Part shown: positions 1-64,000 of the stretch, one piece after another | How the letters are laid out: every line of letters begins with the position of its first letter | Numbering within the stretch: position 1 is the first letter of the stretch | NCBI GenBank assembly: GCA_965242525.1 | Contig: OZ251459.1 | Span: 96,001 to 160,000, forward strand | DNA length: 64,000 nucleotides | Source of the DNA: an uncultured Candidatus Binatia bacterium | GTDB taxonomy: Bacteria; Desulfobacterota; Binatia; UBA9968; JAJDTQ01 | Reading direction: 5' to 3' | Program-made: the position numbers and the translations under genes | Notes under the pieces: generated by a model | Databases searched by the model: none | Told to the model about the DNA's origin: nothing | What the model saw: the letters and a program-made list of their open reading frames with translations, nothing else

Positions 1-275
1 CCCATGCCCGCGGTCAGGGGCGGTCCCAGGATGCCCGGGAAGTCGGGGCCGGAGTCGGAGGCCTTGGCCCGGGGTTCGATGATGTCGAAGACCGGTCCCG
101 CCCGGCAGGGCTCCCCCGGCGCCGCGTGCTCGAAGTCGACGCCTTCCAGCGTCTCGTCTTCGAGCAGGAGATCGCGAAGCTCGTCCGTGTCGATCTCGAT
201 TGTAGTTCCGTCGAGTCGGGTCGAAGCGCCGAAGCGAAGGGTCCGCACCGGGTGGCGCGCCAGCGTCAGGTTCAC
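1..275 (-). CDS. Glycine/sarcosine/betaine reductase component B proprotein (GrdE-like), N-terminal part only; runs off the window edge
   Basis: Not in the ORF track. GTG at 275-273 with GGAGG about 8 nt upstream. Reads MNLTLARHPVRTLRFGASTRLDGTTIEIDTDELRDLLLEDETLEGVDFEHAAPGEPCRAGPVFDIIEPRAKASDSGPDFPGILG, which resembles the GrdE-family N-terminus (PGE..R....D.IEPR.K.....FPG). Confidence 0.8.
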   Translation of the reverse strand, partial: MNLTLARHPVRTLRFGASTRLDGTTIEIDTDELRDLLLEDETLEGVDFEHAAPGEPCRAGPVFDIIEPRAKASDSGPDFPGILGPPLTAGM

Positions 276-601
276 GCGGTGACCTCCAGGGTCCGGGTTC
301 GGCGCCGGTGGCCGGTGCGGGTCTGCTTCGCCGTCGCCAACCCTGCCCCGACGAACCGCGGCGCGGTTCCGTGCGCCTGCTCGGACAGGCTCTCAGGATT
401 CCACATTCCCGCGGCAATGGCAAAGACGCCGGCTGCGCTGTTGCAGCGCCGCATGGATGACGGCCGGCCTGAGGGCTTGCGCTGCCGGGCCGCCGCCGGC
501 AGGGGCGGCAGCCTGTCGCGGGTGGACCCGGCCGCACGGACAGGGGGACCGACGGCGAACGCAACCAGGGACGCCGCGGGCTGCGCATCGGGCGCCGCCC
601 C

Positions 602-2104
602 TCATGCGCCGGCGCGTTCGGTCCCGGCGTAGGCGGCCGCGGCCGAGCCGTACTCCGCGGCGTGGACTCCGTAGTCCGTGAAGTCGCCATCGAAGCACTG
701 GAGCGCCCACCGGGCGGCCTCCCGGTATTCCGGGCTTGCGGTCAGGCGGTGCAGCTTCAGGAAGAAGAGCGCCGCGGCGCCGTTCTCCGTGACGAGGGTG
801 AGCGGAAAGCGAAGGTAGGCGGGACCCTTCTCGGCGATGTCGAAGAAACCCCCTGCCGGGTTCCGCAGGCGGGTGCGGACGAAACCCGCCAGCGCCCGGG
901 CGCGCTCCAGGAACAGCCGTTCGCCGGTCGCTTCGAAGCCGTCCGCCAGGGCGCGTCCCATGAGCGTCTGGTCCGTGAGCAGGCCCCACAGCCGGGGCGC
1001 GTGGTCGAAGTAGTGCGCCATGCCCCGGGACGGGTCCCAGCAGCGTTCCAGCAGGAACTCCAGGGTCTCCAGGGCGCGCTGCTCGCAGTCCTTGCGTCCC
1101 AGGACCGCGGCCGCCTTCAGGCAGGCGGACACGGCTCGGGCGTTGGCGTCGGTGTACATCCACGGATCGGTGATGGAGAACATGGCCCTTCGAGGGTGCA
1201 GGGTAGATCCTTGCGGGGTCTCCCGGCCGGGGAAGACGCGGATGTAGTCGCGGCAGCCGTGGAAGAACGGCCGGACCGGGTCCCGGAACCCCCGGACCAT
1301 GTAGTCCACGACCTCCTCGGCGAGCTCCCGGAAGAAGGGTTCCCGGGTCAGCTCGAACATGTGGAGGGCGTTGCCCAACAGCCCGGCGTGGTCGGACAGC
1401 AGCTTCTCGTGGTGGGGTTCGCTCCAGTCCCGTTTCGACGAGTAGCGAAAGAACCCGCCTTCCGGGTCGTGGGTGCGGCTTTGGCGCATGGCGTAGAGGG
1501 TCCGCCGCACGTGGTTGAGGCAGCGCGCGTCGCCGGTGGCCTCGTAACGCCCCAACAGGAACTCGTTGGCCTCGCAGTGGGGGAACTTGCGGTCGGTTCC
1601 GTAACCCCCGTACACGGGGTCGGCGAGTTCCCATACCGCCTCCGCGACCGCGGCGGCCGCGTCCGGGCGCACGCGGCCCTCGCTTGGCGCCGGGGGCGGA
1701 TCCGGCGGCGGGGGCGCGGTCTCGCGCTCCCGGCAGCCCACGTGGACCCGCACCAGCACGTCGCCGAAGTCCCGGGACGACAGGTAGTTGACGCTGGCCA
1801 CGTAGTCCCCGTCCGCGCGCAGGAACACGATGGTGGGCCAGCCGTTGCGGTTGTAACGCGCGTCGATGTCCGGCCGCTGGGCGTCCTCCACCCGAACGGG
1901 CACGAAATAGGCGTTCAGGAGCGCGATGACCTCGGTGTCCGAGAAGGTGGTCTCGTCCATGCGCTGGCACACGCCGCACCAGAAGGCGCCCAGGTACAGC
2001 ATCACCGGTTTCCCCTCGGTGCGGGCGCGCTCGAAAGCGTCCGCGCCCCAGTCGGTCCAGTGGATCCGGTGGGCACTGTTGGGGTTGGGGGAGAAGCGGA
2101 ACAT
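602..2104 (-). CDS. Thioredoxin-domain protein (DUF255/YyaL-like)
   Basis: IHWTDWGADAFERA, WCGVCQRMDETTF, RPDID..Y..GWPT, GGFFRYS..DWSEPHHEKLL motifs. Start trimmed to MFRFSP. Confidence 0.85.
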   Translation of the reverse strand: MFRFSPNPNSAHRIHWTDWGADAFERARTEGKPVMLYLGAFWCGVCQRMDETTFSDTEVIALLNAYFVPVRVEDAQRPDIDARYNRNGWPTIVFLRADGDYVASVNYLSSRDFGDVLVRVHVGCRERETAPPPPDPPPAPSEGRVRPDAAAAVAEAVWELADPVYGGYGTDRKFPHCEANEFLLGRYEATGDARCLNHVRRTLYAMRQSRTHDPEGGFFRYSSKRDWSEPHHEKLLSDHAGLLGNALHMFELTREPFFRELAEEVVDYMVRGFRDPVRPFFHGCRDYIRVFPGRETPQGSTLHPRRAMFSITDPWMYTDANARAVSACLKAAAVLGRKDCEQRALETLEFLLERCWDPSRGMAHYFDHAPRLWGLLTDQTLMGRALADGFEATGERLFLERARALAGFVRTRLRNPAGGFFDIAEKGPAYLRFPLTLVTENGAAALFFLKLHRLTASPEYREAARWALQCFDGDFTDYGVHAAEYGSAAAAYAGTERAGA

Positions 2105-2237
2105 GGCGCGGGGCTCCCGGACGGGCCGGAGGGCCGAACCATGATGGAAGCGCTTGCGCCAAGCGGCGGGCGAGGGCGGGGTGAAGCTCCCCGAGGACGG
2201 CCGCGGCAGCAACCTCGCAACGCCTAGCCGGCCCCGG

Positions 2238-2957
2238 TCACGCCTCCGCCGGGCGCTCGGCCCGCCATGCGTGCAGGTAGTTCACGATCTCGTCCAGCGG
2301 CAGCACGTCGGCGTACTTCTGGTTCATGTCGAACAGGTTGACGGCGTGGCACGCTTCGTGCCGGTCGAACACGCACTCCTCGGCCACCACCATGCGGAAC
2401 CGGTAGGTGCAGCCGTCCACCACGCTCGCCCGGACGCAGCCGCTGGTGCTCTCGCCGCAGGCGATGACGGTGTCGATGCCGTGCTGGTTCAGGTGGGCCA
2501 CCAGGGGCGTGCCCCAGAAGGCGCTGGGCGAGAGCTTGCGCAGCACCGCCTCTCCGGGAAGCGGCTGCACTTCGTCGATGATGTCGAACTTGCGCCGGCG
2601 CCTTTCCATGGCTTCGGGGGACGGGTTCCCCGCGTTGCCGTCGCGCCGGAACGACCATTCGTCCACCCCGGCTTCGGGCAGGCCCGATATGTGGATGACG
2701 GGGATGCCTGCCTCGCGCGCCGTCCGCAACAGCCTCTGGATGTGGGGGACGGCGTTCCAGCCGGCCATGCCGCAGCTCCCCGGCCACTCGCTGATGGCCT
2801 CCAGCACCTGCTCCGGCCTGTCGCCGAAGACCCACCTGTACAGGTCGATGAGGAGCAGGGCGGGCTTCTTGCCGAACCCGATGGGCCGGGGCGGCTTCAT
2901 GGCCACGTGCGCCTTGTCCTGTTCCGTCAGAAAACGATCCCATACGCGTTCGCTCAT
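2238..2957 (-). CDS. Isochorismatase-family cysteine hydrolase (maleamate/N-carbamoylsarcosine amidohydrolase-like)
   Basis: PALLLID, K..PSAFWGT and GESTSGCVRASVVD supply the Asp-Lys-Cys catalytic triad. Confidence 0.9.
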   Translation of the reverse strand: MSERVWDRFLTEQDKAHVAMKPPRPIGFGKKPALLLIDLYRWVFGDRPEQVLEAISEWPGSCGMAGWNAVPHIQRLLRTAREAGIPVIHISGLPEAGVDEWSFRRDGNAGNPSPEAMERRRRKFDIIDEVQPLPGEAVLRKLSPSAFWGTPLVAHLNQHGIDTVIACGESTSGCVRASVVDGCTYRFRMVVAEECVFDRHEACHAVNLFDMNQKYADVLPLDEIVNYLHAWRAERPAEA

Positions 2958-2987
2958 GATCGACTCCTTCTCCGGCCTGTGGTTCTC

Positions 2988-3028
2988 CGCGTCCTTCGAC
3001 TCCGCTTCGCTACGCTCAGGACGAACGG
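2988..3028. repeat. REP-like core repeat, copy 1
   Basis: CGCGTCCTTCGACTCCGCTTCGCTACGCTCAGGACGAACGG, the reverse complement of the core seen at 12994, 21781, 25419, 42300 and 46233. Confidence 0.9.
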
Positions 3029-3069
3029 GGTTGGTTGCTTCGCCATAACGGGGTTTGGTTGGTTGCTTT

Positions 3070-3144
3070 GCTATGCTTCCTTCGGCTCTGCTCCGCTATG
3101 CTTCCTTCGGCTCTGCTCCGCTACGCTTCCTTGGGATCTGCTCC
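3070..3144. repeat. 3 x 25-nt tandem repeat resembling the REP core
   Basis: GCTATGCTTCCTTCGGCTCTGCTCC at 3070 and 3095, with a diverged copy at 3120. Confidence 0.85.
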
Positions 3145-3424
3145 GCGGCGTTCCTCCCGAGTTCGCCGCCGCCTGCCGTTGCCCGTGTGGCTCCTGAATA
3201 CTACCGCCGGCCCGTGACTGCAAGACGCTTCCGCGGAGGACCGCGGCGCCGATGGCCGGACCGACGGCTTCATCGAGACGCCGGACGCTTCCGCGGAGCA
3301 CTCCCCGGCTTCGGTCCCGATCGGCGGTCCGCACCGGGTCTCGGGGGGCGGTCCACCCGCGGCCGTTGCCGTGCGGAGGACGCGGCCCTTGTGACGATGG
3401 AGCTACGATACTATCCTCCGGGTC

Positions 3425-4666
3425 GTGGTCATGCGGTTCCAACGATCCTTCCTCGAACCATGGGCCGGGCTGTGCGCCGTCCTGGCGCTCGTGTCGTTCC
3501 ATTTCTCGGCCGCGCTTGCGGCCGCGGCCGAGCCTCCGTTGCAAACGCTGGCCCGGACCGAGGTCGGCGCCGACCACGGAGTCTTCGTGCAGGCGGAGGA
3601 CGGCACGGTCCTGGCGTCGCTGAACGCGGAGCGTCCGTACCACCCCGCCTCGGTCACGAAGGTTGCGACCACGCTGGCGTTCCTTTCCACGCTTCGCCCG
3701 GACCAGCGCTTTCGGACCAAGGTCCTCGCCGCGGGTCCGACCGCCGAGGGGAGTCTGCGCGGGGACCTCATCGTCCAGGGACAGGGTGATCCGTACTTCC
3801 TGTTCGAGAACGCGTTCCTGGTCCTGTTGCGGCTGCGGTCCGGGGGAATCCTGCGTGTGGACGGCGCGGTCCGGGTCGAAGGCTCCTTCTTCCTCGACTG
3901 GACTCCCGACCCCGAGGGGCGAAGGCTCCAACGCGCCTGGACGGGCCGCGAAGGCGCGTCGCGCTGGCCGGTGGTGACCGGGGCCCTCTTCCCCGGCGCG
4001 CACATGCCGCTGGAGGACCATGCGCTCCGGTTCACGCGCGTCGGGGCGCGGAACCACGGCGCCCGGCGTTTGCTGACGACGCACGCCTCCCCGCCGCTGG
4101 TCCGCCACCTCAAGGACTTCAACAGCTACTCCAACGACATCTTCCACGAGTTCTCGTACCGCATCGGCGGCCCCGAAGCGGTCCAGCGCATCCTTCGGTC
4201 GAAGGTCCGCGGCGTGCCCCGATCGTCCCTGGTCATCGACAACGCCGCGGGCGACGGCCGCACCAACCGGATGAGTCCGCGGGCGGCCGCGGCCTTGGTG
4301 CAAGCCCTGGGAAGGACCCTCCACGGCCGCGGCCTGTCGTTCTCCGACGTGCTCCCCGTGGCCGGCGTGGACCCCGGGACGTTGCAGGACCGGTTGGCGG
4401 CGCGCCGCTACCGCGGCGCGGTGGCGGGCAAGAGCGGCACGGTGCGGGTGCTTCGCATATCGACCCTGGCCGGGGTCGCCCATACCCGGAAGTACGGCCG
4501 GGCGTTCTTCGCGGTCATGAGCCGGGGCGTGCCGTTGTGGCAGGCGAGACTGCGCCAGAACGCCTTCCTCCGCGGCCTCCTGGACCAAGCCGGGGCGCGC
4601 CCCCTGCGGACGGGCCCTCCGCGCCCCCCCGCCTTCACGGAGGCGCGGCTGGAAGCGCCCCGGTAG
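3425..4666 (+). CDS. dacB: D-alanyl-D-alanine carboxypeptidase/endopeptidase (PBP4, peptidase S13)
   Basis: Signal peptide, PASVTK (SxxK), YSN (SxN region), GKSGT (KTG-like), GDP motif. Confidence 0.8.
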   Translation: MVMRFQRSFLEPWAGLCAVLALVSFHFSAALAAAAEPPLQTLARTEVGADHGVFVQAEDGTVLASLNAERPYHPASVTKVATTLAFLSTLRPDQRFRTKVLAAGPTAEGSLRGDLIVQGQGDPYFLFENAFLVLLRLRSGGILRVDGAVRVEGSFFLDWTPDPEGRRLQRAWTGREGASRWPVVTGALFPGAHMPLEDHALRFTRVGARNHGARRLLTTHASPPLVRHLKDFNSYSNDIFHEFSYRIGGPEAVQRILRSKVRGVPRSSLVIDNAAGDGRTNRMSPRAAAALVQALGRTLHGRGLSFSDVLPVAGVDPGTLQDRLAARRYRGAVAGKSGTVRVLRISTLAGVAHTRKYGRAFFAVMSRGVPLWQARLRQNAFLRGLLDQAGARPLRTGPPRPPAFTEARLEAPR

Positions 4667-4711
4667 CGTCCCGTACCGGGGGAATCAAGGGAACCGGGCC
4701 GGCGCCGGCCG

Positions 4712-5008
4712 CTACTGACGCGGCGCGGTCCTTTCGATGACGGTCTCCATGCTCTTGACGGCGGCGCGCGAGATTTCGGCCTGCGTCTCCATTCCCTTGA
4801 CGGCGGCGCGCGAAGTTTCGGCCTGCTGGTCGAGTGCGCGCATGGCTTCCGCGTGCCTGGCGTCTTCCCTTCGGGCGCGTTCCGTGGTGGCCTTGTCCAT
4901 CTGCCGGAGACCCCGGAGGATGGCTATCAGGGACCCCACCGCGGCGAAGACGACGACCCCCCGGAGAAAGAGGCTTGCGATTGCGAGTTCCAGTTCGTAT
5001 CCGGTCAT
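4712..5008 (-). CDS. Small membrane protein with one TM helix and a coiled-coil tail containing a 14-aa duplication
   Basis: AGGAGG about 10 nt upstream of ATG 5008, hydrophobic N-terminus, 42-nt tandem duplication at 4743-4826. Confidence 0.65.
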   Translation of the reverse strand: MTGYELELAIASLFLRGVVVFAAVGSLIAILRGLRQMDKATTERARREDARHAEAMRALDQQAETSRAAVKGMETQAEISRAAVKSMETVIERTAPRQ

Positions 5009-5029
5009 GGCCTTCATCCCTCCTGCGAT

Positions 5030-5047
5030 TGATAACGTCCGTTATCA
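5030..5047. promoter_or_regulatory. Perfect 8-2-8 palindrome, candidate operator
   Basis: TGATAACG-TC-CGTTATCA, AT-rich, just upstream of the small ORF's RBS and in the divergent region before the SDR gene. Confidence 0.45.
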
Positions 5048-5272
5048 CGCAGAAGCGGCGCAGGCAGTCCGTGTCAGGGACCCATCCCGGTGGGCAGGAT
5101 GCCCGTGGGGGCCGTACCATCCACTTCGTCCTTCCGCAAACCTACCCGTGTGCAGCGTCCGGGTCAATGGCGGACGGCGTCGGTCCGTTCTTGCTTCGAC
5201 CGCATACTCGGGGTATCTGTGGGAGCGCACGGGATCGACTCGTGACGGTTCGCGGAAAGGAGGCGCTCGTCG

Positions 5273-6121
5273 ATGGCTGACAGACCCCTGGAAGGGAAGG
5301 TGGCGCTGGTGACCGGCGCCGGCAGCCCCATCGGATTCGGTCGGCGCATGACCTTCGCCTTGGCGGGCGCGGGCGCGCGCGTGGCCATGGTGGACGTGAG
5401 GGAGGAATGGCTCGAACAGACCGCGGACGAGGTGCGGGCCGAAGCCGGGAAGGACAGCGTGCTGCCCATCGCGGCCAGCGTGGCCGACCCGGACGACGTG
5501 GCCCGGGCGGTGGAGTCCGCGGTCGCCGGTCTCGGGGGGCTGGACATCCTCGTCAACAACGCCGGCACCAATCCGCGCAACGTCGGCTTGGCCTCCGACT
5601 TTCGCATGAAGTGCTGGGAGGTCTCGCCCGAGGCCTGGGACCGGGTGGTGGCGGTCAACTGCAGCGGACCCTTCTACGCGGTGCGCGCCGCGGTGGAGGG
5701 CATGATCGCCCGGAAGTGGGGCCGCATCATCGGCGTCACCACCAGCCTGGACACCATGTACCGGGCTTACGGCTCGCCCTACGGCCCGTCCAAGGCCGGC
5801 CACGAGGCATTCATGGCCACCCTGGCCCGGGAGTTGGAGGGCACCGGGGTCACCGCCAACGTGCTGGTGCCGGGCGGCCCGGCCAACACCAACCTGATAC
5901 CGCAGGACGCGGACTACGACCGGGATCAACTGATCCAGCCGCCGGTCATGGAGAAGCCGGTGGTGTGGTTGGCGTCGGAGGCGTCCGACGGCGTCAACGG
6001 CCGGCGCTTCATCGCCTACCACTGGGACGAGAGCCTGCCGCTGGAAGAGCGTCTGGCCAAGGCGAGCGCGCCCGCGGCCTGGCCCCAGGCCGGGCAGGCC
6101 GCCATTGCCCCGGGCCGCTAG
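5273..6121 (+). CDS. Short-chain dehydrogenase/reductase
   Basis: VALVTGAGS.IGFG, LVNNAG, YGPSK (YxxxK). GGAGG RBS. Confidence 0.92.
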   Translation: MADRPLEGKVALVTGAGSPIGFGRRMTFALAGAGARVAMVDVREEWLEQTADEVRAEAGKDSVLPIAASVADPDDVARAVESAVAGLGGLDILVNNAGTNPRNVGLASDFRMKCWEVSPEAWDRVVAVNCSGPFYAVRAAVEGMIARKWGRIIGVTTSLDTMYRAYGSPYGPSKAGHEAFMATLARELEGTGVTANVLVPGGPANTNLIPQDADYDRDQLIQPPVMEKPVVWLASEASDGVNGRRFIAYHWDESLPLEERLAKASAPAAWPQAGQAAIAPGR

Positions 6122-6189
6122 GCCCGGACGGTTCGTTCGTTCTTTCCTTCCCGGAAGGAGCTGGCGCCGCGTTCCGCTTCCGGGGCGCG

Positions 6190-7710
6190 TCAGTCGCCTC
6201 CGGCGGCGCCCCTTCGTCCGAGCCGCGCGAGGCCTCCCCGGATGGTGGGCAGGAAGATGAGGACCACGGCGAAGACCAGCAGGGCCGCGGTCATGGGTCG
6301 TTCCCACATGAAGCGGACGCCGTCGGTCAGGTTCATGGCGCGGGCGAAGTTGTCTTCCAGCAGCGGCCCGAGGATGAACCCGATCAGCATCGGCGCCAGC
6401 GGGAAACCGGCCATGCGCATGATCGTCGCCGCGACCCCCATGCCGGTCAGCAGCAGCAGTTCCGTGGCGTTGTTCTGGCCGATGTAGCTGCCCATCATGG
6501 TGAAGAACAGGATGAACGGGATGAGGTAGTTGCGGGGGATCTCCAGCAGCTTGGCGATGTAGGGGATGAGCGGCAGGTTGAGGATCAACAGCACCACGTT
6601 GCCGAGGTACATGGAGATGATGACGGCCCAGAAGATGGAGGGGTTGTCCACCATCAGGCGGGGGCCGGGGGCCACGTTCAGGGCGATCAGCGCCCCCAGC
6701 AGTATCGCGGTGGTGCCCGACCCCGGGATCCCCAGGGTCAGCAGCGGCACGAACGAGCCGGTGCAGGCCGCGTTGTTGGCGGTTTCCGGCGCGGCCAGCC
6801 CCTTGATGGACCCCTTCCCGAACCGGTCCCGGTCCTCCCCCTTGGCGATGTTGCGTTCGACCGCGTAGCCGAGGAACGACGCGATGGTCGCGCCCGCGCC
6901 CGGCATGACGCCCACGAAGAAACCCTGGAGCGACTGGCGCCCGATCACGGGGGCGATCTCCCTTGCCTCGCTCCGGGTGATCCGCAGGTTCGTGATCTTG
7001 CCTTCGCCTTTCCCGCCCCGTTCCGCGCGCTTGGGGTTGAGCACCAGGTACAGGGCCTCCGGCAGGGCGAACAGCGCCATGGCCAGGGTAATGAAGCTGA
7101 TGCCGCTCTGGAGGTCCCGGATCCCCAGGGTGAAGCGCGGCGCGTTGAACAGCGCGCTCTCGCCCACGGTGGCCAGCATCACGCCGAGGACGGTCATCAT
7201 CAGCGCCTTGGCCACCTGGCCCGAGCCGGCGAAGGCCGCGATGGCCGCGAGGCCCACGACCATGAGCGCGAAGTACTCCGCGGAGTGGAACAGCAGGGCC
7301 ACGCTGGCCAGCCCCGGGGCGAACCCCATCAGCAGGACGGCGCCGATGGTGCCCCCCGAGAAGGAGGCGATGGCCGCAACGGTCAGCGCCTTGCCGGCCT
7401 GTCCCCGGCGCGCCATGGGGTAGCCGTCGAAGGCGGTGGCCACGGTGCCGGCGACCCCGGGCGCGTTGATGAGTATGGACGAGGTGGAGCCGCCGAATAT
7501 GGCGCCGTAATAGACTCCCGCCAGCAGGATCAGCGCGGCCGCGGGATCGCCGATCTGTATGGCCACCGGGATCATGATGGCGATGATCGACATGGGGCCC
7601 AAGCCCGGCAGCATGCCGATGAAGGTGCCGATCAGGCACCCGGCGATGACCATCAGGAGGTTCTGGATCCCGAAGGCGGTGGCCAGGCCGGTGAGGATTC
7701 CTTCGATCAT
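6190..7710 (-). CDS. tctA: Tripartite tricarboxylate transporter large permease
   Basis: IGMLPGLG, ATAFDGYPMA, APETANNA, PLLTLGIPGS motifs. Confidence 0.95.
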   Translation of the reverse strand: MIEGILTGLATAFGIQNLLMVIAGCLIGTFIGMLPGLGPMSIIAIMIPVAIQIGDPAAALILLAGVYYGAIFGGSTSSILINAPGVAGTVATAFDGYPMARRGQAGKALTVAAIASFSGGTIGAVLLMGFAPGLASVALLFHSAEYFALMVVGLAAIAAFAGSGQVAKALMMTVLGVMLATVGESALFNAPRFTLGIRDLQSGISFITLAMALFALPEALYLVLNPKRAERGGKGEGKITNLRITRSEAREIAPVIGRQSLQGFFVGVMPGAGATIASFLGYAVERNIAKGEDRDRFGKGSIKGLAAPETANNAACTGSFVPLLTLGIPGSGTTAILLGALIALNVAPGPRLMVDNPSIFWAVIISMYLGNVVLLILNLPLIPYIAKLLEIPRNYLIPFILFFTMMGSYIGQNNATELLLLTGMGVAATIMRMAGFPLAPMLIGFILGPLLEDNFARAMNLTDGVRFMWERPMTAALLVFAVVLIFLPTIRGGLARLGRRGAAGGD

Positions 7711-7728
7711 CGCGCCGTCCCCGCGGAC

Positions 7729-8214
7729 TCAGAGGAACCAGGGCCAGGGGCGCAGGAAGATGCCGAGCACCTGCTGCACCAGGTACCAGACCAGGAACGC
7801 CGCAAGCACGGAGACCGGGACCAGGACCACGAAGCGCCGCTCCCCGAGGGTCACGGACGCCAGCACCAGGAAGAGGGTCGTGGTGGCCACGAACCCCGCG
7901 GGTCGAAGCAGCAGCGCATAGGCGACCATGAGCGCCAGCAGCAGGACCGCCTGGCCGAGCTTGTACTGCCGCAGCCTGCGGACGTCGATGCCGTCGGACT
8001 CGGTTTCCCCGTGGGCCCCGGGGCCGGACTGGACCAGCACCGCCAACCCCACCAGCGCGCCGATGACGCTCAGCCATTTGGGCAGCACGTTGGGGAGGAA
8101 GGTCATGTTGCGCTCGAAGGGAAGGAGGCCGGCCTCCATGACCACGAAGGCGGTGTACCCATAGGCCAGGCAGACGACCACGAAGATTCCGGCTATGGCT
8201 CGTTCCAGGGTCAC
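7729..8214 (-). CDS. tctB: Tripartite tricarboxylate transporter small permease
   Basis: Four to five TM segments, located between tctC and tctA. Confidence 0.88.
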   Translation of the reverse strand: MTLERAIAGIFVVVCLAYGYTAFVVMEAGLLPFERNMTFLPNVLPKWLSVIGALVGLAVLVQSGPGAHGETESDGIDVRRLRQYKLGQAVLLLALMVAYALLLRPAGFVATTTLFLVLASVTLGERRFVVLVPVSVLAAFLVWYLVQQVLGIFLRPWPWFL

Positions 8215-8296
8215 GGGTCCCCTCCTGCCGGTCCCGCGTGTGAACGGGAGGCAGGCCGGGGCGCCTCCCCAACGGGCGCCCCGGCCGTTTCGGTCG

Positions 8297-9295
8297 CTAC
8301 TTCAGGAAGCCGAGCTTCTGCATCAGGGTCTTGATGACCTTCTCCTGGTTTTCCAGGAAGGCCACGAAGTCCTTGCCGGAGTTGTGGATATCGACCCAGC
8401 CGTTGCGGTCGCGCACGGCCTTCCATTCGGGCGTGGCGTACATGGCGGCCAGGGCCTTGCGGTACAGGTTCGCCTTGTCCTCCGGCAGTCCCGGGGCGGC
8501 GAAGAAACCGCGCCAGTTGACGAACGTCGCGTCGTACTTCTGCTCCTTCAGGGTCGGCGCATCCCGGAACGCCGGGACGCGTTGGTCGGAGGTCACGGCG
8601 AGGATGCGCATCTCCCCGGCCTTGGCCAGCCCCACGGCCTCGGAGAAACCGGTGGAGCCCGCGGCCACCTCTCCCGACAGGATCGCCGCGTTCAGCTTCC
8701 CGCCGGCGTCGTAGGGGATGTACTTGACCTTGGTGGGGTCGGCTCCGGCCGCCTGGAACCCCAGCGCGGCCACCAGGTGGTCCATTCCTCCCGGCACCGA
8801 GCCGCCGCCCACGGACACTTTGCGCGGGTCCTTCCTGTAAGCCGCCACCAGGTCCGAGAAGTCCTCGTAGGGGCTGTCCTTGCCGGTGATGATGGCCGCG
8901 TAGTCGCCGATGGTGCCGGCGATCATCGTCAGGTCGCGGAAGTTGTAGGGGAAGCGCCCCACCAGCGAGCGGATGATGATGGGGGTCGAGTTGACCATGA
9001 GCGTGCCGTGGTTGGACGCGGCGTTCTCGACCAGGTAGCCGATGGCCTTGCCGCCGCCTCCGCCGGACATGTTCTCGTACGAGGCGGAGCCGACGATGCC
9101 GGACTTGGTCAGCGCCTCGCCCGTGCCCCGGGCGGTGCCGTCCCAGCCGCCGCCGGCGCCGCCGGGAATGAGGAAGTGGATCTTGTCGATCAGTTTCTCC
9201 GCCGCATGGACGGAGTTGGCTGCGCCCAGGGCCAGTGTGGTTGCCGCGACCGCGGCCAAGCCGAATCGTACCGCGAAACCGGTCCGTCTCATCAT
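8297..9295 (-). CDS. tctC: Tripartite tricarboxylate transporter substrate-binding protein
   Basis: Signal peptide, PGGAGGGWD..AR, ENMSGGGG, NWRGFF. RBS supports start 9295 rather than 9865. Confidence 0.92.
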   Translation of the reverse strand: MMRRTGFAVRFGLAAVAATTLALGAANSVHAAEKLIDKIHFLIPGGAGGGWDGTARGTGEALTKSGIVGSASYENMSGGGGGKAIGYLVENAASNHGTLMVNSTPIIIRSLVGRFPYNFRDLTMIAGTIGDYAAIITGKDSPYEDFSDLVAAYRKDPRKVSVGGGSVPGGMDHLVAALGFQAAGADPTKVKYIPYDAGGKLNAAILSGEVAAGSTGFSEAVGLAKAGEMRILAVTSDQRVPAFRDAPTLKEQKYDATFVNWRGFFAAPGLPEDKANLYRKALAAMYATPEWKAVRDRNGWVDIHNSGKDFVAFLENQEKVIKTLMQKLGFLK

Positions 9296-9488
9296 GTGTT
9301 CCTCCTGTACCGGGAAATTGTCACGAAGTCCGTAACCCAAACGGGTCCGAATGTCCAGCGTCCGAAGGTCCGGCGCGAGCCGTGTACGGCGAGGCCGGCG
9401 GCGGAACGGTGACGGCGGCAAGATCGTTGTTGATGTTGTTTCCCAAATGCGGTAAGCAGACCCATCGACAAACCGAGGAGGTCTCTGC

Positions 9489-10490
9489 ATGAACCGGAAA
9501 GCCCTGTTATCGAGTCTGGTCCTGGCGGTCGTCTTGCTGCCGGGCCTGAGCGCGTTCGCCCAGTGGAACATTTCCGTGGTGGGGTCGCCGTCCGGCGGCA
9601 CGCTCCAGGTGAAGGCGGAGGGGATCGGGGAAGCCCTGCGCCGGGCCATCCCCAATTCCAACGTCAGCGTCCCCACGTCCAGTCCCGGCGCGGGCCTGGC
9701 GCTCATCGGCACGGGCAAGGCGGAAGTGGCCGTGGGCGCCTCGGCGCGGATGGCGGTGAGCGCCCTGCGGGGCTTGGCGCCGTTCAAGAGGAAGTACGAT
9801 TTCAAGCTGCTGGCGTTCTGGGGCGCGGACCTCTTCATGTTCGTGGCCACGCCCAAGGCCGGCATCGAGACCTTCGGCGACTACGTGTCGGGCAAGTCCA
9901 AGGACGGCATCTCGGTGGGTCCTCCGGGAAGCGGCTCCTACCAGGTCTTCTCCGACGTGGCCAAGGTGCACGGCACCAACTTCAAGGAGATGGAAGCCTG
10001 GGGCGCGAAGATCCACTACCAGTACTCGGCGCCCTCCCTGGAGCTGCTCCAGGACGGCCAGATCGAGGGACTGGGGGGCCTGTGGGGGCAACCGAGCGCC
10101 CGGATCGTCGATCTTACCAACAACCGCGAGATGGTCTGGGTGGGCCTGGACAAGGACGCCATCGACAACCTCGGCGCGGAGTTCGGTTATGAGTACGTGA
10201 AGCTCGACAACCCCGGGGACTTCGGCTACGGCTACAAGTTCGTCAACAAGGAGCCCCTGCATACGGTGCGCATGGCCGACATCATCACCATCCGCTCGGA
10301 CCTGCCGGTGGACCAGGCTTACACCATCACCAAGGCCGTCTTCGGCAGCAACGATTACCTGGTGAACGTGCACCAGTCCTTCAAGGCGCTTACCGCGGCC
10401 AACACCATCGCCCTGGACCAGGCGTCGGGCGAGTTGGACCTGCACGAAGGCACCAAGAAGTATTTCCGCGAAGTGGGCGCAATGAAGTAG
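9489..10490 (+). CDS. TAXI-family TRAP solute-binding protein
   Basis: Signal peptide, GSPSGGT, SVGPPGSGS, C-terminal LHEGTKKYFREVG (LHPGA..YY.E-like). Confidence 0.88.
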   Translation: MNRKALLSSLVLAVVLLPGLSAFAQWNISVVGSPSGGTLQVKAEGIGEALRRAIPNSNVSVPTSSPGAGLALIGTGKAEVAVGASARMAVSALRGLAPFKRKYDFKLLAFWGADLFMFVATPKAGIETFGDYVSGKSKDGISVGPPGSGSYQVFSDVAKVHGTNFKEMEAWGAKIHYQYSAPSLELLQDGQIEGLGGLWGQPSARIVDLTNNREMVWVGLDKDAIDNLGAEFGYEYVKLDNPGDFGYGYKFVNKEPLHTVRMADIITIRSDLPVDQAYTITKAVFGSNDYLVNVHQSFKALTAANTIALDQASGELDLHEGTKKYFREVGAMK

Positions 10491-10502
10491 CGGCGCATGG
10501 CG

Positions 10503-10533
10503 GCGGACGCGGGGTCTCCTTTCCCGCGTCCGC
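10503..10533 (+). terminator. GC-rich stem-loop after the TAXI gene (terminator or mRNA-stabilising hairpin)
   Basis: GCGGACGCGGG...CCCGCGTCCGC 11-bp stem with no U-tract. Confidence 0.45.
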
Positions 10534-10603
10534 TCCAGGCTCGCGGTCGCGCTGCCGGCGCCCCCGCGCGGCGTGACCGCGAGGCCCCGTTCCCGTTCAG
10601 CCC

Positions 10604-12544
10604 ATGTCCTTCCTGACCACCCTGGGCCGGGTGTACGCCGAGTACGCCGAAGGCGGCCGCCGGCAGTTCACCGGCGTTGCCCGCAAGCTCGTCACCGGCT
10701 TCGCCATCCTGTACTCCTGCTACCACCTCTACGTCTTCCTCATCGGCGTCGGCAAGCTCAACGTGTTCCAGCACCGGGCGACGCACCTGCTGTGGCTGCT
10801 GGCCTTCTCCTTCATCGTGTATGCGCCGGGCGCCGGGAAGGGGCGGGTGGGGGCATGGGACTGGTTCCTGGCCGGCCTGTGCATCGCCATCTGGGGCTAC
10901 ATGATGCTCCACCTGGAGCGCATCACCCTGTGGCTCAGCCTCATCGACGAACCGCCGGTGCTGGACCTGGTCTTCGGCAGCCTGCTCATCCTGCTGGTGC
11001 TGGAAGGGGTGCGGCGGGTGTCGCGGATGCCGCTGGTGTTCGTCACCGTGGCCTTCCTGCTCTACATGTTCCACGGCAACCTCCTGGGCGGGATCTGGTG
11101 GCACTCGGGCATGACTTTCGACCGGGTCATCGACGTTCTGTTCCTCAGCCCCGAGGGCATGTGGGGCTCGCTGATGAACATCTCGGCCACCTACATCATC
11201 CTGTTCGTGCTCTTCGGCCAGTTGCTGCTGCACTGCGGCGGCGCCGCGTTCTTCGTGGACCTGGCCGACGCGGTGGCCGGGCGCGCCCGGGGCGGGCCGG
11301 CCAAGGTGGCGGTGGTGGGGAGCGGCCTGTTCGGCACCATCTCCGGCAGCCAGATCGCCAACGTCGCCACCAGCGGCTCCTTCACCATCCCGATGATGAA
11401 GCGCGTGGGGTTCCGGCCCCAGTTCGCCGGCGCGGTGGAGTTGTCCGCCTCCATGGGCGGGATGTTCATGCCCCCGGTGATGGCCTCCACCGTGTTCCTG
11501 ATGAGCGACATCAGCGGCATCCCCTACGTGGAGATCATCGTGGCGGCGTTCATACCCGCCTGCCTCTACTTCTTCACGGTCTTCTGGCAGGTGCACATGG
11601 AGAGCGTGAAGATGGGCATCACCTCTCCCACCGAGGGCCGGCGCACGGCCTGGAACGTGCTCAAGGAGGACGGCCACTTCATCGCGCCGCTGGTGGTCAT
11701 CGTCTGGGTCCTGCTGGAGGGCTATACGCCCATCCGGGCCGCGCTGGTGGCCATCGCCACGTTGCTGGTGGTGACGGCGCTGCGGAAGAAGGGCCGCAAG
11801 GACCTGGTCCGGAACGTGCTGAAGGGGCTGGAGACCGGGGCCACCACCTCCATCATCGTGGCGTTGCCCATCGCCGCGGGCGCCATCATGGTCACCGCCA
11901 TCTCGGCCACCGGCCTCGGCGGCAAGTTCGGCTCCATGGTGATGCTCTTCTCCGGCGGCTACCTGTTCCCGGCCCTGGTCATCGCCATGATCGCCTCCCT
12001 GGTGCTGGGAGCGCCGCTGTCGGTGGCCGCCACCTACATCCTCACGGCCATCATGATCGTGCCCGTCACCGTGCAACTGGGCGTGGCGCCGCTGGCCGCG
12101 CACCTGTTCGCGGTCTATTTCGCGGTCATCGCGCCCATGTCCCCGCCCGCGGGCCCGGCCATGTTTCTGGCCGGCGGGCTGGCCGGAGCCAACCCCATGG
12201 TGGTGGGGCTCCTCGGCATACGTCTCGCCATCGGCGCGTTCGTGCTGCCGTTCCTGTTCGTTTTCAATTCCGGCCTGCTGATGGCCGGCGGCATCCTCGA
12301 CATCCTGTCCTCCACCGCGGTGGCCGCGCTTGCGTTGTTCGCCCTGGCCGCGGGCTTCGAGGGCTGGATCGCCAAGGCGACCGCGGCGTGGGAGCGCATC
12401 CTCCTGGTGGCGGGAGGTTTCCTCATGATCTTTCCGGGTCCGTGGACCCTGGGGGTCGGCGCCGCCGCGGTGGTGGCGGCCATCCTGGCGCACCTGGTGA
12501 GGACCCGGGCCGGAAGCCGCGAGTCCGGCGCCGCGCCGGCGTGA
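10604..12544 (+). CDS. TRAP transporter 4TM/12TM fused permease
   Basis: GGPAKVAVVGSGLFGTISGS..ANV..SGSFTIPMMK, AS.GG..MPPVM, SPP motifs. Confidence 0.93.
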   Translation: MSFLTTLGRVYAEYAEGGRRQFTGVARKLVTGFAILYSCYHLYVFLIGVGKLNVFQHRATHLLWLLAFSFIVYAPGAGKGRVGAWDWFLAGLCIAIWGYMMLHLERITLWLSLIDEPPVLDLVFGSLLILLVLEGVRRVSRMPLVFVTVAFLLYMFHGNLLGGIWWHSGMTFDRVIDVLFLSPEGMWGSLMNISATYIILFVLFGQLLLHCGGAAFFVDLADAVAGRARGGPAKVAVVGSGLFGTISGSQIANVATSGSFTIPMMKRVGFRPQFAGAVELSASMGGMFMPPVMASTVFLMSDISGIPYVEIIVAAFIPACLYFFTVFWQVHMESVKMGITSPTEGRRTAWNVLKEDGHFIAPLVVIVWVLLEGYTPIRAALVAIATLLVVTALRKKGRKDLVRNVLKGLETGATTSIIVALPIAAGAIMVTAISATGLGGKFGSMVMLFSGGYLFPALVIAMIASLVLGAPLSVAATYILTAIMIVPVTVQLGVAPLAAHLFAVYFAVIAPMSPPAGPAMFLAGGLAGANPMVVGLLGIRLAIGAFVLPFLFVFNSGLLMAGGILDILSSTAVAALALFALAAGFEGWIAKATAAWERILLVAGGFLMIFPGPWTLGVGAAAVVAAILAHLVRTRAGSRESGAAPA

Positions 12545-12557
12545 AAGGACCCTGACA

Positions 12558-12932
12558 GTGCCGCAGGAAAAGATCTCCAACGTGTCCATGCCCGTCCGGG
12601 ACCAGCAGGCCGCCAAGGCCTTCTACATGGAGAAGCTGGGCTTCGATCTCGTCGTCGAGGAGGAGATGCCCGACATGAGCGACAAGTGGATCCAGCTCAA
12701 GCCCTCCGCCGGCGACGCGACCGTCTCGCTGGTCACCTGGATGCCGTCCATGGCCCCGGGGTCCCTGGACGGCGTGGTGCTGGGCACCGACGACATCGAG
12801 TCGAGCCGGGCCCGGTTCCTGGAGCGCGGGGTGGAGGTCTCCGAGGTCACGGACGAGCACTGGGGCCGCTGGGCGACTTTCCGGGACGTGGACGGCAACG
12901 GCTGGGTGCTGGTGCAGTCGGCCTACGCATAG
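12558..12932 (+). CDS. VOC/glyoxalase-family protein
   Basis: VRDQQAAKAFY..KLGF and WGRWATFRD.DGN. Confidence 0.9.
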   Translation: MPQEKISNVSMPVRDQQAAKAFYMEKLGFDLVVEEEMPDMSDKWIQLKPSAGDATVSLVTWMPSMAPGSLDGVVLGTDDIESSRARFLERGVEVSEVTDEHWGRWATFRDVDGNGWVLVQSAYA

Positions 12933-12973
12933 GCGGCGCGTCCGTCCGCCCCCTTGGCGCGAACACGTCGAAA

Positions 12974-13082
12974 GGGAACCCCGAACGATTGCGCCGTTGG
13001 TCCTGAGCGTAGCGAAGCGAAGTCGAAGGACGCGCTTTCCCATGGGAAGAGACGCCTCGAGCCGGAATTGATCAGAGGTTCC
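12974..13082. mobile_element. MITE-like element, subtype A, containing the REP core
   Basis: Imperfect terminal inverted repeats GGAACCCCGAACGATT / AATTGATCAGAGGTTCC around the core. Homologous to 25398 and 47864. Confidence 0.7.
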
Positions 13083-13172
13083 GAAAGCGGGACGGTGGCG
13101 CGAGTGGAACGAGAACGGAACGAGGCCGAAGTCTCCGCGGGCTCCTCCCCCGGACTGCACGCCGCGCCGTGG

Positions 13173-13784
13173 ATGAGGGCGTTGGGGGCGGCGGCCCTCC
13201 TGCTGCTGGCCTCGGCGTGCAGCGTCCCTCCGCCGGAACGCCAGAGCGACGTCTGCCAGGTCTTCGAGCAGTACCCCGACTGGTACGACTACGCCCTCGC
13301 CTCCCAGCGCACGTGGGGGACGCCGGTGCACGTCCTCATGGCCTTCGTGCGCCACGAGTCGAGCTTCCGCAGCCACGCCAAGCCGCCCATGCGCTGGCTC
13401 CTGTTCATCCCCCTGGGGCGCCCGTCGTCCGCCAAGGGTTACGCCCAGGCCCAGGACCCGGTGTGGAGCGAGTACGAGGCGGAGCGGGGAAGCCTCTTCC
13501 GCAGCCGTTCGGACATGGAAGACGCCCTGGACTTCATCGGCTGGTACAACCACAAGACATGGCGCGAGCTCGGCATCTCCCGGGACGACGCCGAGCGGCT
13601 CTACCTCGCCTACCACGAGGGGCGCGGCGGCTATCGACGCGGCACCTGGAAGAAGAAGCCGCAGGTGCAGAGCGTCGCCAAGCGCGTGGGCCGGACCGCC
13701 GGCCACTACCGCTCCCAGCTCGCCCGGTGCGAGTCCCGTTTCCGTTGCGACTCCTGGTACCAGGTGTGGCCGTTCTGCCGCTGA
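13173..13784 (+). CDS. SLT-like lytic transglycosylase lipoprotein
   Basis: Lipobox LASAC, HESSF (catalytic Glu), SSAKGYAQA, LYLAYHEG. The longer ORF start lies in or before the repeat and is not used. Confidence 0.82.
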   Translation: MRALGAAALLLLASACSVPPPERQSDVCQVFEQYPDWYDYALASQRTWGTPVHVLMAFVRHESSFRSHAKPPMRWLLFIPLGRPSSAKGYAQAQDPVWSEYEAERGSLFRSRSDMEDALDFIGWYNHKTWRELGISRDDAERLYLAYHEGRGGYRRGTWKKKPQVQSVAKRVGRTAGHYRSQLARCESRFRCDSWYQVWPFCR

Positions 13785-13886
13785 CCGTCCCGCACGGCTC
13801 CGAATCCACCGCGGCGTTCCCTGCCGAGCTTCGTTGCCTGCCCGGTTTCCGGTAGTCCGCGCGTTGCGGTCCCACGACGACGCCGA

Positions 13887-15620
13887 ATGCTCAGCAAGCT
13901 GCTCATACGGAACTTCAAGCGCTTCGACGAGGTCGAGATCGAGCTCGGAAGTCCGGTGGTGTTCATCGGTCCCAACAACTCGGGCAAGACGTCGGCCATG
14001 CAGGCGCTGGCCCTCTGGGACGTCGGCCTGAAGCGCTGGAACGAGAAGCGGTACGGAAAGACGGCGCCCGGGAGGCGCCCGGGGGTGACCGTCAGCCGCC
14101 GAGACCTCGTTGCGATTCCGGTTCCCGGCGCCAACCTGCTATGGCGCGGCCTGCACGTGCGCGACGTGTCCAGGGTCGAGGGACGGCAGCGCACCGGCAA
14201 CGTCCGCATCGATATCGTCGTCGAGGGAATGAACAACGGCCGACCCTGGACCTGTGGGCTGGAGTTCGACTACGCCAACGACGAGTCCTTCTATTGCCGA
14301 CCGCTGCGCCGGTCCGACGGCAAGGCTCCGGACCGCATGCCGGTTCCGCCCGAGGCGGGACTCGCACGAATCGCCTTCCTGCCGCCCATGTCAGGACTTG
14401 CGGCCACGGAGACCCGTCTCGACCACGGCGCGGTGGACGTCCGAATCGGGGAGGGACGGACCGCCGAGGTGCTGCGCAACCTCTGCTTCCGGGTGCACGA
14501 AGAAAAGCCGTCGGACTGGCGGCAGTTGACGGAACAGGTTCGGAGCCTGTTCGGGACCGAGGTGGATCCGCCGCGCTACGTTGCCGAACGCGGCGAGATC
14601 GTGATGAGTTACCGGGAGCACGGGACCAGGCTCGACCTGTCTTCCGCCGGTCGAGGGTTGCAGCAGACGCTGCTCCTCCTGGCCTACATGTACGCCAACC
14701 CCGGCGCCGTCCTGCTCCTGGACGAACCGGACGCGCACCTGGAGATCCTGCGCCAGCGCCAGACCTACCGCCTGTTGACCGAGGTTGCGCACGAGAGCGG
14801 CAGCCAGATCATCGCCGCAAGCCACTCCGAAGTGCTGCTCAACGAGGCCGCGGGCCGGGATTTGGTGGTGGCGTTCATGGGTCGGGCGCACCGCGTTGAC
14901 GACCGCGGCAACCAGGTCCTGAAGGCGCTCCGAGAGATCGGTTTCGACCAGTACTACCAGGCGGAGCAGACCGGATGGGTGCTTTACCTGGAGGGATCGA
15001 CGGACCTGTCGGTCCTCCATGCCTTCGCCCGACGCCTCGGGCACGAACGGGCCTTGCGGGCGCTCGGGATGCCGTTCGTGAAATATGTCGGAAACGACGC
15101 CAGCGCCGTTCGGAACCATTACCATGGGCTGCGCGAAGCCGTGCCTGCGCTGCGGGGAGTCGTGCTGTTCGACCGCTTTCCGTCGGGTCCGCCGGACATG
15201 GCGCCGGTGGAATGCCTCATGTGGAAGCGTCGAGAGATCGAGAACTACCTTTGTTCCCGGTCCACGCTGGAAGCGTACGCAAGGAGTTCGGGGAAGGAGG
15301 CCGCTCCCGGCCCGCTGTTCGCACCCGGTGAAGCCCGCGAGCGTGTGGACTCCATGCGCCAAGCCATCGACGAGGTAGAGTCCGCCCTCGGCACCCTGGG
15401 CAAGGGGTCTCCCTGGGACGGCGATGTCAAGGCCAGCGATGAGTTTCTGGAGCCTCTCTTCGAGGCCTATTTCAAGAAGCTCGGGCTGCCGAACCTCATG
15501 GCGAAGAAGAACTGCCACGAGTTGGTGGAGCACGTTCCCGACGGCGAAATCGATCCCGAAATCGGCGAGAAGCTGGACGCCATCGCGCGGGTGGCCGAGA
15601 GCGCCGAGGGGGGATCGTAG
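13887..15620 (+). CDS. ABC-type (AAA_15/AAA_21) ATPase fused to a TOPRIM-like nuclease domain (OLD/PARIS-like)
   Basis: IRNFKRF, Walker A GPNNSGKTS, signature-like LSSAGRG, Walker B LLLDEPDAHL, ASHS, then YLEGSTD...FDR...REIENYL. Confidence 0.8.
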   Translation: MLSKLLIRNFKRFDEVEIELGSPVVFIGPNNSGKTSAMQALALWDVGLKRWNEKRYGKTAPGRRPGVTVSRRDLVAIPVPGANLLWRGLHVRDVSRVEGRQRTGNVRIDIVVEGMNNGRPWTCGLEFDYANDESFYCRPLRRSDGKAPDRMPVPPEAGLARIAFLPPMSGLAATETRLDHGAVDVRIGEGRTAEVLRNLCFRVHEEKPSDWRQLTEQVRSLFGTEVDPPRYVAERGEIVMSYREHGTRLDLSSAGRGLQQTLLLLAYMYANPGAVLLLDEPDAHLEILRQRQTYRLLTEVAHESGSQIIAASHSEVLLNEAAGRDLVVAFMGRAHRVDDRGNQVLKALREIGFDQYYQAEQTGWVLYLEGSTDLSVLHAFARRLGHERALRALGMPFVKYVGNDASAVRNHYHGLREAVPALRGVVLFDRFPSGPPDMAPVECLMWKRREIENYLCSRSTLEAYARSSGKEAAPGPLFAPGEARERVDSMRQAIDEVESALGTLGKGSPWDGDVKASDEFLEPLFEAYFKKLGLPNLMAKKNCHELVEHVPDGEIDPEIGEKLDAIARVAESAEGGS

Positions 15621-15659
15621 AGGTCCCTGCCGCTTCGCCGGTAGCGTGGGAAGCCCCCG

Positions 15660-16550
15660 ATGTCGGAGCTCACGGACGCGGCCGCGGGCCTGTTCTACCG
15701 CTTTGCCGCAAGCGGCGCGTTGCCCGCTTCGTGGTTTCGCAGCGTCGATCCCGGCAGCGTGGCGAGGGCTAGACGCACCGGGAGGCTTCGCCTGGAGATC
15801 GTGAGCCACTGCTGGCGGTACGGGCATTTCCTGACCTACCAGCTCAGCTCCCTCGTCAACCACCGCACCGACCGGCTCCACGTCACCATGACCGTCTATC
15901 ACGCGCCGGAGGACGAACCGGTCCGGCGCGTGCTGCGGTTCTTCGAGGGCATCCGCGTGCCGGGGGTTTCGTGGCGCTGGCGCGCCCTTCCCAGGGAGAG
16001 CCTCTTCCGCCGCAGCATCGGCCGCAACTTGGCCGCCCGCTCCACCCGCGCCGACTGGATCTGGTTCACGGACGCGGACGTCGTGTTCCACGACGGCTGC
16101 CTCGCCGCGCTGGCGGACCTGTTGCAGGGCAGGGACGACGCCCTGGTCCATCCCCGGACGCCTCTGGGCACTCCGCTGTTGCCGGAAGACCACGAGTTGC
16201 TGCGGCAGGGCAGGGCCGGGCCCGCGGTGCGCGACGTACCGCGGGAGGAGTTCCGCCCTTTCGGCGGCAACCACGACCGGGCCAAGGGACCCTACCAGAT
16301 CACCCACGGCGACATGGCCCGGGCCATCGGTTACTGCGAGTCCATCGGCCTCTACCAGCGGCCCGCCCCCCGGTTTCGCAAGTGTTACGAGGACCGCGCG
16401 TTCCGTTGGCTCCTGGGCACGGACGGCGCCGCCCTCGACATCCCCGGGGTGTGCCAGATCCGCCACGCGGCCAAGGGACGGTACCGCGAGGGTTCGGCCG
16501 CGGGCAGGCTCCGCTCCTTCATGCGAAAGAGCCGGGACCCGCGAACCTGA
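15660..16550 (+). CDS. GT-A fold (family 2-like) glycosyltransferase
   Basis: RSIGRNLAA, DWIWFTDADVVF (DxD), YED motif. Confidence 0.78.
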   Translation: MSELTDAAAGLFYRFAASGALPASWFRSVDPGSVARARRTGRLRLEIVSHCWRYGHFLTYQLSSLVNHRTDRLHVTMTVYHAPEDEPVRRVLRFFEGIRVPGVSWRWRALPRESLFRRSIGRNLAARSTRADWIWFTDADVVFHDGCLAALADLLQGRDDALVHPRTPLGTPLLPEDHELLRQGRAGPAVRDVPREEFRPFGGNHDRAKGPYQITHGDMARAIGYCESIGLYQRPAPRFRKCYEDRAFRWLLGTDGAALDIPGVCQIRHAAKGRYREGSAAGRLRSFMRKSRDPRT

Positions 16551-16624
16551 AACTCCGCCACCTCGGGGCGCTTCAGCTTTCGAGCGGGTAAGGCAGGAGG
16601 GAAAGGCGTACGACAGGGACCAGG

Positions 16625-16772
16625 CCGTCATTCCCGCGAAAGCGGGAATCCACTATGCCACCTGCCCGATTGTCCAGAGTCTCCTGTCCAATCTACAGGG
16701 CGCCAGGGGGTTTGCTCGCAAGGATGGAAACACAAGGGGTTTTCTGGATTCCCGCTTTCGCGGGAATGACGG
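16625..16772. repeat. Second REP family: pair of perfect 28-bp inverted repeats
   Basis: CCGTCATTCCCGCGAAAGCGGGAATCCA at 16625-16652 and its reverse complement at 16745-16772, between convergent genes. Confidence 0.9.
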
Positions 16773-16861
16773 GGGTGGGGCGTCTGCGGGAATGACAGGG
16801 TAGGTTTTCGCGGGAGTGACGGAGTAGGCGTCTGCGGGAGTGACGGAGTGGGTGTCTGCGG
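16760..16861. repeat. 4 x 24-26-nt decaying tandem repeat of the REP end
   Basis: GCGGGA(A/G)TGAC units start at 16760, 16786, 16810 and 16834, with a stub at 16858. Confidence 0.85.
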
Positions 16862-16926
16862 CGCCTGCCTTCCGGCTTGTTGCCCGGGTTGGCGGCCTGG
16901 TCGCGGGACCGGGCGCGCGCGGCCTT

Positions 16927-17639
16927 TCAGACGCCCAGGTAGCGGCGCCTTACGTCACCGGCCGCGGCCAGGGCCGCGGAGTCGCCGGTCCAGGTGATGC
17001 GGCCCTTCTCCATGATGTAGTGGCGGTCGGCGAGCTGCATCAGGGCGCCGTGGTTGCTGTCGATGAGCAGGATGGCCTGCCCGACGGCCTTGAGCCGGTC
17101 CAGACAGCGCCAGATCTCGGCGCACACGAGCGGGGCCAAGCCCTCGGTGGCCTCGTCCAGCAGGATGAGCCTCGCGTTGGTCATGAGCGCCCGACCGATG
17201 GCGAGCATCTGTTGCTCGCCTCCGGAAAGGGCGGAGCCCATGAAGTTCGTGCGGGACTCCAGCGCGGGGAACATGTCGTACACCCGTTCCAGGGTCCAGG
17301 GCTCTCCCCCCGCGCCCTCCGGACCGGCCCCGCGCCCCGCGGCCACCAGCAGGTTCTCCCGCACCGTGAGGTTGGGAAAGACCTGCCGCCCCTCCGGCAC
17401 CAGCCCGATGCCGGCCCGCGCCACCGCATGGCTCGGCCAGCCCCGTATGTCCACGCCCCGGAACCGGATGGTCCCTGCCCGGGGCCGCGCCAGTCCCATG
17501 ATGGACCTCACCGTGGTGGTCTTGCCCATGCCGTTCCGGCCCATGAGGGTCACCATCTCGCCGGCGTCCACCCGCAGCGCCACGTCGAAGAGGATCTGGC
17601 TGGAACCGTAGAAGGTCCGCACTCCGTCGAGCTCCAGCA

Positions 17640-17640
<1 letters not shown>
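16927..17640 (-). CDS. livF: Liv-type ABC transporter ATP-binding protein
   Basis: GRNGMGKTT, LSGGEQQMLAIGRAL, LLDEATEGLAP. Confidence 0.9.
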
Positions 17641-18381
<741 letters not shown>

Positions 18382-18389
<8 letters not shown>

Positions 18390-19365
18390 CGGAGTCCCTC
18401 CCGGACCGGAGCCAGCCCCAGACGCCGTAGCGGGCGAACAGCACCACGAGGACCAGCATGGGTCCCAGGACCACCATCCAGTGCTCCATGTAGGCGGACA
18501 GCGCCTCTTCCAGGAGGAGCAGCGCGGCCGCGCCCACCACCGGACCCATCAGCGTCCCCATGCCCCCCAGGATTACCATGACCATGATCTCCCCGGAGAC
18601 GGTCCAGTGCATCAGCCCGGGGCTGACGAAGCCCATGTAGTTGGCCATCAGCGCGCCGGCGAGGCCGGCCACGGCCCCGGCCACGACGAAGCCCGCGAGC
18701 TTGTAGCGATAGACCGGGAACCCCAGGGCCTGCATGCGCTGCTCGTTCTCCTTGCAGCCCTGCAGCACCATCCCGAAGCGGGAGTGGACCAGCCGCCGGC
18801 CGAGCAGCAGGAAGACCGCCAACGCGGCCAGGCAGACGTAGTAGAAGACCGTTTCGTTTTCCAGGTCGAGTCCCGGAACGCGGTTCCGCCGCCCGATGCC
18901 CAGGCCGTCGTCGCCGCCGTACACTTCCAGGGAAACGAAGAAGTAGTAGAGCATCTGCGCGAACGCCAGCGTGATCATGATGAAGTACATGCCGCTGGTG
19001 CGCAGGCTGACGGCGCCCACCAGGAGGGCCAGGACGGCCGCGGCCGCCGCGGCCAGGGGCCAGGCCGTCAGGGCGCTCTCCAGGCCGGCGAGGGAGGACC
19101 ACCCGGCCGGGGAGCCGCCGTCCGCGGCGTGGAACGAGAGGATGCCCACCACGTAGGCGCCCGCGCCGAAGTACGCCGAGTGGCCGAAGCTCACCATCCC
19201 GCCGAAGCCCAGGATGAGGTCGAGGCTCACCGCGGCCAGCGCGTAGATGAAGATCCGGGTGAAGAGGCCGATGAGGAACGACTCGTCCAGCGCCGCGGCC
19301 GCGGGGGGCAGGGCGGCCAGGGCCGCCGCGCCCGCAGCCGTGAGCACCGCCCTCGGGTCAGCCAT
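18382..19365 (-). CDS. livM: Liv-type ABC transporter permease
   Basis: GMVSFGHSAYFG, YFIMITLAFAQ, ILGGMGTL.GP. Confidence 0.9.
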
Positions 19366-20278
19366 GGGCCGGGAGGAGTCCCCTCGGGCGCCACACCAGG
19401 ACGGCCGCCATGAGGATGTAGATGGACATGGACGCGAGGGAGGCGCTGACGCCGTTGGCGGTGGCGGGGTCGAGGAAGAGGCCGAAGGAGACCGGCAGGA
19501 AGGCCCGGCCCATGGTGTCGATGAACCCCACCAGGACGGCTCCCAGGAGCGCCCCGCGCACGGAGCCGATGCCCCCGATGACGATCACCACGAAGGTCAG
19601 GATCAGGATGTTCTCGCCCATCCCCACCTCCACCGACCACACCGGCCCGGCCATGGCGCCGGCGAGCCCGGCCAGCAGCGCGCCCAACCCGAACACCAGA
19701 GTGTGGAGCATGGGGACGTTGACGCCCAGGGCGCCGATGATCTCGCGGTTGCTGGCCGCGGCGCGGATCATCATGCCCGTGCGGGTGCGCACGATGAGCC
19801 CGTAGAGCAGCAGCGCTACCAGGATGCCCACCGCGATGATGGCCAGGCGGTACACCGGGTAGTCCACGCCCGGAAGGATCCGGACCGCTCCCGACAGGGC
19901 CTCCGGCACGTCCAGGAACAGCGCGCGAGGACCCCAGACGATCTTGGTCAGCCCGTTGAAGAACAGGATGAGGCCGAACGTGGCCAGCACCTGGTCCAGG
20001 TGGTCCCGGGCGTAGAGGGTGCGCAGGGCCGCCACCTCCACGGCCACGCCCACCAGCGCCGCGGCGCAGAGCGTCGCCCCCAGGGCCAGCAGGAACGATC
20101 CCGTGAGCTGATAGACCGTGGCGCACACGTACGCGCCGACCATGTACAGCGAGCCGTGGGCCAGGTTGATCATCCCCATGATGCCGAACACCAGGGTCAG
20201 CCCGGCCGCCATGAGGAACAGCATCACCCCCAGTTGCAGGCCGTTGAGCGCCTGCTCGAGCACCATCAGGGCAGACAT
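19358..20278 (-). CDS. livH: Liv-type ABC transporter permease
   Basis: GLTLVFGIMGMINLAHG, VIGGIGS..GA, RPRGL. Confidence 0.9.
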   Translation of the reverse strand: MSALMVLEQALNGLQLGVMLFLMAAGLTLVFGIMGMINLAHGSLYMVGAYVCATVYQLTGSFLLALGATLCAAALVGVAVEVAALRTLYARDHLDQVLATFGLILFFNGLTKIVWGPRALFLDVPEALSGAVRILPGVDYPVYRLAIIAVGILVALLLYGLIVRTRTGMMIRAAASNREIIGALGVNVPMLHTLVFGLGALLAGLAGAMAGPVWSVEVGMGENILILTFVVIVIGGIGSVRGALLGAVLVGFIDTMGRAFLPVSFGLFLDPATANGVSASLASMSIYILMAAVLVWRPRGLLPAHG

Positions 20279-20363
20279 GGGACGTGCGCGCGAGCCGGGC
20301 GTCCCGCCTCACCCGGCCGGGAGGCCGTTCCCGTGGGGCGGGACGCCCGGGCAACGGGGGACG

Positions 20364-21527
20364 TTACATCCTGCACTGGCCGGCATAGGCGTCCGCGTGG
20401 TCGGAGAACGCCTTGCCGATGATCCGGTTGGTCAGCACCTTGCCCTCGCGCACCACCTCCCGGACGTGGATGTCCTGGACGGGATGCTGGTTCGGGCCGA
20501 ACCGGAAGCTCCCTCGCACCGACTCGAAGTCGGCCTTGCGCAAGGCCGCCCGGAACGCGTCCTTGTCGGAGACCTTGCCGCCGGTGCTCGCGAGCGCTCC
20601 GGCGATGAGCCGAGCCGCGTCATAGCCCTGGCTGGCGTAGAGCGAGGGGAGGCGGTCGTATGCCTTTCGGAACCCGGACACGAACGCCTCGTTGGCCGGG
20701 ACGTCGATGTCCTTGTTCCACTGGGAGGAGTTGACCACCCCCAGGGCCGCGTCCCCCACCGCCCCGAGGATGGTCTGGTCGAAGGAGAAGGCGGGGCCGA
20801 ACAGCGGTATCTTCCCGGTGAGGCCCGCCTGGTGGTACTGCTTGATGAAGCTGATGCCCATGCCGCCGGGCAGGAAGAAGAACACCGCGTCCGGGTTGGC
20901 GCCGCGCAAGGCCGCGATCTCTGCGGCGTAGTCCTTCTGGCCCAGCTTGGTGTAGGTCTCCCCGGCCAACGAGCCGTCGTAGAAGCGCTTGAAGCCCCGC
21001 AGCGCGTCCTTTCCCGCGGGGTAGTTGGGGGCGAGGATGTAGGGGTTCCGGTACCCCTTCGCCTTCACGTACTGCCCCATGGCTTCGTGGAGGTTGTCGT
21101 TCTGCCACGCCACGTTGAAATAGTTCTCGTGGCAGTCCTTGCCCGCCAGCAGCGAGGGACCGGCGTTGGGGCTGATGTAGAAAACCCCCGCGCCCACCAC
21201 TTTCGGCACCACCGCGAGGGCGAGGTTGGACCAGATGATCCCCGTCACGATGTCCACCTCGTCGCGTTTCAGGAAGCGGTTGGCCACCTGCAGCGCCTTG
21301 CCCGACTTGCGGGCGTCGTCCTCCACCAGCAACTCCACGGGTGTTCCGCCGAGCTTGCCGCCTTCCTGGTCCACGGCCAGTTTGAAGCCGTCCCGCACCG
21401 CCACCCCGAGGGCGCTCCCGCCCCCGGAAAGTGTGGTGATCATGCCGACCTTTACCTGGGCCCCGAGCGTGGCCGGCGCGCCGGCCAGCAGGGCCACGGT
21501 GAGAAACGCCATCGTCCGCTTGCGCAT
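20364..21527 (-). CDS. Liv-type ABC transporter substrate-binding protein (aromatic-acid-binding-like)
   Basis: Signal peptide, KVGMITTLSG, SPNAGPS.LAG, APNYPAGKD. Start trimmed to MRKRT. Confidence 0.88.
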   Translation of the reverse strand: MRKRTMAFLTVALLAGAPATLGAQVKVGMITTLSGGGSALGVAVRDGFKLAVDQEGGKLGGTPVELLVEDDARKSGKALQVANRFLKRDEVDIVTGIIWSNLALAVVPKVVGAGVFYISPNAGPSLLAGKDCHENYFNVAWQNDNLHEAMGQYVKAKGYRNPYILAPNYPAGKDALRGFKRFYDGSLAGETYTKLGQKDYAAEIAALRGANPDAVFFFLPGGMGISFIKQYHQAGLTGKIPLFGPAFSFDQTILGAVGDAALGVVNSSQWNKDIDVPANEAFVSGFRKAYDRLPSLYASQGYDAARLIAGALASTGGKVSDKDAFRAALRKADFESVRGSFRFGPNQHPVQDIHVREVVREGKVLTNRIIGKAFSDHADAYAGQCRM

Positions 21528-21636
21528 CGGTAAGGGAACCCCCTGTGCAAAGAGTCCGGGGATCATACACTTGAGGCCGGTCCATCGTCAACACGACACA
21601 TGGCCATGGACGGGGAGACTTCCCTCGCCCTTCTTC

Positions 21637-21760
21637 CCCGTTCACATGGGACATGGAGGATGGGATTGCCCGCACCCTCTTTCCCGTTCACATGGGACAC
21701 GGAGGAAGGGATTTCTGCACCCTTTTCCCGTTCACATGAGCCATGGATGAGGGATTTCCC
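21637..21760. repeat. 3 x about 45-nt tandem repeat
   Basis: CCCGTTCACATGGGACATGGAGGATGGGATT-like units start at 21637, 21683 and 21727. Confidence 0.85.
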
Positions 21761-21780
21761 TCCCCCCTGACCTTCCACCC

Positions 21781-21823
21781 CCCGTTCGTCCTGAGCGTAG
21801 CGAAGCGAAGTCGAAGGACGCGC
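21781..21823. repeat. REP-like core repeat
   Basis: CCCGTTCGTCCTGAGCGTAGCGAAGCGAAGTCGAAGGACGCGC. Confidence 0.9.
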
Positions 21824-21872
21824 TCGTTCCTCTACCTGAGACCGCCGCCCTCGGACGGTCTGCCGGTGCGGC

Positions 21873-22892
21873 TCAGCTCGCCTCCCGGTAGAGGTCCAGG
21901 GCCTTCAGCACCGGGGCGTCGCTCATGGACAGGAGGACGGCGTCGGCGGACGCGGAGTGGGCGTGCTGGCGCCACAGGGGCACCACGAAAGAGTCGCCCT
22001 TTTGCCACCGGTACTCCCGGCCGCCGATGATGGTGGCGCCGGCGCCCTGATAGACGTGGTAGATGACCGTGCTCGTGTGCCGGTGGGCCGCGGTCTCGCG
22101 GCCGGGCTCCAGGAACTGCACGGCGCACTGGATGGTGGGCATGGTGGGGCCTCCGCTGACCGGGTTGCGGAACTCCAGGAGGTAGCCGTCGAAGGGGTCC
22201 CGGCCCTTGCGGCTGCGCCGGAGCCGCTCCAGGTCCCGCTCCGTGTCGGCCCACTTGTAGTGGAAGAACTCCCCGGGCGGCGCAGCGGCCGGGCGCGCGT
22301 GGCCGTAGAACCCCGTCACCTCGTCACTGGTCGCCTCCAGCGTCTGCCGCTCCTGGTGGTAGGGCTCGAAGAAGAGCTGGTGCAACGCCTGGGCGAGGGG
22401 GATGTCGAGGCCGTCGAGCCACAGTATGGGCTTGCCCGATTCGTTGACGTGGTCGTGCCAGGAGAGCTGCGGCGTCAGGATGAGGTCGCCCTCTTCCATC
22501 ACGCACTGCTGGCCGTTGACCGTGGTGTAGGCGTCCCGTCCCTGCAGGACGAAGCGAAAGGCCGCGGCCGAGTGGCGGTGGGTGCGGGCGTACTCTCCGT
22601 CCTTGACGTACTGGAACGACACGTGGATGGTGTGCGTGGTGCCGTGGCCGCCGGGGATGCCGGGGTTCAGCAGGCGCACGGTGCGCCGCTCGGCGTCTTC
22701 GAGGCTCACCACCTCGCCGGCCCGGAGCAGGCTCTCGTGGACGTCCGCCCAACGCCACAGGTGCGGCTGGACGCTGGTGACGGGGTAGGGGGGCAGGTCC
22801 TCCAACCCCAGGCTCCAATGGCCTTCGAGGCTCTTCTCGCCCATGTCGCGGTTGAGCTGTTCGATGGAATCGAGGATGCGTTCCCGTTTCAT
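21873..22892 (-). CDS. Gentisate 1,2-dioxygenase-like bicupin
   Basis: AERR...L.NPG, HRHSAAAFRF, TPQLSWHDH, WLDGLDIP, NP..GG..MPT, HRHT. Start MKRERI. Confidence 0.85.
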   Translation of the reverse strand: MKRERILDSIEQLNRDMGEKSLEGHWSLGLEDLPPYPVTSVQPHLWRWADVHESLLRAGEVVSLEDAERRTVRLLNPGIPGGHGTTHTIHVSFQYVKDGEYARTHRHSAAAFRFVLQGRDAYTTVNGQQCVMEEGDLILTPQLSWHDHVNESGKPILWLDGLDIPLAQALHQLFFEPYHQERQTLEATSDEVTGFYGHARPAAAPPGEFFHYKWADTERDLERLRRSRKGRDPFDGYLLEFRNPVSGGPTMPTIQCAVQFLEPGRETAAHRHTSTVIYHVYQGAGATIIGGREYRWQKGDSFVVPLWRQHAHSASADAVLLSMSDAPVLKALDLYREAS

Positions 22893-23055
22893 TCCGGTCT
22901 CCCTCCGCGCGTCGTCTTGAACCGGCCCGATAGCATACACCACCGGGGGGACAAGTGGAACGCGGGCCTTCCGCCGCCCCCTCGTCGTTGCAATTGCCGC
23001 GGCAGCCCGATATGTCATGGTCTCGTTCGCCCATCTCCCGACGCAAGGAAGCTCC

Positions 23056-24033
23056 ATGCTGGTAATCTCCGAAGAACAGGTTCGAGGCATCCTGGACATG
23101 GATGAGTTGATCTCCGCGCTGGAGCAGGCCCACGTCCAGTTCTCCACCGGCAAGGCGGTCATGCCGGTGCGCCTGGTGGTCCCGCTGCCGGAGGTCGGAG
23201 GGCGGATCACGAGCATGCCGGCGTTCCTGAGCGAAGGGAGCGCCCTGGGGATCAAGATCATCTCCTACTTCCGGGACAACCCGAGACGGGGACTGCCGCC
23301 CATCCTCGCCACCCTGTCGCTCTACAGCGCCGAGACCGGCAAGCTGCTGGCGCTGATGGACGGGACCTACCTCACCGCGGTCCGCACCGCGTGCGCCTCG
23401 GCCATGGCCACCAGGGTCCTGGCCCGGGCGGAGACGCCGGTGCTCGGAGTCCTGGGGGCGGGCACGCAGGCCCGGACCCACATCAGGGCCCTCGGCAGGG
23501 TGCGCGCCCTCCAACGGGTCCTCGTCTGGAGCCCGTCGGGCGTCAGCGCCATCTACGTGAAGGAGGAGCTGGAGGAGGAAGTGGGCTGCGAGATCCTTCC
23601 GCAGGAGTCCGTGGAGGCGGTGGTCCGAGAGGCGGACATCCTGGCCACGGTGACGGCCGCGTCCGAGCCCGTCCTGAAGGCCGAGTGGTTGCAGCCCGGC
23701 GCGCACGTCAACGCCGTCGGCTCCCACCGGCCCGACGCGCGGGAGCTGGGGAGCGACACGGTGCAACGGGCCGTGGTGGTGGTGGACTCCCGCGACGCCA
23801 TCCACTCCGAGTGCGGCGACATCCTGTTGGCCATGGAGGAAGGCGCCATCACCCGGGACCACATACGGGGCGAGATCGGCGAGGTGCTGGCCGGCGCCAA
23901 GCCGGGACGGACCGGCGACCGCGAGGTCACCCTGTACAAGTCGGTGGGCATCGCGGTCCAGGACGTGGCCGCGGCCGCCCTCGTGTACCGTCGGGCGCTG
24001 GAACAGGGGATCGGCACGGAAGTGGAGATCTAG
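23056..24033 (+). CDS. Ornithine cyclodeaminase/mu-crystallin family protein
   Basis: LTAVRTA..SA.AT, GVLGAGTQA, HVNAVGS, YKSVGIAVQD. Confidence 0.92.
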   Translation: MLVISEEQVRGILDMDELISALEQAHVQFSTGKAVMPVRLVVPLPEVGGRITSMPAFLSEGSALGIKIISYFRDNPRRGLPPILATLSLYSAETGKLLALMDGTYLTAVRTACASAMATRVLARAETPVLGVLGAGTQARTHIRALGRVRALQRVLVWSPSGVSAIYVKEELEEEVGCEILPQESVEAVVREADILATVTAASEPVLKAEWLQPGAHVNAVGSHRPDARELGSDTVQRAVVVVDSRDAIHSECGDILLAMEEGAITRDHIRGEIGEVLAGAKPGRTGDREVTLYKSVGIAVQDVAAAALVYRRALEQGIGTEVEI

Positions 24034-24076
24034 GACACCCGGCGCCTCCCCCGGCGGACGCGCCCGGACGAGTCCC

Positions 24077-25264
24077 ATGGACACGGCCCAGGTCAGGCAA
24101 CGGATCGAGGAACGGCTGGACGAAGCGGAGCTTCGGCGGCTGCTGGTGAGGCTGGTGCAGACGCCGAGCCCCCAGACCGAGCTGCTGGAAAGGGAGCCGC
24201 AGGTGCTGGCGCTCATCCGGGACGTGGTGCGGCCGGAGCTGGAGGCGGAAGGCGTCGCCGCGGCCATCGACGGCATGGGCAACCTCACCGCGCGCTTGCC
24301 GGGCGCGGGGAGGGCGCCGGGTCTGGCGCTGGTCTCGTACGCCATGAACGCTGCGCCCGGCACGATGCCGGATCCGTACTCGGGGAAGGTGGTCGATGGC
24401 GCGCCCCATGGCCTTGACGGCCCGTGCGTGTGGGGCCGGGGCGCATGCGAGCAGAAGGGGAGTCTGGCGGCCATGCTCATGGCGGTGAAGCTGGCGGCCC
24501 GGAGCGGACGGGAGCTTCCCGGAGACCTCTGTTTCGTCACCAGCACCGCGGGCGAGAGCGGCAAGCACGAGTCCCTGGACTACGTGCTGTCCCGCGGCGC
24601 GGTCACCGCGGAATGGGGCCTCATCGACGGCCCGCCCGAGATCCAGTTGGGCAACAAGGGCCGTATCGACGTGCGCGTCGTCGTGCGCGGGCGCCCGGCC
24701 CACAGCAGCCGGCCGTGGGACGGCCTGAACGCGGTGGACGGCGCGGTGCGGGTGCTGGAGCGGCTCGCGCCGCTGATGCCCCATCCCGAGGACAAGAGCC
24801 ATCCCCACCTGGGCCGGGCCTCGCTCACCCCCACTGCCATCGAGAGCTACCCCAAGGCGACCCACACGATCCCCGGCGAGTGCCGCATCCGGCTGGACCG
24901 CCGGCTGCTGCCCGGGGACGACGCCGACGCCGCGGTGCGACAGATTGCACAAGCCATCGGCGCCATGGATCCCTACGAGGTCGTCCTGGAAAAGGAAGAG
25001 TTCATGTATCCCTGCGAGGTGGGGAAGGATGCCGGCGTGGTGGAGGCTCTGGGCGGCGCCATCCGCGCCATGCTGGGACGGGAGCCGGAATACGGCTTCT
25101 CCACCGCGGCCAACGACACCGGGCTGCTCAACGTCCGGGGCATCGAGACCGTCAACTACGGCTCCCGGGCGGTGCGTTTCCAGCACACCGACAACGACTT
25201 GGTGCCGGTCAGGAGCGTGGTGGAGGCCGCCAAGGTGTTCGCGTTCATGGCGCTCCACCGATGA
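24077..25264 (+). CDS. M20/ArgE-DapE-like metallo-hydrolase with atypical metal ligands
   Basis: WGRGACEQKG, GRPAHSSRPWDGLNAV, IPGEC...DRRLLPG, NYG....H..ND.V. Confidence 0.85.
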   Translation: MDTAQVRQRIEERLDEAELRRLLVRLVQTPSPQTELLEREPQVLALIRDVVRPELEAEGVAAAIDGMGNLTARLPGAGRAPGLALVSYAMNAAPGTMPDPYSGKVVDGAPHGLDGPCVWGRGACEQKGSLAAMLMAVKLAARSGRELPGDLCFVTSTAGESGKHESLDYVLSRGAVTAEWGLIDGPPEIQLGNKGRIDVRVVVRGRPAHSSRPWDGLNAVDGAVRVLERLAPLMPHPEDKSHPHLGRASLTPTAIESYPKATHTIPGECRIRLDRRLLPGDDADAAVRQIAQAIGAMDPYEVVLEKEEFMYPCEVGKDAGVVEALGGAIRAMLGREPEYGFSTAANDTGLLNVRGIETVNYGSRAVRFQHTDNDLVPVRSVVEAAKVFAFMALHR

Positions 25265-25397
25265 AGCGGCGGCCGGACGCGGCGCCGGCAGGCGGGGCAC
25301 GGGGCCGGCGGCTCCGGTCCTGTGGGGTTTCCGGCGGGGTCTCGTCCGAGGCGGCTTCGTCAGGTTCGGACAGCCCGGGTTCAGGCAGCCAGGTTTA

Positions 25398-25509
25398 GGG
25401 AAACCCTGAACGATTGCCCCCGTTCGTCCTGAGCGTAGCGAAGCGAAGTCGAAGGACGCGCTTTTCCACAGGGAGAGGGAGTCCAAGCCGGAACGGAACA
25501 GACGTTCCT
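25398..25509. mobile_element. MITE-like element, subtype A
   Basis: GGGAAACCCTGAACGATT-core-...AACAGACGTTCCT. Homologous to 12974. Confidence 0.68.
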
Positions 25510-25535
25510 CATGCAATTCCACGGGAGGTTCGAGC

Positions 25536-26417
25536 ATGCCCATGACCGACGCAAAGTTCATCGACGTGGACGGAGTCCGTACGCGTTATTTCGAGAAGGG
25601 CGAAGGGGAGCCGCTGGTGCTGTGGCACGGCAGCCACTTCGGCACCGAGGACGCGTGCGACAGCGCGCTGGACTGGGAGCCCAACTTCGACGGGTTGGCC
25701 GAGTCGTTCCGGGTCATCGCGGTGGACAAGCTCGGCCAGGGGCACACGGACAACCCCAGGACCGACGACGACTACACGCCGGCCGCGGTGGTGGAGCACG
25801 CCTACGGTTTCCTCAAGGCCCTGGGCATCCGGCAGGCCCACGTGTGCGGCCATTCCCGGGGCGGCTTCGTGGTTGCGCGGCTGACGCTGCTGCATCCCGA
25901 GGCGGTCAAGTCGTGCATCATCGTGGACAGCGGCACCCTCTCTCCCGGACCCTCCCTCACCGAGCTGGTCATGGCGGACGCGCCCGAGCCGCGCCTCGGC
26001 CGGGAGAGCCAGCGGTGGGTCCTGGAGCGCTATTCCTACGGCACCGGGCACATCACGGAACGGTGGGTGGACGCCGCGGTGGAGATCGCCGAGTTGCCCA
26101 AGTACCGGGAATCCGTGCGCAAGATGAGCGGACAGGGACTGAAGGGGAAGCTGTTCATGCCGAACCTCATCCTCGACAAGGAGGAGTGCCTCCAGTGGAT
26201 GATGGAGGGCCGGCTCAAGACCCCCACCCTGGTGGTGTGGGGCTACAACGACCCCACGGCCCAGTACCGGCGGGGGCTGTCGCTGTTCGAGTTCGTGGCC
26301 AACAGCACGGAGAACGCGCAGATGCACGTCATCAACAAGGCAGGCCATTTCTGCTACCGGGAGCACCCCGGGCAGTTCAACCGGGCGGTCAAGGGGTTCA
26401 TCGAGAGCCTCGACTGA
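25536..26417 (+). CDS. Alpha/beta hydrolase (MhpC/BphD C-C hydrolase-like)
   Basis: LWHG, D.LGQG, GHSRGG nucleophile elbow, WGYND, AGHF. Confidence 0.88.
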   Translation: MPMTDAKFIDVDGVRTRYFEKGEGEPLVLWHGSHFGTEDACDSALDWEPNFDGLAESFRVIAVDKLGQGHTDNPRTDDDYTPAAVVEHAYGFLKALGIRQAHVCGHSRGGFVVARLTLLHPEAVKSCIIVDSGTLSPGPSLTELVMADAPEPRLGRESQRWVLERYSYGTGHITERWVDAAVEIAELPKYRESVRKMSGQGLKGKLFMPNLILDKEECLQWMMEGRLKTPTLVVWGYNDPTAQYRRGLSLFEFVANSTENAQMHVINKAGHFCYREHPGQFNRAVKGFIESLD

Positions 26418-26474
26418 CGCGCGCTTGGCGGACGCCGCAGGCGGGTCCCGTGGGCCGCGGGCGCGTCCGGTCCT

Positions 26475-27170
26475 TCAGAGGCGGAGCGGGACGGGTTCCT
26501 CCAGGGAGATGGCGCGGGTGGTGACCCGGGCCCGGTAGGGACAGACCTCGACGCCGGCCTCGACCGCACGGCGCAGCCAGCGCCCGTACTCGGGGTCGAT
26601 GTGGTCCGCGGGCCCGAAGCGGTCGCAGTCCCGCCGCTGGATCACGAACAGCAGCGCCGCCCGGTGGCCTTGGCGCCGCAGCCGCATGAGCTCTTTCAGG
26701 TGCTTGGTCCCGCGTTCGCTCACGGCGTCCGGAAAGAGGGCGGCCCGGTCCACTGCCAGGGTGACGTTCTTCACCTCCACGTAGCACCGCTCCCCGGGGT
26801 TCTCCAGCAGGAAGTCGAGCCGGGACCCCGGCGCGGTGCGCACCTCCGGCCGGAGTTGCTCGTAACCTTGCAGTTCCCGGACCGCGCCGGTCTCGATGCC
26901 CTCCCGGGCGAGCCGGTTGGCCGCCAGGGTGTTGATCCCCACCAGCGTTCGGCCCACCCGGATCAACTCCCAGGTGAAGGGCAGTTTCCGTCCCTTGCCC
27001 CGTTGTTCCGAGAGATAGACCCGGCTGCCCGGGGCGTTGCACCCGAGCATGCTGCCGGTGTTGGTGCAGTGGGCGGTCACCCGCGCGCCGTCGTCGAGCT
27101 CCACGTCTGCGAGGAAGCGCTTGTAGCGCCTGACGAGGATGCCGGGAACCAGCGGAGCGGGGAAACGCAT
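26475..27170 (-). CDS. sfsA: Sugar fermentation stimulation protein / nuclease SfsA
   Basis: RRYKRFLADV, AHC.NTGSM, SRLDFLL, YVEVKNVTL, FPDAVSERG.KHL.EL. Confidence 0.95.
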   Translation of the reverse strand: MRFPAPLVPGILVRRYKRFLADVELDDGARVTAHCTNTGSMLGCNAPGSRVYLSEQRGKGRKLPFTWELIRVGRTLVGINTLAANRLAREGIETGAVRELQGYEQLRPEVRTAPGSRLDFLLENPGERCYVEVKNVTLAVDRAALFPDAVSERGTKHLKELMRLRRQGHRAALLFVIQRRDCDRFGPADHIDPEYGRWLRRAVEAGVEVCPYRARVTTRAISLEEPVPLRL

Positions 27171-27300
27171 GGCGCTGTCGGTACGGGGAGGGGCGGCTTG
27201 CGGCGCTGCCGGGCGGCGTCCGTGCGGTCCGCGGACGACTTCCGGGGAGCGCGCCCGGGATGCGCGTCAGGGGGGAAGCCTCAGCGCGCCGCTGTCCGCT

Positions 27301-28170
27301 TCAGGCCTCGGCCCCGAGGCACCGTTGCGCGGCGCGGCGGAGCAGGACTCCGATGAGGTGGCGCTTGTACTCCGCGCTGCCTTCGCGGTCGTCCACCGGC
27401 GCGGCTTGGTCGGCGAGGGCGTTCGCGGCTTCCGCAAGGCGCTCGCCGACCGAGTCCGCGGGACCGGCCAGGAGGCTTTCCGCGGCCGCGGAGCGGCAGG
27501 GCCGGGGGCTCACGCAGCCCACCGCGCAACGGGCTTCCCGGATTTCCGCGCCGCCCTCGTCCAGTTCCAGGACCAGGGCGAGGCCCAGGAGCGGCCGCTC
27601 GTGGACCTGGAACTTGAGGTAGGCGGCGCGCTGCCCCGGCCCGGGCAGCGGCACTTCCACTCCGGTGAGGACCTCCTCCCGGCCGAGGGAGGTCTCGTAG
27701 GCTCCGGTCAGGAGCTCGTCCATGGCGAGGACGCGCTCCCCGGACCTTCCCTGGACCCGCGCCGCGGCTCCGAGGGCCAGCAGCAGGGTCGCCGGGTCGG
27801 AATGGGGCTCGGCAAAGCACAGGTTGCCGCCCAGGGTGCCGGCGGCGCGCACGCGCACGTTGGCCACGTTGGCTTCCATCTCGGCCATCACGGGCAGGGA
27901 CTCCCGCACCAGGGCCGAGCGCTCGATGTTCCGGTGGGTGGCCGCGGCGCCCAGGTGCAGGTGCGGGCCGCGGCGCTCGATGCCGTCCAGTCCCGGCACG
28001 GCCTTCACGTCGATGAGGTTCTCGTAGCGCAGCAGGTCATGCCGCATGGCCAGGAGGAGCTCGGTGCCGCCGGCGTAGAGGCTGGCGGTCTCGCCGTAGT
28101 GGTCGAGCATGGCCGCGGCCTCCTTCAGGTCCGCGGGCCGATGGATGGCGAAGCGCCGCAGCGGCATCAT
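27301..28170 (-). CDS. Xanthine dehydrogenase-family FAD-binding (medium) subunit
   Basis: AGGTELL, VR..GTLGGNL..AEP.SD, YKRHL. Start MMPLRR overlaps the upstream stop. Confidence 0.9.
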   Translation of the reverse strand: MMPLRRFAIHRPADLKEAAAMLDHYGETASLYAGGTELLLAMRHDLLRYENLIDVKAVPGLDGIERRGPHLHLGAAATHRNIERSALVRESLPVMAEMEANVANVRVRAAGTLGGNLCFAEPHSDPATLLLALGAAARVQGRSGERVLAMDELLTGAYETSLGREEVLTGVEVPLPGPGQRAAYLKFQVHERPLLGLALVLELDEGGAEIREARCAVGCVSPRPCRSAAAESLLAGPADSVGERLAEAANALADQAAPVDDREGSAEYKRHLIGVLLRRAAQRCLGAEA

Positions 28171-30458
28171 GGGCGGGTCCCTCCGCGGGCGTCGCGGATG
28201 GCGCGCCACACCTTTTCCGGCGTCAGCGGCGCCCGCCGCACCCGGGCGCCGGTGGCGCGGAAGACGGCGTTGGCGATGTTGGCGGGCAGGGAGTTGAGCG
28301 ACGCCTCGCCGCCGCCCTTGGCGCCGTAGGGTCCCACCCCGTCGCGGTTCTCCACCAGCTCCAGCTTCACCGACCGCGGCATGTCGGAGAAGCGGGGCAG
28401 GCGGTACTCCAGCAGGTTGCCGTTGAGGAGCTGGTTGCGGTCGAACACCAGTTCCTCGAACATGCCGATGCCCATGCCGGTGGTCGCGGCGCCGATGTCC
28501 TGGCCCTCGGCCAGGGCCGGGTTGATGGCCAGGCCCACGTCGCCGGCCGTGCCCAGGGTCTCCATGGTCACCTTGCCGGTCTCCTCGTCCACCGACACCT
28601 CCACTCCGGTGGAGGCGGCTTCCCAGAACACCGGCAACCGGGCGAAGTCCCCGTCCTTGCGGATGTAGGCGCGGCCGATGACCTCGCCGTCCGGCAGCCG
28701 GTAGTAGCGGGTCAGCACCTCGGACCAGTCCAGCCGCGCCTCCCCGCAGACGACGCCGCCCCGGACCGGGCGGATCTCGGACTCCTCGACCCCCAGCACG
28801 TCCGCGGCCATGCGGACCATCTGTTCCCTGGCCTCGCGGCTCGCTTCCTGCACCGCGCGCCCCATGAGCGTGGTGGTGCGGCTCGCGCCGGTGGATCGGT
28901 CGTAGGGCGTGATGGCCGTGTCCGACGACACCACCCGCACCTTGTCGAAGGGGACCCCGAGCTCCTCTGCGGCGATCTGGGGCAGCACCGTGTGGCTGCC
29001 CTGGCCCAGCTCGGTGCTGCCGATCATCAGCGAGACCGAGCCGTCCGCGTGCACGCGCACGGCCGTGGAGGTCAGCGGATAGGCGCCGGCGTCGCTGGCC
29101 GAGCACCCGATGGAGCGTCCGCGGCCCCGGGGCAGGGGCTCCTTCCAGCCGATGTTGTCGGCCACGATGCGCAGGTCCTCGGTGAGGGTGCCGTCGAACG
29201 GGCGCATGCCGGGGAAGAACTCCTGCTTCGGGCGCGCCACGTTGTCCATGCGGAACTCATAGGGATCCTTGCCGATCCGGGCCGCGAGCTCGTCGATCTG
29301 GGACTCTCCCGCCATGGTCACCTGGGCGCAGCCGAAACCCCGGAAGGAGCTGGCCGGCACCGTGTTGGTATAGACCGAGTAGTTGTCGATGCGGACGTTG
29401 GGGATGGAGTAGGGTCCCACGCAGCGGTTGGACGACTTCTCGCACACCAGCGGGCTGTTCTCCGCGTAGGCGCCGGTGTTCATGTAGATCTTCGCCTGGC
29501 GCGCGATGATCTTCCCGTCCGCGTCCACCGCGGTGCGCATCCACGTGAGCGCGTCGTCGCCCCGGGTGGTGAGCATGGCCTCTTCCACGCTGAGCTGGAG
29601 CTTGACCGGCCGGCGGGCCTTCCACGCGCACGCCGACGCCAGCGGCTCGACCTTGGTGTAGGACTTGCTGCCGTAGCCTCCCCCCACGAACGGCACGATG
29701 AGGCGGATCTGGCTCACCGGCAGGTCGAAGATGGTCTTCAGGTCGTGGCGCACCATGAACGGATGCTGGGCCGACGAGTAGATGGTCACGCCATCGTCGC
29801 CCACTTCGGCAATGGCCACGTAGGGCTCCATGGCGTAGGCGTAGGCCATGGGGAAGTAGTACTCGCCCTCCACCACCGCGGCCGCCCGGGCGAACGCCGC
29901 GTCCACGTCGCCCCACTCGACGTGGTGCTCCTGGCACAGGTTGGAGCCCCGGCCCGCGGTGACCTCGCCCTTGAAGCCCCGCAGCGCCCCGGCCTCGAAC
30001 TGCCGCTCGTGCAGCAGGGGCGCGGTCTTCTCCAGCGCCTCCCCGGGCTCCATGACCGCGGGCAGCTCCTCGTACTCCACCCGGATGAGTTCCAGCGCCT
30101 CGTAGGCGGTGATCTCGTCCACGGCGATGACCGCGGCCACGGGCTCGCCCGCGTACCGGACCTTGTCGATGGCGATGAGCGGGTGGTCCTTGACCGCGTG
30201 GCCGAAATAGGGGTTGAGCCCCTCCAGGCGGTCTCCCCGGAGCACGTCGTACACGCCGGCCCGGGCTTCGGCCCCGGACGTGTCCATGGAGACGATGCGG
30301 GCGTGGGCGTAGGGGCTCCGCAGCACCTTGGCGTAGGCCATGCCCGGCAGCTTGACGTCGCTCACGTAGAGCGCCCGGCCCGAGACCTTGGCCCGGCCGT
30401 CCCGGCGCGGCACCGAGCGGTTGACCACCTGGAAGTCGCGGCTGCCGTCGTCGCTCAT
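28167..30458 (-). CDS. Xanthine dehydrogenase-family molybdopterin-binding (large) subunit
   Basis: KV.G.A.YV.D, LRSPYAHARI, VGGGYGSK, SFRGFG, ELGQG, GAKGGGE. Lacks the CO dehydrogenase active-site loop. Confidence 0.92.
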   Translation of the reverse strand: MSDDGSRDFQVVNRSVPRRDGRAKVSGRALYVSDVKLPGMAYAKVLRSPYAHARIVSMDTSGAEARAGVYDVLRGDRLEGLNPYFGHAVKDHPLIAIDKVRYAGEPVAAVIAVDEITAYEALELIRVEYEELPAVMEPGEALEKTAPLLHERQFEAGALRGFKGEVTAGRGSNLCQEHHVEWGDVDAAFARAAAVVEGEYYFPMAYAYAMEPYVAIAEVGDDGVTIYSSAQHPFMVRHDLKTIFDLPVSQIRLIVPFVGGGYGSKSYTKVEPLASACAWKARRPVKLQLSVEEAMLTTRGDDALTWMRTAVDADGKIIARQAKIYMNTGAYAENSPLVCEKSSNRCVGPYSIPNVRIDNYSVYTNTVPASSFRGFGCAQVTMAGESQIDELAARIGKDPYEFRMDNVARPKQEFFPGMRPFDGTLTEDLRIVADNIGWKEPLPRGRGRSIGCSASDAGAYPLTSTAVRVHADGSVSLMIGSTELGQGSHTVLPQIAAEELGVPFDKVRVVSSDTAITPYDRSTGASRTTTLMGRAVQEASREAREQMVRMAADVLGVEESEIRPVRGGVVCGEARLDWSEVLTRYYRLPDGEVIGRAYIRKDGDFARLPVFWEAASTGVEVSVDEETGKVTMETLGTAGDVGLAINPALAEGQDIGAATTGMGIGMFEELVFDRNQLLNGNLLEYRLPRFSDMPRSVKLELVENRDGVGPYGAKGGGEASLNSLPANIANAVFRATGARVRRAPLTPEKVWRAIRDARGGTRP

Positions 30459-30955
30459 TTCCCGGCCTCCTGCCTCATCACTGCCGCGGCCTTGCGGATC
30501 GCCTTGACGATGGGGACGTACCCGGTGCAGCGGCAGAGGTTGCCGTCCATGTGGTGGATGATCTCGTGGTCGGAGGGGTTCGGGACGTCGTCGAGCAGCG
30601 CCTTGGCGGACAGGATCATCCCCGGCGTGCAGAAGCCGCACTGGAACGCGAACTCGTCGATGAAGCACTGCTGGATCGGGTGCAGCGTGCGGTCGGCCTT
30701 CTCCAGGCCCTCGATGGTGGTGACGCTCCGCCCTTGGGACTCGTAGGCTAGGTACGTGCAGGAGCTCACCGGCAGGCCGTCCACCAGCACCGTGCAGGCC
30801 CCGCAGACCTGGACCTCGCACGAGATCTTGGTACCGGTGAGGTTCAGCCGGTCCCGGAGCACCTGGGACAGGGTCTCTTGCGGCTCGCACTCCACGGCCA
30901 CGGTCTTGCCGTTGAGTTCGAAGCGCAGGTCCATGTGGGCTTGCGGCTTAGACAT
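30455..30955 (-). CDS. 2x[2Fe-2S] (small) subunit of the molybdenum hydroxylase
   Basis: GTKISCEVQVCGACTV, QCGFCTPG, GNLCRCTGY. Confidence 0.93.
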   Translation of the reverse strand: MSKPQAHMDLRFELNGKTVAVECEPQETLSQVLRDRLNLTGTKISCEVQVCGACTVLVDGLPVSSCTYLAYESQGRSVTTIEGLEKADRTLHPIQQCFIDEFAFQCGFCTPGMILSAKALLDDVPNPSDHEIIHHMDGNLCRCTGYVPIVKAIRKAAAVMRQEAGK

Positions 30956-31970
30956 AGTGGGGGATGATCTCCTCGGACCAGAGCAGCATCTCCCTGTACA
31001 TGGTGTCCATGTCCGGGTAGATGAGCTTGAGCTCGAAGTGCTGCACGCCGGCCTCGATGAACTCGTCGAGGCGTTTCCGGACGTCGTCCACCGAGCCGAT
31101 GATGTGGCGGTCCAGCGCGAACTGGATGTTGTCCACGTCGCGCTCGTAGGTGTGGGAGCTCTCGCGGATGGTGGGCAGCGCCAGGGTCAGGGCCTCGTCC
31201 CGGGTGCGGGCGATGGCGGCCAGCTTCTCTACCGCGATCTTGACGCCCGCAGGGTCCCGGCCCGCGTCCTCGGCCGCCTTCCTGAGGATGCCGCAGCCCC
31301 GAGCCATCTCCGCCGGCGAAAGCCATCCGGGGATCCAGCCCTCGCCGTAGCGCCCGGCGCGCACCGCGGCCTGGTCCATCCAGCCGCCCACCCACACCGG
31401 AGGATGGGGTTTCTGCAGCGGCTTGGGGTGGACCTCGGCGTTGTCGAACTTGAGGTACTTGCCCTCGTAGGACGCCATGGGCTGGGTCCAGATGGCCTTC
31501 ATGGCCTCGATGTACTCGTCCGTGCGGTTGCCCCGGCCCTTGACGGGCACCTCGAAGACGTCGAACTCGCTGGAGTCTCGGGTGGCCTTGGAGCCGAGGC
31601 CGACCCCCACCAGGAGCCGCCCGTCGCACAGGTGGTCCAGCGTGGCGCACTGCTTGGCCGCGTAGATGGGGTTGCGCAGCGGCATGACCAGGCACGCCAC
31701 CCCGATCTGGATGTCCTTCGTCTTGGCGGCCAGGTACGACATGGTGGTCATGGCCTCGAAGAAGTTGGCCTCCTGGGCGTCGGTGAGGGCTTCCGCGGCC
31801 CCCGACGAGATGTGGTGCCGGTGCATCTCCGAGCTCCACACCACGTGGTCGTGGAGCCAGACGGTGTCGAAGCCCAGCTCCTCCGAGTTCTGCGCCGCCT
31901 TGACGATGTTCTCCTTGCTGGAAAGCGGTCCGGAGTTGGGCACCCGGATGCCGAATTCGAATTTACCCAT
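30948..31970 (-). CDS. LLM-class flavin/F420-dependent oxidoreductase
   Basis: GFDTVWLHDH, R.P...AK..ATLD.L..GR, PKPLQ.PHPPVWVGG. Confidence 0.9.
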   Translation of the reverse strand: MGKFEFGIRVPNSGPLSSKENIVKAAQNSEELGFDTVWLHDHVVWSSEMHRHHISSGAAEALTDAQEANFFEAMTTMSYLAAKTKDIQIGVACLVMPLRNPIYAAKQCATLDHLCDGRLLVGVGLGSKATRDSSEFDVFEVPVKGRGNRTDEYIEAMKAIWTQPMASYEGKYLKFDNAEVHPKPLQKPHPPVWVGGWMDQAAVRAGRYGEGWIPGWLSPAEMARGCGILRKAAEDAGRDPAGVKIAVEKLAAIARTRDEALTLALPTIRESSHTYERDVDNIQFALDRHIIGSVDDVRKRLDEFIEAGVQHFELKLIYPDMDTMYREMLLWSEEIIPHYV

Positions 31971-32039
31971 GTCAGCTCCTCGAATCCTTCGGTGCGGGGC
32001 GCGGCGCCGTCGGGCCGGCGCCTGCCCGGACGGGCCCCC

Positions 32040-32954
32040 TCAGGGCTCCGTCACCGCGATGCGGTCGTATTTCAGGTGGCGGTTGTACCAGTCCACCACC
32101 TCGCCGGCGATCTGGTCGAAGTAGTCGTTATAGACCCCGTAGTGGGTGGTCTTGCGCAGCATGACGAGTTTCCTGGGCTCTCCCGCCTTCTCGTACATGC
32201 GGACGGACTGCTCCTCCGGGGTGGTGGCGTCGTTCTCCACCGCGATGAACAGGACTCCCCGGGGCGCGATCCTGTGGACCACGTCCTCCGGCCGGTAGTC
32301 CAGGATCTCCGCGGCGCACTGCAACGGCATCTGGTTGGGGATCTTGGACGCCACTTCCTTCTTGATGTTGGTGGTCTTGCGCTCCGGGGTCTGGACCATG
32401 ATCTCCTCCCGGGCGGGCACGAGTTCGCCGGCGCCGGTGAGCACCCGCTGCCTGCGGTCCTTCTCGATGCGCTTGAGGTAGTCGAGCCACTCGTATTCCC
32501 GGCGCATGGAATGGAGCCAGTCGCGGCCGTTGGCCACCCCCAGGTAGCACACCACGCACTTGACGCGGCTGTCGATGCCCGCCACCAGCACCGCGTTGCC
32601 GCCCCCGGTGCCGCCGGACCCGTAGGTGGCGATGCGGTCGGAGTCCACGTCGTCGCGGGTCTCCATGTAGGTGATGGCGTTGCGGATGTCCTCCGCCTGC
32701 CAGGTGGGCATCACCCAGCCCTTCTGCGGTCCTTCGCTCTCGCCCCAGCCCCGGTAGTCGAAGCACAGGCACGCGTAGCCCGCCTCGCACAACCGCTCGA
32801 ACATCAGGATGTAGTGCTTGGCGTCCTTGAGTCCCAGGAAGCCCGGGCCCTGGACGATGCCCGGCCAGGGTTTCCCCTTGTCGCCGTCGGGCAGGTAGAG
32901 GGTCCCGTGGACCTTGTAACCCTCGCTGTAGAAACGGACGTCTTCTTTTTGCAT
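32040..32954 (-). CDS. Alpha/beta-fold hydrolase with an atypical nucleophile elbow
   Basis: VRFYSEG, FDYRGWGESEG, DIRNAITY, RIATYGSGGTGGG, THY. Start MQKED. Confidence 0.82.
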   Translation of the reverse strand: MQKEDVRFYSEGYKVHGTLYLPDGDKGKPWPGIVQGPGFLGLKDAKHYILMFERLCEAGYACLCFDYRGWGESEGPQKGWVMPTWQAEDIRNAITYMETRDDVDSDRIATYGSGGTGGGNAVLVAGIDSRVKCVVCYLGVANGRDWLHSMRREYEWLDYLKRIEKDRRQRVLTGAGELVPAREEIMVQTPERKTTNIKKEVASKIPNQMPLQCAAEILDYRPEDVVHRIAPRGVLFIAVENDATTPEEQSVRMYEKAGEPRKLVMLRKTTHYGVYNDYFDQIAGEVVDWYNRHLKYDRIAVTEP

Positions 32955-33039
32955 GTGGCTCTCCCGGAAGCCCGCGGCGCGGAGCGGGCTTCCGCCTCGG
33001 GTCCGCCGGACCCGGGCTTCCGAACCCCGGCCAGGGGCG

Positions 33040-34029
33040 CTAGGCCCGCAGGGCCGGCAGCACTTCCTTGCCCAGCAGGTCGATCTGCTCGTACCAGTCC
33101 GCGTAGCGGAACCGCAGGTCATAGACGATGTGGTCGAGGCCGCCCTCCTCGTAGCGCTGCGAGTCCCGGACGACGTCTTCCGGCGTGCCCGCCAGCAGCA
33201 GCCCCTCGATGTCCTCCAGCCTGGAGAAGGTCCCCGAAGCCGGCTTGACCCAGGTGGGCTTCTTGTTGCCCTCGTTGATGAGTCCCGGGGCGTTGACCTT
33301 GCTCACCGCGGTGTCCTTGTCCCTGGCGATGCTGGTGATGGGGATGGCCCCGGTGGTGACCATGGGCTTGCCGGCCTTGTCGCAGAGGTCGTGCAGGTAT
33401 TCGATGCACTTGTGGAAGGTCGCCAGCGGGATGCGGCCGGGCATCCATCCGTCGCAGTAGTCCACCGCGCGGCGGCACGACGCCGGCGTGCCGCCGCCGT
33501 ACCAGATGGGGATGGGCGCCAACGGCGTGGGCTTGAGCTCCACGTCCTCGAAGGAGAAGTACTCGTCCTCGTAATCGACTTTCTCGCCGGCCCAGAGCCG
33601 CCGCACGATGTGGGAGTTGACCTTGGCGAGGTTGAAGCGGTCGTCGCGCGTGTTCTTGAGGCCGGCCGCGGCGAACTCGTGCTGGAACGTGCCCGCGCCG
33701 ATGCCCATGATGACCTTGCCGTCCGCCAGCACGCTCAGGGCCGCCATGCACTGGGCCAGGTGGATGGGGTGCCGGTGGGAGATGACGGTGCCCGTGCCCA
33801 GCGTCAGCTTCCTGCACACGGACGAGATCGCCGACAGGATGGCGACGCACTCGATGTGGGTGTTGTCCGTGCCTTCCATGCCGTGGGGCTCGAAGACCAG
33901 GTGGTCGCGCACCCAGACGGAATCGAACCCGTAGGACTCCGCCAGCTTCGACCCCTCGATGCACTTCTCGGCCGATCCCTGGTCCCCGAAATGGGGCAGG
34001 AGCAGCCCGAACTTCAGTTTCGTCGCCAT
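33040..34029 (-). CDS. LLM-class flavin/F420-dependent oxidoreductase
   Basis: GFDSVWVRDH, LGTG, RHP..LA, PIPIWYGG, DGWMP. GGAGG RBS. Confidence 0.9.
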   Translation of the reverse strand: MATKLKFGLLLPHFGDQGSAEKCIEGSKLAESYGFDSVWVRDHLVFEPHGMEGTDNTHIECVAILSAISSVCRKLTLGTGTVISHRHPIHLAQCMAALSVLADGKVIMGIGAGTFQHEFAAAGLKNTRDDRFNLAKVNSHIVRRLWAGEKVDYEDEYFSFEDVELKPTPLAPIPIWYGGGTPASCRRAVDYCDGWMPGRIPLATFHKCIEYLHDLCDKAGKPMVTTGAIPITSIARDKDTAVSKVNAPGLINEGNKKPTWVKPASGTFSRLEDIEGLLLAGTPEDVVRDSQRYEEGGLDHIVYDLRFRYADWYEQIDLLGKEVLPALRA

Positions 34030-34269
34030 GACTCAGCCCTCCTTGTGGTCTGTCGAACCGGATGAAAACCCTGCGTATCCGGCGGCCGAAGGATTCGAGC
34101 GTCCCGGAAACGGGCGGTTGCAGCGCGTGGCCGAACGGCGCCGCTCCGCGCTCTCCTCGTCTCGACCGCAACCGATGCCGTCACTGCGAAGAACCATGAA
34201 CCATGCGGCCGGGCAGGGTTGTTGGACCGCATTACGGAGTTCACTTCTCGCCTGGTAACCGAGCCGCGT

Positions 34270-34299
34270 ATCATAGACCCGCCTCCCGAGCACTGTCAA
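34270..34299 (-). promoter_or_regulatory. Sigma70-like promoter for the LLM/Mo-hydroxylase operon
   Basis: TTGACA (34299-34294), 18-nt spacer, TATGAT (34275-34270) on the minus strand. Confidence 0.6.
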
Positions 34300-34519
34300 G
34301 CGCGCCCGCTCCCCCCAAGTCCACCACCCGGTCGGCGGCGGGCGGGTGCGCCGGTCCTGCCCACGCCCCGGTTCACGTCCCGGTTCCGCCTTGAAACCCC
34401 GTGCGGGATTTGCCATGTTCCCCGCGGCCATGCGTTCCTTGCCCCTCCTGCACGCCGGTCCCGCGGCACACGCCGCGTTGCGCGCCGCGCGGACCCCGGC
34501 GGGCGGTCGTTGAGCGGAC

Positions 34520-37500
34520 ATGTTCACGGATTACTTCCTCACCCGCGGCATAAGGGAGACGCCCGAGTGGAAGGCGTCGGTCTCCCGGCCGGAAGCCTTT
34601 GCCGCCTTTCGGGACGGCGTTGCACGGCGCCATGAGGCCCTCGGCCGGTCTCACGAGCCCAACGAGGCCCAGACCGAGCAGGACCTGGTCCGTCCCGTCC
34701 TGGAGTCGTTGGGATGGACCGACTACCTGCCGCAACAGGGTACGGAGGACGTTCCCGACCACCTGCTGTTTGCGGACGCCGAAGCCAGGGCGTTGGCCGA
34801 GACCGAACGCAACCCCGGGGAGCGTATCCGGTACGCCGCGGCGGTGCAGGAGAGCAAACGCTTCGGTCTGTCCCTGGCCGCCCGGAGCCCGGAGGGCAAG
34901 ACGCGGGCGGAGACGCCTCACAGGCAGGTCCTTCGGTATCTCGCCACCGCGGAGAGCGTTTCGGACGGCCGCGTGCGCTGGGGCATACTGACCAACGGCG
35001 GCGTGTGGCGTCTCTACGACGGGCGCGCCCGGCCCCGGGACAGCGGCTACTTCGAGGTCGATCTGGGGGAAGCGCTCCGCTCGGACGACGACGACCTTCT
35101 CCGCGCCTTCCGCCTGTTGTTCGGCCGGGACGCCTTCACGCTCCGGGAGGGCGCCAAGGCCACTTTCCTGGAAACCGCCCTCGCGGAGGGACGACGCTAC
35201 GAGGAGCAGGTGGCGCGGGACCTGTCCGGCGTGGTGTTCAACCGCGTCTTTCCCAACCTCGTCGGGGCGCTGGCGGACCATACGACCGAGGAGCTTCCCG
35301 AAATACGCCAGGCGGCGCTGATCTTCCTCTACCGACTGCTGTTCGTCTTCTACGCGGAGGACAGGGGGCTGCTGCCGGTCAACGATTCGCGTTACGACGA
35401 CTACGGAGCACGCGAGGGGGTGCGGGACGATGTGGCCCGCAGGACGGCCGACGGGGACGCCTTTTCCGCCGTGGCCGCCAACTACCACGACCGCCTGACC
35501 ACGCTCTTCAAGCTCGTGAACGAGGGTGACGAATCCATCGGACTGCCGCCCTACAACGGCGGCCTGTTCGGTTCGGACGCCGCGCCGCTGCTGGACGAGG
35601 TCCGCCTGCCCGATGCCGCGGTCGCTCCCATCATCCATGACCTCAGCCACGTCGAGGACGCGGACGGGAAGGGTCCGCGTTTCGTCAACTACCGGGACAT
35701 GTCCGTGCAGCAACTCGGTTCGATCTACGAGCGGCTGCTGGAGCAGGAACCGGTCCGCAACGAGGACGGCGCCATCGTGGTCCGTCCCAACCCCTACGCC
35801 CGCAAGGACAGCGGCAGCTTCTTCACCCCCCAGGAGTTGGTGGACCTGATCGTGGACCGGACCCTGAAACCGCTGGTCGAAGAGCGGCGCGAAGCGTTCG
35901 AACGGAAGGCCGCGGAACTGCGGAGCGACCGTCGTCCCAAGGCCCGGCGCAAGGCGGAGTTGCTCGACCTGGACCCCGCGGAGGCGGTGCTGAACCTGAA
36001 GGTGCTCGACCCGTCCATGGGCAGCGGCCACTTCCTGGTCACCGCGGTGGATTTCCTCGCCGACGCCGTGGCCGATCTGGTGGAGCAGGCGTCGGCGATC
36101 CCGGAATGGCTCGACGGCGGTTACGTGTCGCCGTTGGTGGAGCGCGTGGCGGCCATCCGCGGAGACCTCCTGCAACGGGCGCGGGAGTCCGGCTGGGTGC
36201 TGGACGAGGCGCAGCTCACCGACTCGGCCATCATCCGCCGCATGGTGCTCAAGCGCTGCATCTACGGCGTGGACAAGAACCCCCTCACGGTAGAGTTGGC
36301 CAAGGTGTCGCTGTGGCTCCACAGCTTCACGGTGGGCGCGCCGCTCTCGTTCCTGGACCACCACCTGCGCTGCGGCGACTCCCTGGTGGGCATGCGTGTG
36401 GCGGCGGCTACGGAGGACCTGCGCAAGTTCGCCGTCCTGTTCTTCTCCGGCGCCATCGCCGCAACCGAGGCCGCCAGTCGAGGGATGGAGCGCATCGAGG
36501 AGTTGTCCGACGCCGACATCTCGGAGGTGCAGGAGTCGGCGAACCTGTTCGCGGAAGTCGACAAGGGCACCGCGGAGTTGCGCGGCCTGCTCGACTTCCT
36601 CTGCGGTTTCCGGTGGTTGACCGCGGGAAGGAAGAAGAAGGATCTCGCCGCCTTCGAGGCCCCTCTGGCAGAGACCCTGGGCCGACACTTGGCGGACGCC
36701 TGGAAGCTGCTGGTGGAGGGGCCGGACAGCCTTGCCGACGAAACGACCACCGACCACAACGGCTCCCGGGCGGCCTTCGGGGCGACGTGGGAGGAAGCCC
36801 GCTCCATCGCCGGCCGTGAGCGTTTCCTCCACTGGGACTTGGCTTTTCCCGGGGTATGGCGCCGTTGGCATGACCCGCGCCCCGCAGGAGGCTTCGACGC
36901 GGTCATCGGCAACCCGCCGTGGGACCGCATCAAGCTGCAGGAGGTGGAGTGGTTTGCGACCCGCGATTCTGCCATCGCCCACGCCCAGACCGATGCGGAA
37001 CGAAAAAAGCGCGTCAGGCGGCTGCGTCAGCAGGGGGCGTCCCTTGCGGCCGAGTTCGACGACGCCAAGGCCGAGGCCGAGAGCCGGAGCCGGATGGTCC
37101 GCTCCCACGGCGATTACCCTCTGCTCGGCCGCGGCGACGTCAACATCTATTCGCTCTTCGTGGAGCGGGCCATGCAACTGGTGAAGCCGGACGGGTTCGT
37201 GGGACTGCTTACGCCATCGGGCATCTATGGCGATCTGACCGCAGCGCCATTTTTCCAGATGGTCTCCACCAGCGGACGGGTAGCCGCATTGTTCGACTTC
37301 CAGAACCAACCTCCCTCCTATACCGGCAAGCCGCGGTTCTTCCCGGCCGTGCACCCGAGTCTCAAATTCTGTGCCATCGTTTTCGGCGGAGAGGAGCGAA
37401 AGTTCCCTCGCACCGACTACGCCTTCTTCCTGGACGGCACCCAAACCATCCAGGATCCGGATAGGTGCTTCTCGCTGACGCCGGCAGACTTCGCCCGGAT

Positions 37501-38584
37501 CAACCCGAACACCGGCACCACTCCGGTTTTCCGCACCCGCCGGGACGCGGAGATCACCCGTCGGGTCCATGAGCGTCATCCGCTGCTGGTGGACCGTTCG
37601 ACGGATGTAGAACGGCGCGCTTGGCCGGTCCGGTACGTGCGGATGTTCGACATGACCAATGATTCCATGCTGTTCCGAACCCGGGCGCAACTCGAAGCCG
37701 ACGGCTTCTACCCCGTCCGGGGGAACCGCTGGAAACGCGGGGAAGAATTCTGCTGGCCGCTGTACGAAGGCAAGATGGTGCAGGCCTTCGATCACCGCGC
37801 CGCCAGCGTCGTGGTCAACCCGAAGAACCTGAACCGCCCCGCCCAGCCCAGGACCACGACCCTTGAAGAGCACGCCGATCCGAACTGGCTGCCCAATCCG
37901 CAATTCTGGGTCCGCGCGGATGCCTTTGAATGGCCGTGGGAGTTGGATTGGGTCTTGGGATTCAAGGAAATTACTGCGCCGACCAACAGGCGCACCATGA
38001 TTAGCTCGCTGTTGCCGAAGGCGGCGTTTGGGAACAAGACGCCTGTCTTCCTCCCGGTTTACGGCGACCCTTGCGATACCGCGGCTGCCTACAAGGACTC
38101 TGCTCCTTCCCTGGTTGCGAACTTCAACAGTCTGGCGTTCGACTTCGTTACACGGCAGAAGATCCACGGGCAGACACTGAACCTGTACATCGTCGAGCAA
38201 CTTCCCGTTATCGCGCCCGATGGCTACAACCGGCGTTTCGGGAACGCCGCGGCCCGAGACCTCGTCCGCGACCACGTGCTCCGCCTCACCTACACCGCCC
38301 ACGATATGGCCCCCTTCGCCCGTGACCTCGGCTACGACGGTCCGCCTTTCATCTGGGACGAAGAGGAACGCCGCCACCTGCGGGCGCGGCTCGACGCCCT
38401 CTACTTCCACCTCTACGGAATCGACCGGGACGACGCAGAATACATCCTGAGCACCTTCCCCATCGTCCGCCGCGAAGACGAAGCCGAGTTCGGCCACTAC
38501 CGCACCCGTGACCTCATCCTCGCCTACATGAACGCCCTGGCCGCGGGAGACACGGAAAGCGTGGTGGCCGTCGGCCCGAAGTAG
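34520..38584 (+). CDS. Type IIG (Eco57I-like) fused restriction endonuclease-methyltransferase
   Basis: N-terminal PD...ESK and WGILTNG..WRLY, GSIYERLL, GSFFTP, motif I VLDPSMGSGHFL, motif IV GNPPW, C-terminal target-recognition region. Confidence 0.9.
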   Translation: MFTDYFLTRGIRETPEWKASVSRPEAFAAFRDGVARRHEALGRSHEPNEAQTEQDLVRPVLESLGWTDYLPQQGTEDVPDHLLFADAEARALAETERNPGERIRYAAAVQESKRFGLSLAARSPEGKTRAETPHRQVLRYLATAESVSDGRVRWGILTNGGVWRLYDGRARPRDSGYFEVDLGEALRSDDDDLLRAFRLLFGRDAFTLREGAKATFLETALAEGRRYEEQVARDLSGVVFNRVFPNLVGALADHTTEELPEIRQAALIFLYRLLFVFYAEDRGLLPVNDSRYDDYGAREGVRDDVARRTADGDAFSAVAANYHDRLTTLFKLVNEGDESIGLPPYNGGLFGSDAAPLLDEVRLPDAAVAPIIHDLSHVEDADGKGPRFVNYRDMSVQQLGSIYERLLEQEPVRNEDGAIVVRPNPYARKDSGSFFTPQELVDLIVDRTLKPLVEERREAFERKAAELRSDRRPKARRKAELLDLDPAEAVLNLKVLDPSMGSGHFLVTAVDFLADAVADLVEQASAIPEWLDGGYVSPLVERVAAIRGDLLQRARESGWVLDEAQLTDSAIIRRMVLKRCIYGVDKNPLTVELAKVSLWLHSFTVGAPLSFLDHHLRCGDSLVGMRVAAATEDLRKFAVLFFSGAIAATEAASRGMERIEELSDADISEVQESANLFAEVDKGTAELRGLLDFLCGFRWLTAGRKKKDLAAFEAPLAETLGRHLADAWKLLVEGPDSLADETTTDHNGSRAAFGATWEEARSIAGRERFLHWDLAFPGVWRRWHDPRPAGGFDAVIGNPPWDRIKLQEVEWFATRDSAIAHAQTDAERKKRVRRLRQQGASLAAEFDDAKAEAESRSRMVRSHGDYPLLGRGDVNIYSLFVERAMQLVKPDGFVGLLTPSGIYGDLTAAPFFQMVSTSGRVAALFDFQNQPPSYTGKPRFFPAVHPSLKFCAIVFGGEERKFPRTDYAFFLDGTQTIQDPDRCFSLTPADFARINPNTGTTPVFRTRRDAEITRRVHERHPLLVDRSTDVERRAWPVRYVRMFDMTNDSMLFRTRAQLEADGFYPVRGNRWKRGEEFCWPLYEGKMVQAFDHRAASVVVNPKNLNRPAQPRTTTLEEHADPNWLPNPQFWVRADAFEWPWELDWVLGFKEITAPTNRRTMISSLLPKAAFGNKTPVFLPVYGDPCDTAAAYKDSAPSLVANFNSLAFDFVTRQKIHGQTLNLYIVEQLPVIAPDGYNRRFGNAAARDLVRDHVLRLTYTAHDMAPFARDLGYDGPPFIWDEEERRHLRARLDALYFHLYGIDRDDAEYILSTFPIVRREDEAEFGHYRTRDLILAYMNALAAGDTESVVAVGPK

Positions 38585-38648
38585 CCTCGTGCGTTCCACA
38601 AGGCGGCGCATACGGAAAGACCGCTGCGAGAAGAAGACCGGTCATGGT

Positions 38649-38678
38649 CCCGTCCGCTCCTTCTTGTGGCCGGACGGG
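38649..38678. terminator. Stem-loop downstream of the R-M gene
   Basis: CCCGTCCG...CGGACGGG 8-bp stem. Confidence 0.35.
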
Positions 38679-38753
38679 AATTGGTCTAAGAACCCTGTCC
38701 ATCCCGACCGTGCGCCGGTGGGCTGCGCGCAGGGGGGAACCCAGGGAGGAACC

Positions 38754-39701
38754 ATGAGCGATTTCTACAGTGAGTGGCTGGGCGTCACGGAACGGAACGA
38801 GAAGTTCGTGGAGGACGCCCCCAGGGTGGCGCGCCACAAGGACTTGGCGTGGGTACGGACGCGCCAGGACGCCAGGGCGGCGCTCATGATCGCCCCGGAG
38901 TTGGGCTTCCCCACCGGGGGCAGCCTGATGATGCGCGCGGAGATCCCCGTGGGATGGCATACGGGCCTCCACAGCCACGGGGAGGAGGCCATCTACGTGG
39001 AGAGCGGCAACGGCTTCCTGCTGCTGGACGGAAAGCGCTACGACTTCGGTCCCGGCACCGTCCTGCACGTGCCGTACCGGTCCCGGCACCAGTTGTTCAA
39101 TACGGGCGACGCGCCGGTGGGCTATCTCTCGGGGCTGGCTTGGCACCTGGAGGCTTCGGTCTATATGGGCCGCATGGACCAGTTCGAGGACTGCGGCGAG
39201 AACGAGGCAGCGGCGCTGGCCGGCATCGGACCGGAGGAGTCCCAGTACTGGCCGGAGGACCAACGGCGCATCTCCATGCGTCAGGACCAGCACGAGCTCT
39301 CGGCCGAGTCCAAGCACGGCGCCACCTATTTCCTCATGGGCCGCAGCGGCAACCGCAACGGCTTCAAGGCCACGGCCGCGGCCATCAGCTCCATCTTCGT
39401 GGAGTTGCCGCGCTCCAAGAGCCACAGCCACGCCCACCCGGAGGCGTACCTCTACGCTCTTCAGGGGGCCGGCTACTCGGAGATCGGCGGTAGGCAGTAC
39501 ACCTGGGAGCAGGGAGACGCGGTGCACGTCCCCCCGGGCATGATGCACCACCAGCACTTCAACCCCAGCGACGGCGAGACCCGCGAGCTCCGGTTCGAGT
39601 TCGGCATCCGCTACTGGCTGGTGGACCAGTGGAAGGGCTACGCCACCATCGACAAGCACCTCAAGGCCATGTCCATGGACGAGGACGACGAGGACAAGTA
39701 G
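38754..39701 (+). CDS. Bicupin protein
   Basis: HSHGEEA...HQLFN and HAHPEA...HHQHFN. GGAGG RBS. Confidence 0.85.
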   Translation: MSDFYSEWLGVTERNEKFVEDAPRVARHKDLAWVRTRQDARAALMIAPELGFPTGGSLMMRAEIPVGWHTGLHSHGEEAIYVESGNGFLLLDGKRYDFGPGTVLHVPYRSRHQLFNTGDAPVGYLSGLAWHLEASVYMGRMDQFEDCGENEAAALAGIGPEESQYWPEDQRRISMRQDQHELSAESKHGATYFLMGRSGNRNGFKATAAAISSIFVELPRSKSHSHAHPEAYLYALQGAGYSEIGGRQYTWEQGDAVHVPPGMMHHQHFNPSDGETRELRFEFGIRYWLVDQWKGYATIDKHLKAMSMDEDDEDK

Positions 39702-39731
39702 CCGGCGGCCCGAGGGCGGAGGACCCCCGCG

Positions 39732-41786
39732 CTATTCCCCGATCCCCGCAAGGTCCAGGAGGAAGGCGTATTCCAGCGCCACCTCGCGGTAGCGCTTGAA
39801 GCGGCCGGACGCGCCGCCGTGCCCCGCGTCCATGTTGGTCTTGAGCAGCAGCCGGTTGCGGCCGGTCCCGGCGGCGCGCAGCTTGGCGACCCACTTGGCC
39901 GGCTCCCAGTACTGCACCTGGGAGTCGTGCAGCCCGGTGGTCACCAGCATGTGGGGGTACTCCCCGGCCTCCACGTTGTCGTAGGGGGAGTACGACAGCA
40001 TGTAGTCGTAGTACTCCTTGTCGTTGGGGTTGCCCCACTCGTCGTACTCGCCGGTGGTGAGGGGGATGTCCGGGTCGAGCATGGTGGTGACCACGTCCAC
40101 GAACGGGACCTGGGCCACCACGCCCTCGAACAAATCCGGGCGCATGTTCACCACCGCCCCCATCAACATCCCGCCGGCGCTTCCGCCCATGGCGAACAGC
40201 CGATCCGGGGCAGTGTAGCCTTGGGCGATCAGGTGCTCGGCGCAGGCGATGAAGTCGGTGAACGTGTTCTTCTTCCTGAGCAGCTTGCCGTCCTCGTACC
40301 AGGAACGCCCCAACTCCTCGCCGCCCCGGACGTGGGCGATGGCGAAGGTGAAGCCCCGGTCCAGCAGGCTCAACCGCGCCGACCCGAAGCTGGCGTCCAG
40401 GCTGTGGCCGTAGGAGCCGTAACCGTAGAGCAGCAGCGGGTTCCCGCCGGCCCGTTCCATCCCCTTGCGGCGCACCAGCGACAGGGGGACCCGGACGCCG
40501 TCCGGCGCCGTCGCGTGGAGCCGCTCCGTGCGGTAGTTCCCGGGGTCGAACCCGCCCAGCACCTCCTCCCGCTTGAGCAGGGTCTTCTCGCGGGTGGCCA
40601 TGTCGTAGTCATAGACCGAGTTCGGGGTGGTCATGGAGGTGTAGCCGTAGCGCAGCACCGTGGTGTCGAACTCGGGGTTGACGCTCACCCGCGCCAGGTA
40701 CGCGGGCTCGTCGAAGTCCAGGTAGTGGTCTTCCCCTCCGTTCCGGGCCATGACCCGGATGCGCACGAGCCCGTCGCGCCGCTCTTCCAGCACTAGGTGG
40801 TCCCTGAACACCTCGAAGCCTTCCAGCAGCACGTCCGGTCGGTGCGGGACCACCTCCCGCCAGTGCTCCTTGCCGGTCCGGTCCAGCGGCGCCGCCATCA
40901 GGCGGAAGTTCTTCGCCCGGTGGTTGGTGTGGACGAAGAAGCGGTCCTCGAAGTGTTCCACCGCGTACTCGTGGTCCCGCTCCCGGGGCAGGAAGACCGT
41001 GAACTCGCCCTCGGGGTCGTCGGCGTCGAGATAGCGGTACTCGCTGCTCAGGGTCTGGGAGGAGACGACCATCAGGTATCTCCTGGACTTGGTCTTGAAC
41101 ACGTGGGTCGAGAAGGCGTCGTCGGCCTCTTCGTAAACCAGCACGTCCTCGGCCGTGTCGGTTCCCAGCACGTGCCGGTAGATGCGGTGCGACCGCAGGG
41201 TCTCGGGGTCCTGCCGGGCGTAGAAGAGGGTTCGGTCGTCGTTGGCCCAGGTCATGTTCGCGGTGGCCTCCGGGATGACGTCCGCCAGGGTCTCGCCGGT
41301 GGCGAGGTCCTTGAACCGGATGGCGTAGATGCGCCGCCCCCGGCTGTCGGTCGCGTAGGCGAGCAGGTCCTGGCCGAAGCTCACGGCGAGGCCGCCCACG
41401 GCGAAGAACTCGTGGCCCTCGGCCAGCGCGTTCACGTCGAGCATGAGCTGCTCCGGGTTGTCGAGGGAACGGCGCTTGCGGGCGTGCAGGGGGTATTCCC
41501 TGCCCTCCTCGTAGCGGGTGTAATAATAGTAGTCGTCCCGCCTGTAGGGGACGGACATGTCGGTTTCCCTGATCCGCCCCTTGATCTCCCGGAACAGCTT
41601 CTCCTCGAGTCCCCGGACGTGCGCCAGCGTCGTCCTGGTGCGCTCGTTCTCGGCCTCCAGGTACGCCAGGGTGTCGGGGTCGTCCCGGTCCCGCAACCAG
41701 TAGTAGTCGTCGGTGCGCACGTGGCCGTGATGCTCGAGTCGGTGCGGGACCGCCTTGGCTTCCGCGGGTCTTCGGGTTTTCTCCAT
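39732..41786 (-). CDS. ptrB: Oligopeptidase B (S9A)
   Basis: DDYYWLRD, YGYGSYG, HVRGG.ELG..WYE.GK, GGSAGG, HDSQVQYWEPAKW, AGHGG.SGR. Confidence 0.95.
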   Translation of the reverse strand: MEKTRRPAEAKAVPHRLEHHGHVRTDDYYWLRDRDDPDTLAYLEAENERTRTTLAHVRGLEEKLFREIKGRIRETDMSVPYRRDDYYYYTRYEEGREYPLHARKRRSLDNPEQLMLDVNALAEGHEFFAVGGLAVSFGQDLLAYATDSRGRRIYAIRFKDLATGETLADVIPEATANMTWANDDRTLFYARQDPETLRSHRIYRHVLGTDTAEDVLVYEEADDAFSTHVFKTKSRRYLMVVSSQTLSSEYRYLDADDPEGEFTVFLPRERDHEYAVEHFEDRFFVHTNHRAKNFRLMAAPLDRTGKEHWREVVPHRPDVLLEGFEVFRDHLVLEERRDGLVRIRVMARNGGEDHYLDFDEPAYLARVSVNPEFDTTVLRYGYTSMTTPNSVYDYDMATREKTLLKREEVLGGFDPGNYRTERLHATAPDGVRVPLSLVRRKGMERAGGNPLLLYGYGSYGHSLDASFGSARLSLLDRGFTFAIAHVRGGEELGRSWYEDGKLLRKKNTFTDFIACAEHLIAQGYTAPDRLFAMGGSAGGMLMGAVVNMRPDLFEGVVAQVPFVDVVTTMLDPDIPLTTGEYDEWGNPNDKEYYDYMLSYSPYDNVEAGEYPHMLVTTGLHDSQVQYWEPAKWVAKLRAAGTGRNRLLLKTNMDAGHGGASGRFKRYREVALEYAFLLDLAGIGE

Positions 41787-41804
41787 GCGGCCACCTTACC
41801 ACAA

Positions 41805-41938
41805 AGGAACCTCCGAACAATCGGGACAGGAGGCATGAGCGCGTCCTTCGACTCCGCTTCGCTACGCTCGGGACGAACGGGGATAGGGGGTCAAGGTGGG
41901 GGAACCACCCTGGATGTCTCGATTGTTCAGAGGTTCCT
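41805..41938. mobile_element. MITE-like element, subtype B (134 bp, best-preserved copy)
   Basis: 24-bp TIRs AGGAACCTCCGAACAATCGGGACA / TGTCTCGATTGTTCAGAGGTTCCT (22/24 complementary) enclosing the REP core. Confidence 0.78.
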
Positions 41939-41941
41939 GAA

Positions 41942-41979
41942 GCCGCGGGCCCGCCACCGAAGGGGACGTGGCCCGCGGC
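41942..41979. other. Perfect 10-bp GC hairpin next to the mini-array
   Basis: GCCGCGGGCC-18 nt-GGCCCGCGGC. Confidence 0.6.
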
Positions 41980-41980
41980 G

Positions 41981-42128
41981 GGTGCGCCCGGGCAGGCATG
42001 GGAGCACGGCAGGGTCGCTGTAGGCTGCTGCGCTCGTCAGCTATGCGTTCGCAGGCGTGGAGCACGCGAAACTTGACTACGCCACGTGCGAGATCGAGAT
42101 CGGTGCGCCCGGACAGGCATGGAGCACG
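41981..42128. repeat. Regularly interspaced direct repeats (CRISPR-like mini-array, 3 repeats and 2 unique spacers)
   Basis: GGTGCGCCCGG(G/A)CAGGCATGG(G)AGCACG at 41981-42008 and 42102-42128, with a degenerate copy at 42042-42066. Period is 60-61 nt and the 33 and 35 nt spacers are unrelated. Confidence 0.6.
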
Positions 42129-42178
42129 CCGCGGACTGGGCAACGTTTGAGCGCATGGCCTCGACGTGGTATCTCTTG

Positions 42179-42377
42179 AGGAACGTCTGAACCATCGAGA
42201 CGTGGAGGGTGGATTCCCTCACCTGACCCTCCTGTCCCCGTTCGTCCTGAGCGTGGGCAGGGAGGCGTGGAAGGGTGGTCGATGGGCTGCCTCCCATCTC
42301 CGTTCGTCCTGAGCGTAGCGAAGCGGAGTCGAAGGACGCGCTCATGTCCCCCCTGTCCCGGTTGTCCAGGGTTTCCT
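42179..42377. mobile_element. MITE-like element, subtype B, inverted relative to 41805, with an internal partial duplication
   Basis: AGGAACGTCTGAACCATCGAGAC...TGTCCCGGTTGTCCAGGGTTTCCT. CCGTTCGTCCTGAGCGT occurs twice (42238 and 42300). Confidence 0.72.
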
Positions 42378-42457
42378 CGATACCGAATCGACGGCAGATG
42401 ACGGTAGATGCCGTGTGGACGGGACGGCGAGGGTCCGGCAGTCGATGACCGGTCCGT

Positions 42458-43624
42458 ATGGGAGGCGACGACTCATTGATCCAGGACGTGACAGGGGAGA
42501 GGGCGCCTGGCGGTACCCGCCTGGTTTGCTTCGTGATCCCCACCTACAACGAAGCGCTCAACATCACGCCGTTGCTGCGGCGGCTGACCGAGTTGCACCC
42601 CGGCGCGGACACCGCCTTCCTGGTGGTGGACGACGAGAGCCCGGACGGGACCGGTGGCCTGGTCCGGGAGTTCGCCGCGGCGGACGGCCGGGTCCACCTG
42701 ATCGAAGGGCCGCGGCGCGGGTTCGGGCGCGCGTGCGTGCGGGGGATGGCCCATGCCCTGGATGTCCTCGGCGCGGACGTGGTGGTGCAGATGGACGCCG
42801 ACTTCTCCCACGACCCTGCGGACGCGGCCCGGCTGCTGGCGCGCGTCGCGGACGGCGCGGACGTGGCCATCGGCAGCCGTTACGTGGACGCGGGCGCCAT
42901 CGACCCGAGTTGGCATCTGGGCAGGCGGCTGTTGTCCCGCTGGGGCAACCGCCTGACCCGGTGGATCGCCGGCGTGCGCGGGATCCGGGACTGCACCGCG
43001 GGCTTCAAGGCCGTCCGGGCGGCTGCGCTCAAGGCCGCGAAGGTGGATGAGGTCCGGGCGCGCGGCCACACGTTCCAGATCGATTTGTTGCACCGTCTGG
43101 TCCGTTCCGGCGCGCGGGTGGTCGAAGAGCCCATCTATTTCCGCGACCGCCAACACGGGCAGACCAAGCTGGGAGCCGCGAGCCTGCTGGAGTTCTTTTG
43201 CAGCGTCTGGCGGCTGCGCCTCGCCGGCCATCCGGTCTTCGTCCGGTACTGCGTGACGGCCTTGGTCGGTCTGCTGGTCAACCTTGGGTCGTTCCAACTC
43301 CTGCTGGAGCTCGGCTTGCACAAGTTCCTGGCGTCGCCCATCGCCATCGAGGTATCCATCGTCTCGAACTTCCTGATGCACAACTACTGGACCTTCGCCG
43401 ACCGGGTACTCGCCGGGCGCAAGCGCGTCCGGGGCCTGAAGTTCAACCTGGTGGCGTTGGGCGCCCTCGCCCTGAGCTACTTCACGTTCGTGGCGCTTTC
43501 GATGCTGTTTCCGCAGGTCTCGCCCGTGTGGCTGCAAGCCTGCGGCGTCCTCCCGGGAGGGGTGTTCAACTACGTCATGAATTCCTCCTGGACGTTCCGC
43601 CGCGTCGCCCGCCCGGCCGTATAG
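42458..43624 (+). CDS. Polyprenol-phosphate mannose synthase-like GT2 fused to a GtrA-like membrane domain
   Basis: IPTYNEA.NI, VDD.SPDGT, QMDADFSHDP, GSRYV, D.TAGFK, and four C-terminal TM helices with NF...WTF. Confidence 0.9.
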   Translation: MGGDDSLIQDVTGERAPGGTRLVCFVIPTYNEALNITPLLRRLTELHPGADTAFLVVDDESPDGTGGLVREFAAADGRVHLIEGPRRGFGRACVRGMAHALDVLGADVVVQMDADFSHDPADAARLLARVADGADVAIGSRYVDAGAIDPSWHLGRRLLSRWGNRLTRWIAGVRGIRDCTAGFKAVRAAALKAAKVDEVRARGHTFQIDLLHRLVRSGARVVEEPIYFRDRQHGQTKLGAASLLEFFCSVWRLRLAGHPVFVRYCVTALVGLLVNLGSFQLLLELGLHKFLASPIAIEVSIVSNFLMHNYWTFADRVLAGRKRVRGLKFNLVALGALALSYFTFVALSMLFPQVSPVWLQACGVLPGGVFNYVMNSSWTFRRVARPAV

Positions 43625-43755
43625 GAAGGGGTCCGTCCGGGCAAGCGGACCGCCGCGAGAGACAGGGAAAACGGGTCCCGGCGCGACGAGTGCGGGCGGA
43701 ACGGGTTCACGGCGCAGGCGCGGCGGCCGGTGGACGGCGGCCCCCGGAGGTTTCC

Positions 43756-44811
43756 ATGGAAGAGCAGAGCATCGAGCAGGAGAGCGCCTATGAGCGCTGG
43801 TTGAAGAGGGAAGGCCTCCCGGTGGTCCGCGATTATTACATCGAGGACATCCGCGCCGTGCGGCTGGCGCCCTGGGAACGCCGGGGCGGCTCGGGCGTCT
43901 ATCTCAACCTCATCGGCACCGGGGACATGAACGACGCCACCATCTGCGAGATCCCTCCGGGCGGGAGCCTCCACCCCGAACGCTACCTGTTCGAGGAGAT
44001 GATCTACGTGGCCAGCGGCCGCGGCGCCACCACCATCTGGCAGGAAGGAGGCCGGAAGCAGACCTTCGAGTGGCAGGAGGGAAGCCTCTTCTCCCCGCCG
44101 CTCAACACATGGAGGCAACATTTCAACGGCAGCGGCGACACCCCGGTCCGGCTGTTCTCGGTGACCAGCGCGCCGTTGGTGTTGAACCTCTTCCACAACT
44201 TCGAGTTCGTGTTCGACAACGGCTTTGCCTTCACGGACCGCTTCGACTCCCGGGACGACTATTTCTCGGGACGGGGCAAGTCCTACCGCGGCAGGGTCTG
44301 GGAGACGAACTTCGTTCCCGACGTGCGCTCCTTCGTCCTGAAGGAATGGAAGGAGCGGGGCGCCGGGGGCCGCAACATCATGTTCGAGCTATCGGACAAC
44401 ACCATGGCTTCGCACATCTCCGAGTTCCCGGTGGGCACCTACAAGAAGGCCCATCGCCACGGCCCCGGGGCCCACGTGATCATCATCGGCGGCGCCGGCT
44501 ACTCGCTCATGTGGCCGGAAGGATCGCCGATCCGGCGCTTCGACTGGCGCGAAGGGAGCGTCATCGTTCCCCCCGAGATGTGGTTCCACCAGCATTTCAA
44601 CGCCGGCGCCGCGCCCGCCCGCTACCTGGCGCTGCGCTGGGGAAGCCGCAAGCACCGGTTCCGCAAGCGCTACGGCATCGACAAGAGCGTCAAGGAAGGC
44701 GGCGACCAGATCGAGTACCGGGACGAGGACCCCGGCGTTCGGGAGATGTTCGAGCAGGCCCTCGCCGAGCAGGGCATCGAGAGCCGGATGGCCGCCGCCT
44801 ACCAATCCTGA
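43756..44811 (+). CDS. Bicupin protein
   Basis: EEMIYV.SGRG.T, PLN...QHFN, YKKAHRHGPG, WFHQHFN. GGAGG RBS before ATG 43756. Confidence 0.85.
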   Translation: MEEQSIEQESAYERWLKREGLPVVRDYYIEDIRAVRLAPWERRGGSGVYLNLIGTGDMNDATICEIPPGGSLHPERYLFEEMIYVASGRGATTIWQEGGRKQTFEWQEGSLFSPPLNTWRQHFNGSGDTPVRLFSVTSAPLVLNLFHNFEFVFDNGFAFTDRFDSRDDYFSGRGKSYRGRVWETNFVPDVRSFVLKEWKERGAGGRNIMFELSDNTMASHISEFPVGTYKKAHRHGPGAHVIIIGGAGYSLMWPEGSPIRRFDWREGSVIVPPEMWFHQHFNAGAAPARYLALRWGSRKHRFRKRYGIDKSVKEGGDQIEYRDEDPGVREMFEQALAEQGIESRMAAAYQS

Positions 44812-44828
44812 CCGCGCCGCGCGTGCGC

Positions 44829-45866
44829 TCAGGACTTGGCCTTCTTGAAGCCCGTCAGGACCTGGAGGTACTCCTTGATGGCCGGTGGCATGTTGTTGAT
44901 GGCTTTCAACGCCTTGGCGATGTCCTTGGGTGACACGTAATCGACGTTGAGGCGGGCCTTCCCGGCCTCCGCCAGGAAATCCGCATCCTCCATGACCGCC
45001 TTGAAGGCCTTCCGCAAGGCGGCCACGCGGTCCTTGGGCGTGCCCGGCGGCAGGGTATAGACGCGGGTGATCTTGTTCTGCCCGTCCCATGCCTCGAAGG
45101 CCGCGAGGTTCTCGCCCTTGAGCACGTCCGAGAAGAGCGGGATGTCCCGGACCTCGGGTTCGTCGTACCGCCGGGTGATGACGAAGGGGATGAGCTTCTT
45201 GTCCGGAGGCGCGTCCAGCATGCCCCGGGCGGTGACCCTCATGGACTCCCACGTCCAGCAGGCGCCATCCACTTCGCCCGACTCCATGGCCAACCGTACC
45301 TTTGCGGTGCCGCCGTATCCCGGGATGCTCCTGAACTTCGTCCCCAGTTCCCGGTTCAGGAACAGGAACGGGTCGGTGGTGTTCCCGGGGGCGCGGGTGC
45401 CGCCCATGGTGACCTCCTTGCCCGATTTCACCACGTCGTCCAGCGACTTGAGGCCCGAGGCCGCCATGAGGCCGCAGGCCACGGAGTCCGAGGTGGGGGT
45501 GCCGATGTACTCGTACTTGGCGGGGTCGATCCGCACCTTCCTGTCGCCCATGGCGCGGGCGAAGATCAACGCGGGACTCCAGACCCCCAGGGTCGTGCCG
45601 TCGGGTTTGGCCCGTTTGTAGATGTAGTTGGCGGTGATCAGGCTCCCGGCTCCGGGCATGTTCTGCACCACCGGGGTCGGGTTCCCGGGAACGTACTGGC
45701 TGATGTGGCGGGCGATGTAGCGGGTGTAGGTGTCGTAGCCGCCTCCCGGGGAGAAACCCACGAGCATGCGCAAGTTCCTACCCTTGTAGAAGTCCTCGGC
45801 CCCTGCCGGAGCCTGGCCCAGCGCCAGCACCAGCGCCACTGCGACGAATGCGAACCTGGGTATCAT
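44829..45866 (-). CDS. Solitary Bug/TctC-family substrate-binding protein
   Basis: Signal peptide, GFSPGGGYD.Y.R, NMPGAGS, PDGTT, GY.G, GEVDG. Confidence 0.88.
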   Translation of the reverse strand: MIPRFAFVAVALVLALGQAPAGAEDFYKGRNLRMLVGFSPGGGYDTYTRYIARHISQYVPGNPTPVVQNMPGAGSLITANYIYKRAKPDGTTLGVWSPALIFARAMGDRKVRIDPAKYEYIGTPTSDSVACGLMAASGLKSLDDVVKSGKEVTMGGTRAPGNTTDPFLFLNRELGTKFRSIPGYGGTAKVRLAMESGEVDGACWTWESMRVTARGMLDAPPDKKLIPFVITRRYDEPEVRDIPLFSDVLKGENLAAFEAWDGQNKITRVYTLPPGTPKDRVAALRKAFKAVMEDADFLAEAGKARLNVDYVSPKDIAKALKAINNMPPAIKEYLQVLTGFKKAKS

Positions 45867-45955
45867 GACGCGACCTCCTCGTCCGTTTTCGGTGTCCCCT
45901 TCCATGGGGAACGGCTACCCGTAGCAACCGGCCCGGGTCGTGTCAAGGAGACTTC

Positions 45956-46088
45956 GGGAACCCCTGATCCATCAGGGCAGGGGGCATGAGCGCGTCCTTC
46001 GACTTCGCTTCGCTACGCTCAGGACGAACGGAGACAGGGGCAGGGCGAGGGAATCCATCCTGGGTGTCTCGATTGTTCAGAGGTTCCT
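45956..46088. mobile_element. MITE-like element, subtype B
   Basis: Collinear with 41805-41938 and ends in the identical TGTCTCGATTGTTCAGAGGTTCCT. Confidence 0.75.
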
Positions 46089-46099
46089 TTGGACAACCC

Positions 46100-46271
46100 C
46101 ACCGTTCGTCCCCCTCGGCATCGACCCCGCGGGTTCCCCTGTGTCGAGGGGACTCAGGACCCCCACACCGTTCGTCCCCTCGGTATCGACCCTGCGGGTT
46201 CCTCCGTGTCGAGGAGACCCTGGACCACCACACCGTTCGTCCTGAGCGTAGCGAAGCGAAGTCGAAGGACG
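46100..46271. repeat. 2 x 65-66-nt hairpin-containing tandem units followed by a REP core
   Basis: CACCGTTCGTCC starts at 46100, 46166 and 46231. The first two units contain CCTCGG(C/T)AT...GTGTCGAGG stems. Confidence 0.82.
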
Positions 46272-46337
46272 GGTTTTCCCCAGGGAGAGCCGGTATCGTG
46301 CGGATCGGACGTCCCTCGAACGGGACCCGCGGTCCGG

Positions 46338-47210
46338 CTACGCCGGGTCCCGCGGCTGCAGGGCCTCGTTGAGGGACCCGGTGCGGTAGCCTTGCAGGTC
46401 GATGCTGACGTAGGTGAACCCGGCCTCCCGGAAACGCCGGAGGACCTCTTCGCGGACCCCGGGCCGGAGCAGCCGGTCGAACTCGTCCGGGGCCGTCTCG
46501 ATGCGCGCCAGCTCGTTGTGGTAGCGCACCCGGCATATGCGGAAACCCAGCTCCCGCAGCACCCGCTCGCATCGGTGGACCTGGGTGAGCTTCTCCGGGG
46601 TGATGGCCGTGCCGTAGGGGAAGCGGCTGGAAAGGCAGGCCAGCGCGGGCTTGTCCCACACGCTCAGCCCCATGCGCCGGGCGGCCTCGCGGATGTCGGC
46701 CTTGGTGAAGCCCAACTCGTCCAGCGGCGAGCGCACCCCGCGCTCGCGCGCGGCCTGGCGTCCGGGTCGGTGGTCGCCCCGGTCGTCCGCGTTGAAGCCG
46801 TCCAGGATGTGGGCGATGCCCAGGGACGCGGCCTCGTCGATGGCCTTGCCGTAGAGCTCGGTCTTGCAGAAGTAGCAACGGTTGGCGGGGTTGGCCGCGT
46901 ACCGGGGGTCGTCGAGCTCGGAGGTGTCCACCAGCAGGTGCCGGGCGCCGATGTTTTCCGCCAGGCGCCGGGCGTCCGCTCCCTCTTCCGGCGCCAGGCT
47001 GGGGGACACCGCGGTGAGGGCCACGGCCCCGTCTCCGAGGGCGTTCACCGCCTCGGCCAGCAGGTAGCCGGAATCGACCCCGCCGGAGAAGCAGACCACG
47101 ACCTGCTCCAGCTCCCCGAGCAGCGCCCGGAGCCCGGCCACCTTCCCGGTCAACGACGCCGCGGCCCCGCGTCCACGGCTCGGCGCGGGCGCATTTTCGG
47201 TTCCGGTCAT
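46338..47210 (-). CDS. larE: ATP-dependent sulfur transferase LarE-like
   Basis: PP-loop FSGGVDS, NRCYFCK, DG.NADD..DHRPG..A, WDKP..ACLSSRFPYG, GY.TGSLN. Start could be 47228. Confidence 0.9.
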   Translation of the reverse strand: MTGTENAPAPSRGRGAAASLTGKVAGLRALLGELEQVVVCFSGGVDSGYLLAEAVNALGDGAVALTAVSPSLAPEEGADARRLAENIGARHLLVDTSELDDPRYAANPANRCYFCKTELYGKAIDEAASLGIAHILDGFNADDRGDHRPGRQAARERGVRSPLDELGFTKADIREAARRMGLSVWDKPALACLSSRFPYGTAITPEKLTQVHRCERVLRELGFRICRVRYHNELARIETAPDEFDRLLRPGVREEVLRRFREAGFTYVSIDLQGYRTGSLNEALQPRDPA

Positions 47211-47262
47211 GCTTTCGGGTCGGTTCATGCGGTTCCGGTCCGCTCCGGCCAACGCCCGCGCG

Positions 47263-47826
47263 TCAGGGCGTGGCCCTGACCCTGGGCCGGTCCAGCAGGG
47301 AGTCGCGCCAGCGCTTCAGGTTCGGCAGGTCGTCGCCGATGGACACCTTGTAATGGTCTTCCCGGGCAAAGAACGGGATGTAGGTGATGTCCGCCAGCGA
47401 ATAGTCCCCGACGATGAATTCCTGCCCGGCCATCCGTTGGTCCAGCGTCGCCAGGTGCTGCGCCAGCCGCTTCCGGTTGTTCTCGACGTCGTGGTCGTGC
47501 AGTATGTTTCCCGCCGCGGCCTGGAGCCGGGTGTTGCAGAAGTCGATCCAGATGCGCACTTGCGAGCGCAACACCAGGTCCCTGGGCATCAGCGGCGTCC
47601 GGGGGAACTTCTCGTCCAGGTACTCGTTGATGACCGCGGACTCGTAGATCACCGCGTCCCCGTCCACCAGCACCGGCACCTTGGCGTAGGGGTTGAGCCT
47701 CAGGAGCTCCTCGGGCTTGTCGCGGAGGTCGCACTCCACGAGCTCGTAGGGGATGTCTTTCTCTGCCAGGACAAGCCTTGTCCTGTGGGCGTACGGTCAG
47801 GGACCGTACGACAGCAATCGCAACAT
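47263..47826 (-). CDS. Glutathione S-transferase (omega/SspA-like), probable selenoprotein with UGA at codon 10
   Basis: GGAGG then ATG 47826: MLRLLSYGP*PYAHRTRLVLAEKDIPYELVECDLRDKPEELLRLNPYAKVPVL...IYESAVINEYLDE...YSLADI. TGA at 47799-47797 aligns with the Cys of CPYA. Confidence 0.85.
47767..47785 (-). promoter_or_regulatory. Candidate bacterial SECIS element
   Basis: mRNA hairpin CAGGACAA-GGC-UUGUCCUG starting 11 nt after the in-frame UGA, with G in the apical loop. Confidence 0.7.
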
Positions 47827-47863
47827 GTCGTCCTCCCGTGTCGGTGGTTTCCCAATGCCTTCC

Positions 47864-47998
47864 GGAAACTCCGGACCCTTCCGGCTCGAACCCCGTCTCC
47901 CTGTGGGAAAGCGCGTCCTTCGACTTCGCTTCGCTCAGGACGAACGGGGATGCTTCGCTACGCTCGGGACGAACGGGGATAACTGTCCAGGCTTCCCT
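47864..47998. mobile_element. MITE-like element, subtype A (reverse orientation), with a duplicated core end
   Basis: Reverse-complement homology to 12974-13082. GCTC(A/G)GGACGAACGGGGAT occurs twice. Confidence 0.68.
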
Positions 47999-48135
47999 TG
48001 TCCAGAGCTTCCCTCTTCCCCTTTCTATACCGGCAGGCGCGCTCCGGCAACCCGCAGCGCTGCCCCGGATCCGCGGCCCGACCCGCCCCCGACCCGGAAA
48101 CGCGCCGCGGCGCGGCCCGGCCGCCCCGCGGATAG

Positions 48136-48164
48136 TTGACGTTCCGCGGCCCGTGTACTAGGCT
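48136..48164 (+). promoter_or_regulatory. Sigma70-like promoter of the nuo operon
   Basis: TTGACG, 17-nt spacer, TAGGCT, ending 54 nt before the nuoA ATG. Confidence 0.55.
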
Positions 48165-48218
48165 TGGGGGCCGGTTCGGGCATGACTTTCCTCGCAAGGC
48201 CGTGCGCGGCGACAGCTC

Positions 48219-48620
48219 ATGGGTAGCGATACACTCTGGCCGTTGGGACTGTACTTCCTGATTGCGCTCGTGGTGGCGGGCAGCATGATCGGCCTGTCGT
48301 ACGTCCTCGGGGAACGGCATTCGGACCGCGCCACCGGGGAGCCCTACGAGTCCGGCATCGTCTCCACCGGCTCGGCGCGGGTGCGGCTGTCGGTCAAGTT
48401 CTACGTCGTGGCCATGCTGTTCGTGATCTTCGACCTGGAGGCCGTCTTCATCTTCGCGTACGCGGTGGCCTACGAAGAAGTAGGCTGGGCCGGGTACGCG
48501 GGCCTGCTGGTCTTCGTCGCGGTGCTGCTGGTGGCGCTGGTCTATGAGTACCGCATGGGCGCGCTGGACTGGGAGCCCGCGCGCCTCAGGGCGGCCAAGG
48601 CCGGTGGGGAGAAAGGGTAG
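48219..48620 (+). CDS. nuoA: NADH-quinone oxidoreductase subunit A
   Basis: PYESG, KFYVVAMLFVIFDLE, GALDW. Confidence 0.96.
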   Translation: MGSDTLWPLGLYFLIALVVAGSMIGLSYVLGERHSDRATGEPYESGIVSTGSARVRLSVKFYVVAMLFVIFDLEAVFIFAYAVAYEEVGWAGYAGLLVFVAVLLVALVYEYRMGALDWEPARLRAAKAGGEKG

Positions 48621-48629
48621 AGGGGTCCC

Positions 48630-49259
48630 ATGCAGTGGTCGTTGTCCAGACCCCGGCCCGCGGACGCGGAAAAGGGCGGTTTCGACGAAGCGATACGCAA
48701 GCTCCTGGTCATGGCCCGCCTGGAGGACCTGGTGAGCTGGGGGCGCAAGAACTCCATCTGGCCGTTCCATTTCGGGCTCTCCTGCTGTTTCGTCGAGATG
48801 GCCACGAGCCTCACCAGCAGGTTCGACGTGGCCCGTTTCGGCGCCGAGGTCATCCGCGGCACGCCCCGGGAAGCCGACGTCATCGTCATCGCGGGCACCT
48901 GCTTCATCAAGATGGCGCCCATCGTCCGGCGGCTCTACGAGCAGATGATGGAGCCCCGCTGGGTGATCTCCATGGGCTCGTGCGCCAACTCGGGCGGCAT
49001 GTACGACATCTACAGCGTGGTGCAGGGGGTGGACAAGATCCTCCCGGTGGACGTCTATGTGCCCGGTTGTCCGCCGAGTCCCTTCGCCTTCCTGGAGGCG
49101 TTGACGCTGTTGCAGAAGGCCGTGGGCAACGAGCGCCGGCCGCTGAGCTGGATGGTGGGCCCCCAGGGCGTGGACAAGGGCCCGCGCCCGGTGATGCGCG
49201 ACCTCAAGCGCCCCGACCGGGTGCGCGCCACGAGCCTGCGCTCGCCGGACGACGTCTAG
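48630..49259 (+). CDS. nuoB: NADH-quinone oxidoreductase subunit B
   Basis: [25 protein letters not shown]. Confidence 0.96.
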
Positions 49260-49370
49260 CGGACCGTTGGACCATGCGAACCGTCGCCGATGGACAGAGG
49301 CCTTCGCTCTTCCCCACGAAACACGACATGGGCGCTGCGTTCATCCGAAGAAGGGCTGCGGTTTCCACCC

Positions 49371-51119
49371 ATGAGTGACGCGCCGGCGGTGGTGACCGAG
49401 CTCGAAGGCCGCTTCGGCCCCGACGCCTTCGTGGCGGAGGACACCCGATGCGGGTTCCCCACCCTGTGGACGTCCGGGGAGCGCCTGCCCGCGGTGCTGA
49501 AGTTCCTGAAGACCGAGGTGGAGCGGCCCTTCGGCACCCTGTACGACCTGACCGCCATCGACGAACGTTTCCGCAAGCACCGGGACGGCCAGCCGGACAG
49601 CGACTTCACCCTCCTCTACCACCTGCTCTCCTACGAGCGGAACGAGGACCTGTGCATCAAGGTGGCCCTGTCCGAGGACTCGGCCTCGGCGCCTTCGGCG
49701 ACCCCCCTGTGGCCCTCGGCCAACTGGTACGAGCGCGAGGTCTGGGACATGTTCGGCGTCCGCTTCGACGGCCATCCGTCGCTGCGCCGCATCCTCATGC
49801 CCCCCACCTGGGAAGGGCATCCGCTGCGCAAGGAGCACCCGGCCCGGGCCACCGAGATGGGTCCGTTCCGACTCCCCGACGACCGGCAGGACCGGGAACA
49901 GGAGGCGCTCCGGTTCCGGCCCGAGGACTGGGGCATGAAGCGCACCCGGGAAGGCGCCGACTTCATGTTCCTCAACGTGGGGCCGCAGCATCCCGGCACC
50001 CACGGCGTCATCCGCATCGTACTCCAGCTCGACGGCGAGGAGATCGTGGACGCCCTGCCCGAGATCGGGTTCCACCACCGGGGCGCGGAGAAGATGGGGG
50101 AACGGCAGTCCTGGCACTCCTTCATCCCCTACACGGACCGCATCGACTACCTGGGCGGCGTCATGAACAACCTGGCCTACGTGCTCTCCGTGGAGCAGTT
50201 GGCCGGCATCCGCGCGCCCGACCGCGCCCAGGTCATCCGCGTGATGATGTGCGAGTTCTTCCGCATCGCCAGCCACCTGGTGTGGTACGGCACCTTTGCC
50301 CAGGACGTGGGCTCCCTCTCCGCGGTGTTCTACACCTTCAACGACCGGGAGCGGATCTTCGACATCGTGCAGGCGGTGTGCGGCGGGCGCATGCATCCGA
50401 GCTGGTTCCGCATCGGCGGCGTGGCCCAGGACCTGCCCAGGGGCTGGCAGGGGATGGTGCGGGACTTCGTGGACTACCTCCCGGAGCGGCTCGACGAGTA
50501 CGACAAGATCGTGATGCAGAACCGCATCTTCAAGGCGCGCACCCAGGGCATCGGCGCCTACACCGCGGAGGAAGCGGTTGACTGGGGCGTGACCGGTCCG
50601 GGTCTCCGGGCGTGCGGCTTCGACTGGGACTTCCGCAAGAAGCGGCCCTACTCGGGCTACGAGCAGTTCGACTTCGACGTCCCCGTGGCCCACAAGGGCG
50701 ACTGCTACGACCGCGCGGTGGTGCGCATCGAGGAGATGCGCCAGAGCCTCCGGATCATCGACCAGTGCCTGAAGAACATGCCTGCGGGCCACTACAAGTC
50801 GGACCATCCGCTGACCACGCCGCCGCGGAAAGAGCGCACCATGCACGACATCGAGACGCTCATCAACCATTTCCTCAACGTGAGCTGGGGGCCGGTGATC
50901 CCCGCGGGAGAGTCCTTCACCGGCATCGAGGCCACCAAGGGGAACAACGGCTACCGGCTGGTGAGCGACGGCGGCACCATCCCCTACCGGGTGCGCATCC
51001 GCACGCCGTCGTTCGCCCACATGCAGATGATCCCGCTCATGAGCCGGGGCGTGATGGTGCCGGACCTGTTGGCGATACTGGGGAGCATCGACTTCGTGCT
51101 CGCGGACATCGATCGGTGA
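49371..51119 (+). CDS. nuoC: NADH-quinone oxidoreductase fused subunit C/D
   Basis: [37 protein letters not shown], terminal ADIDR. Start MSDAP. Confidence 0.95.
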
Positions 51120-51135
51120 AGGCGGCGAGGGCGTC

Positions 51136-51606
51136 ATGCTGACGGAACGGGAACGGGAGAGGATCCGGGAGGAGGCCGCCCACTACGACCACCCCCAGGC
51201 GGCGTGCGTGGAGGCCTTGAAGATCGTCCAGGAAGGGCGGCGCTGGGTGTCGGACGAGCACCTGAAGGAGGTGGCCGGGTTGCTGGACATGAGCCCGGAG
51301 GCGCTGGACAGCGTGGCCACCTTCTACAACCTCATCTTCCGCAAGCCGGTGGGGGAGAACGTCATCCTGCTCTGCGACAGCGTCAGTTGCTGGATCCTGG
51401 GGTACGAGGAGATCCTGGGCCACCTGAAGGCGCGTCTCGGGGTCGAGCTGGGCGGGACCACCGCGGACGGCAAGTTCACGCTGCTTCCCATGTGCTGCCT
51501 GGGCACGTGCGACCGGGGCCCGGCCATGATGGTGGGGGACGAGCTCTACCGGAACCTCGACAACGACAAGGTGGACGAGATCCTCGGCCTCCATGGGGGC
51601 GCGTGA
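51136..51606 (+). CDS. nuoE: NADH-quinone oxidoreductase subunit E
   Basis: VATFY, CDSVSC, CCLGTCD.GP. Confidence 0.95.
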   Translation: MLTERERERIREEAAHYDHPQAACVEALKIVQEGRRWVSDEHLKEVAGLLDMSPEALDSVATFYNLIFRKPVGENVILLCDSVSCWILGYEEILGHLKARLGVELGGTTADGKFTLLPMCCLGTCDRGPAMMVGDELYRNLDNDKVDEILGLHGGA

Positions 51607-51635
51607 GGCAACGGCTTATGGCGGGCGGATCGGCC

Positions 51636-52904
51636 ATGGACAAGCCCCTGACGGGGGATCTCAGGACGGATGGCGGCGTGCTGGACCTGGCCGCCTACGA
51701 GGGGGTGGGCGGGTACGAGGCGCTCCGCCGGGTGCTCCGGGAGATGACCCCCGCGGAGGTACTCAAGGAGGTGACGGACTCCAGGCTCCGGGGCCGCGGC
51801 GGCGCGGGGTTTCCCACGGGCCAGAAGTGGAGCTTCGTGCCCATGGGAGACGACGCCCCGACGCCCAAGTACCTGGTGGCCAACGCCGACGAGATGGAGC
51901 CGGGGACGTTCAAGGACCGCATCCTGCTGGAAGGGAACCCACACCTGCTCATCGAGGGGATGATCCTGGCGGCCTATGCGATCCAGGCCGCCAAGGGGTA
52001 CGTCTTCCTGCGCTGGGCCTACAAGGTGGCGGCCGAGAGGATCTCCCGGGCCTTGGGCGAGGCCTGCGACAAGGGCTACCTGGGCAGGAACATCCTCGGC
52101 TCGGACTTCGGCTTCGAGCTGCGCCTGCACACCAGCGCCGGGCGCTACATGTGCGGCGAGGAGACCGGGTTGCTCAACGCGCTGGAGGGCAAGCGCGCCA
52201 ACCCCCGGGCCAAGCCGCCGTTCCCCCAGGTGAGCGGGCTCTGGGGCAAGCCCACCATCGTCCAGAACGTGGAGACCCTGTGCAACGTGGCCCCGATCCT
52301 CCGCAACGGCGCCCGGTGGTACCTGGACCTGAGCCGCAGCGAGGACGGCGGCACCAAGCTCTACGGCGTGAGCGGCCGGGTGAAGCGGCCGGGCGCCTGG
52401 GAGCTGCCGCTGGGGACCACCATCCGCGAGATCATCGAGCGGCGGGCCCGGGGCATGCGCGACGGCTACCGGTTCCGGGGCCTGCTGCCGGGGGGCGCTT
52501 CCACGGACTTCCTGGTGGAGGAGCACCTGGACGTGAAGATGGACTACCAGTCGGTGCAGGCCGCGGGCAGCCGCCTGGGCACGGGCCTGATGATCGTGCT
52601 GGACCACGAGACCTCGGTGGTGGGCATGGTGCTCAACCTGGAGCGCTTCTTCGCCCAGGAGTCCTGCGGCTGGTGCACGCCGTGCCGCGACGGCCTCCCC
52701 TGGACCGCCCGGATACTCCAGGGGCTGCTGGAGGGCCGGGGCCGCAAGGGGGACCTGGAGCGGCTGGAGATGCACACGCGGATGATGGGTCCCGGCAACA
52801 CCTTCTGCGCGCTGGCCCCCGGCGCCATGGAGCCGTTGCAGAGCGCCCTCAAGTACTTCCGGGAAGACTTCGAGAAACTCGTTCCCCGGAGCGACGCAGC
52901 ATGA
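51636..52904 (+). CDS. nuoF: NADH-quinone oxidoreductase subunit F
   Basis: LRGRGGAGFPTG.KW, NADEMEPGTFKDR, YMCGEETGLL, ESCGWCTPCRDG. Alternative start at 51618. Confidence 0.95.
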   Translation: MDKPLTGDLRTDGGVLDLAAYEGVGGYEALRRVLREMTPAEVLKEVTDSRLRGRGGAGFPTGQKWSFVPMGDDAPTPKYLVANADEMEPGTFKDRILLEGNPHLLIEGMILAAYAIQAAKGYVFLRWAYKVAAERISRALGEACDKGYLGRNILGSDFGFELRLHTSAGRYMCGEETGLLNALEGKRANPRAKPPFPQVSGLWGKPTIVQNVETLCNVAPILRNGARWYLDLSRSEDGGTKLYGVSGRVKRPGAWELPLGTTIREIIERRARGMRDGYRFRGLLPGGASTDFLVEEHLDVKMDYQSVQAAGSRLGTGLMIVLDHETSVVGMVLNLERFFAQESCGWCTPCRDGLPWTARILQGLLEGRGRKGDLERLEMHTRMMGPGNTFCALAPGAMEPLQSALKYFREDFEKLVPRSDAA

Positions 52905-52910
52905 ACGATC

Positions 52911-55607
52911 ATGGCCACGATCCACGTTGACGACCGATCCTACGAGGTGGACCCCGGCAGGAACCTGCTGGAGGAGTGCCTCTCCCGGGGCCTGGACCTG
53001 CCCTACTTCTGCTGGCACCCGGCCCTGGGCTCGGTGGGCGCCTGCCGCCAGTGCGCGGTCAAGCAGTACCGGGACGAGAACGACGAGCGCGGCCGCATCG
53101 TCATGGCGTGCATGACGCCGGCCCTGGACGGCGCCCGCATCTCCATCCGCGACAAGGACGCGGCGCAGTTCCGGGCGGGCATCGTCGAGCTCCTGATGAG
53201 CAACCATCCCCACGACTGCCCGGTGTGCGACGAGGGCGGGGAGTGCCACCTCCAGGACATGACGGTGATGACCGGGCACAACTACCGGGGGTACCGTTTC
53301 GGCAAGCGCACCTTCGCCAACCAGCAACTGGGTCCGTTCCTCAACCACGAGATGAACCGGTGCATCACCTGCTACCGCTGCGTGCGTTTCTACCGGGACT
53401 ACGCCGGCGGCAAGGACCTGGACGCGTTCGCGTCCCACAACCACGTCTATTTCGGGCGCCACGAAGACGGCGTCCTGGAGAACGAGTTCAGCGGCAACCT
53501 GGTGGAGGTCTGCCCCACCGGGGTCTTCACCGACAAGACCCTGAAGCAGCACTACACCCGCAAGTGGGACCTGCAGACGGCCCCCTCCGTGTGCGCCCAT
53601 TGCAGCCTCGGTTGCAACACCATCGCCGGGGAGCGCTACGGCCGGCTCCGCCGCATCCTCAACCGCTACCACGCCGAGGTCAACGGCTATTTCCTGTGCG
53701 ACCGGGGGCGTTTCGGCTACGACTTCGTGAACGGCGACCGGCGCCTGCGGCGTCCGCTGGTGCAGGATCGGGACGAGGGCCGGCCGGTGGACGCCGGGGA
53801 GGCCCTGGACCGGGCCGCCTCGCTGCTGCGCCGGCCGTCCCGGGTCATCGGCATCGGCTCGCCCCGGGCGTCGCTGGAGGCCAACTTCGCGCTCCGCACC
53901 CTGGTGGGCGCCCACAACTTCTTCAGCGGCATGTCCGCGGGGGAGGACTACTTGGTGGCGCGCATGTTGCGGGCGCTCCGCGGCCCCGGAGTCCGCGCCC
54001 CGTCGTTGCGCGAAGTGGAGTCCGCGGACGCGGTCTTCGTGCTGGGGGAGGACCCCACCCAGACCGCGCCCCGCTTGGCCCTGGCCGTGCGCCAGGCGGC
54101 CGGGCAGGCGCCCCGGCGGGAGGCCATGCGGTTGCGCATCCCCGGGTGGGACGACGCCGCGTTGCGCGAGGCGATGCAGCAGCGGAAGGGGCCGGTCTAT
54201 GTGGCCGCCACCGGCGGCGCCAAGCTGGACGAAGCCGCGGCCAAGAGCTATCGGGGGGCGCCGGACGACGTGGCGCGCCTGGGGTTCGCGGTGGCCCGGA
54301 TCCTGGACGAGGACGCTCCTGCGGTGGAGGGGTTGCCGGAGGGGGACCGGGCCCTGGCCGAGGAGATCGCCGCGGCGCTGCGGCAGGCCGAGCGGCCGGT
54401 GGTGGTGTCCGGGTCCGGCAGCGGCAGCGAGGCGGTCATCGACGCGGCCGCGCAGGTGGCCCGGGCCCTGGGCCGGGAGCGGCCCGCGGACCTGTGCTTC
54501 ACCGCTTCCGAGTGCAACAGCTTCGGCCTGGGGCTGCTGAACGCAATGGGAACCGCGGACGCGTTCCAGCGGGTGGCGGACGGTCTGGCGGACACGGTGG
54601 TGGTGCTGGAGAACGACCTCTACCGCCGGGCGGGCCGCGCTTCGGTGGACGCCATGATGGCCGCGGCCCGGGTGGTGGCCATCGACCACTCGACCCACGC
54701 CACCGTGGCCGGGGCCCAAGTCGCCCTGCCGGCCGGCTCCTTCGCCGAGGCCGAGGGCACGGTGGTGAGCAACGAAGGCCGGGCCCAGCGGTTCTACCAG
54801 GTCTTCGTGCCCGAAGGCGACGTGCGGCCCGGTTGGCGCTGGCTGCGGGACTTGGCCCAGGCCGCGGGCCGCACGGAACTGGCGGGGCTCCGGTCGCCGG
54901 ACGACCTGCTGGCGGCGCTGGCCCGGGAGGTGGCGGCGTTCGGCCCGCTGCCGGAGAGCCTGCCCACCGCGGCGTACCGCGTGAACGGGGAGAAAGTGCC
55001 GCGCCAGTCGCCCCGGGCGAGCGGCCGCACCGCGGTCCGGGCGGACGTGGACGTCCACGAGACCAGGCCGCCGGCCGACCCGGATTCGCCGCTGTCGTTC
55101 TCCATGGAAGGCTATCCGCAGCAGCCGCCCTCGCCGCTCATCACCCGGTTCTGGGCGCCCGGCTGGAACTCGGTCCAGTCCCTCAACAAGTTCCAGTCCG
55201 AGGTGGGCGGCGCGCTGGCGGGAGGCGACCCGGGCCAACGGCTGATCGAGCCCGCGGCCGACGGGACCCCGGTGGACGCAGCCGAGGTCCCGGAGCCGTT
55301 CGAGCCGCGCAGCGGGGAAGTCCTGGTGGCGCCGCTGCACCACATATTCGGCTCGGAGGAATGGAGCGCGGCGTCCCCCGCAGTGGCTCAACGGATCCCC
55401 GGGCCCTACGCCGCCATGAACCCCGAGGACGCGCGCGAGCTGGGGGTGGAGGAAGGCGCGCTGGTGGAGGTCCGGCTCGACGGGGCCGCGTACCGGCTGC
55501 CGGCGCGCCTGACCGGGAGCATGACCCGGGGGGTCCTGGGCGTGCCCGTGGGCGTGGCCGTGACGGGCGTGGACCTGCCGGCCTGGAGCCCCTGCCGCAA
55601 GGTGTGA
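52911..55607 (+). CDS. nuoG: NADH-quinone oxidoreductase subunit G (long form)
   Basis: [54 protein letters not shown]. Confidence 0.95.
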
Positions 55608-55608
55608 C

Positions 55609-56565
55609 GTGACGGACGTTGCTTTGCAGATCGCGGTGGTCCTGGGGGTGCTCAACGCCCCCCTGGTCATCGCCGCGCTGCTCATCTGGGTGGAGCGGCG
55701 GTTCCTGGCCCTGTTGCAGGACCGCTACGGCCCCAACCGGGTGGGGCCCTTCGGCCTCGGCCAGGTGCTGGCCGACATGATCAAGATCTTCACCAAGGAG
55801 GACTGGGTCCCGCCGTTCGCGGACCGGGCCGTGTTCACCCTGGCCCCGGCGGTGATCGTCGTCACCGGGCTCATGTCCGTGGCGGTCATCCCCATCACCG
55901 AGACCATCGGGGTGACGGACCTGAACATCGGCCTGCTGTTCTTCCTCGCCATGTCGTCCATGGGGGTGTACAGCGTGGTGCTGGCGGGTTGGGCCTCCAA
56001 CAACAAGTACGCCCTCCTGGGCGCGCTCCGGGCCTCGGCCCAGATGGTTAGCTACGAAGTGTTCATGGGGCTGTCGCTCATGGGGGTGGTGCTGCTGGCG
56101 GGCTCCTTCAGCCTCCGGGACATCGTGGACGCCCAACGGGATCTCTGGTTCATCGTGCCGCAGTTCCTGGGCTTCGTCATATTCTTCATCGCCGGGCTTG
56201 CCGAGACCCATCGCCTGCCCTTCGACCTGCCCGAGGCCGAGGCCGAGCTGGTGGCGGGTTTCCACTCCGAGTACTCGGGAATGAAGTTCGGCATGTTCTT
56301 CGTGGGCGAGTACATCGGCGTGACCCTGATCGCCGCCATGATCGTGACGCTGTTCTTCGGCGGCTGGACGGGGCCGGTGCTTCCGGGCATCGTGTGGTTC
56401 CTGCTGAAACTGCTGTTCTTCATACTCGTGTTCATCCTGCTGCGGGCGGCGTTGCCCCGGCCGCGGTTCGACCAGTTGATGGCGTTCGGCTGGAAGGTGT
56501 TGTTGCCGTTGTCGCTGCTGAACCTCGTGGTGACGGCCGGAGTGCTGTTGCTCGCGAAGGGGTGA
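55609..56565 (+). CDS. nuoH: NADH-quinone oxidoreductase subunit H
   Basis: [34 protein letters not shown]. Confidence 0.96.
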
Positions 56566-56575
56566 GGAGTCGCCG

Positions 56576-57091
56576 ATGTTGAGCGTGTTGCGAACGATCT
56601 GGACGGTGCTGCTGCACATGTTCCGGCAGCGTGTGACCGTGCAGTACCCGGAGGAGAAGCCGCAGCTCCCGCCCCGCTACCGGGGCCGGATCATCCTTTC
56701 CCGGGACCCGGACGGGGACGAGCGCTGCGTGGGCTGCTACCTGTGCTCCGCGGCGTGCCCGGTGGACTGCATCGCGCTCCAGGCCGCGGAGCGGGAAGAC
56801 GGCCGGCGTTATCCCGAGTTCTTCCGCATCAATTTCTCGCGCTGCATCTTCTGCGGCCTGTGCGAGGAGGCGTGCCCCACCTACGCCATCCAGCTAACCC
56901 CGGACTTCGAGTTGTGCGACTACGACCGGCAGAGCCTGGTCTATGAAAAGGAAGACCTGTTGATCAACGGCCCCGGCAAGTACCCGGGTTACAACTTCTA
57001 CCGGGTGGCGGGTCTCGCCATCGACGGCAAGGACAAGGGGGCGGCCGAGAACGAGGACGAGCCCGTGGACGTCCGGAGCCTGCTCCCTTGA
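56576..57091 (+). CDS. nuoI: NADH-quinone oxidoreductase subunit I
   Basis: Two CxxCxxCxxxCP motifs. Confidence 0.96.
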
Positions 57092-57137
57092 CGGGCGCGG
57101 TCCGCACCGGTCCGCGTCCCGGCCCCCGAAGGACCCC

Positions 57138-57650
57138 ATGACCCTGCTCTACTACCTGGCGTCCGCGGTGGCGGTGGCGGCCACCGCCATGGTGATCACG
57201 CGCTCCAACGCGGTGCACGCGCTGCTGTACATGGTCGTGTCGCTGCTGGCCCTGGCGCTGGTCTTCTTCACCCTGGGGGCCCCCTTCGTGGCCGCCCTGG
57301 AGGTGATCATCTACGCCGGCGCCATCGTGGTGCTGTTCGTGTTCGTCATCATGATGCTCAACCTCGGGGCCGAGGCCACCGAGCGCGAGCGGCGTTGGCT
57401 CGACCCCGCGGCCTGGCGGGGCCCGGCGATCCTCACGGGCGTCCTGCTGGTGGAGTTCCTGGCGCTGCTCGCAACGGACTCCGCGGACCCGGGCGCGTCC
57501 GCGGGCGTCGGGGTCAAGCGCGTGGGCGCGGCGCTCTACGGCCCCTACGTGCTGGGGGTCGAGCTGGCCGCCATGCTGTTGCTGGCGGGCCTGGTGGGGG
57601 CCTTCCACCTGGGCCGCCGGGAGCCGTCGGACGGCGAGGATGAGTCGTGA
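57138..57650 (+). CDS. nuoJ: NADH-quinone oxidoreductase subunit J
   Basis: [23 protein letters not shown]. Confidence 0.95.
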
Positions 57651-57958
57651 CGGCCGGCGTCCCCATGGAGCACGGGCTCGCGCTGGCCGCGGTGCTGTTC
57701 GGGCTGGGGCTCACCGGCGTGCTGGTGCGCCGCAACATCATCTTCGTCCTGCTTTCCCTGGAGATCATGCTCAACGCCGCGGCCCTGGCCTTCGTGGTGG
57801 CGGGGGCCCACTGGGGGCAGGCCGACGGACAGGTCATGTTCTTCTTCATCCTGGCCATGGCCGCGGCCGAGGTGGCGGTGGGCCTCGCCCTGGTGGTGCA
57901 GGTCTATCATCGGTTCCACACCCTGGACGTGGATGCGGTGAGCGACTTGAGGGGATGA
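57647..57958 (+). CDS. nuoK: NADH-quinone oxidoreductase subunit K
   Basis: [22 protein letters not shown]. Confidence 0.95.
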
Positions 57959-57959
57959 C

Positions 57960-59870
57960 ATGCTCGAGCTGCTGTGGCTGATACCGGCCTTTCCCCTGGC
58001 CGGCTTCCTGGTCCTCGTCCTCGTGGGGTCCCGCCTCTCGCGCACCGAGACGGCCTGGGTGGGCGCCGGCTCCGTGGGCCTGTCCGCGGCGGTGACGCTG
58101 CTGGTGGGCCTGAGCTTCCTGGCCGCGCCGCCCCCGGGGGACCGCTTCGTCCAGACCCTGTGGGTGTGGCTGGACGTGGCCGGCTTCCGGCCCGCCTTCG
58201 CCTTCCACCTGGACGCCCTGTCCCTGGCCATGATCTTCGTGGTGACGTTCGTGGGCTTCCTCATCCACCTGTACTCGGTCGAGTACATGATGGAGGAGGA
58301 GGAAGGCTACAGCCGCTTCTTCGCCTACATGAACCTGTTCGTCTGCGCCATGCTCACGTTGCTGCTGGCGGACAACCTGATGCTGTTGCTGCTCGGTTGG
58401 GAAGGCGTGGGCCTGTGCAGCTACCTCCTGATCGGCTTCTTCTACAAGGACGAAGCCAACGGCCGGGCGGCGAGCAAGGCGTTCATCGTCACCCGGGTGG
58501 GGGACACGGCCATGCTGGTGGCGTTGTTCCTCCTGTTCGCGGAGTTGGGGACGCTGGACATCCAGGAGCTGCTCCAACGGGCAGGGCAGCAGTTCGAGCC
58601 GGGTTCGGGAATGGCCGCGGCGGTGGCCCTGCTGTTGCTGGGAGGGGCGGTGGGCAAGTCCGCCCAACTGCCCCTGCAGACGTGGCTGCCGGACGCCATG
58701 GCCGGGCCCACCCCGGTGAGCGCCCTCATCCACGCGGCCACCATGGTCACGGCCGGCGTCTATCTCATCGCACGCACGCACGTGCTGTTCACCCTGGCCC
58801 CCGCGGTGCTGACGCTGGTGGCGGTGGTGGGCGCCCTCACCCTGTTGATGGCGGGCTTCGCGGCGCTGGCGCAGTACGACATCAAGCGGGTGCTGGCCTA
58901 TTCTACTATCAGCCAGATCGGCTACATGTTCCTGGCCCTGGGCGTGGGCGCGTGGTCCGCGGCGTTGTTCCACTTCATGGTCCACGCCTTCTTCAAGGCG
59001 CTGCTGTTCCTGGGCGCGGGCGCGGTCATCCTGTGCCTGCACCACGAGCAGGACATGCGCCGCATGGGCGGGCTGCGCCGGCGGATGCCGTTCACCTTCC
59101 GGTGCTTCCTCGTCGGCGCAGGCGCGCTGGCGGCCATCCCGGTGGTCACCGCGGGCTTCTACAGCAAGGACCTGATCATCTGGAACGCCTACAACTCGGA
59201 GGTCGGCAGCGTCTGGCTCTGGGCCGGCGCCCTGGCCGGGGCGCTGCTCACGTCCCTCTACACCTTCCGCATGGTGTTCCTGACCTTCTTCCGGGAGGCC
59301 ACAGAATGGGTGAGGAAGCTCGCGCCCATCCGCGAGCCGGGGCCGTGCGTCCGGGTCCCGCTGGGCGTCCTCGCGTTCCTTTCGGTGGTGGCCGGGGTCA
59401 TCGAGCTGCCCCACACCATGGGCAAGCTGACGCTGTTCTCGGACTTCCTGCACACCGCGTTGCCCGAGTTCCACGGCGCCCATGCGAGCTACGGCGCCGA
59501 GTTGCTGTTCGAGCTCCTGGCCGCGGCCGCCTCCCTGGGCGGCGTCTATCTGGCGTGGACGCTCGTGATGGGGCCGCCCCGTTACCGGGAGCGCCTCGCC
59601 GCGCTGCCCTGGGCGCCCCGGGTGGAGCGGCTATGGCTTTCCGGCTGGGGTTTCGACCATCTCTATGACGCGCTCTTCGTCCGGCCCTGGCTGTGGTGCG
59701 CCCGGGTCAACAAGGGCGACTTCATCGACCGGGGCTACCGCGCGGTGGCCTTCGCCGCCGAGATGCTGCACTTGGCGGCCAGCCTGACCCAGACGGGAGC
59801 GGTGCGGTGGTACGCCACCGGCATCGCCGCGGGGGCGGTGGTGACCGTGGGATTGGTGATCCTCCTGTGA
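57960..59870 (+). CDS. nuoL: NADH-quinone oxidoreductase subunit L
   Basis: GWEGVGLCSYLLIGF, GKSAQLPLQTWLPDAMAGPTPVSALIHAATMV. Confidence 0.96.
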   Translation: MLELLWLIPAFPLAGFLVLVLVGSRLSRTETAWVGAGSVGLSAAVTLLVGLSFLAAPPPGDRFVQTLWVWLDVAGFRPAFAFHLDALSLAMIFVVTFVGFLIHLYSVEYMMEEEEGYSRFFAYMNLFVCAMLTLLLADNLMLLLLGWEGVGLCSYLLIGFFYKDEANGRAASKAFIVTRVGDTAMLVALFLLFAELGTLDIQELLQRAGQQFEPGSGMAAAVALLLLGGAVGKSAQLPLQTWLPDAMAGPTPVSALIHAATMVTAGVYLIARTHVLFTLAPAVLTLVAVVGALTLLMAGFAALAQYDIKRVLAYSTISQIGYMFLALGVGAWSAALFHFMVHAFFKALLFLGAGAVILCLHHEQDMRRMGGLRRRMPFTFRCFLVGAGALAAIPVVTAGFYSKDLIIWNAYNSEVGSVWLWAGALAGALLTSLYTFRMVFLTFFREATEWVRKLAPIREPGPCVRVPLGVLAFLSVVAGVIELPHTMGKLTLFSDFLHTALPEFHGAHASYGAELLFELLAAAASLGGVYLAWTLVMGPPRYRERLAALPWAPRVERLWLSGWGFDHLYDALFVRPWLWCARVNKGDFIDRGYRAVAFAAEMLHLAASLTQTGAVRWYATGIAAGAVVTVGLVILL

Positions 59871-61435
59871 GCCTCGTCTGGATACTGCTGATTCCGGCCG
59901 CGGGCGGCGCCGCGGCGTGGGTTTCCGGCCGCTGGAGCGACCTGTGGCCCCGCTGGATCTCGCTGGGCGCGGCGGCCCTCCACCTGCTGGTGCTGCTGGT
60001 CATCTGGGGCGTCTTCCTGGCCCGGATCGAGACCGGGCAGGAGGCGTGGCTGATGGTTTACCGGCAGCCCTGGATCCCCCCGCTGGGCATCGACTTCCAC
60101 CTGGCGGTGGACGGCCTCAGCCTGCTGCTGCTGCTGCTGGCGAGCTTCCTGACCCTGCTGGCGGTGTTGACGTCGTGGACCTCGGTCCGGCGCTCCGTGG
60201 GGTTCTTCCATTTCAACCTGCTGCTCATCCTCACGTCCCTGTCCGGCGTGTTCATGGCCTTCGACCTGTTCCTCTTCTTCGCCTTCTGGGAGGTCTCCCT
60301 GTTGCCGCTGTACTTCCTCATCGGCATCTGGGGGTACGAGAACCGGGTTTACGCCACCACCAAGTTCTTCCTCATCACCCAGGGCAGCGGCCTGCTCATG
60401 CTGCTGGCCATACTGGGGCTGGCGGCGGTGCATTGGCGGTCCACCGGGGTGCTGACCTTCGACTACCTGGAACTGGTGGGGACCCCCATGTCCGACGCCG
60501 TCGCGTGCTGGCTGATGCTGGGGTTCTTCGTCGCCTTTGCCGTGAAGCTGCCGGTGGTGCCGTTCCACACCTGGCTGCCGGACGCCCATACGCAGGCCCC
60601 CACCGCGGGCAGCGTGGCCCTGGCCGGCCTCGTCCTCAAGATCGGCGCCTACGGCATGATCCGGTTCGTGGTGCCGATCTTTCCCCAGGCGGCCGCGGAC
60701 TTCACCCTCGCGGCCATGACGCTGGCGGTGGTCGGCATCCTCTACGGCGCGCTGCTGGCCTTCGGCCAGACCGACCTGAAGCGCATGGTGGCTTACACCA
60801 GCATCAGCCACATGGGCTTCGTCCTGCTGGGGATCTTCGCCTGGAACGAGCTCGCGCTCCAGGGCGCGGTCATCATCATGCTGTCCCACGGGTTCAGCGC
60901 CGGCGCCCTGTTCATGATGGTGGGCGACCTGCAGCACCGCACGCATACCCGTGACCTGAACCGCCTCGGCGGCCTGTGGGCGGTGGCCCCGCGCATGGGC
61001 GGCGTGGGCGCGTTCTTCGCCATGGCGTCGCTGGGACTGCCGGGGCTGGCCAGTTTCGTGGGCGAGTTCCTGGTGCTGCTGGGCGCGTTCCAGGTCAACG
61101 CGCCGTTGGCGGTGCTGGCCTCGGCGGGCCTCGTGGCCGCCACGGTCTATTCCCTGTGGATGATGCAGAAGGTCTTCTACGGGGGCAATCCGGAGGACTG
61201 GCGGGTCGAAGACGCCAACGGCCGGGAGATGGCCATCATGGCCTCCCTGATCGGGGCGACCCTGTGGCTGGGCCTCTACCCGCAACCGGTGCTGACCACC
61301 TCCGGACACGGCCTGGGCGAGATGCGGAAGTTCGCAGAGGAAGCCCGGTCCCGGGCCTCCCGCGCCGGTGGCGTGGAACCCCGCGAGGCCGAAGCCGTGG
61401 CGTCCGCGCCGCCGGCGGGAGGCAACCGGCCGTGA
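59867..61435 (+). CDS. nuoM: NADH-quinone oxidoreductase subunit M
   Basis: FWE, VKLP.VPFHTWLPDAH.QAPTAGS, YTSISHMG, GLPG...FVGE. GTG start overlaps the nuoL stop. Confidence 0.95.
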   Translation: MSLVWILLIPAAGGAAAWVSGRWSDLWPRWISLGAAALHLLVLLVIWGVFLARIETGQEAWLMVYRQPWIPPLGIDFHLAVDGLSLLLLLLASFLTLLAVLTSWTSVRRSVGFFHFNLLLILTSLSGVFMAFDLFLFFAFWEVSLLPLYFLIGIWGYENRVYATTKFFLITQGSGLLMLLAILGLAAVHWRSTGVLTFDYLELVGTPMSDAVACWLMLGFFVAFAVKLPVVPFHTWLPDAHTQAPTAGSVALAGLVLKIGAYGMIRFVVPIFPQAAADFTLAAMTLAVVGILYGALLAFGQTDLKRMVAYTSISHMGFVLLGIFAWNELALQGAVIIMLSHGFSAGALFMMVGDLQHRTHTRDLNRLGGLWAVAPRMGGVGAFFAMASLGLPGLASFVGEFLVLLGAFQVNAPLAVLASAGLVAATVYSLWMMQKVFYGGNPEDWRVEDANGREMAIMASLIGATLWLGLYPQPVLTTSGHGLGEMRKFAEEARSRASRAGGVEPREAEAVASAPPAGGNRP

Positions 61436-62877
61436 CCGGGCTGCACGCGCTGACTCCCCTCGTCCTGCTGGGCGTGACGCCGCTGGCGCTCATGCTGGCG
61501 ATCTCGTTCCGCCGCAGCCACCGGCTGGCCGCGGCCCTGTCCCTGGCGGGTCTCGCCCTGACCCTTGCGGTGCTGCCCGGGGCGGCCGGGAGCGCGGCGC
61601 CGCCGGTGGCGCCGCTTCTGGTCATCGACGCGTACGCGCTCTTCTACATCGGGCTGCTTTCCGCTGCCACGCTGGTGGTGGTAGTGCTGTCGTACGGCTA
61701 CCTGGAGCGCCTGCCGGGCCGCCCGGAGGAGTTCTACCTGCTGCTCACGCTGGCCGCGTTCGGGAGCGCGGTGTTGACGGCGAGCAACCACTTCGTGTCG
61801 TTCTTCCTGGGACTGGAGATCCTGAGCGTATCCCTGTACGGACTGGTGGCCTACGTTCGCACCACCCGGACGGCGCTGGAGTCCGGCGTCAAGTACCTGA
61901 TCCTGGCGGCGGCGTCCGCGGCCTTCCTGCTCTTCGGCATGGCGCTGATCTACGCGGCCCTGGGCACCATGGACTTCACCGCCATGACCGCGGTGCTGGC
62001 GGGCAAGACGCAGGAGTGGAACCCGTTGCTGCTCGGGGGCTTCGCCATGGTGGTCATCGGCGCCGGGTTCAAGCTGGCGGTGGCGCCCTTCCACATGTGG
62101 GCGCCGGACGTGTACCAGGGAGCGCCCGCGCCGGTGACGGCCTTCCTCACCACCGTTTCCAAGGGCGCCATGGTGGCGCTGCTGCTCCGGTACGCCCGGT
62201 ACGGCGGCCTTCTGGACTACTCGTCGGTGGCTCTGGCGCTGGGACTCGTGGCCGCGGCCTCCATGTTCCTGGGCAACCTCCTGGCGTTGCTGCAGGACAA
62301 CGTCAAGCGCCTGCTGGCCTGTTCCTCCATCGCCCATCTCGGTTACCTGCTGGTGGCGGTCATCGCCGCCTCCCGGGAAGGCTCCCACGCGGTGACCTTC
62401 TACCTGGTGGCGTACTTCGTCACGTCGCTGGGGATCTTCGGCATCATCACCGCGCTCTCGGACGAGCGCCGGGAGGCCGACGACCTGGACGACTACCGGG
62501 GCCTGTTCTGGCGCCGCCCCTGGGTGAGCGCCGCCCTGACGCTGATGCTGTTCTCCCTGGCGGGGATCCCGCTCACCGCGGGGTTCGTGGGCAAGTTCTA
62601 CGTGCTGGCCGCCGGGGTCCTGTCCGACCTGTGGGCCCTCGTCATCCTGCTCGTGGCCAGCAGCGTCATCGGCCTCTACTACTACCTGCGCTTCATCATC
62701 ACCCTGTACCTGTCCGCTCCCGAGGCCGAGACCCGCTCCCCCCTGCCCGCTTCCCGGCGGTTCTCCTTCCCCGAAGGTCTCGTGCTGGCCGGCCTCACGG
62801 TACTGCTGGTCTGGTTCGGCGTGTACCCGGCGCCGCTCCTGGGCGCCATCCAGGCCGCGGTGGGCAGCCTGACCTGA
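61432..62877 (+). CDS. nuoN: NADH-quinone oxidoreductase subunit N
   Basis: FKL..APFHMWAPDVYQGAP, SSIAHLGY, SLAGIP.TAGF.GK. GTG start overlaps the nuoM stop. Confidence 0.95.
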   Translation: MTGLHALTPLVLLGVTPLALMLAISFRRSHRLAAALSLAGLALTLAVLPGAAGSAAPPVAPLLVIDAYALFYIGLLSAATLVVVVLSYGYLERLPGRPEEFYLLLTLAAFGSAVLTASNHFVSFFLGLEILSVSLYGLVAYVRTTRTALESGVKYLILAAASAAFLLFGMALIYAALGTMDFTAMTAVLAGKTQEWNPLLLGGFAMVVIGAGFKLAVAPFHMWAPDVYQGAPAPVTAFLTTVSKGAMVALLLRYARYGGLLDYSSVALALGLVAAASMFLGNLLALLQDNVKRLLACSSIAHLGYLLVAVIAASREGSHAVTFYLVAYFVTSLGIFGIITALSDERREADDLDDYRGLFWRRPWVSAALTLMLFSLAGIPLTAGFVGKFYVLAAGVLSDLWALVILLVASSVIGLYYYLRFIITLYLSAPEAETRSPLPASRRFSFPEGLVLAGLTVLLVWFGVYPAPLLGAIQAAVGSLT

Positions 62878-62907
62878 AGCCGCGGGAAGTCCCGGGTGAG
62901 CCGCTCG

Positions 62908-63912
62908 ATGGAGACGAACCCCAAAGGGACCCGGCGCATCGTGGGAAACGCGGCGCAGCGTCGGCGGCGCATGATCGCCTTCGGCTGGTACGGCGGCAAG
63001 TTCAGCCACCTGGACTTCATCCTGCCCAACCTGCCGGAAGATGCACGGCATTTCTGCGACGTGTTCGGCGGTTCGGCCGCGGTCATCATCAACCGGAAGC
63101 CGGCGCCGGCGGAGACCTACAACGACCTCGACGGGGAACTGGTCAACTTCTTCGCTACCCTGCGCGACGCAAGGACGAGCGATCCGTTGATCAAGGCCAT
63201 CGCGCTTACGCCGTTTTCGCGCGAGGAACTGGTCCGGGCCTGTGAGCCGCCCGACGGCGTCGAGCCGGTGGAGCGGGCGCGTCGTTTCTTCGTGCGCGCG
63301 CGCCAGACGCGCACCGGTTTGGCCCAGACCTCTTCGGAAGGTCGTTGGGCGCACTGCGTGCTGACCTCCCGGGCGGGGATGGCCGGCGCGGTGTCCCGCT
63401 GGCTCGGATCGGTGGAAGGACTGCCGGAAATCGTCCAGCGCCTGCAGCGGATCCAGATCGAGAACGCACCGGCGCTGGAAGTGGTCGAGCGCTACGACAC
63501 CCCCGAAACCCTCTTCTACCTCGACCCGCCCTACGTGCACGACGCACGCGGAGACGCGATCGCCTACGGAGCGGAAATGAGCGACGCCGACCACGCCGAC
63601 CTTGCCCGGTTGCTGCACCGGATCAAGGGACGAGCGGCGATCTCGGGCTACCGCACGCCCCTGTACGATCGACTGTTCGGAGATTGGCTGCGCGTGGACG
63701 CCGACCCCCGCCTGTGCCATTCGGTGCGGCAGCCGCGGCAGGAGTCGCTGTGGATGAACTACGAGGCCGGCCGACCTGTTGCCGACCCGGTTCGGCGCGT
63801 ACCCGGAGCCGTTCTTGGACGCCATCCGGGCCGCGGGGGACAGCCTGATTTGACCGCTACGGGGGCTCGTCCGACTGTCGCAACCCTTGTGCAGACGGCT
63901 CCAACCCGTTAA
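62908..63912 (+). CDS. Dam-family (D12 class) N6-adenine DNA methyltransferase
   Basis: FGWYGGK, DVFGGSAAV, YNDLD..L.NFF, FYLDPPY, ISGY, ESLWMNY. Start could be 62896 or 62971. Confidence 0.9.
   Translation: METNPKGTRRIVGNAAQRRRRMIAFGWYGGKFSHLDFILPNLPEDARHFCDVFGGSAAVIINRKPAPAETYNDLDGELVNFFATLRDARTSDPLIKAIALTPFSREELVRACEPPDGVEPVERARRFFVRARQTRTGLAQTSSEGRWAHCVLTSRAGMAGAVSRWLGSVEGLPEIVQRLQRIQIENAPALEVVERYDTPETLFYLDPPYVHDARGDAIAYGAEMSDADHADLARLLHRIKGRAAISGYRTPLYDRLFGDWLRVDADPRLCHSVRQPRQESLWMNYEAGRPVADPVRRVPGAVLGRHPGRGGQPDLTATGARPTVATLVQTAPTR
63787..63853 (+). repeat. Degenerate direct-repeat copy of the last 67 bp of nuoN (62811-62877)
   Basis: Manual ungapped alignment gives 56/67 identical positions, including the terminal TGA. 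Confidence 0.9.
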
Positions 63913-64000
63913 GCAGGGAACTTGACGCATCGACCTCACAGGACCCCTTGGTAGGCGATTCCTTCGCCGGAGAAGGGACGACTCCGTGAACCAAACCATC
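63857..64000 (-). CDS. Possible 3' end of a convergent gene starting outside the window
   Basis: One minus-strand frame is open from the edge to TAG at 63859-63857, in lower-GC sequence. No recognisable motif. Confidence 0.25.
   Translation of the reverse strand, partial: DGLVHGVVPSPAKESPTKGSCEVDASSSLLNGLEPSAQGLRQSDEPP

Follow-up and report, generated by a model that had tools for sequence, protein, structure and literature searches.

The 64,000-nt stretch of DNA analyzed here (hereafter the window) carries a GST gene on its minus strand, and the sole entry for this gene in the ORF listing is a frame with a GTG start (Table 1). Direct reading of the sequence revealed a longer, 187-codon GST frame that is opened by an ATG and preceded by a GGAGG Shine-Dalgarno sequence, which the genus-level orthologues also carry at this position. 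The full-length translation reads MLRLLSYGP-TGA-PYAHRTRLVLAEK, with an in-frame TGA at codon 10 that is followed by a hairpin. An earlier, sequence-only reading of the locus had pointed to an ATG led by a ribosome-binding site at 47826, a TGA at codon 10, an 8-bp hairpin 11 nt after it and an ORF start at 47739, and all four were located where it had placed them.

Table 1. Features of the Sec-GST locus, in window coordinates
Feature	Coordinates	Strand	Details
Full-length Sec-GST CDS	47263..47826	-	187 codons, opened by ATG 47826-47824, plus TGA stop 47265-47263; translated with TGA=U
Shine-Dalgarno GGAGG	47832..47836	-	5-nt spacer to ATG 47826; direct sequence reading
Putative Sec codon UGA, codon 10	47797..47799	-	U-P-Y-A motif, N-terminus of helix alpha1
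Hairpin, putative bSECIS type	47767..47785	-	Folding, published criteria, synonymous-site invariance; within codons H14-L20
Truncated ORF, GTG start, 158 aa	47263..47739	-	Sole entry for the gene in the ORF listing
LarE-family ATP-dependent sulfur transferase, downstream neighbour	46338..47252	-	TIGR00268 318.6 bits versus cut-off of 150

The truncated ORF encodes neither strand beta1 and helix alpha1 nor the catalytic residue between them. The prediction that annotation pipelines would truncate the gene was borne out by the public records: among the best 120 public protein hits, 118 are N-terminally truncated (136 to 177 aa, mostly 158 or 159 aa), and the other two are P0010, in which the TGA is read as Trp, and P0032, which is a true Cys form. 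A conserved enzyme of an uncultured order is thus recorded nearly throughout as an N-terminally truncated "GST family protein" without its catalytic residue, and a corrected annotation alters the predicted redox toolkit of Binatia-type bacteria. We also compared the region with four runs (two DNA, two RNA), in all cases as contigs and not as raw reads. The DNA contigs, from two other studies, span 47200-47922 and exhibited 13 and 19 differences, none of them in the TGA or in the hairpin. Since the contigs of two independent studies show no difference at either element, a sequencing error is excluded, and TGC or TGT, which would have spoken against the earlier reading, was absent at 47799-47797 from every contig compared.

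An orthologue of the Sec-GST gene was found in 113 of the 123 genomes of the order. At the codon-10 column, all 40 loci taken from 40 genomes of the order carried TGA, even where identity had dropped to 51%, as did all 46 genome-contig loci with the N-terminus present and 79 of the 80 metagenome loci. Among the matches listed, each carried one TGA, with the exception of two fragments without the N-terminus and one Cys copy. The terminal stop of the gene family alternates between TGA, TAA and TAG in the 40 loci, while codon 10 is always TGA. Furthermore, the 29 codons upstream of the truncated start are conserved at the protein level with synonymous variation in more than 100 sequences; Leu4, for example, which lies upstream of the UGA, is retained in 62 of 62 sequences via six different codons.

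A Cys codon (TGT or TGC) occupies the codon-10 column in P0032, L128, G170:C222, L107, L110, L111, L112 and L114. The motif is C-P-Y-A in P0032, L128 and G170:C222, and homologues from Actinomycetota and Hyphomicrobiales exhibit C-P-F-A, C-P-F-C or C-P-F-V at the same column, while C-P-F-S of RegF (PDB 4hoj) is aligned to the U-P-Y-A position. An in-frame UGA that is aligned with Cys in homologues represents the classical Sec/Cys pairing. In the order, the Sec form is nearly fixed and Cys represents the exception. The accompanying phylogeny is a quick IQ-TREE search that omitted L107 (which contains N), loci below 36% identity, products shorter than 150 aa and duplicate proteins.

All components of the Sec machinery were detected in the genome, which is 99% complete. 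A tRNA-Sec was detected with 78 bits, and its anticodon was assigned as TCA by ARAGORN; the second Rfam match above the cut-off is tRNA-Ser(UGA), and the tRNA-Sec is therefore single in the genome. The selA (577 bits), selB (371 bits) and selD (383 bits) genes are adjacent to each other, and selD carries its own in-frame TGA. Within the order, selB scored above the cut-off in 105 of the 123 genomes and in all 27 genera.

The hairpin starts 11 nt 3' of the TGA and consists of the 5' arm CAGGACAA (47785-47778), the loop GGC (47777-47775) and the 3' arm TTGTCCTG (47774-47767), which together form an 8-bp stem (CAGGACAA/UUGUCCUG) or, alternatively, a 7-bp stem with the loop A-GGC-U. The UGA-to-loop distance is 19 nt, and folding yielded an MFE of -11.6 kcal/mol. 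The published bSECIS model allows a loop of 3 to 9 nt with G in its first two positions, a stem of 4 to 16 bp, a UGA spacing of 16 to 37 nt and an MFE of at most -7.5 (PMC13188914). Compared by hand with this model, the hairpin lies within all four published limits. A similar apical element, a 9-bp stem that ends in A-A and carries the loop GUC, is present in the selD gene of the same genome. In the fdhF SECIS of Escherichia coli, the upper stem lies 11 nt after the UGA and the loop is GGUC. The Binatia hairpin resembles the fdhF-type element in that it is likewise an intra-CDS stem-loop just 3' of the UGA with a small, G-containing apical loop (PMC13188914); however, the two sequences are unrelated, the common form of the Binatia hairpin is without the bulged U, and it matches no Rfam model (scan of 47600-47900, E value of ≤10).

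The hairpin folds with an ordinary energy, and its stem pairs do not covary. In shuffling tests, the MFE z score was -0.08 for 66 nt, with 92 of 200 shuffles folding equally well, and -0.96 for 48 nt. Such thermodynamics are ordinary in G+C-rich DNA, and the hairpin alone is therefore not unusual; its support comes from the comparison across more than 100 distinct sequences. None of the eight stem pairs changes on both sides, and 96% of the cells are paired, which the shuffled controls equalled; a stem this conserved leaves such a test little to detect. The stem is thus backed by conservation and not by compensatory covariation. When the genome was scanned with a home-made search for UGA codons with a hairpin downstream, 123 candidates emerged; most were off-frame noise of the G+C-rich DNA, and those resembling proteins were the sole ones taken further.

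The evidence for constraint comes from the synonymous sites. The hairpin region encodes H-R-T-R-L-V-L, and the peptide AHRTR(L/I)VL is invariant among orthologues. Codon entropy is 0 at R15 (AGG in 62 of 62 sequences), R17 (AGG in 62 of 62) and V19 (GTC in 62 of 62), in comparison with 1.6 to 2.2 bits at five other conserved Arg columns. The 97 distinct Sec-form segments compared do not differ at any of positions +16 to +19, +21 to +23 and +25 to +29. The sole Cys-form lineage encodes the same hairpin peptide as the Sec forms but carries four synonymous changes (+17, +21, +23 and +26), each at a site where all 97 Sec forms agree, and the MFE of its hairpin falls to -5.6, in comparison with -13.4 for the Sec copy in the same genome. 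The same peptide with four altered synonymous sites places the constraint at the RNA level and links it to the UGA; sequence comparison thus shows the hairpin to be constrained as RNA in the Sec forms and degraded in the Cys form. A single apparent Sec-to-Cys reversion that was followed by decay of exactly the frozen synonymous positions constitutes a clean natural experiment for SECIS function and makes the Sec-GST family a ready template for reporter assays.

The read-through product scored 81.8 bits against Pfam GST_N_2 and 37.6 bits against GST_C, and GST_N_3 and GST_N were also above their cut-offs; GST_N_2, GST_N_3 and GST_C cover residues 2 to 184. Its AlphaFold model (pLDDT of 95.7) displays a canonical GST fold with a thioredoxin-like N-terminal domain and a helical C-terminal domain, in which Sec10 is situated after strand 2-6 and before helix 11-22. 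GSH-bound SspA-like, tau and omega GSTs are matched with TM-scores of 0.88 to 0.94. An alignment of 22 sequences shows no variation at V50, P51, E62 or S63; we take V50-P51 to be the cis-Pro loop and E62-S63 to be the pair that binds the gamma-glutamyl group, as in GST structures. With its two-domain architecture and glutathione-site residues, the protein falls within the cytosolic GST superfamily.

The best matches in sequence and fold are SspA/RegF-like GST homologues of Betaproteobacteria (PDB 4hoj, 4qq7 and 6v91; E values of 5e-31 to 5.5e-30), which were crystallized with glutathione and match the fold with TM-scores of 0.82 to 0.88. SspA proper is an RNA-polymerase-associated factor. The identification as SspA was rejected, as NCBIfam NF007016 gave 103.1 bits versus a cut-off of 314, and an sspB-type context was not seen around the Sec-GST. 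Omega GSTs (GSTO1/2) and glutaredoxin 2-like proteins likewise carry the nucleophile in C/U-P-(F/Y)-x at the start of alpha1, within the same fold and with an intact glutathione site. Human GSTO1, whose catalytic nucleophile is Cys32, was matched with an E value of 3.8e-21 (query residues 2-185 versus 24-214), and GSTO2 with a TM-score of 0.89. The omega class is defined by a catalytic Cys in C-P-F-A and an N-terminal extension of about 20 residues. The Binatia protein differs from it by its predicted selenium in place of sulfur, by its length (187 versus about 240 aa) and by the missing extension: although the motif position fits, the protein begins at beta1, with residue 2 aligned to GSTO1 residue 24, and omega-class membership was rejected on this feature. 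The term "omega-like" used in the sequence-only reading thus applies to the active-site chemistry but not to the N-terminal architecture or to the best matches, which are SspA/RegF-like.

Selenoproteins of this type were anticipated in the literature, as the earlier reading had noted. A Sec-containing GST-like family has been listed since the Sargasso Sea survey of Zhang, Fomenko and Gladyshev in 2005, with 4 sequences; the 2008 GOS analysis counted 12 Sec versus 1,036 Cys forms, reviews of prokaryotic selenoproteomes from 2022 and 2026 list the family as well, and published representatives are PPR62222.1 and MEK9676863.1. As described in these sources, the published proteins are also of the COG0625/PF13409 type, contain a single Sec, were predicted computationally and are rare beside their Cys homologues. 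PF13409 is likewise the best Pfam match of the Binatia protein (81.8 bits), which also contains one predicted Sec, the two being likened by domain and Sec count. The published members come from marine metagenomes, whereas the Binatia-type order studied here is represented by sponge, soil and groundwater MAGs. By the same likeness of domain and Sec count, the Sec-GST would add to an already catalogued selenoprotein family a new member that is spread order-wide among Binatia-type bacteria.

We consider it highly probable that the product of the gene is an intact selenoprotein of 187 residues with a cytosolic-type GST fold and that the UGA is decoded via the SECIS hairpin. In the mechanism that we propose, translation would start at the ATG at 47826, the hairpin 11 nt downstream of the UGA would recruit SelB with Sec-tRNA(Sec) to codon 10, and selenocysteine would be inserted there with no termination. 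The sequence-only reading had likewise proposed an intact Sec-GST (UPYA) and had tied it to the presence of Sec machinery, to TGA or Cys at the codon-10 column of homologues and to a SECIS. The genome does possess tRNA-Sec, selA, selB and a Sec-containing selD, the homologues carry TGA or Cys at this column, and the hairpin fits the bacterial SECIS model and is seemingly constrained as RNA, all of which lends the proposal support at the level of sequence.

Three other explanations deserve consideration. Were the UGA at codon 10 an ordinary stop, the product would be the 158-aa protein from the GTG at 47739 or the gene a decaying pseudogene. It is true that gene callers yield exactly this product, that the truncated form prevails among the best public hits and that the real stop of the gene is also TGA. 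However, such a stop does not account for 29 upstream codons that are conserved as protein in more than 100 sequences together with the Shine-Dalgarno sequence and the ATG, and it would leave a thioredoxin fold that misses beta1, the catalytic residue and alpha1; nor would a decaying pseudogene retain a single TGA at the same column across 113 of the 123 genomes, and we find this explanation scarcely credible. Only marginally more plausible, and still very improbable, is decoding of the UGA as Trp or Cys, by a near-cognate or reassigned reading, with the hairpin merely stimulating read-through. The public record P0010 does translate the codon of a relative as Trp, and the Sec reading was built on sequence and not on direct detection of selenium; on the other hand, TGA swaps with TAA and TAG as terminal stop in the family, which rules out reassignment of the codon, the order as a whole retains the complete Sec machinery, Cys occupies the column in homologues, and the hairpin combines a G-containing apical loop with the spacing of a bacterial SECIS.

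The remaining explanation accepts the selenoprotein but attributes the frozen nucleotides to codon or protein constraint or to a translational pause, with the true SECIS located elsewhere. The lack of covariation, the unremarkable fold energy and the invariance of the AHRTR(L/I)VL peptide itself would fit this view. Yet the Cys form, with an unchanged peptide, differs at four synonymous sites that are otherwise invariant, folding of 40 orthologues revealed no other conserved structure within 48 nt of the UGA, and the hairpin agrees with every element of the consensus model. We therefore regard this explanation, too, as improbable, albeit slightly less so than the previous two.

If the UGA is decoded as selenocysteine, Sec10 in the U-P-Y-A motif would occupy the N-terminal end of alpha1, which is where Cys-type GSTs and glutaredoxin-like proteins have their catalytic Cys. 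Far less confidence attaches to the specific chemistry. The Sec10 selenolate may attack a disulfide, a glutathionylated substrate or a hydroperoxide to form a selenenylsulfide (Se-SG) or selenenic acid intermediate, which a gamma-glutamyl thiol would resolve, and the enzyme may thus act as a thiol transferase/reductase or as a glutathione-peroxidase-like enzyme. No canonical GPx scored above the cut-off in the genome. Two GCS2-type ligase genes are present, and no glutathione synthetase was found in the 99%-complete genome by TIGR01380 or PF02955, which suggests that the thiol co-substrate may not be self-made glutathione; a search with PF03917 gave no match either, but its control was silent too.

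Engineered GSTs in which Ser or Cys at the catalytic position was replaced by Sec share with the Binatia protein a Sec in a glutathione-binding GST scaffold and are reported to attain GPx-like activity and to be strong peroxidases (PMC9944854), and one of them was produced in E. coli with an fdhF mini-SECIS after the UGA (PMC10778597). Whereas these enzymes are man-made, the Binatia gene is natural, and its own putative SECIS would have co-evolved with the coding sequence. It is conceivable, though in our estimation rather unlikely, that the Sec-GST serves as the main thiol-dependent hydroperoxidase/deglutathionylase of an order whose members would lack a canonical glutathione peroxidase and, at least in the present genome, a recognizable glutathione synthetase, and that it runs on gamma-glutamylcysteine or on imported glutathione, in sponges that of the host. 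If so, the engineered seleno-GST peroxidases would have a counterpart in nature, and an advantage of Sec would have kept it fixed to about 50% identity, with only one Cys reversion, retained only as a second copy. The reviews of prokaryotic selenoproteomes consulted name no natural Sec-GST as characterized, and a natural Sec-GST of 187 residues that is well conserved and confidently modelled lends itself to expression.

The neighbourhood of the gene offers no consistent hint of its function. Twelve distant loci were inspected by eye, and 7 of them have Opp/Nik/Gsi-type ABC transporter genes on the upstream side and a gene of the ornithine-cyclodeaminase family downstream; the family names were checked on L101, with scores below the substrate-specific cut-offs. 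An assignment of function from these neighbours was rejected. The promoter and terminator scan of 46200-48250 gave nothing useful, and in the RNA contigs from two metatranscriptome studies the region was matched by short, unlike pieces with loose ends and by nothing more. All 23 genus-level loci retain the adjacency to the LarE gene, the more distant Sec-GST loci (L083-L106) all lack this adjacency, and in the window the LarE gene and the Sec-GST are probably co-transcribed.

The minus-strand gene Sec-GST encodes a GST-like protein with an in-frame TGA at codon 10, and its start codon, ribosome-binding site, UGA and SECIS-like hairpin were all found where the sequence-only reading had placed them (see the table). 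Directly past the TGA, the frame continues with P-Y-A-H-R-T-R-L-V-L-A-E-K and then enters the listed ORF, giving a read-through product of 187 residues, of which residues 2-184 are covered by the Pfam families GST_N_2 (81.8 bits), GST_N_3, GST_N and GST_C. The reading had also asked whether other reads carry TGC or TGT at this codon; contigs from two other studies that span 47200-47922 show 13 and 19 differences, none of them in the TGA or the hairpin, and both retain the TGA.

Features of the Sec-GST locus (positions in the window)
Feature	Position	Strand	Remarks
Full reading frame	47263..47826	minus	ATG at 47826-47824; extends in frame into the listed ORF
Listed ORF	47263..47739	minus	158 aa, GTG start; sole ORF given there by the ORF listing
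Shine-Dalgarno sequence GGAGG	47836-47832	minus	5-nt spacer to the ATG at 47826-47824
Sec codon TGA (codon 10)	47799-47797	minus	after M-L-R-L-L-S-Y-G-P
Hairpin 5' arm CAGGACAA	47785-47778	minus	perfect 8-bp inverted repeat; begins 11 nt past the TGA
Hairpin 3' arm TTGTCCTG	47774-47767	minus	loop GGC between the arms

The source assembly that holds the window (4.23 Mb, 7 contigs, 99% complete) contains every component of the Sec machinery that the reading had proposed to look for. Profile searches detected selA (577 bits), selB (371 bits) and selD (383 bits, itself with an in-frame TGA), which adjoin one another, and the genome carries one tRNA-Sec (78 bits in Rfam; ARAGORN anticodon TCA), the second Rfam match above the cut-off being a tRNA-Ser. 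Within the order to which the source genome belongs (GTDB UBA9968), 105 of 123 genomes, spread over 27/27 genera, have a selB that scores above its curated threshold; the count is 102 of 120 genomes when three flagged as unpublished are left out.

When 41 genomes of the order, the source genome among them, were searched in six frames, 39 yielded an orthologue with a single in-frame TGA. This TGA is codon 10 in all 40 excised loci, at protein identities as low as 51%, and is directly followed there by P-(Y/F)-A-H-R-T-R. It is likewise codon 10 in 46/46 species-representative contig loci with the N-terminus on the locus, the contig titles naming MAGs of Candidatus Binatia, 'Deltaproteobacteria', Syntrophobacterales or Thermodesulfobacteriota, and among the best 80 metagenome loci, 79 carry TGA and one carries TGT. 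At E <= 1e-45, 113 of 123 genomes of the order contain a match (53/58 high-quality genomes, 27/27 genera; 109 of 119 genomes without the unpublished G182, G199, G218 and G179). All matches listed across the order, with two further matches outside the list, have one TGA except two contig-end fragments that fall short of codon 10 and one full-length copy without a stop. At the same threshold, 120 evenly sampled genomes from elsewhere in the phylum yielded no orthologue, so that Sec-GST is, within this sampling, confined to the order. The conserved TGA could also be explained by codon reassignment; this was ruled out because TGA, TAA and TAG interchange at the terminal stop of the 40 loci while codon 10 is invariably TGA. 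Leu4 is retained in 62/62 distinct sequences via six different codons, and the region 5' of the TGA evolves in the manner of coding DNA.

Taken alone, the hairpin is not remarkable for such G+C-rich DNA (z-scores: -0.08 over 66 nt, -0.96 over 48 nt), and the case for a SECIS therefore rests on comparative evidence. As outlined in a 2026 review of the prokaryotic selenoproteome (PMC13188914), the consensus bacterial SECIS has an apical loop of 3-9 nt, an upper stem of 4-16 bp, a G within the first two positions of the loop (mostly N1-G-[G/U]-N-N2), a UGA-to-loop distance of 16-37 nt and an MFE of <= -7.5 kcal/mol. Compared with the model as outlined there, the Sec-GST hairpin agrees with all four published criteria: its 8-bp stem carries the loop GGC (or A-GGC-U if the last A-U pair is open) at a distance of 19 nt from the UGA, and its MFE is -11.6 kcal/mol. 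Constraint on silent sites is stronger evidence for a SECIS than this match. Among 62 distinct Sec-form coding sequences, the hairpin codons are R15 AGG (62/62), R17 AGG (62/62), V19 GTC (62/62) and H14 CAC (61/62); each of five further conserved Arg columns draws on four to six codons (entropy 1.6-2.2 bits), and the neighbouring codons for Pro, Ala, Glu and Lys are free to vary. Counted after the T of TGA, positions +16 to +19, +21 to +23 and +25 to +29 are unchanged in 97 distinct 60-nt segments. No compensatory change was seen in the stem, as 0/8 pairs change on both sides and shuffles score as well; where pairs differ, either a single side is altered (C-G to U-G, A-U to G-U) or the outer or top pair is left open. 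The hairpin region matched no Rfam family, and RNA runs over the Sec-GST region matched only with short pieces from other sequences. The selD gene of the source genome has a comparable element, with a 9-bp stem ending in A-A and the loop GUC, 24 nt past its UGA.

The reading had further proposed aligning homologues at codon 10, and this column proved to be either TGA or Cys, the Cys occupying exactly this column in homologues without the TGA. C-P-Y-A is found in the public protein P0032 (59% identity), in its DNA forms L128 and G170:C222 and in a homologue from a gammaproteobacterial MAG, and C-P-F-A, C-P-F-C or C-P-F-V in more distant homologues of Actinomycetota and a Hyphomicrobiales MAG. 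In RegF of Neisseria, the best solved relative (4hoj, E 5e-31), C-P-F-S-H-R aligns to U-P-Y-A-H-R. The sole Cys lineage is a natural control for the hairpin constraint: its peptide A-H-R-T-R-I-V-L is the same, its synonymous changes at +17, +21, +23 and +26 all hit positions invariant in Sec forms, and its best fold is weakened to -5.6 kcal/mol. The relative's genome G170 carries the same Cys allele beside a Sec copy with an intact hairpin (-13.4 kcal/mol). A quick maximum-likelihood search over 117 proteins gave a tree in which 109 Sec forms and the Cys form make up one clade (SH-aLRT 80), with two Sec forms as the nearest neighbours of the nested Cys form (support 91). This placement is consistent with one secondary Sec-to-Cys change, the direction not being formally given by the midpoint root. 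Many genomes of one family of the order have two Sec-GST paralogues, both with TGA, and G170 has one Sec and one Cys copy. Collectively, the Sec machinery, UGA conservation, Cys pairing and silent-site constraint uphold the earlier interpretation, and the gene is very probably an intact Sec-GST (U-P-Y-A) with a SECIS in its coding region.

An AlphaFold2 model (22-sequence alignment; pLDDT 95.7, pTM 0.91) places residue 10 between strand 2-6 and helix 11-22, which is the classical catalytic position of thioredoxin-fold enzymes. Foldseek matched the model, with TM of 0.82-0.94, to SspA-like proteins of Burkholderia and Neisseria with bound glutathione, to tau-class GSTs of plants and to human GSTO2. 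Identity with SspA was rejected (103 bits versus a cut-off of 314), Sec-GST has no N-terminal extension, in contrast to omega GSTs, and no NCBIfam model is specific to the family. In the same alignment, Sec, Cys and Ser relatives all share V50-P51, which would form the cis-Pro loop, and E62-S63, the presumed gamma-glutamyl-binding pair. Beyond residue 10, the aligned relatives have no conserved Cys (C32 and C97 each vary), which makes a one-nucleophile mechanism via a mixed Se-S intermediate likely. Engineered GSTs with Sec at the catalytic position are described as efficient glutathione peroxidases (PMC9944854). The source genome has at least seven GST-like genes and two GCS2-type glutamate-cysteine-ligase-like genes; it has no GPx above the Pfam cut-off and no glutathione synthetase by TIGR01380 or PF02955. 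The physiological thiol may therefore not be glutathione made by the cell.

In 2005, a Sec-containing GST (4 sequences, COG0625) was described among selenoprotein families newly recognised in the Sargasso Sea; it was recovered again as a GST-like family in GOS (12 Sec versus 1,036 Cys sequences) and was counted in a 2007 symbiont study. Reviews from 2022 and 2026 list a 'GST-like protein, PF13409, 1 Sec' and describe families of this sort as still functionally uncharacterised. No literature on selenoproteins of the Binatia/Binatota lineage was found; paper supplements, outside the search, may hold relevant sequences. By its PF13409 domain and single Sec, Sec-GST is a new, well-supported member of this already catalogued family, and the kind of system is already known. 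The suspicion that annotation pipelines truncate the gene was borne out: 118 of the best 120 public protein matches are truncated forms of 136-177 aa, the other two being one with Trp at the TGA and one Cys form. Within one bacterial order the gene is close to fixation, and its annotation is systematically wrong. Its value lies in how unusually clean the evidence is, both for constraint at the RNA level and for the loss of this constraint in the Cys revertant, and the protein is well suited to be the first natural seleno-GST studied biochemically.

The gene neighbourhood gives no help with function. A LarE gene adjoins Sec-GST 3' within the genus only, and a context of transporter and cyclodeaminase occurs in only part of another family. 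The LarE homologue (46338-47252, minus) carries a C-x-x-C motif plus one more Cys (NRCYFCKTE, ALACLSS) and presumably resembles the iron-sulfur-cluster type of LarE, not the sacrificial type. In one sub-lineage (loci L092, L093 and L100-L104), Sec-GST is flanked on one side by an Opp/Nik/Gsi-type ABC transporter, made up of two permeases and a binding protein, and on the other by an ornithine-cyclodeaminase-family gene; the weaker matches to this transporter include the glutathione importer GsiBCD. Inverted copies of a dispersed REP-like palindromic repeat (45989-46280 and 47905-47980) bracket the GST-LarE pair, with others near 2990, 12994, 21782, 25420, 41842 and 42300. Its 39-nt core (45993-46031) has 598 copies in the 4.23-Mb genome, 8 of them in the window (<= 6 substitutions), and contig depth over 47875-47982 reaches thousands in two metagenome runs.

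The source genome (G000) also encodes, near 93732 (minus) of contig C1 and about 2.3 kb to the left of where the window starts, a GrdB-family reductase selenoprotein B whose gene contains an in-frame TGA (T-S-T-U-G-T-S; TIGR01918, 489 bits), and has a GrdA selenoprotein A gene at C1:3566977 (C-F-V-U-T-A-A-G; NF040748, 199.7 bits), so that the organism seems to have a glycine/sarcosine/betaine-type reductase. Further candidate selenoproteins with a hairpin after the TGA are a 424-aa open frame at C1 1840708 (+) with W-U-P-L-C and no NCBIfam match, a UGSC-family protein at C1 467239 (+) that scored 107 bits, under the cut-off of 125, and a two-domain rhodanese/3-mercaptopyruvate-sulfurtransferase-like protein at 1679136 (+) with U-Q-G-G-I-R at the active-site loop.
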